NCBI RefSeq assembly: GCF_009914755.1
Contig: NC_060925.1
DNA from: the human T2T-CHM13v2.0 reference genome, Homo sapiens
Strand: one strand, 5' to 3'
Length of the DNA: 64,000 bases
Shown in pieces: positions 1-64,000 of this stretch. Both the position numbers and the translations under genes were made by a program. Position 1 is the stretch's first letter, and each line of letters opens with the position of its first letter. The notes below the pieces were generated by a model. The model did not search any database and was not told the origin of the DNA. It saw only the letters and a list, made by a program, of their open reading frames with translations.

Positions 1-929
1 TTCTCTTATATCACCTAGATATTATTTTCAGATGAAATCTAAGTACTTTATTTCATTATTTATAGGTTTAAAATATACTACATGTATGACATACAAATAA
101 ATGTTCTTTTTCAGTTCACTAATTCTACAATAAAAGCCTTTTGATTCTATTAGCTAAACATTCCTGAGCTGGCAGATAGAGGCCTTGGAAAACAGTACAA
201 ATGCTTGCTTATCAAATTAAATCTTGCTTATAAATTAAGAAGCGATTCAAACAGCAATTGTTTAACATGCATAGCTACTTCAATAGAAAGGGAGAGATGG
301 TTTCTGGACTCTAAATTGAGTATAGTTTGAATTTGAGGAAACCTGATGTTAATAAGTAAAAGTTTTTACTATGCAGCATAATATGACTTTTACATAAACA
401 ATTACTTTGTAGCCTTTTGAAATTATACAATTGATAGCACAGAGGAATACTTCATTTTTAATAACTTAAAACTTTTATCCTATGAAATTTTCATAGCAGA
501 GCTTATCATTACTCAGTAGCACTATTTGTAAAATGTATTGCTAAAGCCCTGCTCTTAGGGAAAATATATTCTAGTATCGTGGGGAAAAAAAAGAAAAAAG
601 AGAGAAACAGAGTTAGAAGAATTTGATTATGTTAAAATTGTTTATTTAGCATATTGCCTAAAATTTCCCATGTATGAGAAAGTGTGATTTCCAATTATTG
701 AATACATTTCTATGTTCCACAGCCATATAGAGATATAACTAAAGGTGGAAAAATATCACCAACAAGAAACAAAATATAAAACAATGTTCATGTAGGGATT
801 ATATTTTTAGGAAACTTCTTTATTCTTTTATTCAGCAAATATTTATTAAGCTGTTATTCCATTGAGGGCACTGTGTTTGTTTCCCTGGTGTGTAGCAATC
901 CATCTCCTCATGGGGGTGGTCATGTGTTA

Positions 930-1130
930 TGAGAAGAGTTTTGACTTTGGTATATGTAGACCAGGGATTAATTTTCGAATCCATCCCTTGTTAGTGGGCT
1001 AGCACTGCATTATCCTGAGATTGTTTCTTATCTGCAAAATAGAAGTACAACAGATGTGTCATGAGTTCATGAGCATTAATTGAGATATTGTCTATAAATC
1101 AAGTGGCAGAGCATCTGATTTAGAATTCAG
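930..1130 (+). mobile_element. MIR SINE relic
   Basis: Degenerate MIR core (ttcttatctgcaaaatagaag...attaattgagatattg); boundaries approximate. Confidence 0.45.
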
Positions 1131-1325
1131 TAGTTCTTGGGATTTTTGTGCTGAAAGAGGTAAAACCGAAGATATTTACATGCCAATAAAATCTCTTTCA
1201 TAATGAGGAAAAACTTCATGTAAAAATATGTGCTGAAATCACTTCAGAATGATAAAATATTTTATAATGATAAATAAATAATAATGACATTTATTTTAGT
1301 TTCAAAATACTTAATTATTAGTTAT

Positions 1326-1777
1326 TGATGATGGTTAATTTTATACGTTAACTTGACTGGACTAAGGGATGCCCAGATAGCTGGTTAAACATTATTTCTG
1401 AGTGTATTATTGAAGATGCTCCCATAAGAGATTAGCATTTGAATCAGTTAAACAAGTGAAAAAAAAAGTCTATCTTCACCAGTGTGAGTAGGCATCATCT
1501 AATCTATTGAGGGCCCCAATAGAACAAAAAGTGGAGGGAAGAAGGGTGAATTTTCTCTCTTCTTGAGCTGGGACATCCATCTTCTCATGCCCTTAGTTTT
1601 GGATCTTCTAGTTCTCTGCCTTTAGACCCTGGGACTCACATTATTAGCCCCCTGGTTCTCATGTCTTCAGACTCAAACTAAATTATACCACTGGCTTTCT
1701 TAGTCCTCTAGCTTGTAGACCAGATTGTCAACTGCTCAGCTACCATAATCTTATGAGCCATTTCCCAAAAAGTAGGA

Positions 1778-1808
<31 letters not shown>

Positions 1809-2220
1809 CTATAAATAAAGAATATACATATGTATATTCCTTATTTTTGGGAAATAAGGTACATGTATTAGTCTATTTCTTCAGAGAAACAGAACCAATA
1901 AGGAATTTATATATATATCATATATATTCCTTGTTTTTTATTTATATACATTATATATATATATATATGGAATAATATTCATGATGGTTAATTTTATATG
2001 TTAACTTGACTGGACTAAAGGATGCCCAGATAGCTGGTTAAACTTATTATTAAAACATATATGTATCAACAAACATATATATTCCATATATATGGAATAT
2101 ATATTATAATATATGGAATATATATAAATAAGAACTAAAGAATATATATCTTATAAATAAATAAGGAATATATATATATTAATTATTGGTTCTGTTTCTG
2201 TGAAGAAACATACTAATACA
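1326..2220 (+). mobile_element. MLT2-family (ERVL) solo LTR with an expanded, rearranged internal TA tract
   Basis: Starts TGATGATGGTTAATTTTATACGTTAACTTGACTGGACTAAGGGATGCCCAGATAGCTGG, ends TATTGGTTCTGTTTCTGTGAAGAAACATACTAATACA, matching MLT2 termini; (TA)n at the position where MLT2 LTRs usually carry it. Confidence 0.85.
1778..2180. repeat. (TA)n / AT-rich low-complexity tract with embedded local duplications
   Basis: Pure TA run about 1778-1804 and many TATATA blocks interleaved with copies of nearby sequence. Confidence 0.9.
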
Positions 2221-2339
2221 TGTACCTGACTAATATATTTACCTTAGGTTTAGAGAGTTTGAAAACATATATTCAAATATAAATAATATTAACTAAAGAA
2301 ATAACTAGAAATCCATAACTAAAGTTAAGAAGTGACATG

Positions 2340-4330
2340 GCAAGCATTTTCAAAGTTTTATCATGTTCCCTGGGTGTCCCTCCTCAATTATACCAGCCTT
2401 ATTCACCTTCAAAAGGAAACTACCATTCTGATTTGTGTGCTAATAAGCCCATTACATTTCTGTAGTTTTTGCTATGTATACTGGTGACTCTAAGGAATAT
2501 ATAATTAGGGTTTTCTATTTTCACATTTTTAAATTACAAGGTTATATTTTGTTTGGTTACATGATATATTCCTCCCAATATTATGTTTTGGGAATTAAAT
2601 TAATCTAATTCATAATTGTAGTTAATTTATTCTGACTGCTGAGCACAATTGTTAATTCTACAACTGATCAGCATTTAAAATGTAAACTTTTCTTTTTTCT
2701 ATTGCAAATGCTATTGCCTTGTAAATTGCCTTCTGCACATGTGCAAAATTTTCCACAATGTGTACACCTAGGAATGAATTTTGCCCATTCGACTTTACTA
2801 CACACTGGCAAGTTATCTTCCAAAGTGTTTGCAGCAATTTTCACCTCATGAGCAGTGGATGAATGTTGACATTGTGCTGCATGGTTGTCAACACATTGTG
2901 TTTTAAAATGATATGTTATTGAAACATCAATATACACTTCCGGGGTTGCTAATAAATTTAAGCGTCTGTTCATGTATTCAAAGGTCATTCATCTACCTCC
3001 TCTATGAAATGCCTGTTTGCTTTTTGTTGTTGTTGTTCAATTTTAATTGGTTGTTTCCTTTTTTTCTTGTTGATTGATTGGTAGGATACTAATCCTTTGT
3101 TGGTTATATATGTTGTGAAATTTTTTCTCAGTTCTTAATTTGTACATTGTAGTCTCTATGATGTCTTTTGATGACCAAAAGTTCATAATTTTAATCAATA
3201 ATATATTTTATGTAAAATATATTACACTCTATCGTAAGCATTTTCTGTTTCTTGCTTAATAAACTGTCTCCTTCCCTGAGGTCATAAATTGTCCTGTAAT
3301 AATTATATAAGTCTCCATTCCCACTTACATTTTTATTCATCTACAGTTGATTCTTTAAATGATGTAGAGTTAATCTGACATTTTTTCTCAAGTGGTAAAC
3401 AATGATCCCAGAACCATTTATGAAAAACCATACTACTCTCCATTGATATACATTGCCAACTATCAAAAATTAAGTTAAATTTTCATATATGCATGTGATC
3501 ATTTCTGAACTGTCTGTTCTGTTGCATTTGTCTAGAATTCTATTCTTGAACCAATGTGGTATTATTAAAATTACTATAGCTTCACAGTAATTTTTATTAT
3601 AGTTAAGAAAATATTCTTCTTCAGGACTAGTTTTGGCCCTTTATTCTCTCAAATAATTTTAAAAACTAGTTTGTAAAATTTTACAAAGATCCTGAGAGAA
3701 TATTGATTAGAACTGATCCTTAGAAAAGTGGCATTTTTATTATAGTGAACGTTCCTAACTAAAGATGTAGACACCTATTCATATTCAGGTCTTGTATAAC
3801 ATCAAATCAATGTCAAAATATTTTTCACCAAGCTCTTGAACTATTTTCTTAGCTTTATTTATAGATAGCATTTGCTTTTTCCTCTTCCTATAAATAATAA
3901 ATGTTTTATCTTAAATTACATTGTTTAGCCAATCATTACTTTTAGTTTACATATTGGTTTGGTATCCATTATCCTTGTTAAGGTCTTTTATTAATTCTAC
4001 TATGCTATCTGTGGATTTTTAACTTCAATTTTATCATCTGCCATCATGACAGGTTTTTTTTTGCATTTTACTCACTATAGCTTATTTGTTGTTGCTGTTG
4101 CTGTCGTAACTGTGCTGCCAGGACCTTCAGTGCAATATTAAGGAAAAGGGGCAAGACTGTGAAAGTGGGCATCCTTGCCTTGTCTCTGATATTAAAGAGA
4201 ATAATTTCAACATTTCACCTTTATATGTAGCATGCGCTCTAGATTTTTTTTTTATGTGTCCTATGTCAGCTTAAGGAAGTTCCTATCCTTTTTTGATCTC
4301 TGTTTGTTTTTACTTCTTGAATGGACATTT
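2340..4330 (-). mobile_element. Old mammalian LINE-1 (L1M/L1ME-type) 3' UTR and ORF2 3' fragment
   Basis: T-rich antisense L1 motifs, e.g. gtgggcatccttgccttgtctctgatattaaagagaa (~4165) and gatactaatcctttgttggttatatatgttg (~3085); no intact ORF. Confidence 0.7.
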
Positions 4331-4339
4331 TTAGAATGC

Positions 4340-4740
4340 CTAGCCCTTACAAATGATCAAAACAAAAAGTCTTACACTTTCTGGCTCCCAGTGATCTTCT
4401 CCATCTCCCTTTCCATCCCACTTCTACTCTACCACAGTCCCAGTCACACTGGACCCCTTTTTACTCCTCTAACACTCCAGTCATGCTTCTACCTCATGTT
4501 TTTGTTTGATGTATCCTCTACTCTTTCCCCAAAATATGTGCATGTGTTCCCTCTTCCTCCTTCACAGTCTTTGGGTTATTACTAGAAAGTCTCCTTCTTA
4601 AAAATGCATTCCAGGGATGCCCCACTTAAAATTGCAATTCTTACTCTCACTATGATACTTACTGTTTTCCTTCCTCACTTTATCTTGACATTGGAACTTA
4701 TTTGTAGTATGCTATATGTATATTTTTTATCTTGTTAGTG
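4340..4740 (+). mobile_element. L2 LINE relic
   Basis: Pyrimidine-rich L2 3' region motifs (ccagtcacactgg...ttcacagtctttgggttattactagaaagtctccttct). Confidence 0.5.
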
Positions 4741-5438
4741 TTTTATTAAGGAAAAATTTCTCTTTAAGTATGAATATCTGCTTTCACAAATAAATCAACT
4801 GAGAAACTGTTAGAGACAAATAGACTTGATTCTGTCTCCTCCATTAAATGCTTACTATCATTCTAGGTAAGCTGAGTGTTCTTTGTCAAAAGGGAAAATA
4901 GTTCGAGAAGCTTTCAGTAATATATAAATATATTTGCTGCAATTTATTCCATTGATCATGTCTTCTCTGACTAGGCACAAGGGCTAAGTTATGGTTATAG
5001 TTGTTGTTCATTTGTTTTTTATATTTTATCTATGAGATAATTATTGTCTCAATTACAGAAGAATACAGTTCTTTTCCTAGTTAAAAAAAAAAGTGACATA
5101 TAGAGTAACAAAAACTTATTTTTTAACATGAAGCAGATTGACTAGAACTATGTTTCTATGGCTACTAAAATTATCCAACAACAAGAGATAAAATAACAGG
5201 CAGATTACTGAATATTATGGTCTCAGTATATTTTGTTTTCTTATGGGCATTTTACAAGTAATAACAATTGTCTTTTATTTAAACTAGAGAAAAAGTGAGT
5301 AAATTTTCACTTATTTATAGAATCACTGCATTGTGGTAGACAAAAGTAAGCTTGTTGACTTTGTCTGACATTGAGCTGTTGTTGGTAGTTTTACAAGAGG
5401 AGGAAGGATTAGGTAGATTATAAATGGAAAAAGGGCAT

Positions 5439-8008
<2,570 letters not shown>

Positions 8009-8014
8009 GGCAGA

Positions 8015-8823
8015 CTGTGGCCAATACTGCAGATTAGCTTTTCAAGTCCCTTCCAATCCACTCTATTGGGGAAGCTGAAAAACTTAAAGCTTCTCACCGT
8101 GGGGTGGGGGGACTAGGATGAGACAAGTGAGGTGTCTAGGCCCCAAAATTTAAGGAGGCATTCAACTTCAAGCTTATGCAAGTACGGGACTGGCATGTGA
8201 GAATGAGTGCCTCCTTAAACTTTGTGCCCTGGATATCTTTCTTGCCTTGCACTAGTCCCAGTCTTGCTTCTCAGGTTCCCTGTAAGCTTATCTCCATATG
8301 TGACCCAGCTTCTGCTAAGACAGTGCACCTTTGGAGATTTAGAAGTAAGAAGTGATGCAGGATCCCTGCTCCTGGGAATTTTTTTGTTACTACTGGAAAG
8401 CAAGGATGAGAAATTTGGTGTTTGGGTTTTATTAGCATCATCAGAGGTTTCAGTAATTGGTCCCCACGTATGTAGGCATTGAAAGGAGAATTCAAGGAAG
8501 GACATTCATTTGCTGGCATGAAACAAAGATGTGCTGAGTAGTGGGGTCTTAGAGCTAAGAGTTTGATGGCAACATCTTGATCTTCAGACTTCAGCAGAGC
8601 TGGGATGATCCTGGAACCAGGAACTAAAGAAGCAGCTCCTGACTCCAGAAGCTTCCTGATCAGACAGGCAGCAACTCCCTTAGTGGCCTTTCTATGTTGG
8701 TGTTCAGGAATTAATCTTAGATGCTTAACCTCCAGCTGCCCTTTTGATGTGCCAACAGTTTTCTTAGCACATTATTTCCTTTTTGCCTTTCTGATACCTG
8801 TGACATGAGCCTTGACTGATACA
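8015..8823 (+). mobile_element. Ancient ERVL-type LTR (LTR33/LTR16-like), interrupted by a MITE
   Basis: Ends ...gagccttgactgataca, typical of old ERVL LTR 3' ends; family uncertain. Confidence 0.4.
8103..8266. mobile_element. Palindromic hAT-type MITE (MER96-like)
   Basis: Arms 8109-8163 (gggactagg...aaaatttaaggaggcattc) and 8205-8259 (gagtgcctccttaaactttg...ctagtccc) are imperfect inverted repeats. Confidence 0.7.
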
Positions 8824-9168
8824 AACAGAGAATGAATGGTTTTCTCTATTTCTCTAAAGACTGAAATAAGGAGTTTTCTGGCATATCACCAGGATTGACT
8901 AGAAACAAATGAGTCCCCAGAAAATATTTGTTTAATACATATTTCTTTTTACATATATACATATGTTTATATACATATATTTTTTTAATATTCATCATAT
9001 TAAACATATGGATGCTAGTTTAGACTGATAAAGAGAAAATTCACTTTGTGCCATGCAAATAAATCAATCAACAATTCTGTGATTGTGATTAGACTCTGCT
9101 CTAGAGTCTGGGAGATGAGAAACACAAAAAATATATGATATAAGTTCTTCTTCAAAAAACATATAACT

Positions 9169-9467
9169 GGCCGGGCGCGGTGGCTCACACCTGTAATCCC
9201 AACACTCTGGGAGGCTGAGGCGGGCAGATCACGAGGTCAGGAGATCAAGACCATCCTGGCTAACATGGTGAAACCCCATCTCTACTAAAAGTACAAAACA
9301 AAATTAGCCGGGCATGGTGGCAGGGGCCTGTAGTCCCAGTTACTCAGGAGGCTGAGGCAGGAGAATGGCGTGAACCTGGGAGAAGGAGCTTGCAGTGAGC
9401 TGAGATTGCACCACTGCACTCCAGCCTGGGTGACAGAGTGAGACTCCGTCTCAAAAAAAAAGAAAAG
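9169..9467 (+). mobile_element. AluY-type SINE
   Basis: Y diagnostics GATCACGAGGTCAGGAGATC, GGCTAAC, AATGGCGTGAACC, GAGCTTGCAGT; TSD aaaaacatataact / aaaaacatgtaact. Confidence 0.92.
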
Positions 9468-11169
9468 AAAAACATGTAACTATAATCATTTATCATTTTA
9501 ATGAAAATAAAGAACTTGAAGTTATGAAAATAAGATTGCTCTCCAAGAAGGCAAGAAGTTTCTGTAACAGCCAATATATAATGATTCAGGGCATTCATAT
9601 TCAAAGTTATCTAACTGAATATATGAGTGATTACAAAGAAAGAGTCTATCAATGAAAGGGGTGAGGGACTGGTCTGCCACAGAATAATGATACAAGAAGA
9701 GTCACAAAGGCAAGACTGTTGTCTCCACTGAAGTACTGGCCAGAATAGAGGAGCCATAGTCACGGGTCTTGAGTAGCTCCAGTTTCTACTGCATTGGAAA
9801 GAGCATTCCCATTACACAAACGTGACAAATTATTATAGCTTTATACCACTACACTTCCGGTTTCTCCAATGCCCTTTATTCTATTTTTTTTGCCCCAAGT
9901 GATAGTTTAATTATGTTTTGGAGGAAGTATACTGATCATTTTCATCCACTTTCTGTTTTGTTGCAGTAGTTATACGTCTCATAAACTGTGATATTGCTAT
10001 TCTTTCTTCATTCATCACTCTTCGATTCACTTTATGGGTATCTGTGGCTACAAAATATATTCCTTCTTGATATCTTCATAAAATTAAGTTTGAAGACTAA
10101 AAACTGAAGGCCTGGACTCTGGAAAATTTACCAGTACTAACCCATGATGCCTCTTCTCAGAAAACGAATGCATCCTTCCACAGGAAACAGGCACAAACCA
10201 GACACTGAAAGACAGCAAGTACAATGTACTTTCCTAGAGCATAAGAGAATGACTCTTATAGGTCCTATGCTACTTACTGACCCATTTCATCTGAACTTCT
10301 AAAGTTTCTAAAGCTATGCCCAAATTTTCTTTTCCTGTACAGGTATATTGAAATCTAATCCAAATAATGCATATATACTAAAATAGAATATCCATGTCAT
10401 ATAATTTTAAATGGCAGCAAATGTTTTCTATATGATTTATTATTCTAGATGATCTCTAAAATAATTTTCAACTATACAAATCTAGAGTATCTAACATGTT
10501 CACCATCTCTTTAGGTTCCTGAGTGCTTCCAATATGGTGGCTTTAATGTTAAATTATGAATGCTTAAAAATCAAATTTAATCTAAACTCCAAAATGCTTA
10601 TACTTCTTTTTCGTCATGTAGGCTTCAGTGAATAGTAAATGATTTACAAATGTTTCTTGATAATGATGAAACAAGTTTATTTTAACTAGACTATGCTAAT
10701 AAATGAATTATACCTTTTATAATTTTTTTCTATAGCCAAATTTGAGAAAATGAGTAATATATTTGCCACTTAATCCCTTTATCTCTTTTATAAAAATAGT
10801 CAGGATAATTTAGATTCAATTTTGTACCAAGAGAAGGGGATTGTGACTTGGGATTTGTGGACCCTTTACCAGCCCTCCAAAGTATATCTAATCCCAGACT
10901 ATTTATAAGCCACAAAATATCATCCCCAAATTTTTGATACAATAATAATATCTCATAACTCATTTCTAGTGCTTTGCATTTTTAAAGGTGCTTTTGCAGC
11001 TATCATCTATTAACTTTAGCTTGTAAGCAAACTTGTTCTGTAGGCTGGACAAGTGTAATTTACTATTCCTATCATGTAGTTGTAGAAAATGGGACTTACA
11101 GGGTGTTGTACTGGGTTCCTACTCACCTGGTTACTTAGTAGTAGATCGAAGTCTGAATTGAAGTGTTTT

Positions 11170-11525
11170 TCTCCTTCCTTAAATCAACTGTATTAAGGTA
11201 TAATTTACAAACAATGCAATTCACTCATTTAAAATATAAATTTGGTGTTTGAAAATTTTATATATCCATGAAACCACTATCACAATAAGGATTTACAACA
11301 CCTACATCAACTAAACCAATTCTCTTGTGCCATTTTGCAACAAATCCCTCACCACCACCACACATGGCCCTAGGCAATCATTGACAGGTTTCTCTCCATA
11401 GAGATTGGTTTTACCTCTTCTAAAATGTCATATAAATGAAATAGTGCAGTGTGTGCATTTTTGTGTCTGGCTTATTTTGCTAAACATGTATTTGAGATTC
11501 ACTCAAGTTGCTGTGTGTGTCATTA
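11170..11525 (-). mobile_element. Old L1 (L1MB/L1ME-type) 3' end fragment
   Basis: tattaaggtataatttacaaacaatgcaattcactcattt... and tcatataaatgaaatagtgcagtgtgtgcatttttgtgtctggctt motifs. Confidence 0.7.
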
Positions 11526-12049
11526 TGGACTAAGCCCTTTGAATCCTGCAAATGGTTATTTCTAAGAGACAGTGTTCTAATGCTCCCTTCTTTCCATTCC
11601 AGCTTTAAATAGCCCTATATTTTCATTCCACTGGACTATTAAAAGTCTCTTAACTAATATGCTCATTTTGAGTCTCCATCCTATCTATCGTACTGTTAAA
11701 GAGTGCTGTTTCAAATATACAGCTTTGTCAACCCATTGCCTAACATCACTTCTCCTAAAGCAGTAGTTCTCCAAGTGCTCCACAGAATGTCATGGGGTGG
11801 CAAGAGCAAGATGGGTAAGCTCTGCTTCTGGATCCACCTTTGTGCCTTCAGTTGGAGCAAACCAATGTCTTATCCAGTTGTATATCAGACTTCCATGAAA
11901 ATTTTTAATTGTAGAAAAATTTATTTCCTTTAAACATTTGTAGCTAATCTATGGAACACATCTATTCTCTGGCGACTGGCTGCCCCTCCAATTTGTGTTT
12001 CATACAGAACCCCCTCTTCAGTCATTTTTCTACCATCACAGATATAAAT

Positions 12050-12330
12050 CCCACATAGCCATGCACCACACCCTTAAATCACCAGGCTCTTTCACTGGCA
12101 AGTCCTTTGCTCCAACTGCTCCATTTTCCTGGAGTAGTTTTCTACCCCCCACTTTTATTTATCTAGCAAGCACATACTCATGGCTTAAGACTTTAAGCTA
12201 TAGGTACAACTTATTTATGAAGTTTCCCATACTTCATCCCCTAATATGTAGTAATAACAGCTTCTTACTTATAACCACAGTTTCCTAAACATATTAACAC
12301 TGTACTGGGAAAATACTTTTTTATATCCAT
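12050..12330 (+). mobile_element. L2 relic
   Basis: cctttgctccaactgctccattttcctggagtagttttct...tactcatggcttaagact motif. Confidence 0.4.
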
Positions 12331-12879
12331 GCCCATTTTTTAGTAATTATATACATTTATATGATTATCTTGAAAGTAACCACTGTACATAACACTGACA
12401 CTAACCAATGGCCACAGCTAATTTATATGGAGTAATTCATGACTCAACTCAGGCCAGTGAGAGACTCTCCCCACTTGCTGCCATCTAGACACATCCATGG
12501 TTCAGGATGGGCATGTGATACAGAATAGGTCACTCAGAGGTCATAAGTTTTCATTTTTGCTTAGGCTAGTTCCAGTTAAACTTTTGTTACTTGTGACTGA
12601 AAACACTCCTAAAAGTTTTTAACACCGAAGTGCATTTATTTGTTTTTTCTAATTTGCATTTTATCTTTCTTTTTTTGTTATTATACTTTAAGTTCTAGGG
12701 TACATGTGCACAACGTGCAGGTTTGTTACATTGTATACATGTGTCATGTTGGTGTGCTGCACCCATTAACTCACCATTTACATTAGGTATTCCTCCTAAT
12801 GTTATCCCTCCCCACTCCCCCAACCCCACAACAGGCCCCAGTGTGTGATGTTCCCCACCTTGTGTCCAAGTGTTCTCAT

Positions 12880-16692
<3,813 letters not shown>

Positions 16693-16755
16693 TATGATGT
16701 TAGCTGGTTATTTTGCTTGGTAGTTGATGCAGTTTCTTCCTAGCATTGATGGTCT

Positions 16756-17776
16756 TTACAATTCGGCATGCTTTTGCAGTGGCTGGTACCGGTTTTTCCT
16801 TTCCGTGTTTAGTGCTTCCTTCAGTAGCTCTTGTAAGGCAGGCCTGATGATGATAAAATCTCTCAGCATTTGCTTGTCTATAAAGGATTTTATTTCTCCT
16901 TCACTTATGAAGCTTAGTTTGGCTGGATATGAAATTCTGGGTTGAAAATTCTTTTCTTTAAGAATGTTGAATATTGGCCCCCACTCTCTTCTGCCTTGTA
17001 GAGTTTCTGCTGAGAGATCTGCTGTCAGTCTGATGGGCTTCCCTTTGTGGGTAACCTGACCTTTCTCTCTGGCTGCCCTTAACATTTTTTCCTTCATTTC
17101 AACCTTGGTGAATCTGACAATTATGTGTCTTGGAGTTGTTCTTCTCGAGGAGTATCTTTGTGGTGTTCTCTGTATTTCCTGAATTTGAATGTTGGCCTGC
17201 CTTGCTAGGTTGGGGAAGTTCTCCTGGCTAATATCCTGCAGAGTGTTTTCCAACTTGGTTCCATTCTCCCCGTCACTTTCAGGTACACCAATCAAACATA
17301 GATTTTGTCTTTTCACATAGTCCCACATTTCTTGAAGGCTTTGTTCGTTTCTTTTTTCTCTTTTTCCTCTGAACTTCTCTTCTCACTTTAATTCATTTGA
17401 TCGTCAATCATGATACCCTTTCTTCCACTTGATCTAATCATCTACTGAAGCTTGTGCATTGATCACATAGTTCTTGTGCCATGATTTTCAGCTCCATCAG
17501 GTCATTTAAGGTCTTCTCTACTCTGTTTATTCTAGTAAGCCATTCATCTAATCTTTTTTCAAGGTGTTTAGCTTCTTTGTGATGGGTTTGAGCATCCCCC
17601 TTTAGCTCAGAGAAGTTTGTTATTACCGATCTTCTGAAGCCTACTTCTGTCAACTCATCAAAGTCATTCTCCATCCAGCTTTGTTCCATTATGGGTGAGG
17701 AGCTACGATCCTTTGGAGGAGAAGAGGCACTCTGATTTTTAGAATTTTCAGCTTTTCTGCTCTGGTTTCGCCCCAT
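16756..17776 (-). pseudogene. L1 ORF1p (RNA-binding chaperone), disrupted
   Basis: ORF pieces 17438-17776 (MGRNQSRKAENSKNQSASSPPK...) and 16756-17328 (...WDYVKRQNLCLIGVPE...PRISYPAKLSF...). Confidence 0.93.
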
Positions 17777-17779
17777 CTT

Positions 17780-18814
17780 TGTGGTTTTATCTACCTTCGG
17801 TCTTTGATGATGGTGACCTACAGATGGGGTTTTGGTGTGGATGTCCTTTTTGTTGCTGTTGATGCTATTCCTTTCTGTTTGTTAGTTTTCTTTCTAATAG
17901 TCAGGACCCTCAGCTGCAGGTCTGTTGGAGTATGCTGGAGGTCCACTCCAGACCCTGTTTGCCTAGGTATCACCAGCAGAGGCTGCAGAACAGAAATATT
18001 GCAGAACAGCAAATGTTGCTCCCTGATCCTTCCTCTGGAAGCTTCGTCTCAAAGGGGCACCTGAATGTATGAGGTGTCAGTCGGCCCCTACTGGGAGGTG
18101 TCTCCTGGTTAGGCTACTCGGGGGTCAGGGACCCACTTGAGGAGGCAGTCTGTCCATTCTCAGATCTCAAACTCCATGCTGGGAGAACAACTGCTCTCTT
18201 CAAAGCTGTCAGACAGGGCGGTTTAAGTCTGCAGAAGTTTCTGGTGCCTTTTGTTCAGCTATGCCCTGCCCCCAAAGGTGGAGTCTACAGAGGCAGGCAG
18301 GCCTCGTTGAGCTGCAGTGGGCTCCACCCAGTTTGAGCTTCCTGGCCGCTTTGTTTATTTAGTCAAGCCTCAGCAATAGCAGACGCCCCTCCCCCAGCCT
18401 CGCTGCCACCTCACAGTTCCATCTCGGACTGCTGTGCTAGCAGTGAGCAAGGCTCCATGGGTGTGAGACCCCCTGAGCCATGCACGGGATATAATCTCCT
18501 GGTGTGTCGCTTGCTAAGACCATTGGAAAAGCACCGTATTAGGGTGGGAGTGTCCCCATTTTCCAGGTACCGTCTGTCATGGCTTCCCTTGGCTAGGAAA
18601 GGGAATCCCCTGACCCCTTGCACTTCCCGGGTGAGGCAATACCCTGCCCTGCTTCGGCTCACACTCCGTGGGCTGCACCCACTGTCCAACAAGTCCCAGT
18701 GAGATGAACCCGGTACCTCAGTTGGAAATGCAGAAATCACCTGTCTTCTGCATTGCTCACACTGGGAGCTGTAGACTGGAGCTGTTCCTATTCGGCCATC
18801 TTGGAACAATCTCC
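17780..18814. promoter_or_regulatory. L1 5'UTR with internal sense promoter (minus) and antisense promoter region (plus)
   Basis: Complete 5'UTR upstream of the ORF1 ATG; intact YY1 core; activity not demonstrable from sequence, many CpGs decayed. Confidence 0.6.
18376..18702 (+). pseudogene. L1 ORF0-homologous antisense frame (canonical ATG changed to ATA; in-frame ATG at 18457)
   Basis: Frame reads IADAPPPASLPPHSSISDCCASSEQGS-MGVRPPEPCTGYNLLVCRLLRPLEKHRIRVGVSPFSR, collinear with ORF0p MAGAPPPASLPPCSLISDCCAS...VGVGPSEPGVGYSLVVRRFLSRSEKRNIRVGVTRFSR as recalled. Confidence 0.75.
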
Positions 18815-18824
18815 TATCTTTCTC

Positions 18825-18839
18825 TTTTTAATTATAATT

Positions 18840-18889
<50 letters not shown>

Positions 18890-19167
18890 AGACAGGGCCT
18901 TCCTCTGTCACCCAGGCTACAATGCAATGGTGTGATCATATGCAGTCTCAAATGTCTAGGCTCAAGTGATCTTCTTACCTCAGTCTCCAAAGTGGATGGG
19001 ACTACAGGCATATTCCACCATGCATGGCTTATTTTTAAACAATTTTTGTAGAGATGGGGTTGCACTACATTGCCCAGGCTGGTCTTGAAACTCCTGGCCT
19101 CAAACAATCCTCTCACCTCAACCTCTTAAAATGTTGAGATTACAGGCATGAGACAGCACACCTGGCC
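18825..19167 (-). mobile_element. AluJ SINE; its left TSD lies on the far side of the L1
   Basis: Diverged dimer with J features (ggctcaagtgatcttc, ctcaaacaatcctc); TSD atttgcattttatctt at 19172 and 12652. Confidence 0.88.
18842..18884. repeat. Pure poly(T) run, 43 nt
   Basis: Direct count. Confidence 0.95.
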
Positions 19168-19563
19168 CTAGATTTGCATTTTATCTTGACTGCCTTCTTG
19201 GTCTTTATATATCTAACACCTAGCCCAATGCCTTCTACAAAATGGATATTTAATACATACTCAAGGAGTGAATGTACAAATGGGTGAGTGAAAAAAATAT
19301 GCCTGTAGAACATAATCATTGAGAACTTATAGCAGTGAATTTATTTAGTAATTAAAATTAAAGGCAACTATACATAAAATATGCAGAAAAACTGATGGAA
19401 TTTAACATAATGAATATGATAGAATAAAGGCATAAACCCAAGTGGATAGAGAAGGATTAAATCAGAGAACAAGGTTAAGTAACTTGAAATTTCAGACTGC
19501 CATAAGGATCTGATAATTTTGAGTCTTGTAGGGTACCTTCTTTAATAAACTTTTTTTTATACA

Positions 19564-19905
19564 CAGTCTTCCCTTGGTATCCATGGAGAATTGGTTCTAG
19601 GACTCGTCTATGGATACCAACATTTGATTGATATTCAAGTCCCTCATATATTAATAAAATGATGCAGTATTTGCACATAACCTAAACACATCTTTCCTAT
19701 TACCTAAATTATCTCTAGATTGTGTGTAATACCTAACACAATGCCTACACATCACTTCATTCACGTGGGATTAATGTAGCACTCAGGGCACAGCAAATTC
19801 ATATTTTGCTTTTTGAAACTTTGTAGAAATTTTTTCCCTGAATATGTTCTATCAGAGTTGGCTGAATCCACATATGTGTAACTCACAGATACAGAGGGCC
19901 AATAG
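19564..19905. mobile_element. MER2-like Tc1/mariner-Tigger non-autonomous DNA transposon
   Basis: Ends cagtcttcccttggtatcc... / ...gatacagagggccaa; internal aaaatgatgcagtatttgcacataaccta. Confidence 0.8.
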
Positions 19906-20916
19906 AGACCAACAATATATACAATTGCTAATAGTGATCTCCAGGAGCCCCAAAAAGCATGAACCAAAATTGCAGAAGTAAGCATTTTCACAGATGAGCA
20001 GATAAGAGTGAAAGTCACAGTATTGGCCTTTGCTTTTTAACATAAATAAATGAGGTTTGTGTATTCATTCTTCCATGGATAATATATAATAGAACCTGAT
20101 TAATATCTCATGTCATCTTCAATTTAAGGTGAAATAATAAAGATCATTTGACCTCTAGACTTTCTTTAAATGTCATTAAAGCATTCATATAAATAATGAT
20201 ATGGAGAATGCATTTTCTTTATTTTACCACAGAATTTGATTTAGTGCGTAAGGAGTACCAGGCATTTGTTATACAAAATCAGTACAACAAAGACCATATC
20301 CTAGAATGCATTACAATACTATAGGGGAAATCAACAGAAAATGAAATTATAAGACAAAATGATAAAGTGCTGTAAAAGGGTATGAATAAAGCACAGCAGA
20401 GGTAACCTTAAAATTCACCAAACAAAATTCTCAAAGATCTTAGTAAAGAGATTGAAGGATATGATCTATTCTGAAAGTGGGTGTTTTAACAACTATTTGC
20501 ATCTCTTTAGCTGAGTGTAGCAAATTTGATTGGTTGTATCTTCCCTGCTTCCTCATATTTCATTGAGTGTCATATTTACTAAAGTGTTCTGGGGAGAAAG
20601 GGCAATTCACTAAATAGAATAGAATGAGAATGGGAGAATGATTTGGGCCCTATTATTTGTTACCATCATAAATATTTATTGCATATTCTTGTGCTTGATC
20701 ATCTACAAGGTGCTAATTCTTATGAGCTTAAAAACCAAGGATAATTAATGAATTACCTCCATACATATATGAGATACATTTAATAATTATGCACAGGTAG
20801 GAGTGACCTTATGAAAGATGGGGATGGGCAGCTCTTTATTTGATTTGAGAAATACAGGGTCTTACCTGCAAAAGGGGTTAAACATATTAAAGTTTGATTT
20901 GGCAGTGAATTCGTTT

Positions 20917-21070
20917 CTTGTGACTGAAAACACTCCTAAAAGTTTTTAACACCAAAGTGCACTTATTTTTTTTTCAAATTTGCATTTTATTTTTTTCCTT
21001 TTAATTAAAAAAAAATTTTTTTTTTTAAAAAAGGACAAGGTCTTCCTCTGTCACCCAGGCTATACTGCAG
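20917..21070 (+). repeat. Dispersed local duplication of the L1 pre-insertion site (12590-12670 joined to 18815-18927)
   Basis: cttgtgactgaaaacactcctaaaagtttttaacacc identical to 12590-12626; continues into tail and cttcctctgtcacccaggcta matching 18899-18919. Confidence 0.92.
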
Positions 21071-21341
21071 TATATTTAACCCATAAATGGGTTAAGAATA
21101 TTACCTTCCCACAGGGCTGCATTTGAATACATTTCTTTTGATGCAACCCGTATTTTTTGTTTAAGCTATTTCCTTTAGAAAGTCACTTATATTCTGCATA
21201 TGAATTTACTGGAAAAAGAAGGCTCATTGGAATGCTGGCAATGGCTAATGTGCTCATGTGTCAATTAGTGCCCTGTCCTAAGAACAATATGAGGAGATAG
21301 GATACAAAATTGTTAAGTCTTTCAGGAACAGAGGGAAACTA

Positions 21342-21670
<329 letters not shown>

Positions 21671-21789
21671 AAAACACGCTGCTTCACACTTTATATTGTA
21701 TGTTATCCTTGTAACCAATGTGATTTATATATCTTTAGTACAGTGTGTGTACATGCGTGTGCGTGTGTGTCCTATTTTAAGTAACCTAC

Positions 21790-22230
21790 ACGTTTATACA
21801 AGGGATTGCTATTGAACACCTACATGTGCCAGAATATTGTGGGAATTGGAGATGTAATAGTAAGTAAGAACCCAGATTTCTACATCTTAAAGAGCTTACA
21901 GTATAGTGGAAGACACGGGCACATTTAGTGAAATACGCTGTATGATAGGAGATATACTGGAAATATGGGAGCATTGAGAGGAAGTTATGTCTGATGTGAA
22001 AGGTTAAGGATGGCTTCCAAAACCAGGGATTTCTGAGATGAGATATGCAGTATGGGCACAAACGTGCCAGGTGAGCCAGGAGAGGTAAGAGGTGAGAAGG
22101 CAGAGAGGGCAGCATGTGCAAATATCTAGCAAGAGGAAAGATAATACCCAATTCAGGGATCTAGGAAACATTTGCTCTTCTAAAGTTTAGAGGATGAAGG
22201 GGGAATGTTGAAAGATAACAGCAGGAAAGT
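21790..22230 (-). mobile_element. L2 relic
   Basis: tattgaacacctacatgtgccag..., ggcagagagggcagcatgtgcaaa motifs. Confidence 0.65.
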
Positions 22231-22848
22231 GTATTAGAATTCTTTTGGAGCAAGACACAAAAACAGATAGCTCCCAGCTTAAGTAAAGTAAGAATATACT
22301 ACAAACCTAATACGATACATATCTCATAAATCCAACTCTCAGGAATCTCTTTGGCTTCAATAAAGAAAGGAATTGAGAACTTAAATGGTATCAAGATTGC
22401 CTCTGCATCATTCCTCTCTGCTCCACTGCCTGGGTTGGCTCCATTCTCCATGCTCACTGCTGACAGGCTGTCTCTACTCAGTAGATAGATAATTTCATCC
22501 TCCTTACTTCTTATAGTGGATACCCAGGAAATTATTTGTTTAGTGCCTTGTCTTATACTGAAAGACCTCCTTATACACCCATCCTTGTGGATTCCAGTAG
22601 CAATTTTGTACCTAATTGATTGATACAAAAATGGGCATTAGGCCCAAGATGATACAATAAGAATATTTCCCCTGGCTAGCCTCTTTAATGGAGACATTTT
22701 AGGTTTGGTTTATATAGGACCAACATATCACCATAAGGCTCATATGAGGAATTATTTAGAATTAGGTAAGGGGCTAAGCAAATGCCTCTGCAGGTATTCA
22801 CAACAATATAATAAATGGGATTGAGAAATTTGGACTAGAATATATTAA

Positions 22849-23183
<335 letters not shown>

Positions 23184-23959
23184 TTTTTTGCTTTATTAAA
23201 ATAAAAATTGTTTGAACTAGTGTGCTTTTCTTGTATATTTAACATTTGCTAAATTTTCATTTGCTTGCAACTTATTAGGAGCAAATTCACTGCAAAAACA
23301 AAGTGAATTTCTTGTGTGGTTGAGTCCCTTGGTGCATGTGAATTTCTGACATCAGGTCTGAAGATGTGAGCCATTCTCATCAAATACCACACTGGCCTCC
23401 ACAGAGCTCTCCATGATTATTTGATCCTTCAGACTCCATGCGAGCTAGAAGTGGTGGGTGGGAGCAGATGCTATCCAAGCATTTCCATCACTTTTGGCAT
23501 TTTGGTTGCTGATCTGATAACATTTTCCTATATTTATTTTGGATGTAGTCCTGCAATTTTCTCCCAGGCACTATTATCTGCACTTGACAGACTGTGTACA
23601 GCAGAAGTGCTGATCCTTGATCATGGGGCAGATTATATGACATATGAATGGTGCAGTATGCTACACACCAATAAGCAAATCCCTTGGAAAAGCATGGAAT
23701 AGTACAAACAGGCTGAGTGGCCATTTCTTATTCCTACTGACACTGTTTTGAAAAACAGTTTTAAAAAGCCCTGGATCCTGTCATATTGAGAAGAAAAGGA
23801 CATTTTTGTTTCTTGTGCGGTCACAAGTAACAAGAATAACAACTATCTTTTATTAGGTACATGTCATGTTCCAGGTACTTTGAGTAATAGTAGTCATTCA
23901 TATGGGAATCTTTCTTACTTGGCTTTGGTTGAGATTTAAAGTTGGGATGGCAGGGAGCA

Positions 23960-24480
23960 CAACAGGTACCTCTTCTGGTTATTACCAGGTGACAAATGAA
24001 ACCAACATTTAGCAGCTGAAGACAGCCCTTTGATTGTGCTGACAAATTCTGTGGGTTGGGAATTTGAATGCAGTATCCAAGGCCTCAGCCGATTCCAAGG
24101 CAGGGGGTAATTCGAAACCCAGAGACCAAAATCACCTGAAGGCTCATTCATGCACACTCCTGGCACTTGGGCTGGAGGATTCAAGGACTAGAATTGACAG
24201 CTGGAGTTCCTCCCTGTGTCTTCTCCAGGTATCTTGGCTTCCTCATAGTATGGCCACGTCAGGGTACTTGGCCACTTACATGAAGCTCAGGGAATCCAGT
24301 GCAAGTGTTTCAGCAAACAAGGCAGAAGCCTCATCTCTTTTCATGACCCAGCATCAAAAGTCACGCAGTGTTACTTTTAATATATTGTATTGATCAAACC
24401 CCACCCATATTCAAAATAACATAGATCTTCCTATTAATGGACACCAAAATTTTGGTGCCATGTTTTCAAAAAGCCAAAGT
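23960..24480 (-). mobile_element. MLT1 (F/G/H-like) MaLR solo LTR
   Basis: aattctgtgggttgggaatttg, gaaggctcattcatgcacactcctggc, cagcaaacaaggcagaagc, aagtcacgcagtgttactt motifs. Confidence 0.65.
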
Positions 24481-24506
24481 ATCAGACCACAAAGGCAAAG
24501 TGGCAT

Positions 24507-24885
24507 TGTCAGTTTAGGCTGCTATAAGAGAATACCATAGACTGAGTAACTTAAACAACCAATATTTATTTCTCACAGTTTGAGAGCCTGAGAAGTTCAA
24601 GATCAAGATGCCCATAGATTCAGTGTCTAGTGAGGACACTTCCAAGTTATAGAATGCCAAGTTCTTTTTGTATCTTTACATGGTAGAAAGCAGAAAGAGC
24701 TCTATGGGGTCTCTTTTATGTGAACACTAATCCCACATATGAGATTGGTATTACCTCCCAATTGAAGTACCTCCCAATCTAATTATTTCCCAAAGGCCCT
24801 GTCTCCTAATACCATCACATTGGAGGTAAGGATTTCACCATATCACTTTGGTGGGGAAAGGGTACAAAAATGTAGATCATAACAC
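24507..24885 (-). mobile_element. MLT1A-like MaLR solo LTR
   Basis: ggctgctataagagaataccatagactgagtaacttaaacaac...atttatttctcacagt...aagatcaagatgcc...ctcctaataccatcacattgg. Confidence 0.8.
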
Positions 24886-24920
24886 TTATCATGGTTTAAA
24901 AATTATAAAAGTGGTATTGC

Positions 24921-25054
24921 AGCCAGTAACAGTGGCTCACACCTATAATCCCAACTTCTTGGGAGTCTGAGGTGGAAGGATCACTGTAGTGAACTATGAC
25001 TATGCCACTCTACTCCAGCCCAGGCAACAAAGAGAGAACCTGTCTAGAAAAAAT
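24921..25054 (+). mobile_element. Alu monomer relic (FAM/FRAM-like) with internal deletion
   Basis: gtggctcacacctataatccca...gaggtggaaggatcact joined to gtagtgaactatgactatgccactctactccagcc. Confidence 0.65.
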
Positions 25055-25504
25055 ATTGTAAAAATGGTACTGAAATTCTTAACTCACCATCTACCTCAAG
25101 GATTAAAAAAAGATGTGAAGGATTAGAGAAAGCAGACATGAGAACTGCTTTGGAGAAATTGTCAGTATTTCCTGTATTCCGCTGCTCCATGTCAACCGCT
25201 ATGAAAAACAGAATGAGAGGAGATAACTTTGCTCTTGCCTGAGAGGAAGAGATGCTTTCAGAGTTTGGAGAGCCTGATATGATATGCATCTCCTGAAATT
25301 TGAGGGATGCAGTGACTGATATCTGACTCATGCCTAAAATGTCTAACATTAGCAGTTTTGACTAGCTGAAATAGTCTACAGCAGCAGAATAAAATAGTCT
25401 TCACTGAAGCAAGCCACCTTTTCAGAGTTTGGCTGGCTAAGGACACCTGTGTGATTTCCATCTGTCGGAAAAGAGATCACTGTGAATTGTCTTGAAAATG
25501 ACTC

Positions 25505-25803
25505 AGCTGGGCACGGTGGCTAATGCCTGTAATCCCAGCACTTCGGAAAGCTGAGGTGAGTGGATTGCTAGAGCTCAGACATTTGAGATCAGCCTTGGCA
25601 ACATGATGATGCCCCATCTCTCCAAAAATATAAAAATTAGCTGGGCGTGGTGCTGCGTGCTTGTAGTCCCAGCTACTCAGGAGGCTGAGATGGAAGGATT
25701 GCTTGAGCCCAGAATGTCAAAGCTGCAAGTAAGCCATGATCAGGCCACTGCACTCCAGCCTGGGTGACAGAATTAGACCCTGTCTCAAAAAAAAAAAAAA
25801 AAT
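25505..25803 (+). mobile_element. AluJ SINE
   Basis: Full dimer with J features (ggaaggattgcttgagcccag, gaccctgtctc) plus A tail. Confidence 0.9.
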
Positions 25804-26422
25804 AGAAAGAGAGAAGAGAAATTACCCTATGCCAATCTCTTTTCTTCAAAGATTAAGAAGACCTTGGCATAAAGAAGCTAGGATTAGAAGGAAGAGCTAA
25901 AGGGGATTGGATGTTACCAGCTTGAAATTATCACCTGCACCAAGGAACTGAAGTCAAAGATTCATAGAAGTGATTCAGGGAATAATGTAAATGGTTTCAG
26001 ATATCCACCACACCTAGAAAGCATCACTGCAAGATTACAAGTAAGATCTCCTTTGTCTAATAACTTTCCCATCTCCCATTGTGTTACAGAACAACCATCT
26101 GGTAATGGAAGTGTCACTTGAAATCATAGTAGAATCCCATTCACACTAGAGGATAAGGGAAAATAAAAGTTTTTAATTGAATGAGAATCCTGTGTTTCAA
26201 CGTCTATGGACTGATCTGTTGTTATTAAAACCTGGGAAAAGAAAGTATTCTTGGAGTACCTGAGAATGACTAAATGTTCTGTGATATCTGCCAGAGATTT
26301 TATACAGGATTACAGATAAATGAACCCTAAAAAGGTGACAATTGGCAGGATCAGTTGGTAAGAGATAATAAAAAATTCTTGCTTCCTAACCTTTTCAAGT
26401 ATTTCAATAAAGTTGACATATA

Positions 26423-26759
26423 CAGTCATGCACTGCATAATGAGATTTTGGTCAATAATAGATCATATATATGACAGTGGTCTCATAAGATTATAATACT
26501 GTATTTTTGCTGTACTTTTTCTATGTTTAGATATGTTTAGGTACACAAATAGCTAAAATTGTGTTACATGCGTACAGTACAATAATATATTGTACAGGTT
26601 TGTAGCCTGGGAGCAATAAGCTATACCTTATAGCTTAGGTTTTCAGCAGGCTATACCCTTTAGGTTTGCATAAGTACACTATGTTGTTTATACAACAACA
26701 AAATTACCAGTTGATCTATTTCTCAGAATGTATCCCAGTCATTAAGCAATGGATGACTA
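26423..26759. mobile_element. Tigger3a/MER7A-like DNA transposon
   Basis: TIR-like ends cagtcatgcactgcataatg / cattaagcaatggatgacta, TA flanks; tgtacaggtttgtagcctgggagcaataagctatac. Confidence 0.85.
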
Positions 26760-26811
26760 TATATTAAATTTATTTAATTCTCATAACTCTATTGAGGTAG
26801 GAAATAATATT

Positions 26812-27361
26812 CTCTGAGGCAAATAAAGGATGGCTATAAACTCTTTGTCATTCTTCCCATCAAGAGCTGGAGTCTGTGTCCTCACCTTGAATATAGGTCA
26901 TCTCTGTGATTGCTATCATAAAAAGAACATAGCAGAAGTGATACTGTACCAGGTTCCCCTGACGCCTAAAAAGACTGACAGCTTCCATTTCCTTTCTCTT
27001 GGAAAACTCTCTCCAGGGGTCTGGAAGACAATGAAGTCCAATTACTCTGAGAGCACCATGCTAGAGAGGCCGTGTATAAAGCTGACTAGTGCCAGCAGAG
27101 CCCAAACATTCTCTCCACACAGGTCCCAGCTCAGGGAGGGAGTGAAGTCATCTAGGATGCTCTAGACTAGACTATCTCCCAGACGAATACCGTTGAATGA
27201 TTCTTAGTCAATACCTCATGGAGCAAAGAAATTGTCCAGCTAAGCCCTGCCCAAAGTAATGACTCATGAAATCATGAGATATAATAAAATAGTTAATGGT
27301 TATTGTTTTAAGACACTGAGTTTTATAGTAATTTGTTACACAATAATAAATAGCCAAAATA
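26812..27361 (+). mobile_element. MLT1 (G/H-like) MaLR solo LTR
   Basis: ttcttcccatcaagagctggagtct start; tgtccagctaagccctgccc; gtaatttgttacacaataataaatagcc end. Confidence 0.7.
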
Positions 27362-27499
27362 TCTCCAATTATAAGTAAGGAAACAGACTAAGAAAGGTCA
27401 ATATTTTCCCAAGAAAACCTGTTTAACAAATGGACAAGAATAATATCCTTATAAAGCTGACCTACTAAAAAGGGGAATAGAGATAATAAACAAGATAAA

Positions 27500-27990
27500 G
27501 GATAAAGGAGAAAAAATAAAGCAAGGAGTGGATAGAGGTTGAAATATAAGAAGTGGTGGCCAAGAAAGGCTGAACTGAGAAGTTGACTATTGAGTAATGA
27601 GCTCAAGGAATTGTAAGAAAAAAACATATGGAATCCAGGAGAGAATATTCTAGGCAGAGGGAAAAGAATATGCCAGAGGCACAGACAAAACCAATATTTT
27701 CAAGTAAACTTTGTATTATTTTGTTCACATGTATGAAAGATTATCATGCACATTATTAGTAATATGCAGTAAAGAATTAAAATGAAGGTGGCTTAGACCA
27801 AGCTAGTAATAGAGCAGATGTTGTTGAGAAGTACAAATATTTTGAAGGGAAAGTTAATGGAATTTGATGACATATTGGATATGGTATGTGAGAGGAGTCA
27901 AGATTACTTTCAGTGTTTTGACCTATGTAACTAGAAAACTGGAGTAGCCGTTAACAGGGATGGTGATAGCTTTGGTAGATCAGGGTCTAC
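27500..27990 (-). mobile_element. L2 relic
   Basis: aatattctaggcagagggaa, tattttgaagggaaagttaatggaatttgatgacatattggat motifs. Confidence 0.55.
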
Positions 27991-28484
27991 TCTGTGGGAA
28001 GAATACAGCAATGAGCAGATGAGTGGATAGAAAGGTAGCTATAGATGGAAGAAAAATGAAAACACATAAATGTCACCAATGCTGAATCTAAACTCAGCTA
28101 TTCATACATATTTTAAATAACTAGCATTCATTGAGTTCTTATAAAGAATTAGGTGTTATACCATGCTTTACTTACTCCCTTAATCAGAGTCCTGTTAGGA
28201 AAACAGCAAGTATGTCAAATATTTAAACAGAGTCTATTTTATGTAGGGAATCAGTTACACAACGGTAATCACATTTGTTGTCAGCTTCCCCTAGATCTGG
28301 AAAAATAAAATGTTACAGAAATGTAAGATCAGGTAGATACCATGAGCCAGAGTCAGGTAGTCAGGCTAGAACTCATAGAAAACAACACAATGTTTTCAGG
28401 AAAAAAAAACAGTGGTGAGATGTCAGGTGGATAAGACCTAAGACATTTCAAATTTGCTATGGTAAAGCAAGTATTGAAAAGTGC

Positions 28485-28840
28485 TGTGCTGCTTTTTGGA
28501 TGTGTCAACTTGGCTAGACCATAGTTCCCAATTATTCAATGGAACATCAATTTAGGTGTTGCTTTGAAGGTGTTTTGTAGATATCATTAAAGTTCATAAT
28601 CACATTATCAGTTGATCTGAAGTAAGGGAGATTATCCCAGATAATCTGGGTAGCTGTGATTCAATCAATTAAAAGGTCTTACAAATAGAGCTGAAGTTTC
28701 CCTGAAGAAATTCCATCCATGGACGTCACCTCTACTTCATGTCCCAGAGCTCTAGTCTGCCCTTCCTGATGGCCTGCCTTAGTGATTTTAGATTTGCTGA
28801 GCCAGCCCCCACAAACAACATGAGTCTTGCAATAAATCTT
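28485..28840 (+). mobile_element. MLT2 (D/E-like) LTR fragment
   Basis: atgtgtcaacttggctagac...taggtgttgctttgaaggtgttttgtagat...gggagattatcccagataatctggg. Confidence 0.7.
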
Positions 28841-29915
28841 TCACCTTCAGGTGAGGAACTATGGGAATGGAGCACACACAGCAATAAGAAGGTGGAATCA
28901 TGGTGAATGAAATAACTTTTGCCTCAGCCATGGGGCTTTAGGTTATCTTTTCTGTTTGGATAGTAGTCAGTCCTTACCATGGGAGCCAATCACAATCCCA
29001 AATGCCATAATCCTGAACACCATAATTTTGAACGTTGAAATCCAGAAAGGTCAAAATTCTGAAATATAATTCTGGAAAAATGAGAAAATTATTTAAAATA
29101 AATTTACTTACATGTTTAAAAGAGGATTTATTTGAGAAACATAAAAATACAACAGAAAACTTCATAGACCACTTACATAATAGGCAATAATAGCATACAT
29201 ATTTTTGAAAGCATAAGCACTCAGGTATACTAAGAAGAGTCACACGGGCATTTTAGTCATTAGCAGGAAAACTAGATTCATGAATAAATAGCTCATATAA
29301 CTATGGTAATTTGAAATACCATGGTTGACAACCCATGTGTTTTGACAAGATCAATCAAAAACCTTGATAGGTCACCAATACATTTACAGTCATCCAAAAA
29401 GCCAAGATCTGAGGAAATTTTATCTTTCACAAATGCAAATGTACAAAAAGGACATCTCTACATTTATTGAGGAAGTTTCAATGTTTTTATGTACAAACAC
29501 AATGCTTAAATACAAAGTCAATATTGTGATAATGCACCTTTGTGGAGTCAAGTTTGCAAAAAATACATAAAACAAATTATGACTTCATAAACGTCTACAC
29601 GATTTATACCTCTGGTATTGTAAATAATGCAGAGATGAAATACATAGCATAGCAAATTGTACCAAAATAATGCTGACAACTCAAAACAGTGAGAGCAAAA
29701 TCCAAAAAACAAAAACAAAAAAACCTAAAAAGGAAATCTGGTGTACGAGAAAGCGTCTTACAGGGGTAGATTAAGGGCAATTTCACAGAGGTAGGCCATA
29801 AGAGCTGGCCAACTTTCCATTAACTATATTTCAAAATCTTGCATTGCAATGAATAGCTGCTTTTTCCTTGGAGAATTTTTTGCATGGCTTTCCTTGGAGA
29901 ATACATTCATATTAA

Positions 29916-30043
29916 TTGTTTTTAATAGAGGCAAGGTCTCACTCTGTTGCTCAGGCTGATCTCAAAATCCTGGGCTCAAGCAGTCCTCACACCTCAGCCT
30001 CCCAAAGTGCTAGAATTACAGGCGTAAGTGACAGTGCCAGGCC
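29916..30043 (-). mobile_element. FLAM / free left Alu monomer nested in Ricksha
   Basis: Monomer ending cccaaagtgctagaattacaggcgtaagtgacagtgccaggcc; TSD acattcat(a/t)tt on both sides. Confidence 0.8.
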
Positions 30044-32154
30044 TCACATTCATTTTCTAAGTGGTGTTGCTCTTTTTGAAATTATTTTGTGATTCAATAT
30101 ACATGGACATGAGCATGCACTATTAAATTTTTCCATCTTATGTGCCATGCTTCTATGTAGTTTTCAACACGCATAAGTCAATTTCACATGAACTCATATA
30201 TGGACCACAAATTTGGTGGAGTGGTGAGTGAACTGCAACACCATTGCAAGTCTTCTTATCCTAGAGTGCATATAATTATTTTCAAAGCAGTCAGTAATTT
30301 CACTGGCTTTTTAAAAAAATTTCTATTTTAGGTTCAAGGGTATATGTGCAGGTTTGTTATATAAGTAAACCGTGTGTCTTGGAGGTTTGCTGTAGAGATC
30401 ATTTCATCACCCAGTTAATAAGCATAGTGCTCAATAGGTAGTTTTTTCATTCTCTCCCTCTCCCCACACTCCACCCTCAAGTCAGTTCCCATATCTGCCG
30501 TTACCCTCTTCGTGTTCATGTGTTCCCATTGTTTAGCTCACATTTATAAGTGAGAACATACAGCATACAGTGTTTGGTTTTCTGTTTCTGCATTAGTTTT
30601 CTTAGTATTATGGACCCCAGTTCCACCCATGTTGCTGCAAAGGACATGATCTCTTTCTTTCTTATGGCTGCATAGTATTTCATGGTGTATATGTACCACA
30701 TTTTGTTTATCCAGTCTACCATTGATAGGCATTTCAGTAGATTTCATGTCTTTGCTATTATGAATAGTGCTGCAATAAAGATATGTGTGCATGTGTCTTT
30801 ATGGCATACAATTTATATTCCTTTGGGTATATACCTAACAATGGGATTGCTGGATCAAATAGTAATTCTGTCTTAAATTCTTTAAGGAATCACCACACTG
30901 CTGTCCTCAATGACTGAACTAATTTACATTCCCACTAGCAGTGTATAAGCATTCTCTTTTCTCCACAACTTCACCAGCATCTGTTATTTTTTGAGTTTTT
31001 AATAATAGCCATTCTGACTGATGTAAGATGGTATCTTGTGGTTTTGATTGCATTTATTCAGTGACTAGGGATGACGGGCATCTTTTAAGATGTTTGTTGG
31101 CTATGTGTATGTCTTTTCTTGAAAAGTGTCTGTTCATGTTCTTTGCCCACTTTTTAATGGGATTGTTTGCTTTTGTGTTTTTGCATGTAAATTTGTTTAA
31201 GTTACTTATAGTTTCTGGACATTAGAACTTTGTTGGATGCATAGCTTACAAATACCTTGTCCCATTCTGTAGATTCTGTTTACTGTGTTGATTGTTTCTT
31301 TTGCTGTGCACCAGCTCTTTAGTTTAATTAGGTCCCATTTGTCAATTTTTGTTTTTGCTGCGATTGCTTTTGGCATCTTTGTCATGAAATCTTTGCCAGT
31401 TTCTATGTCCAGAATGATATTTCCTAGGTTATCTCGCTTTTTATAGTTTTAGGTTTTACAGTAACGTCTTTAATCCATCTTGAGTTGACTTTTGTATATA
31501 GTGTAAGGAAGGAGTTCAGTTTCAATCTTCCACATATGGCTATCCAGTTATCCCAGCAACATTTATTTTATAGGCAATCAATTCCCCATTGCTTGTTTTT
31601 GTTGACTTTGTTGAATGTCAGATGGTTGTAAGTATGAGGCATTATTTCTGGGCTCTCTATTGTGTTCCATTGGTTTATGTGTGTGTTTTTGTACCAGTAC
31701 TATGCTGTTTTGGTTACTGTAGTTGTGTGGTATAATTTGAAGTCGGGTAACATGATGCCCCCAGTTTTGTTCTTCTTGCTTAGGATTACTTGGCTATTCA
31801 GGTTCCTTTGTAGTTCCATATGAATTTTAAAATAGTTTTTCTAGTTCTGTGAAGAATGTCATTGGTAGTTTGACAGCAATAACATTGAATTTATAAGTTG
31901 TTTTGGGCAGTATGGCCATTTTAACAATATTGATTCTTCCTATCCATGGGCATGAAATGTTTTTCAATTGTTTGTGTCATCTCTGATTTATTTGATCAGT
32001 GTTTCATAAGTCTTGTAGAGATCTTTCTCTTCCCTGGTTAGCTATATGCCTACATGTTTTATTTTTGTCTGTGTGGCAATTGTGAATGAGATTCCATTCT
32101 TGATTTGGCTCTCAGCTTGAACGTTGTTGATTTATAAGAATGTTACTGATTTTT

Positions 32155-32346
32155 GGCCGGATGTGGTGGCTCACACCTGTAATCCCAGCACTTTGGGAGG
32201 CCGAGGCAGGTGGATCATGAAGTCAGGAGTTTGAGACCAGCCTGAGCAACATGGTGAAACCCCATTTCTACTAAATGGGGTGGTGTATGCCTGTAATCCA
32301 AGCTACTCAGCAGGCTGAGGCAAGGGAATCACCTGAATCCAGGAGG
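32155..32346 (+). mobile_element. AluS fragment (A-rich linker deleted, 3' end missing)
   Basis: ggccggatgtggtggctcacacctgtaatcccagc...; stops at cctgaatccaggagg with no tail. Confidence 0.85.
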
Positions 32347-33411
32347 GAGGCCAAGAGGGGGCTGAGGGTGGCTCAGCACAGGCCTGCAGGTACCTCTCAG
32401 CATGAACAGCCTGGGTGCCATGAACAGTGGTAGGAGTCAACAGCCTTGGTGCCATGAACAGTGGTAGGAGTCAAGAGCCTGGGTGCCATGAACAGTGGCA
32501 GGAGCCTGGACAGAAAGGAGAAGGTCTCCAGTGAAACTCCACCTTCAAGCCAGGGATGGCCTGAAGCTTGGGGGCTGGGCTGCCAGTTCTGTGGACTGGA
32601 GTGAGCACTTATCATGTTTTTTCTGGCCCTGCCCATGGCCGCCTATGGACCAATCAGCACACATTTCCTCCCCTCTGAAGCCCATACAAACCCTGAACTC
32701 AGCCAGACTCAGGCAGATATTGGGATGACCTGCCTGTGGAAAGAAGCTAACCACTTTGGGTCACTTGAGAGCTTCTCCATCGCTCAGTGAATCTCCTCTC
32801 TTCCTTGCACACCCTCCAGTTGTCTGCATTCCTCATTGTTCTTAGATGCAGGACAAGAACTTGAGAGCTGCTGAATGGTGGGACTGAAAGAGCTGTAACA
32901 CAAACGGGGCTGAAACATGCCCCCACTTGCCATGTTTCAGGCAATAAGAAGGAAAGAACTGTGGCCCTTTGGGGATCCCAAACCTAGGGGCTCCCTGAAC
33001 CAGGGCTGTGACACCCTCTTTGGGGTTCTATGGTTCCTGGCATCTCCAAGCTTCTAGGTACCAAAGCATTCCCCGGTGCCTGCAGTGGAAGGCACTTGCA
33101 GTACACTTGATCCAGCCACAGCCTTGGATGGAGCTAGCACCTGTGCTGGAGCCTGCAGCTGCTCACCCCTCTGCAGCCAGCACACCTGGCTGTGCACAGT
33201 GTCTGGACCCCATGCTTGCTCACCCACCCCTCACTTCTCTGCACCTGGCCCACCCTGGCAGGCATGGGATCCAGGCCAGTAGTGCTCCCAGGGGAAGCCT
33301 GCCAGGCCAAGTGGGCAGAATGAGACCAGTGGGCTCAAGCAAAACTTGGGTAAAGGTGCCACCTTTCACAGATTTCTGGCTGGAAAAGTTACACACTACA
33401 GATCCTATGAC
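32342..33411 (+). mobile_element. MER52-like ERV1 LTR, 5' part missing
   Basis: cccatggccgcctatggaccaatcagcacacatttcctcccctctgaagcccata; gagctgtaacacaaacggggctgaaaca; ends gatcctatgaca. Confidence 0.78.
32405..32506 (+). repeat. Minisatellite, 3 x 34 bp
   Basis: Unit aacagcctgggtgccatgaacagtggtaggagtc, three near-identical copies. Confidence 0.92.
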
Positions 33412-34663
33412 ACTACCAGTTGGTATGCTCAGCCATGGGTGGGGTGGCTGTTCTGTGGTCCTGAGCCAGGGGCTCTGTTTGGTGAAGAGTGTGGGGTAGG
33501 GCCTGGGAAGAGAGACTTGGCTCCCCTCCATCTGGTGGCTGCAGTGTGCTGGAGTTGCCAGCACAGCCACCAGGCCCTTTGTTCCTTCCCCAGCCCGAGG
33601 GCAGTTAGGGCAGTACCACTTCAGCTAAAGTGATGGAGGGACTGTGGATTGTCTCTGGGATTTCCTCCAGAGAGAAAAGCAGAGCTGCCACCCACTGAAG
33701 TTTTCAGACAGAGGCAGCGTAGTTGTGCTGGAGTCTAGGTCAGAAGGCCCCACTAAGTGAGGAGAAGCAGGGAAGGGAACTATGTGGAAAACAGTCTGGC
33801 CACTTTTCCGTGAGGTGGCTTCACTGTGCTGGAGTTCCGTGGCAGTCCCTAATCACCATGCACCATCCAGAGCCTGAGGGCAACAGGGTGAGGGCTGTGG
33901 GGCAGCAAAGCTCGTGGCCAGCCTCTATCTCTGGAAGCTCCATCCCAGGGAAGTACAGAGATGCTACTGGTCTGAGAGCCTAGGCAGTTTTGGTGTGGCC
34001 ATGCTAGAGTCCCAGGCCAGTGGGATTTTTCCTGCGAGGTGCATTGGAGGCAAGGCTTGCAGTCTGTCCCTGCTCAGATCCATAGTTCTTGTCCCCTTCC
34101 TGGGAGCATGCAAGGGAGCCTGACCTCCCTGTTGCCAGACCTGCAGCTGTGAATGCCAGGATGCCCAGGGATTCAAGGCTCCCAGAACTCTGGGTGTACA
34201 TGAGCGGAAGCCAGACTCCACAAAGCTCTCCATGTTAGTCTGGAGGCCTCAGTTGTTGGGGGTAATAGCAGATCTCCTGAGCCCAGAGTTGCAAAGGTCC
34301 ATGGCAGAAGTGTGGGCCCCTGGGGATTCTCACTCACTCACCATTTCCCTGCAGTGTGAGGTCTCTCCTGGCTCCATGCCATGCCTGGGTGGGTGGTCAT
34401 CCTGTCTCACTCCTCTCCATTCTCCATGGGTCGAGCTGTTTCCTTGATGAATCCCAATGTGTCCACCTGGATGTTGCAGTTGAAGAGCTAGTATTTACTT
34501 GACACTTTTTCTTCTGTGAAAGCAGCACACACTAGCTGCTTCTAGTCAACCATCTTAGTGCCTTCCCTATCACTGGCTTCTTAAGGCAAATGCAACTTTA
34601 ATTTATTAAAAGCTCCTCGAATGTTATCAGCTGGAAGGGATTCCACTGCAGGCAAATGATGCA

Positions 34664-34852
34664 TTTTTATTTTTATTGACACATAATATGTCTTCATATT
34701 TATGGAGTACATGTGATATTTTGTTACATGCTTAGAAAGTATAATGATACAGTCAGTGTATTTAGGGTATCCACCACCTCCAGCATATATCATCCAGGAT
34801 ATGGAAACATGTCCTATCTTCCAGCTATTTTGAAACATACAATACATTGTAT
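34664..34852 (-). mobile_element. L1MA-type 3' terminal fragment nested in Ricksha
   Basis: ttattgacacataat...catatttatggagtacatgtgatattttgttacatgc...tagggtatcc. Confidence 0.8.
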
Positions 34853-35599
34853 AAATAAAGGTTTTGATCTTTTGGGATTTCAACATTCAGGATTGTCAAT
34901 AGAGATTGTGTGTTTGGGGATCATGATCCAAATCTGTGAAGTAAGATAGTTATAATAAGCTATAGGCTAACTTTGTGGAATATAGTGAGCATTCAATATC
35001 AGTAGCTGTTACTAGTGGCCATGGTTGTTATTTTCATGTGTTTGCTGGAGGGAATACTTGAAATTCTTCCCAGCTAAGTAAATTAGAAGACCAGTCTTTA
35101 TCAGTAACTTATTTTGCTGGCCCACAAAATGCTAAAGATCTCAGATAGGAAAAATGTCACTTTTTCTCATTTGTTAGAGAAGGTAATTCTGGATTGCATT
35201 TAATGAGCTTTACATCTGTGGACTTGAGGCTGAGTCATTCATCAAAGTCTGCTATAAGTCTTCTCTACCTGCTCTAACAGTGGCAGTGTCTCTGCTCCTG
35301 GTGACCCTCATATTGTGCTATCACTCACAGGTGTTAAACCTGCTTTATCCATGACATGGCTTTTATATACAGAACCTCCAAGCAAGCTCCAAAGTGCTTT
35401 ATCAAAATTGGGCACTCTGAAAATGAAAAGCCCAGTGTGTGTGCTGAAAGTTATCATAATACACAATCTCAATAATTGGTTCCACAGAGCAAAGGACAGG
35501 CATTTGGGCTATGCTGCTTAGAAAGCTCTGTGTGGACAAAATCTCTTTTCTAAGACAGAGATTCTTTGCAGAGAGTAAGGATGATGTAATGAGATAAGC

Positions 35600-35790
35600 A
35601 TTGAACCTGGCATCAGGAGAACTGGCATCCCAGATCAGTTTACATATGAATTTATTCCAATGGTTTACATCTCTGTGTCTCAGTTTCCTCACTGGGAAAT
35701 TGGAGATAATTATACCTACTCCAGAAGGCTCTGTGAGGTAATATATGTGACAGAACTTTCCACTGTGCATATTAAATAGTGTGTATATGA
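35600..35790 (+). mobile_element. MIR SINE relic
   Basis: ctctgtgtctcagtttcctcactgggaaattggagataattatacctactcc core. Confidence 0.75.
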
Positions 35791-37479
35791 ATCATGTTTG
35801 CACAGGAAACATTTAAATGTCAATTCCTGGGCCCTCCACCAGAGATGTGGACTTAGATCTGGGGTGAGACCGACAAATTTAAATATTGATCATGCATTCT
35901 GCAGGTTATCTGCAAATATTGATCATGCAGGTTATCTGCTGACCATACTTTCAGAAACTTTGGAATTTTTGTATATTGTGTACATATGAGTTACTTAGTA
36001 CTACTAATGGCTATAAAAGAAGCAAATGTAGTAAGTTATTTTCTCTGTTTGAAAATATTAAACAGAAGACTCCCCGAGAGAAATATGTGGATTCAGAATA
36101 TTCCTGTCTTCCCCACTATTTTCAGCATAAGTATTCTTATCAAGAGTGAAGCAAGTGATGAAAACATTAGTTTACCCATAAATAAAGACAGATTATAAGG
36201 CCTTATTGTATCATGTGGCTAAACAAACTTAAGGCTTGAATATAAATAGAAAGACTGAGATAGAGAACAGAGGGTGACATAAACTAAATGTATCTTTGTT
36301 TTGGCTTGAGTAAGATAGGCAATACCACTAACCTGTGGCTTCTCCTTAGCCACACAGCTATGGCCTCAAAATTAACTAGCAGTGTCTTTTTAATCAATAC
36401 CAAAGTCCTGGGACAAAGTAATAAATGGGGAAAAATCAATACCTGAAGGAATATCACAGTATTTCTGTCCTATCAAAACCAGGCTCTGAGCCACTATTGT
36501 CTGTGCAATTTATACTCTAGAAACAGGTGTTACGATTAGTTTCCAGACACCACTATTACAAGCACAGATGACCTCTACCATCCCTATTACCAGGAAAGCT
36601 ATTTACAGAGGCAGAGTCAGAGTTTCCTTCTGGGTTATTATTTGAAAGGTGCATAATGGACTCCCTTCTCTGGCCAAAAATGTATTTCTTCTGCTGACCT
36701 GTCCCAGCTGATTTCATATAACCTCTCTTAAAAGAGCTTTCAGGAATCAACTAAGTACTTTTGATGAGTTAAATTAAATAGATGTTTTATTATATGGTAG
36801 GAAGAGTCAGAAACACAGGAATATCCTGGATTCCTATCTCTTTTAGGAAGTTAAGTAGTCATTAGCGGTCTTAAATTACATTTTGTAAGTTTTGTTTCAG
36901 ACAATGTAAACTAGTTTATTTTTAAAGAACTCTCCTGCTTAGAATGACTGGAAAATTGCAGACAAAATAATAAAGTAAGGTCTGTGTGTAAGCATTGTTT
37001 GTAAGCTATCAAGGAAATAAGGTTCATCAGACCAAGATCCGAAAAATGAAAGAAACACAGAAATGTGAACCTGATACTTGGGACAACCCATTCCCTTAAA
37101 GCATTTGCTGATTTGAAAGTGGAAGTCGAGAGGCTAAGAAAGTGAAACAAGAACTTTTGGTAGGTTCAGAGGCTAGGGGAATAAAAATTGGAGATCAAAG
37201 ACCATCAAGAGTGAAGGGTCCCAAACTGGGATGTCAAAAGTTTACACCCTAGGAATAAGAGTCAACCTGAAATATACCAACCCTTTCAAGATTAAAATTT
37301 TCTCAATCCCTGTTTTTATGAAGGTAGCATGCTCTTCCCCTAGGTATCTGACAGGAGCAAATTCATGACCCCACTAGTGTAATATATCATTATCCAAAAC
37401 TTCAAATTATCTCTAGAAATGTTTACCTCATCTTTTCAACCAGTGCTACTGGTTTAATTGGATTATCTGCACAGAAAAA

Positions 37480-38580
37480 CAATGGCTTCATTTTTACTTT
37501 GTACTGTACACAGAAAATTCCAGTTATTTAATAAAACTAAAAGTGAAAGGCAAAACAGTAAAGCTTATAGACCATTACAAGAGGTAATAACTATCTAGAA
37601 GAACATTTTTAACTACATTAAAATTAAAGCCTCTCTTAAACAAAAGAAATCTTTAAACGTGAGCAAAACAAAACGTGAGCAAAACAACCTATAGACTAAC
37701 ACATGACGTTTGCAAAATATGTTGTATCCAGTAGGATGTGAGGCCAGATTATACAAAGAATTTCTGTAAATCAATAGGAAATTGTCAGACCCCAGTGGAA
37801 AAATGAGCAAAAGGCTTGAACAGGCACTTCAGCTGAGAGGACACCCAAATTGTCATCATTAGGGAAATTGAATGAAATGAAAAATAAAACTGCAGTGAGC
37901 CATCATCACATAGCCACCATAATAGCTAAAAAATTGTAGAAGATTGACCATAGTGTTGATAAACACATAGAGCAATAAGAGCTATCACATACTGCTTGCA
38001 GAAGTAAAACTTAGTATAATCACCCTCGGAAAGCTACATGAAAGTAAGTATAAATGAACATATACATGCTTTATGACTCAGCAATCACCATTCTAGAAAT
38101 GTGTACACATGTGCACCAAAAGACAGTTATAATTTGGAAACATTTACAGAAGCATCATTTACAATTGCTCCAAACTGGGAAATAACCCAAATGTGCATCA
38201 ACAGATAAATAATTGTAATGTATTTAAACAGTTGAGAAAATATAGAGAATAACAAGAAACAAACCTTTGCTACATACAATGGCATGAATTAATCTGGCAA
38301 ATACAATATTGAGTGAAACAATTTAGATTTTTAAAACTCTATTACTTCATCAGTATGAAATTCAAAATAGGTAAAACTATTTTTGGTGTTAAAATTCAAG
38401 GAAATGGTTGCCCTTGAAAAGGCAGTGTTTAATGCTTTGAAAGGGGTATGGTTGGGGGAGGGGGGCTCTGATTTTTTTTATTATTCTATTTTGTGACATA
38501 AGTGTGTATTACATGGGTATGCTCCTTTCTGATTATTCATCACTTGTGACATTGTACTTTACCTATATTAAACCTTAATT
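37480..38580 (+). mobile_element. Old L1 (L1ME-type) 3' region
   Basis: aaaatgagcaaaaggcttgaacaggcacttc, tatgactcagcaatcacc, ccaaactgggaaataacccaaatgtgcatcaacag motifs. Confidence 0.75.
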
Positions 38581-42670
<4,090 letters not shown>

Positions 42671-43422
42671 ACCTCAATGTTTAAAGTTAACATTAAATCC
42701 TTGGTGCAAGGATCCTTGGTGCCAGCTGATTTTTCAAGTATCTTTTTTTTTACTTTAGATTGTGAGCTTCCGAAGGACCTTGGCTATTGCCATTTCCAAG
42801 ATTATGGCCATGACCTGCAATTGAATTAGAATCTTTCAGAATGGGACCCGGGAATTTCTTTGTTTGTGTTTTGTTTTACTGTATTTTTTTACATATGCTA
42901 AGTGCTTTTTGGCAGCCAAGATTAAGGACAACAGCACTAAGGCCTCTAAGTGTTTCTTGGTTGCACTTATATACGCAAAACTATTTTTCCCCTTTTGTAC
43001 CCAATAGTTACATTTATTAGTATGCAAATGTGTATAAGGTAAAACAAACATTTTATTATCTTTCCATAATTATTTCTATAAGCCCAATTTTTGCAATAAA
43101 AGATATTTGATCTTCGGATGAAACTGAATTATTTGTATTTAAAAGACTTTTTCTTCATGAATGATTTATATAAAACTTAAGTTTCTGTTATATTTAGTGT
43201 ATTGAGTTTTATCTCAATATAGAATTCACTGGGATTCATCAAGCATTACTTAAAATAGTAAAGCTCAGAATACAAAAATTATGGGAACTTTGCAACTATT
43301 ATTGCCTCCTTGTTATTATATCTGAATGGGAAAAAAAAGAATTAAACCTGATTTATATAGGCCTTTAGAGGCAGACATTGAGCTAGATGATATCCTTCCA
43401 GATAATTTAACATATTATTATA

Positions 43423-45320
43423 ACGGTAGGTAGAATTCTAAGATGTCTCCCCAAGATTTTCCTTGCCTCTGAAGTGCATGCCCTGTATAATCCTAGGGAT
43501 CATGAAGACAATAGATTTTACTCCTGTGATTAGGTTGTGTTACAGTTGACTTTAAGAAAGGGAGATCATCCAGGTGGGCTTGACATGATCACATGAACCC
43601 TTTAGAGTTCTGTCCAACTGGTAGCAGAAGAAGTTGTAAGAAAGATGCATTCTGGCTGGCAGTACAAAAGCAAGCATCATCTTGTAAATTGCCAATAGAG
43701 AGGGGTAACCATGAGGAGTTGAGGCCCCCAGCTGATAGCCACCAAGGAGAGAAGGATCTCAGACCTACTATCACTAGAAACTGACTTCTTCCAACATACA
43801 GTGAGTTTGGAAGGGGACTCCAAACCTCAAATGAGAACTGCAGCCCCAGAAGACATCTTGATGTCAGCTTTTGGCTACTTTGAGCGAAGAATCCAGTTGT
43901 ACCATGTCCATACTTATGACCTAAATAACTGTGAATTGACAAATGGGTGTTGTCTTAAGCTGTTAAATTAAGGCAATTTATTACATTGCAATAGAAAACT
44001 AATACAGATTTTGGTACCCAAAAGCCAGGTGCTACTGTAACAAATACCTGAAAATATGGAAGGGCTTTGGAACTAAGCAGTGAGAAGAAGCTGGACATTT
44101 GAGAACAGTGTTGAGAAGCATGCCAGAGAAAGCCTCAATTGCCTTGAACACACTGCTAGTAGAAATATGAATGTTGAAAATGCTACTGATGAGGGTTCAC
44201 GAGGAGAAGAGTATATTATTGAATATGGGAGCAAGCAGGTTGGATCCTTGTTCTATAGTGGTGGAAACTGTGTCCTACAGTTATGTATAAAGCTGAATTT
44301 ATATGTGATGAACTTGGGTACAGAGCTAAGAAGATCTACAAGCAAGTGATTGAAGATTCTGCCTGATTTGTGGCTTATAGTAAAATGAGAGAAGAAAGAT
44401 GAGAGATTGAGGGAAGAACTATTAAACTAAGAAATTCACTGTCTGGAAGCATATTCTAGAGAAAAGACTGACCCTTTTGCTGAAACTTCAAAAAGCCTTT
44501 TGCTGAAACTTCTAAAGATCAAAAGGTCAGAGTCACAAGATATTAAGGGCTTGCCCTACAGAGCATCTCAATCAAACCAGAAAGCCTCGAGGAAGCTCGA
44601 GAGTATTATTCCTAAACCACCTCAACAGAAGGCCAGAACAGAAAAGCCATTATTTCAAAAATCTGTGGATGTTGCCTTTATCTAACAGAATAAATGCCCT
44701 ATGAAACCACACAAGGTCCACAAAATTCTTGAGAATATTATGTCAGCAGAAACATTTCCCACTTGGAGGACAAGAAACAGAAAGAGTGTGAAGTAAAAAG
44801 AGGCTTTTGAATGCTCAGAATTTTATAGGAAGGTTGATAAAAATACTCAGCCCCACTGTGGATAAACAGAGATGACTCAGAGGACAGAAACCAAAACTCA
44901 AAGGTATAACCAAGTCCCAGGAGGCAAAATCAAGAGCCTTGGAGGATTGTTCCTAGGCCTAGAAACCTAATCAAGGAAGTCTGGCTGGATTGTCCAGCAG
45001 GATTACAAGACTTCTTACTTTATTTTTATCTTAATATTTGTGTTTATTTTTGGTTCTATTTTGAGCAGGAATGCCTGTAATTGTTATCCTATGCCTGCCC
45101 CATGATGATTGTTTGTTGGGAGTGTTTGGGGCACATAACATGTTTCTTTAGTTTCAAAAGTTCAAAGATGTAGAGGAATTGCGTCCACAACTTTCATTTA
45201 ATGGGTTACTCATTGCCATTTAATTTAAACGATTTAGATGAGGAAATTTGGGACTATGAACTGAGGCTGTAATGAGATGAGATCTTTGGTCACTTTGGGA
45301 AGTGGAAGGGGAAGATATAG
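43423..45320 (+). mobile_element. MLT1E-like LTR (43423-44006) plus MaLR internal region; 3' LTR not found
   Basis: ggtaggtagaattctaagatgtctccccaagatt start; gcaatagaaaactaataca LTR end followed by gattttggtacc internal start. Confidence 0.78.
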
Positions 45321-46179
45321 ACTGGACTAAAAGTGTGCAGCACCTTAAGGATAGAACAAGTGGTATATTCCTTAGGTAATAGGAAATCAGAAATAACTCA
45401 TTAATTTTAAAAAGTGATAAAGTTCAAGAAATGCCTAAAGTAAAAGGCTCTGCCTCTGCAATGTAAGATTTTTTTAAAAAAATTAGTGTGTGAAATGAGG
45501 CATCATTCAGAAAATGAAAAAAATTACTGTAAAATAAGCTTGATCTCAAAGAGATTTAGCTTCTTGTCAGGGATGACCCTACAGATTTAAAGGTTACATA
45601 AAGTAGGATGTAAAGATTTTTCATCATTAATCATTTTAGAATTTGCATTTTGGTTGGAAATACTCATTGAGCTCTTTGATGTTTCAGAAATTATAAGCTT
45701 TCTTCCCTTTATGTCAAGAATGGTTGTGTAAATACTCTCATGTTTGTATTTATTTATTCCTTACAGATTTAAGGCAAGCACCTCATCAGCATTGCATATG
45801 TGATAGTATTTTAAAGTATAAATTATAAAAACCTTAATTTCCCCCAATTACCTTTATTTTAACTGTAAAGGATGCCATTTCTCCCAGAGTATTATTGTAC
45901 CATGCATTCAACTATAATGAGCCTACTTTTTTTTTTTGTTTAAGAAATTCCAGAATTGTATGCTTTATGCTCCCAAAAACCTTGTCACAGTTTCTTTAGC
46001 AGATTATGACCTCCTGTGCTGTAACTGATGACAGTATATCCTGGATTTATAATGTGAATAAATCTTCTAGACTCTCTGTTGACTGTGGAGTTTTCTGAAT
46101 TTTAGCAGAAACATTGAACCATAGTCCCACCAATTAATGAGAAATCAGCTGCAATAATAGGGCATTTTCACAGAAATTT

Positions 46180-46280
46180 TGGCATAGGCCTGAGTGATCT
46201 AGAAACCGTGTCATATGAGGAATGACTAGAGAAATTAGGGACATTTAATCAGGTGGAAATGATGCATACTTAGCGTTCAC
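46180..46280 (+). mobile_element. L3/CR1 LINE relic
   Basis: tctagaaaccgtgtcatatgaggaatgactagagaaattagggacatttaatc resembles the CR1/L3 3' ORF2 motif. Confidence 0.5.
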
Positions 46281-46674
46281 TAAAGGGACTGGTAGCAATG
46301 GGAGAACATTAAATACAAATCACTATTTGGAAGTCATACATAAAACCTTGATTTTTTTTCCAGAAAAATAGTTTCTCCTAAATGATCTGTGAACATTTTC
46401 TAGGACAGCTAATTGATAGCCTATCAAGTATTCATTGGGCACCACAAACTTTACTGTTTGTGTAGCAGCATTGGGTGAAATTGATTAAAATTCCTTTCAG
46501 CGCTCTCTAGGATTCTATCTTGCAGGATTTCTGATGTAAAGAAGGCCAACTCAGCTGGTACAAAGAGAAAAAAATACATGACTCAAGGTGACCTATATTA
46601 TTTTTGAAATAGAAACTTTGCCTAACAGAATTCAAAGCAAAAGTAAAAGCATACTATTCCAAAAAGATCCGACA

Positions 46675-46830
46675 GCAACTTTGGAATTCATCTGGTTCAA
46701 ACTCCTAATTTTTCTAATGAGGAAACTGAGACCCAGGGAGTTGAGGTGACCTGCCTACGATCACACTAAGGTCACACTCCTAAAAGATAAACAAGTGAAC
46801 TCCAGATTCCTGGTACTTAGGTTGTAGCTC
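46675..46830 (-). mobile_element. MIR SINE relic
   Basis: atgaggaaactgagacccagggagttgaggtgacctgcc core. Confidence 0.75.
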
Positions 46831-49800
46831 TCAGCACTGGCCTGGGCTGTGTTACAACTGCAGCTCTGTTGGTTATTTATTCCTTACTGAATATCCTTAA
46901 ATATTAGTGTATCCTTCCTCAATTTCCCTCTATCATCTCACACAGTTAATTGACAATATTGATTTCTTCTTCTCTTCCCTATCCTTCCACATCCTCTCCA
47001 ACCTCACACTAAACACTCAAAGACCTAACTACTTCAGTGAAATAACAATGGGCAGACAGCTGCCTGATCTCAAGTAACGTGGACTTGAGGTCTTAGGGAC
47101 AAGGTAGCAATACTAAGAGGGGAAAAACTATTACTTGCTATTGTCAGAGCAGATCAGAAACCCTGATCAGAAGCCAAAAGTCATGACAACGAAAATAAAA
47201 GGGAAGAAGAAATATAAAGAGGTGATTCTGTAGGAAACCTAGGACTAAAAGATTTCTAGGCACAGACAAAGCACGAAATTTTGGTCACAAACTCCCTTTC
47301 CCTTCCTTGACCTTCTGAAGCTCTGATCCTACTCATTACATAAGAGACCCACATACTTGCCCCAGAATATAGACACTGTCAACAAACTCTGACACCAAAC
47401 TTACATAGAAAAACACATCTCCTACAGGTTTCCAGCCCTTTCTGGAATTGTTTACTTACGCTAGGGACAACAACACAAATATTAAGGTGCTGTTCTCTTT
47501 TATTTAGTGGGTTTCAAATATTTTTTATAGATTTTTCTGATGATAGCTTAAATATTTAATAGAAAACTAGTTCAAATTGGTTATCTCAAAATTTGATCTT
47601 AGGATTCAGAATGAAAAGAAAACTTGTTTTTAGCTGGCAATGCATACCTCGGCTAACCCCACCAAGCACCCCCAGGCCTCTGTCAATGTATTTTTTGGTT
47701 TAAATATGTGTATCAAGTAGTATGTAGGATGTTAGTCTGTTTATTCTCAGATCCTTTTTTATGTGAGGCATTTCAATGTGTAGGGTAGTTCAGTCTATTC
47801 TTCTGCTTTCACTTTGAAATTTTATTTCCCTTCCGCTATTATACATTTTATATTCTAAATAGGAAAGTGCATTAAGTAACCATTGATTTTTTTTCTCCCA
47901 CTCTCCTCTGCACACTGAATACTTTTGAGAAAACATTAGGCTTCCACATGGGAATCTAGGTTAAGTATCAAAATATATTTTTTACACAGTGAGGCTAGAG
48001 TAGGATTGATAGGGAGATGAAATATTGATGTCATTTTTTGATGATCAATTAACTGCTTGTTTTCAAAAATGTACTTGATAAAAATTTAGAGGAAATTATA
48101 TCCATCCATATACAGTTGGAAGGTTGGGGTATTATAACATCTATGTCAAACAAGTCCAAGGACTCCAGCATGGATATACAGTAGTCAGTAAACCCAGAAA
48201 ATAAAGAAGCCTTGATAAAATACGTTTGGTAAGGTATATTGCTAACTTATTTTATCCATCCAGGGTTCTCCTGACATAAAAGTCAGAGAGGAGCTACTTT
48301 GGTCAAATATCTATCTGTAACAAGGCCTGAAGGTGTTCTTAATCTCGGGACATATGAAGACAAAATGCCTTGTTAAAAATGACCAAACTCACCATGAGAA
48401 AATAGACGTCAACTTATGTTACTATATGTAATTATATACTACTTATGCTAAATTATATTTAGGTTGCAATAAATATTTGAAATTTATCCTTTTTAAAGAC
48501 TGACAGAAATGAGATTCTGTGTCTTTAAGTCTAAGTCTCTTTTCTCATCCTCTTCTGTTCCTCATTCTTCTGCCTACATGGCCTATGTACTGAATCATGG
48601 GATGCTCTTGTTTATACTCACTTACAGTGAATGTTGATATCTTGTATTTGGCTAACATTTCTAAATCTGGAAAGTATGTTATCTTTCTTCAAAGCTAGGT
48701 TGAGCACTAGATCCTTATCAATGGTATGTTGCATGTATTGGGAAAGCCACAAATTGGAGTGTATAAAAACTGAAGTGTTATATTTTATTTTAGTGGCCTT
48801 AATTTATTTTAAATATAATTTCAGAAATTGGCTGTACAAATTCCAGAGGAAGGGTGGGTTTATTTAACACTGTGGTCTTCCCATGTTAGGAGTGAGATAA
48901 CACAATAAAGTCTATATTATTGTTTGTCTATTATAACACCTATTGACACATACATGTTCCCATCTGACCTATGGTCATAGATTCACCCAGGCTGCTGTTT
49001 ATTCCAAATTTAGGGCACTAATCCCTATGCCATGGCTGTACTGCTCTCCATGCATAAAGGATATGTTTTATGAATTTGAAACACATCAGGGTCTGGGTAC
49101 CTTTCACACTGATACTTTGGAAGGCACCACTTTAGCTCTATGAGCATTCTTAATGTGTGGTCACACCAAGTGTATCCTGAATAATTTCCTATATCCTTCC
49201 TCAAGAAATCTTCATGTGGTGTGGCAGGGGCAGAGCGCAAATCTACTTCTTGAGGAAATGCCACATACTAAGCTGTTTACATTCTCTCTCATCCTTCTCT
49301 CATTTTCTCCCAGAGAAACTCCATCTAATCTGGGGAGAGAGATAAGGTGGGTAGTCTGTTTTCTCATCCTATCTTTCAAAGTTATCACTTGTGTCATGTG
49401 ATATCTGAGTTCTTGAGAGTTTAGGCTTTTGAATAACTGAGGACTGGATTTTGGTAATCCTATAGAATTTTGCTTTTTAAAATGCTGTATTGTTCCTCCA
49501 AAGGGAGAAGTACAAAGGGTACAAGAAAATCTGAGGAAAACTCTTTGGTAAATATTTCAAATACCAGCCTTGGTATTTACTTTCCTCTAAAATGGTTTGC
49601 ACACATCCTGCTGTGCCTTCCAGCATTATGTGAATTTCTCCTCCAGTTGCCTCTGTCTTCTACACAAACTGCAACAACAGGAGGGAACGTTACTTTCCCT
49701 ACAAAAGTGCTGATTTTTAATTTTCTGTTTATGACATTAGTGGCTCCCCTATTGAGAAGAAATATGGATGCCATGACACACACTGAGCTATGTCATTAAA

Positions 49801-50683
49801 CATTTTCCACTCTGCCACACCTCCATCCTGCTGGCTTTGGTAGCCCAGCAGTATAATCATGTAATAAAACTATACTCAATATTTTATGAGCTTCAGAAGC
49901 ATATAATAAACTCTTAAGTGCTATTGATATACGTAATGCCAAGCAATCAGTACAGATCAAAGAATCAGCTAGTTTAGCAGGATGAGATCCAATTTGAGCT
50001 GCTGTCATTGAGGAAGGGTCATGTTTAGTGGTTTAATATCAAGAGTATTACAGTAATTGACTCTTCTGTTGAGTACAGTGCAGATGTTAACACTACATTG
50101 CAGTAGAGTAACATATTTAATAAGTAAATGACACAACCTCAATCTTGGCTTAAAGGACAGTAGCTGAATTTGCTGCAAGGCCGACATATAACATGAACAC
50201 TATAGACTCTATGTCCATAATACATAAACCTTATGACTGCTAATAATTAATTAAACTGAAGAATTATTGTCTTCTACAACCCATCCTTCCTAAACCTTAA
50301 CTGAACTATGTTGTCTGGTTAGAAAAAAAAAGTTAAAATAAAATTAACAAGTATATAATTAAATTTTAAAAAGCAGGACAAGCATCATATGAGAAGTAAT
50401 TTTTTAATGTGTTATGAAAGGTAGATTGAATGTTCACATTCAGTTGGAGAGATCCAAAAGTCTTCATGGAGAAGTTGTCACCTAAGACAAGTTTTAGAAG
50501 ATGACTAAGACTTTAAATAGCAGACATCATGCATAAAAGTAAGAAAATATTAACGTGAGTAAGATGGAGAATAACATGACTAAATAAGAAAAATATGGGG
50601 GACATCCAACAAGTAGGTTTGATCTATGTGACTGGAGCATAGGGTAATTAAGAGCAGAAGGTAAACTAAAAATGGGTCTGGAA

Positions 50684-50823
50684 TTGGTAGGTGCAGCAAA
50701 CACTATGGCGCATATATACCTGTGTAACAAACCTGCATGTTCTGCACATGTATCCCAGAAGGTAAATTTAAATTTAAAAAAAAAAAACTAACTACGACCC
50801 CCGCAAAAAAAAAAAAAAAAAAA
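50684..50823 (+). mobile_element. Very short L1PA 3' end insertion with a bipartite poly(A) tail, inside an L2 relic
   Basis: ggtgcagcaaacactatggc...gtaacaaacctgcatgttctgcacatgtatcccagaa; TSD aaaaatgggtctggaa / aaaaattggtctgaag. Confidence 0.85.
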
Positions 50824-51239
50824 TTGGTCTGAAGCCAGATACTGAAAGACCCGACATATCAAGTTAAGAGTATCTACCAAAGTTGTTAGGCAATAAGAAG
50901 CTACTGAGGGAATCAAACTATGTTGACTGTGTTTTCCGCAATTTTTCTGGATTGAGAATAAGCTGTCACATATAAAAACTAACTCTTACTCTTTTTTCTT
51001 GATCCTTTTTTCTATGTCTATTTTTAAATCTAGGTTCCCAATATTAATCCTTGTATTTCACTCTCCTCTGCCACATAAACACACAGACACACGTACGAAT
51101 GATCATGTGTCCACACAACCTGGCAAACTCCTTTCCAAGCTGACCTACTGCTTGTTGTTTTATTATTGCCTATGTGTATTTTTTTTCTACCATGAAAATA
51201 TACGCAATAGTTTTAGATTAAAATTATGATGATTTCTGG

Positions 51240-51690
51240 TCAATTTTTTGAGAAGCCCAACTTCCATTCACTACATTTTTTTCTTTTGCTGTTTACATCA
51301 CAGAGGCTAAAAAAAAGAAAAAAATAAATACTCACTCTGTCAGATTTTCTTGCAATGGAGACCTGTCCTGTGATAGATATCTTGGTACAGGAACACAAAT
51401 CTTTTTTGGTGGCTTCTGGGAAAGCTCTTGCCCAGGCACAAGGGTTGAATTAGTATCATTAGCACCACTTCCTTCCTCTGTCCTCTTCCTGAAATGTGAA
51501 CATGATGCTTGTAACTGAGGATAGTGGGGAGACCAAGGGGATTTCAGAAATGTTGGTTTTGATATCTTTGAGCTATTGAACTAATACTAACAGACTATCT
51601 ACATATATCTAATTATATGAGAAAAGTAAACCTCAAGTTGCTTAATCCAATGTTAGTATACTTGCTGCCAAAACAATGTTCCTATTATAC
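51240..51690 (+). mobile_element. Ancient ERVL-type LTR (LTR33/LTR16-like)
   Basis: ggcttctgggaaagct, tgtgaacatgatgcttgtaact, tgagaaaagtaaacc...tacttgctgccaaaac...cctattatac. Confidence 0.5.
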
Positions 51691-53472
51691 GATGTTTATT
51701 TACTTTACATAAATCTTGACTTTACGTAAATCTATAGAGTGTGTTTAAGTCAAATAACTTATTTGCTACAGTCCACATATGCCGAGTCTCACTTTTTTCA
51801 TTTATAAAATGAGGAAAATATCACCTACTAAGAAGAATTATCAGAACTAAGGGCAATAAAACATCTAATACAGGATTTAAAAAGACATCTAGCACAAGGC
51901 CTGGCCCAGAACAGTCAACAAATAAATACATTAAAATAAATGAATAGATGAATGAATAAGACATTTATACCTCTGAGAAGCTCATTTGAATGGTATTAAA
52001 TTTTTATTGGGTTGATTGCTTAGATGTATCTTTGAACAATCTTCTTGGTGATCTTTTCTTGCTATTAGAAGAAAGTTGAACTTCAAAGAATATTTGCAAC
52101 CAGTCCAAATATAGATTTGGAGGTCAGTATTATGTCTACAGTTAAGGTAAATGATTGAGACAGCATTTTGGGTTTGGTGTCTCTACCTTGAAGCAGAACT
52201 TGATACTAAATCAATCTTGGTGATCAATAGGTGACAAATATCATATTCAAATTTAATGCTGGTGTGATTTCACATCACATCAGCTTGCTAATGTGGTTGG
52301 AAGCTTGCTAATGAAATCTTTTGACTTCTATGACCCAAGATTATATTCCTTCTTTATTTGTGAATGGCTTAAACACTTACTATACAGATAGTTGGATATA
52401 CTAAAAGCTCTCAACATTATATAGGAACTACAGAATACTGTTTGTTAAGGACTCTTGCTATATTATGATTCCACTCAATACTATTGACCTTTAGCATGAT
52501 GTTGACTGATACTAAAAAATATTTATTAATTTAGTGCTTAAACAGCAAAGAAGCAGCCATTGTATGAAGAGGAGTACTCACATTTAGTCACTGTCAAATC
52601 AATATCACACTCAAGAATTTGATACATGAGCAGAAGATAATATCTAGCTCCTAGAGGAAGAGGGGGCATAGCAAACAAAGTCAGATCAAAAGAGGTTGAA
52701 GAGTATGTAGGTTGAAGCTGGCAGCTTGGGGACTGATCTTATCAATCTTCAGCATCTTCTTGTAAGATTAATCTATGACAATTGGATTTGTATACAGATT
52801 CTTACAAAACTTTATTTAGAATTTTTGAAACTGATTTTGTTTTCAATCACAAAAGTTGGCTACAAGGTCTTGTATTTAATTACATCAAAATGTTTTCCTT
52901 TATAAATGATTCCTACCCAGAACTCCTGCTGAACATGTAGAAAGTCAGAAGAAATTTTACAGAGGGCTCTTTACTGGGGCTCACTCCCAGAATCTAGGTT
53001 GAACCTTTAAAACAATAAACATGACCTCATTGGTCACAATGTCACAAGTGAAAGAATCATGGACTTCAAAAAGCTCCAGTAAAACTTTTTGCTTTCGAAG
53101 TTGAATAAAGGACAAGTAGAAATATGCTCAGCATTTAGACAATTTCATATTCAAAGAAAAATTTTCCATTCGGAGCATTTTTCAAGGTCTTCATATCAAT
53201 GATGTGAATGTATTGTTTACTCCCTTTATTATTTCAGTGGATTGTAATGTGGACACTTTCTTCACACATCAACATAGGAGAGAGCAAGGGTGGGAACTTT
53301 TGAACAGAAATAATGGATGTGGTTTTAGATTTAAAAAATTTTTCTCCAGTAAAAGTGAAATTTTTCCTAAATTTCCAAAAAATATTTTTTTATTAAACAA
53401 TAAACAAGTATTTCAAACCATACTGAAGATAGTGGCTTTTCATGTCAAAATTTGCTAGATAAATTAAGATAG

Positions 53473-53798
<326 letters not shown>

Positions 53799-53909
53799 AA
53801 ATAAAGATAGAATAAGCTAATCACAATGGCAATACCCCTGGTGTATGTCTTCACAGTCAAGGAGCACTTTGCTAACACTAAGAAGGGGATGAAAAAAAAA
53901 AAAAGCACA

Positions 53910-54291
53910 TTTGTGTTTATGGAAACTTAACATAAAGGTAATTAAGGTAAGGATTGAGATTATATCATTCTGAATTAGAGGTGGGCCCTAAATTCAATGA
54001 GAGAAGCCACAGAAGTGACAGAAAAAGTTACACAGAGACAAAAAATGGAGGTCACGTGAAGACAGTTGCAGAGACTGAAATTATGCCAGCAACAAGCCGA
54101 GAAATGCCAGGAGCCACTGGAAGCAGAAAGAGGCAAAAAACCACCTACTAGAGCTTTTGGAAAGAGTATCACCCTTCTAACATCTTGATTTTGGACTTCT
54201 GACCTTCAGAACTATTAAAGAATAAATTTCTGTTGTTTTAAGTCATCAACTTTGTGGTCGATTGTTGCAGAAGCTCTAGGAAGTAAATATA
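53910..54291 (+). mobile_element. MLT1B/C-like MaLR LTR (5' part missing)
   Basis: ggtgggccctaaattcaatga, cacgtgaagacag, cttgattttggacttctgaccttcagaact, aataaatttctgttgttttaag. Confidence 0.8.
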
Positions 54292-54404
54292 AGTATGTTC
54301 CATCCTCTGAGACTTCTTATGCTTTGAAAGCTACAAAGTTCAGATACTCATTTTTCCAACATTCCTCACAGACAGGGCTCAGGCCAAAGGTCTAGGTTCT
54401 GTCA

Positions 54405-54943
54405 CAGATTTAGTTATCTATTGCTAAATACCAGTAGCCACACTCATGGTGGCTTAAAAAACACACACTTTTAATTTCATAATTTCTGAGGGTCAGCAGT
54501 CTGAGCAGCACTTAACCGGTAGATGCTCTGTCTTGGGGTCTCGTAACACCTCAAATTGTCATCCAGGGTTGTAATCTCATCTGAGGCTCAGCTGAGGTAG
54601 GTTCTGTTTCCATGTTTATGTGGTTATTGGCAGCATTCAATTCCCTAAGGATTCTGGACTGGGGGCTTCAGTTGTTGCTGGCTGTCATCTGATGCTACCC
54701 TCAGTTTCTTGCCAGGTGGTCCTTTTCAGCATGGCTGCCTGTTTCCCCAAAGTCAGTAAGGAAAAGGGTCTCTTTGGAAAAGGAGTATTACAATCTTATG
54801 TAACATAATCGCATACATTCCAATCACTGTTTTCTATTACTTACAAGCAAGTCTCAGGCTCTGCCCACACCCAAGGGGAGGGGATTACACAAAGGCCCTA
54901 GGAGGTAGGTATTGTAGGAGCCACCTTAGAGTCTGTCCACACA
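54405..54943 (-). mobile_element. MLT1 (D/E/F-like) LTR nested in an older ERVL-type LTR (~54295-55361)
   Basis: ttagttatctattgct...ggtggcttaaaa; aaggggaggggattacacaaagg...gccaccttagagtctgtccacaca; outer element ends aagaaccctcactgataca. Confidence 0.65.
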
Positions 54944-56659
54944 GTAAGTTGGACCCATCTGTACTTTAAATGGGGAAATGGTGACATAGAGAATTAGGAA
55001 GAGTGAGGAATCCATTCTGGAGTCACTAGCGATGGTGGCAGCAGTATTCTGCTCCCAGGACAGTGGTCTCCAGGGCCCAATAACTGCATTTTACTGGCAA
55101 AATACCAGTACTAGTAGGGGGTGCTACTGAGACTTGAGTTCATGGGGAGGAGCTGCTGTCATCAAATTAGTTCTAAAGCATGATTTTGGCTACGGTTTTG
55201 GCTACAAAACCTCTCTTGCTTCTACTCATTTTATTCGTCTGTTTCTTAACCTTCCCTGTGATTTTGTGAGCTACCTGAAAACTTTCTAATATATTCATTT
55301 TATGCTTTAATCAACTACACTTGATTCCTATTGTGTGTAATCAAGAACCCTCACTGATACACTTAGTAAACTAAAGATTGCTTTCTAGGATTCCAGTCTG
55401 CCTACCTACACCTCTCCTGCCTTTCCTTACTATAAACAATAGAGACTACGATCATTAAACTTGGATGTAAACATAATCTTGTTTCTCTCTAGAAGAGCCT
55501 CCCTGACTCCTCAATTAGGTTAAGTATTCCAGCTATATGTTTCTATAGCATTTCCCCTTCGTAACAGTTATTACGCTTGACTGTCATTATTTTTCAAATA
55601 AAGTATTCCCAAGTAAACTCAAAGTCTCCTTTCTCCACAGCCTTCATTAACCTCTAAATCAGTGCTGTTAGATAAATAGAGTTTAAGTGCTAAAATAATA
55701 AATGTATAAGTGAAATTTTATTACTATGTTCTCTATAGTCCCAGTCCCACCTAGTAATCAATTGTGTCTAACATTGGATAGCTCTATTTGTCAAAAGTGT
55801 AGAGTTAACCTTTGCTGTCATTATTTTGAATTTTTATTCTGAAAATACTTGTTGCATAATTCATTCATGATAAGAATTCACATTTCCTCAATTCAGTGTC
55901 AGAAAGCAGAAGTATTATTTCATCTTTTGGTCTACCTAGATTCCTTATACTATGTTCCAAAACTTTATGATATTTATACAATAGCAGATTAAATTCTTAC
56001 TGGATGTTTGCAACCAACTTTATCTGTTTTATTGCCATATATTCACTACACTTTCAATATTCTTTTTTTCTTCCCTTCACATATTCTTTGCTGATCTACT
56101 ATATCACCATGTTCTCTCAGCATAGCTTTGTTTATATCTTTCCTTTCATTCCAGTGCTCACTTCCTCCTTCTACAAATATTGAAATGCTACTCATCCAAC
56201 AAAAATATAATGCTTTCTGCTACCATTTCCCTGCCAAGCCCAAAGTGACATTTTCCTACTTCAAACTCTCACACTTATTATTTTATAACTTCTGTAATAA
56301 TTATGTATGTCTTATCTCTTTTAGTACAATATAAGTTGCTTGAGTATAATGTATGACTGATTCATCTTTATATTCTCTGATTACTTTATATATACCAGGC
56401 ATGCTGTAAATACCTGACTGATCTTACAGTGAGGAGAATATAGGATGGAATGGATATAAGAGCAATCCCATTAAAGACTACCTGTGGCTATTAGTCACCT
56501 TCCAAACAAAAGATGCTGAGTTCTCTAAATTGCTTTATGTGAGATGTAACACAAAACCACATGTGAGTATAACCTAAAAGAATTGTGTAATCCAAATAAT
56601 GCCATGCATAAAAACCTTGTAGAATTAATCACCTCCCTCAGTTTCTGTAGTATTCATTA

Positions 56660-57035
56660 ATGGTACTGTGTGCCAAACATTTTTGGATTTATTCCATCTA
56701 TCTTCCAGGCACAGGCACAATTTGGGATTGTGTGGAGTTATGTGACTTGTTCAATGAGTGTGAGTGAGAGTGACATCTGCCAATCCAAAGCCATAGAATT
56801 TAATAGCCTAATGAGATTTTAAGAGACCTTCTTTCACTTGGGCATGGTGACTTACTGCATTTGAGATGATGCCACCCCACATTCTGGGTCCCTGACACAC
56901 TATGATGAAGAGAGCTTTTTGCTAACCTAAAATGGACATTTAGCATGAATGAGAAATAAAACTGTGGATTGTAAGTGACTGAGAATCAAAGTTATTTGTT
57001 ACAATAATGTAAGCCTACTTATTCTAACTGATGAT
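56660..57035 (+). mobile_element. MLT1 (I/J-like) LTR
   Basis: atggacatttagcatgaatgagaaataaaact...ttatttgttacaat...ttattctaactgat. Confidence 0.6.
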
Positions 57036-59769
57036 ACGTTTATTTTCTTTACCATCCAGGAAGCCTGGAGATGTTTAATAGTATAGTATGCTTATGATTT
57101 TTAATTTCTCACTATTCTTTGCTTCACATTTCCTGTCACCAACTGTTTAGAACATCAGCCATAATTTATGCACATGCAAAAGGAAGTTAAAATTATTGAT
57201 GGGAAAAATTAGCTGTTATGAATTGGATATGGAGAATGATTTATTCAATAAAAATATAGAAATATAATAGAATAAATTCTTTTAGAAAAGAAGTAAAGGA
57301 TTAAACTTTAAATGTAGAACGTCATTAATATTATACTACTCTCAAATTCCTATGGACTTTTGTTGTTTATTTTGAGAATTATCTATAAAACAAAGACAAG
57401 ATGATGAATGCAACTGATAAAATGTGTGGGTTTTAGGCTATGATTATAAAGGTAACTTTTTCTATGGTAAAAATCTGAATTTTTATTAGATGAGCATGTT
57501 CATAGAGAAAATTTATATTAATATACAAATATATTATTATACCTTTTAAAGAAGAGTGTTACATTTGTCATATGTTACCCCAAATTTTAATGAATTATTT
57601 TTCTTTTATAGAAGATCTAAATTTTAGAGATAAGTTACTTGCCATAGGACACAATTGCAAGCAATAAAAGTTTAAAAAATAATATGATCGGCACACTTAC
57701 TCTTGGAGTTAACCATTTTAACCATCTGATGGCCAAGAAGCAATTTTAGCATAATAAGCTTTTTCTATAGAAGATTACAGTAGAAATTCTAGCCTAGAGG
57801 ATCCTTAATTATGATGAATTAAGAATTCAAAATACTTAATTATGATGTTATTTTAGCTCACTATGACTTTTGAGGTGTTAGGAAACTTCTTTATGTGTCT
57901 AAGAAGGACCATTTATGACAATGGTAAAGTATGGAGAGGCCAGTAAACAAGGGAGCCATCACAGTCTTATGGGAGCCATGAGGAAGGATAGAGTAAGGTC
58001 TTACCTTGGAACATGCAAGGGCAAGAGCAGTTGAGGCGAAAGAGTGAAACTTTTCATAACTATTGTTATTTTCTAGGCATACAGGGCTCAAGATAAAGTT
58101 TATCATCATCAGTCCCAAATCCAAGTCTCAGTCAGGACACAGAAATCATTCTAAGTATTTTTTAACAAAGAGAGATTTCACATAGGGGATTAATTGCTTA
58201 CAAAATCTTTGAGAGAACTAAAGATGCAAAGGTCAGGGATAACTTCTGCTATCTTTTAGGTTCACCACTACAGGAATAGTGTGGAAAACCAGGTGGTAAT
58301 AAGGGTCTGCCAACCAAGACAAGGAACTCCAGAAAACTATTATTGATGATCACAGCAAAACCTCTGCAGAAATTTCACATCTGCTGAAGCCCATGGCATT
58401 TGCCTAGTACTGCCAAAGGAAAAAATAATGTCTTCTGGTCTCCATTCCACCTTCAAAATCATGCTCCAGTGCACCTTGTTGTTAGAACATAAATTGTATT
58501 CTATTCCACAGAGTCAAGAGAATCTAGAGAATTTGATTTCTAAATTCCCAGCTCCTTCAAAACAGAAGAAACCTTAGAAGGGTTTTGCTGCTTGCAAAAT
58601 GAAATTAAACCTGCACACTTATTTCTGTTCTCTTAATAAAGACTTTGAAGAGATTAATTCATGATACCTGCAATGTTTCTCAGATTTCCTTGGACAATCT
58701 CAAATCATTCATACCTGTGCCTCTCCCTCACTTTTCAGTTGCCCTGCTCCCAAACACCTTCACTCTCATCCACTTTTTTTTCTCTTTGTCCTACTCCCTT
58801 CCCTTCATTCCTTTATGCTACTCAACTTAAAAATGAAAAGCAAACAAATGAACAACAACAACAACAAAAACATTGAACAAGCTTTGGATTTCCCACTGGA
58901 TGTAAGCTTCAGGCTTTTAAGAAATTGTATGAAAATTTCCTAAGCCCACTCAATGTGTTTGTCTTGTCTTTTAAGTTCTTAGGTGTTTATGAGATCCTGG
59001 TCACTATGTATATCTAATCAAAACTGACTTTTTTTAATATAGGACCTAGTTCCTTTCTTTTGTTTACTCATAACAGCACTCTTGAAAGTCACTATCAGCG
59101 CAAAACGTTTGGCCTGACTGGGTGAGGGATGCGTAACAACATCATATGGCAAAGATAAGATTAGATATTCAACACTTCTTTTTATTTGGCCACCCATACC
59201 ACTGAGAACTTCTTTCTCTTGTCCTTCTCTTCCCCTGTTTTCACCTTCCTTTCTTCCCAACTCCTAATCACTCTTCGTTTCTTATGCAGAACGTAAGTTT
59301 CATATCTCCTTTTAGTTTCATGATCTCCTTTTACACTACAGTAGGTGCAGGGAGATAAGGAGCATCTCACTTTCCCTTCCCAAGGAGACCTATGAAGAAG
59401 TATTTTATTAAATGAAAAATCATCTACTCTGAACAGCAGTTATGTCATTTTCATAGGGACAGAAGTAGTGGCCAATATTGTTATTCTAAATGGAGCAATT
59501 TATTTTGTACTATGCTATTCAAAGAAAGACCAGTGCTTTCATTCTCAGTTCTTAACCTCATAAAAAGGTGAACTGTATAATTAGTACAGAAGCAAGCTGA
59601 AAACCAGAATGCACAGAGAAACAGACTATTGTTATTACTAGTTTGATAATCTGGCATAGAACCCAGAGTAACACAGGCTTCCTTAGTGAAGGCTTCAGTG
59701 ATGTTTGAATGAGTAGAGGAATTGCAATCCTCCCTTCCTGAGCCATGTTTGAATTATTTCTATGGAGAA

Positions 59770-60000
59770 ATGGTGGGTGAAGTGGATAAGGGTGCAGAGC
59801 CTGGACTCAGCCTGCCTGAATTTGAATCTTTTCACTGGTACTTAATTGTCATGCAATCTAGAAAATCTGGATGTAGGACAACTTCGCTAACATTTCTAAG
59901 ACTCTGTTTCATGGAAAAGAAATGAAACACAGACAAAAATATTCCCTCCCTCATAGCTGTTGAAAGGATTAAATAAGGAGATATGTGTAAAGTATTCAAC
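59770..60000 (+). mobile_element. MIR SINE relic
   Basis: gtggataagggtgcagagcctggactcagcctgcctgaatttgaatc; ctcatagctgttgaaaggattaaataaggagatatgtgtaaag. Confidence 0.7.
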
Positions 60001-60069
60001 AACACACACAGATATGTGCATTAATGCACACATGCTTTTATAAAACGCAAGTTACCAAAACAAAAAAAC

Positions 60070-61092
60070 TCATTGTCATTCCAGGCTCCTTTCTCCGCTC
60101 AGCCTCCATATCCAGTTGTTCACAGCATTTAGCCAATTATACCTTTTAAATACCTTCCAAATCTTTTTCCTCCCTACTTTAGTTTAAACCCTCAAAAACA
60201 TCTCCTGCCTATACTGTGGCAATCATATCTTAACTCATTTTTATTATTATGGTTGTGTCATACCTCCACCCACCCCACATTCCCATTGATTACTTACACC
60301 ACAGCCAGTGTTCTTCCTGTACAGAAAATGTGATGTCTAACTCTAATTTAAATGCCTTCACTGTTTCTGAAATACCTACAGAGTAAACTTTAATCTATAT
60401 ATTTTAGTAAATATGAACCTTATCATCCAAATTTGCCAACATCTACAACAGTGAGCATCAAACTGCAGAGTGTATCACACTTTCCAGGGATATTGCAAAA
60501 AAATGCAAATTTTAGATCCTTACTCCATGAACAGCCTCATACGCTAAGTCTCAATTAAGACCATCAGTCTGAATTTTATCACTTAATCCAGGAAAGTCTG
60601 AAGCAAGATTCCTGTGGTCATCCCATAAGACCTGTGGCTTCACCCTGTAGCCACATAGTCACCCATTTCTTCACTACACCCACTCTCTGTCTGCCCTATA
60701 CAACCAGTGGGTCTTCAAATACAATATAGTTTAAATGTCTTCATGCCTTTACTACTATTTCTACTTCTTGGAAAGTCCCCCCACCCATTCTGTCTAGCTA
60801 ATTCTCATTCATCTTTCAGCATTTCATTCAAGGTCACTTCTATGCGAGGATATCCCTAGTCCACTCATGGGGCTGTCTATCTTCTCCTGCATTTCAGTAA
60901 GCTCTTGTACTAACCTCTACTTGTGCTTGTTGCATTGGGTTACAAGCGAATTTTAAATGTTATTCCTCCCTACAAGACTATGAAATTATGGCATGCAGGG
61001 AAAACTTCCTACTTATTTCTGTGTTGCCATTATTCAGTACCTGGCACATGCTAGGTGCCCCACAAATAAATATTTGTTAACTGAATGAATAA
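60070..61092 (+). mobile_element. L2 LINE 3' region (fragmented)
   Basis: Ends cagtacctggcacatgctaggtgccc...aataaatatttgttaactgaatgaat, the L2 3' terminus. Confidence 0.7.
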
Positions 61093-61599
61093 ACTAATAA
61101 ATATTAGAAAGTCACTTACTTGGGATTATTTAAAAATTGAGGTCACCTCCACATGACAAGATATTTCTTCCACAAGCTTTCTGCTCTTATTCAAACAACC
61201 ATCATTGGATACCATCTCAAATCTTTACAAGACTAAGAGCTAAATGTTATTAACTTTATACTTAAAACATCTGACAAAATTGAAGGCTGTTTTCTATTTA
61301 TTTGATTAGTTGGTTTAACTGAATAAGAAATTACAAGACCCTGATGAGATAGAACGTGGAAAGGTGTTTTACTTTTCCTTTACTCCCTTTTAAATACGAT
61401 GGCTGGAATAACCCAGGTGTCACCTGAAATGTTGATGACTTTGCCTGAAAGTGGAATTCTCTAACCATCTGCAGCTGGTGCAATTCAGTTGACTGTGGGA
61501 GTGGATGATCTATAGGTTTACTTGACACTTGTAACCAAGCTCTGTCGGCACAATAGAGTGACCATTTAAACAACGGCTAGCATTCTTTCCAACTTTTTA

Positions 61600-62110
61600 C
61601 ATTTTCACTGAAAGGAGATATTAAAGACTAAGAGTGTTGAACTTTACCTGAGTTTTGTGCTCCTAGAAAACAGCAATGATTAAGAAATCCTTGTATCCTT
61701 TTGTATTTTAGGAAATTGCTTATTACAAAGAACCATCCTTTCTCATGTGATTTATGTAAGACTCCCAGATGACCTCCTTGTTTTTCTATGACAAAGCCAG
61801 ATGCAGATCCTCCAAATGTTCATTATTTGTCTTCTAAATGATTAGCTAAAGTTTTTACCCCCACTCACCAATCTGGAAAAAATGCCTGCTAATTTGACTT
61901 GCCATAACTGTCTACAGGCTTCTCTGCTTTCTTAGGCTTCTGAATTGGGCCCACCCTGGAGCTTAATAAGCAAGCACTGAGAGCTTATTTATGCATTAGA
62001 ACATGGAAAAACTCCATTTAAAACCCCTTCTCAAGATTCAGCTGGTTGTCAGAATGACACATCTGCTCAGCTATCCACTCATGCCCACCTGCTTATCCAG
62101 CTTCCCATAC
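61600..62110. mobile_element. Old ERV1-type LTR relic (family uncertain)
   Basis: taagactcccagatgacctccttgtttttctatgacaaagccagatgcagatcctccaaat resembles MER-class ERV1 LTRs. Confidence 0.35.
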
Positions 62111-64000
62111 TCATGCACCAAGGCATCAGGGTAGATAAAGAGGTAAGTCATGATTTTCTTCTTGTCAAAAGGCACTGGTCTGCAATAATTTCTACTTTAG
62201 AATCATCATAGAATAGTCTTTATGACAATTTATTAAGTGCAGAGGGATGAGAAGAGTAAAAAAGCGCTGATCATACACTGAGTAGGGTTGCTCCTAGGGG
62301 CTAAAGAATGTGCTAGGATTTTACTTCTCAATGAAATTGGAGGAAACCAGAATTAAAAGGTAACTAATAATGTATTTCTTAAATAAGGTAACCATGGATA
62401 AAGTTTGAGATTTAGTTATGGGAACCACTAAACACCCAAAAGTAGATTACCAATTATCAGACTTTTCTTAATTTTAATAGGTAGAAGCACAAGGCATTAG
62501 GCACTTCAATTTCTGGGCATATTACCCTAGGAATTGCAGAGAGAAAAATGCAGAAAATTATAGAGGAGAATTGTCTAATACAAATGTCACACTGGCTTTT
62601 AAAAAATTGATTTACTTACCTTCAGTTGGGTCCTGAAATACAGCTGTAGGCGCTGAAAGATTTTTGTGAGAAGGGTAAAATCTTAGGCAGCTCTACTTAG
62701 CATGATTGATTGTTTTTTTTCTCAATTGCATGATTCTCAATTAGAGTTCTTTATCCAGGGTATTTGTTAATTGAGATATCACTGTACAAGGCAGCATGGC
62801 ATGCAGTGTATTTATTTTAAAAATGGCATTGTTCTTTGGCTTGAAATTCTACTACATAATACCAGAATGTTTAGGTTTTGTAAGTTTACAAATCGAATGT
62901 TTTATTATGTCCCAATTCTAAGCATGTTATAGAAATCATTATCTTTTGCCTGCATAGTCTAATCACATTGCTAAGAAATATAGATGTGATTAGAAACACT
63001 TTGATATTCAATGTAACACAATGACTTTGAAAAGTGATATTTATGGCTGATAATATGTATGCTTCATTATTCTCTATCTGAGCTATCATTGTCTTAAAGA
63101 ATGGAGATAGCTATCCTTATAGTAATAAGGATAGAATATTCAATAAAAATTAACAATAAAACAAGAAAATAACACTTCCCAAATTCCACCATTACAACAG
63201 TGGATGACTTATAAAAAATAAGAATATCAAGAGAAGGTAATAGAAAACTGTTAGCAATTAAAATTTAATTATAAAAAGGCTAGTAGTACTAGGGTAGGGG
63301 TAGAAATACTGAAAAGCCATCATCTGGCACATATGATTAATCATGCAGCATTTTACCAAGCACTCATCACTTAATCAAAAACAGAACAGTTACTTTTACA
63401 CAACTATTAATATTAGAATAGCTCCAAATTCATATTAAGAGGGATTCACAACTGCTAGGTAGAATAGTACTCCTGTTCTGCATTATGCTATTTTTATTTG
63501 GAAAGTGTTTTCTCTTAATTACATTGGCTATCCACCTATATCTTCCTATTTAGGAAGATTATTTTTCTTTTAAGACAAGAGTTTCTATGAAATTTTCTGG
63601 ACCTAATGCACTGAAATCAAATTTGACTATTTCCAGTATAGACTACTCCTCCTCACAGAATCTTAGTCAACTTCAGTTCTTCTACCCACTTCCTCGACTC
63701 TCTTTTTAAAATTCTATTTATAAAATATGGCCATGGAAGAAACAACACCATGTTTCAAAACATATTGCTGATCTTATAGGACACCACCCCAACCTCACAA
63801 GGTGTTGCCTCCGACATGACACTGTAGTCAATTAATGGGCCATTTCTACATCTGATAAGGCCAGCTGCAACATGGTAATTGAGAAACAATGAATCCTATA
63901 GTTTTAAGCCATTGCTATGCTTCTTTTTCTGTAAAATTAGTTATTTTGTCAGGAGCAATGTTTTTTAGCGTATTATACTGTAAATCAGACATTTTATGAG

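What the first reader, a model, noticed from the sequence alone, without database searches (positions are those of the whole stretch)
20917..21070. A 150-bp snapshot of the empty L1 target site, preserved 2 kb downstream
Seen: 20917-~20990 copies the unique left flank of the full-length L1 (12590-12665; first 37 nt identical). It then runs, with no L1 sequence, into the right flank: the AluJ tail and acaaggtcttcctctgtcacccaggcta, matching 18892-18919. The two source pieces are now 6.1 kb apart. Inference: the segment was copied after the AluJ landed but before the L1PA5-like element inserted, so the locus carries its own pre-insertion allele. This fixes the order AluJ, duplication, L1 without needing an outgroup. 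The copy starts in unique DNA, ends inside the Alu and has no poly(A) of its own, so it is not a retrotransposition product.
Basis: partly seen in the sequence, partly recalled or inferred. Interest (0 to 1): 0.8.

Follow-up and report, generated by a model that had tools for sequence, protein, structure and literature searches.

The report
Small local copy preserving L1-free site
A 165-base stretch of human chromosome 1 is an old copy of DNA that lay 2 kb upstream, made before an L1 element landed in the original, so it still shows the unbroken target site; this is a tidy example of a common, already described kind of small repair-made duplication.

Summary
Window 20907/20910-21071 is colinear with 12577/12583-12670 joined directly to 18824-18928. 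It skips the whole 6.1-kb minus-strand L1 and keeps one copy of the L1 target-site duplication. The left flank occurs at only these two places in the 3.1-Gb assembly. A 21-mer shared by the two Alu-tail parts occurs 56 times genome-wide, and two of those are here. No wider homology surrounds the copy. It has no poly(A/T) and no abutting target-site duplication typical of retrotransposition.

The order Alu, duplication, L1 is the most economical reading. It rests on structure, because the divergence clock is too coarse to order the last two events: 11 of 119 sites differ, 9.2%.

The copy fits the repair-mediated proximal duplications of Pace et al. 2009 (PMC2671141). Those number 824 in human, have donors under 5 kb away, average 162 bp and carry no poly(A). 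Before the L1 landed the donor lay about 2 kb upstream. A paralogous empty site is also a known idea (RESites).

So this is a new instance of a known kind, of low interest. Primate orthologues could not be examined.

The parts
20907..21071 (+). The copy (acceptor), about 165 bp. It holds the unique flank, the Alu left target-site duplication, a single L1 target site, a tail remnant with A9 and T12, and the last ~43 nt of the Alu.
12577..12670 (+). Donor part 1: unique DNA left of the L1. It includes the Alu's left target-site duplication (12649-12667) and the start of the L1's left target-site duplication (12662-12676).
   Evidence: (only two genomic places)
12671..18814 (-). Full-length L1, dead, with a short A tail at 12671-12676. 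Homology to other L1s runs from 12675 to about 18807. The longest ATG-started frame is 237 aa.
18815..18829 (+). Right copy of the L1 target-site duplication, TATCTTTCTCTTTTT. The left copy is TATCTTTC..TTTTT at 12662-12676. On the L1 sense strand the site reads TT|AAAAA.
   Evidence: direct reading
18824..18928 (+). Donor part 2: Alu tail remnant, a 44-nt T run (18841-18884) and the 3' end of the Alu.
18885..19167 (-). Old dimeric Alu, 283 bp. It is the source of the Alu end found in the copy.
19168..19187 (+). Right copy of the Alu target-site duplication, CTAGATTTGCATTTTATCTT. The left copy is at 12649-12667 and differs by a 1-nt indel.
   Evidence: 16-nt core hit
20902..20906 (+). GCAGT just left of the copy. 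It recurs as the last 5 nt of the copy (21067-21071), and CAGT also precedes the donor (12573-12576). This is possible junction microhomology.
   Evidence: direct reading; significance weak
21061..21074 (.). Perfect 14-nt palindrome TATACTGCAGTATA straddling the right junction of the copy.

Best explanation
The segment is a short, DNA-templated proximal duplication of the class called repair-mediated duplication.

History of the locus:
- An old Alu inserted on the minus strand with a 19-20-nt target-site duplication.
- Later, a broken or stalled 3' end about 2 kb downstream paired with the nearby sequence through a few bases of microhomology, possibly CAGT.
- That end copied about 165-200 nt: unique flank, Alu tail and the last ~43 nt of the Alu. 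It was then released and joined back, leaving a same-strand insert with no poly(A).
- Still later, a full-length L1 inserted by ordinary target-primed reverse transcription at a TT|AAAAA site. That site lay where the Alu tail met the Alu's target-site duplication, inside the donor. The L1 split the donor into two pieces 6.1 kb apart.
- The copy was never hit, so it keeps the undivided target.

Shown: colinearity, uniqueness, direction, the absence of retrotransposition marks, and the anatomy of the L1 and Alu insertions.

Inferred: the repair pathway (strand-annealing repair or replicative template switching, which the sequence cannot tell apart), the microhomology, and the order of duplication relative to L1.
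For: - Colinear match across the L1 site with one target-site-duplication copy.
- The left flank is found at 2 places only in 3.1 Gb, with 2 candidates, both scored.
- The shared Alu-tail 21-mer is found 56 times in the genome (32 forward, 24 reverse; 0 for the reversed control), and two of these lie 2.1 kb apart here. By my arithmetic the expected number of such close pairs among 56 random sites is about 0.002.
- No other homology appears in the 2 kb on either side of donor or copy. There were only 7 Alu-to-Alu hits and 5 short hits at E 0.18 or worse.
- No A or T tract abuts either end, and no direct repeat longer than 5 nt flanks the copy.
- The properties match the proximal RDs of Pace et al.: donor under 5 kb away (66% under 3 kb), mean length 162 bp, median 147, and none of 39 inspected with poly(A/T) (PMC2671141 sections 6 and 7).
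- Here the length is about 165 bp, and the pre-L1 gap from donor end to copy start is about 1,980 bp.
- Divergence is 11 of 119 sites, 9.2% (95% CI 4.7-15.9%). This lies within the spread of 'All primates' and 'HCOR' rows of their Table S1.
Against: - No outgroup genome could be read, so the empty acceptor site is unseen. The insertion, any filler or deletion, and the microhomology are therefore inferred.
- The CAGT/GCAGT repeats are only 4-5 nt after tens of millions of years of decay and could be chance.
- The Alu part alone is not diagnostic. Another Alu elsewhere on the chromosome matches 21034-21071 at 95% over 38 nt, better than the donor's 87.5% over 40.
- The preference for a single target-site-duplication copy in the alignment is small (196 vs 190 vs 186).
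- The clock does not order duplication and L1. The copy and donor differ by about 9%. The L1's ends differ by 7-8% from the best of only 40 scored out of 10,050 and 5,373 candidates.
- The locus was not found in Pace Table S1. I could not convert coordinates to hg18 exactly, so I searched only numbers beginning 694-699.
Confidence: 0.8

Rival explanations
1. A 2.2-kb tandem duplication of the unit starting at about 12573 (without the L1), followed by deletion of the last 2 kb of the second unit. This would leave only the second unit's first ~165 bp.
For: The copy begins exactly one pre-L1 unit length (about 2.18 kb) downstream of the donor's start and on the same strand, so the final structure is formally the same.
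Against: It needs two events where one suffices. The deletion would have to end exactly at the end of the second unit. No trace of the rest of a second unit is found in 21071-25000.
Confidence: 0.07
2. An RNA-mediated copy. A minus-strand read-through transcript running from the Alu end through its tail into the downstream flank was reverse-transcribed and inserted. This could be a severely 5'-truncated transduction-type retrocopy or an RNA-templated break repair.
For: On the minus strand the copied stretch reads Alu 3' end, A tail, then downstream flank, which is what a read-through transcript would contain. An AATAAA lies in the flank (complement of 12636-12641).
Against: - No T tract lies left of 20907 and no A tract lies right of 21071, and there is no abutting target-site duplication of the retrotransposition type.
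- The copy runs about 55 nt past the AATAAA and past two TTTT runs that would stop RNA polymerase III (the rule on TTTT stops is recalled).
- In Pace et al., 0 of 39 proximal cases had poly(A/T), while 17 of 29 distant ones did.
- The donor is only 2 kb away and on the same strand.
Confidence: 0.05
3. The copy was made after the L1 had landed. Repair synthesis copied one flank, fell off in the L1's 9-15-nt target-site duplication and re-annealed at the other copy 6.1 kb away, skipping the L1 and recreating an empty-site look-alike.
For: The L1 is bracketed by direct repeats of TATCTTTCT plus T's, which could guide such a jump. Chimeric acceptors with two donors exist: 20 of 1,136 cases, 5 of them with the second donor within 3.5 kb. 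Divergence dating cannot exclude this order.
Against: Two-donor events are rare, and the jump would have to fall exactly on the L1 boundaries. A later hit of a ~200-bp donor by one of the many primate retroelement insertions is far more likely a priori (inference).
Confidence: 0.04
4. Chance resemblance, or two members of an unrecognised interspersed repeat family.
For: The region is AT-rich and part of the match is Alu-derived.
Against: E-values are 7e-28 in the window and 8.5e-25 genome-wide. Only two genomic places match the left flank, whereas true repeats from this window return thousands of candidates with the same tool.
Confidence: 0.01

Closest known systems
[quoted passage not shown] I read the abstract, sections 6, 7, 8 and 14, passages, part 1 of 15 of Table S1, and ran one term search in that table.
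   Same: - Single-copy donor on the same chromosome, about 2 kb away before the L1 arrived.
- Length about 165 bp, against their mean of 162.
- No poly(A/T).
- Possible 4-5-nt microhomology.
- Divergence in the range of their primate-wide and catarrhine cases.
   Different: - The acceptor is not inside a recognisable transposable element, so their pipeline would not have found it.
- The donor has since been split by an L1, so donor and acceptor now lie more than 8 kb apart for the left half.
- Breakpoint hallmarks cannot be confirmed without an outgroup.
'Doublets', short paired duplications in mammalian genomes (Thomas et al. 2004). Known to me only through Pace et al. section 14 and recall; the paper itself was not read.
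   Same: A short local duplicate at about kilobase spacing. The same-strand and spacing properties of doublets are recalled, not read.
   Different: Doublets were defined as exact matches of 25-100 bp (recalled). This pair is longer and about 9% diverged.
[quoted passage not shown] The concept comes from Le et al. as described in PMC2213677 (passages only).
   Same: The copy spans both flanks of the L1 without the element and with a single target site. This is the definition used there.
   Different: RESites were used in plant genomes to prove past mobility of DNA transposons. Here the element is a human L1, and the paralogue is only 2 kb away.
L1 target-primed reverse transcription insertion (the event that split the donor).
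   Same: Full-length element, short A tail, 9-15-nt target-site duplication, and a TT|AAAAA nick site on the sense strand (the nick-site consensus is recalled).
   Different: Nothing unusual. It is context for the finding, not the finding itself.

Membership tests
Repair-mediated proximal duplication (Pace et al. 2009) | The inserted sequence is at least 50 bp and found at only one other place in the genome. | tested here: met
   About 165 bp. The left-flank query gave 2 places, from 2 candidates both scored. The Alu-derived part is repeated genome-wide, as expected.
Repair-mediated proximal duplication (Pace et al. 2009) | The donor is on the same chromosome within 5 kb of the acceptor, and not in tandem (more than 50 bp apart). 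| tested here: met
   Donor end 18928 to copy start 20907 is about 1,980 bp. The left half is now 8.2 kb away only because of the 6.1-kb L1.
Repair-mediated proximal duplication (Pace et al. 2009) | No poly(A/T) tract of 5 nt or more at an end of the insert. | tested here: met
   The flanks read ...GGCAGTGAA on the left and ATATTTAACCC... on the right.
Repair-mediated proximal duplication (Pace et al. 2009) | Breakpoints show microhomology, filler or a deletion. | tested here: inconclusive
   CAGT precedes both donor and copy, and GCAGT brackets the copy. A 14-nt palindrome spans the right junction. These motifs are short, the event is old and no empty site is available.
Repair-mediated proximal duplication (Pace et al. 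2009) | The acceptor interrupts an annotated transposable element, or an orthologous empty site exists in an outgroup. | not testable with these tools
   The flanks 20500-20906 and 21072-21460 gave no other genomic match. No primate genomes or repeat library are on hand.
RESite (paralogous empty site) | One hit spans both flanks of the element, lacks the element and has a single target site. | tested here: met
Retrocopy or L1-mediated transduction | A 3' poly(A) tract and flanking target-site duplications. | tested here: not met
   No tail. The longest flanking direct repeats are two 5-mers (ATATT and GCAGT), of which only GCAGT lies at the junctions, ending the insert on the right and sitting just outside it on the left.
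Segmental duplication | At least 1 kb at 90% identity or more (definition as quoted in PMC2671141 section 14). | tested here: not met
   Only about 165 bp is duplicated, with no wider homology.
   No repeat library is available. L1 ends are 92-93% identical to the best other copies. The Alu is 75-81% identical. Both fit a middle-aged L1PA and a very old Alu.

The most novel reading that the evidence does not exclude
The copy was made after the L1 had inserted. A repair polymerase copying the donor jumped between the two target-site-duplication copies that bracket the L1, so break repair regenerated an 'empty site' from a filled one. If true, paralogous empty sites would not always prove that a duplication predates an insertion.
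Probability: 0.03. Interest if true: 0.45.

Novelty: new member of a known kind. Interest (0 to 1): 0.15.

Why it matters
It matters little beyond the locus. The pair orders three events (Alu, small duplication, L1) from one genome. It also shows the exact pre-integration target of a full-length L1, and how later insertions can push a proximal duplication outside the 5-kb rule used to catalogue this class. Cases like this are probably under-counted in such catalogues. No gene, annotated regulatory element or unusual mechanism is involved.

Tried and rejected
- **Wider duplication.** I compared 18927-20909 with 21071-25000, and 10500-12582 with both 18927-20909 and 21071-25000. Only Alu-to-Alu matches and short chance hits appeared.
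- **Common repeat.** Rejected by the genome search, with positive controls.
- **Other low-copy local duplicates in the window.** A self-BLAST gave 89 non-self hits. After filtering for low depth, 12 pairs remained. They comprised the focal pair, L1-to-L1 matches, four self-palindromic stretches and two direct pairs that proved to be high-copy repeats. The focal pair is the only truly low-copy one.
- **Retrotransposition marks.** None found.
- **Using the Alu end alone to prove descent.** Rejected, because another Alu matches it better. I replaced it with the 21-mer count.
- **Using the three target-site-duplication versions to order the L1 and the duplication.** Uninformative without an outgroup.
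- **Clock ordering.** The confidence intervals are too wide.
- **Looking the locus up in Pace Table S1.** The only chr1 row with a coordinate beginning 694-699 is an AluSg acceptor (134 bp, gap 1,784). It matches no pair in this window. I could not convert coordinates exactly, so absence from the table is not proven.

Full report
**What is there**

Window 20910-21002 matches 12583-12676 at 89.4% over 94 columns. Window 21016-21069 matches 18873-18926 at 87.0% over 54 columns.

A global alignment extends the left end to CAGT at 12573-12576 / 20903-20906. The right end is the T of TGCA(A/G)T at 18928 / 21071. The copy is therefore about 165 bp (20907-21071), a little wider than reported. Between its two halves there is no L1 sequence.

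**Chance and repeats**

The left-hand match has E 7e-28 within the window and E 8.5e-25 against the whole 3.1-Gb assembly. In that genome search the query 12575-12665 found just two places, itself and the copy, from 2 candidates, both scored. The tool warns that it skips very common words, so I ran controls. Two other direct repeat pairs from this window returned 9,583 and 1,545 candidates. Real repeats are therefore seen by the same tool.

The Alu-derived right half is not diagnostic on its own. An unrelated Alu elsewhere on the chromosome matches 21034-21071 at 95% over 38 nt, better than the donor's 87.5% over 40. However, the 21-mer shared exactly by donor and copy occurs only 56 times in the genome: 32 forward, 24 reverse, and 0 for the reversed control. 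Two of those 56 are the pair here, 2.1 kb apart on the same strand. By my arithmetic the expected number of such close pairs among 56 random sites is about 0.002.

**Anatomy of the donor locus**

- **The L1.** It lies on the minus strand. Homology to other L1s begins at 12675 and ends near 18807 (most of the 40 scored hits stop at query position 266-268). With its diverged first bases it reaches 18814, so it is full length at 6.1 kb. It is dead: the longest ATG-started frame is 237 aa.
- **The L1 target site.** The element is bracketed by TATCTTTC..TTTTT (12662-12676, merging with a very short A tail) and TATCTTTCTCTTTTT (18815-18829). On the L1 sense strand the target reads TT|AAAAA, the usual L1 endonuclease site (site consensus recalled).
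- **The Alu.** It spans 18885-19167 on the minus strand, 283 bp, with a 44-nt T run at 18841-18884. It has its own target-site duplication, CTAATTTGCATTTTATCTT (12649-12667) and CTAGATTTGCATTTTATCTT (19168-19187).
- **Where the L1 landed.** It hit the point where the Alu's A-rich tail meets the Alu's target-site duplication.
- **What the copy holds.** It has the unique flank, the Alu's left target-site duplication, one 15-nt version of the L1 target, a tail remnant, and the last ~43 nt of the Alu. An L1-free join with one target copy aligns best (196, against 190 and 186). The margin is small in this T-rich stretch.

**Direction and order**

The upstream locus has the whole Alu with both of its target-site duplications. 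The downstream piece has only the Alu's end. So the upstream locus is the donor, and the copy was made after the Alu landed.

The copy lacks the L1 and has one target site, so the simplest reading is that it was made before the L1 landed.

Divergence does not add to this. Over the non-homopolymer columns, 11 of 119 sites differ (9.2%, 95% CI 4.7-15.9%; Jukes-Cantor 9.9%), plus two gap events. On the scale Pace et al. use (2.2e-9 per year applied to donor-acceptor divergence) that is about 45 million years, with a range of roughly 22-81.

The L1's two ends are 92-93% identical to the best of the 40 copies scored, out of 10,050 and 5,373 candidates. That 7-8% is not separable from 9%. The Alu is 75-81% identical to the best 40 of 8,420 candidates, as expected of a very old Alu. 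The names L1PA5 and AluJ could not be tested. The ages I associate with them are recalled, not read.

**How the copy arose**

- **No wider duplication.** The 2 kb around donor and copy share only Alu-to-Alu matches (7 hits, all within 18956-19182) and five short hits at E 0.18 or worse.
- **No retrotransposition marks.** There is no T tract left of the copy and no A tract right of it. The longest direct repeats flanking it are two 5-mers.
- **A matching known class.** These features match the repair-mediated duplications of Pace et al. 2009 (PMC2671141). Of 1,136 single-donor insertions in human, 824 had the donor within 5 kb (753 within 3 kb). Their mean length was 162 bp, median 147, maximum 619. 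None of 39 inspected proximal cases had poly(A/T), and most showed microhomology, filler or deletions, which the authors take as marks of synthesis-dependent strand annealing.
- **Fit of this case.** Here the length is about 165 bp, and the pre-L1 gap from donor end to copy start is about 1,980 bp. The 'All primates' rows visible in part 1 of their Table S1 run from 0 to 16.5% divergence, mostly 6-13%. Two 'HCOR' rows seen are 6.8% and 8.7%. Our 9.2% sits among them.
- **Possible junction marks.** CAGT precedes both donor and copy, and GCAGT both precedes the copy (20902-20906) and ends it (21067-21071). A 3' end ...GGCAGT could have primed on the donor's CAGT, and the new end ...TGCAGT could have re-annealed at the break. 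This would fit strand-annealing repair and replicative template switching equally well.
- **Right-junction palindrome.** A perfect 14-nt palindrome spans the right junction at 21061-21074. The window holds 31 overlapping calls of such palindromes, about a dozen distinct loci, against a mean of 6 in shuffles. It could be snap-back filler.
- **Weight of these marks.** Both the microhomology and the palindrome are post hoc and unproven without an empty site.

**Rivals**

- **Tandem duplication plus deletion.** A 2.2-kb tandem duplication followed by a precise 2-kb deletion gives the same end state. It needs two events and leaves no trace.
- **RNA intermediate.** This fits the strand logic: Alu end, tail, then flank on the minus strand, with an AATAAA in the flank. 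But it lacks a tail and a target-site duplication. It would also have to run about 55 nt past the AATAAA and past two TTTT runs.
- **Post-L1 jump.** A jump between the L1's flanking repeats is the one reading that would overturn the order. Two-donor chimeras exist but are rare (20 of 1,136; 5 with a near second donor). The jump would have to fall exactly on the L1's ends.

**What is known**

- **Same class.** The event is a member of a described and numerous class (RDs). Pace et al. relate these to the earlier 'doublets' of Thomas et al. (section 14; that paper was not read).
- **Same idea.** Using a paralogue as an element-free image of an insertion site is also established, under the name RESites (passages of PMC2213677, citing Le et al.).
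- **Catalogue.** I did not find this locus in Pace Table S1. A search for coordinates beginning 694-699 returned one chr1 row, an AluSg acceptor of 134 bp with a 1,784-bp gap, which matches no pair in this window. I could not lift coordinates to hg18, so this is not proof of absence.
- **Why their method would miss it.** Their pipeline needs the acceptor to interrupt an annotated transposable element. The flanks here gave no other genomic match, so it would probably not have been detected.

**Verdict**

The mechanism is most likely an ordinary repair-made proximal duplication that predates the L1. This is a new instance of a known kind and of low interest. The decisive test, primate orthologues, could not be run with the tools on hand.

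Noticed in passing
window 18841-18884: The tail of this very old Alu is an uninterrupted run of 44 T. The copy made from it has only 12 T preceded by 9 A (21007-21027). The homopolymer probably expanded at the donor after the duplication, since a pure run this long is unusual for so old an element.
   Followed up: no
window 5439-5794 and 7650-8008: Two direct 356-359-bp repeats, 86% identical and 1,856 bp apart on the same strand. They belong to a high-copy family (9,583 genomic candidates). The layout looks like the two LTRs of one old LTR element (family name not tested).
   Followed up: partly
window 38579-40802 and 40800-42670: A second L1 whose 3' part (38579-40802) has the same orientation as the focal L1 (88% identical to 12675-14891). 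The adjoining part (40800-42670) is inverted (87% to 14896-16764). This layout is typical of an inversion made during L1 insertion.
   Followed up: no
window 1323-1396 and 1976-2048; 1760-2227: A 74-nt direct repeat, 95% identical and 580 bp apart, from a family with 1,545 genomic candidates. It lies beside (TA)n runs and long imperfect palindromes (1760-1855, 1857-2227).
   Followed up: partly
window 8109-8259: A 151-bp stretch that matches its own reverse complement at 69% identity. It was not examined further.
   Followed up: no
window 21061-21074: A perfect 14-nt palindrome, TATACTGCAGTATA, straddles the right junction of the copy. Its core, ACTGCAGT, is the end of the copied Alu piece. 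It may be snap-back filler or chance.
   Followed up: partly
Pace et al. Table S1, hg18 chr1:69431289-69431423: A catalogued repair-mediated duplication (134 bp inside an AluSg, donor 1,784 bp upstream, 6.8% diverged, catarrhine-wide) lies in the same part of chromosome 1. It corresponds to no pair in this window.
   Followed up: partly
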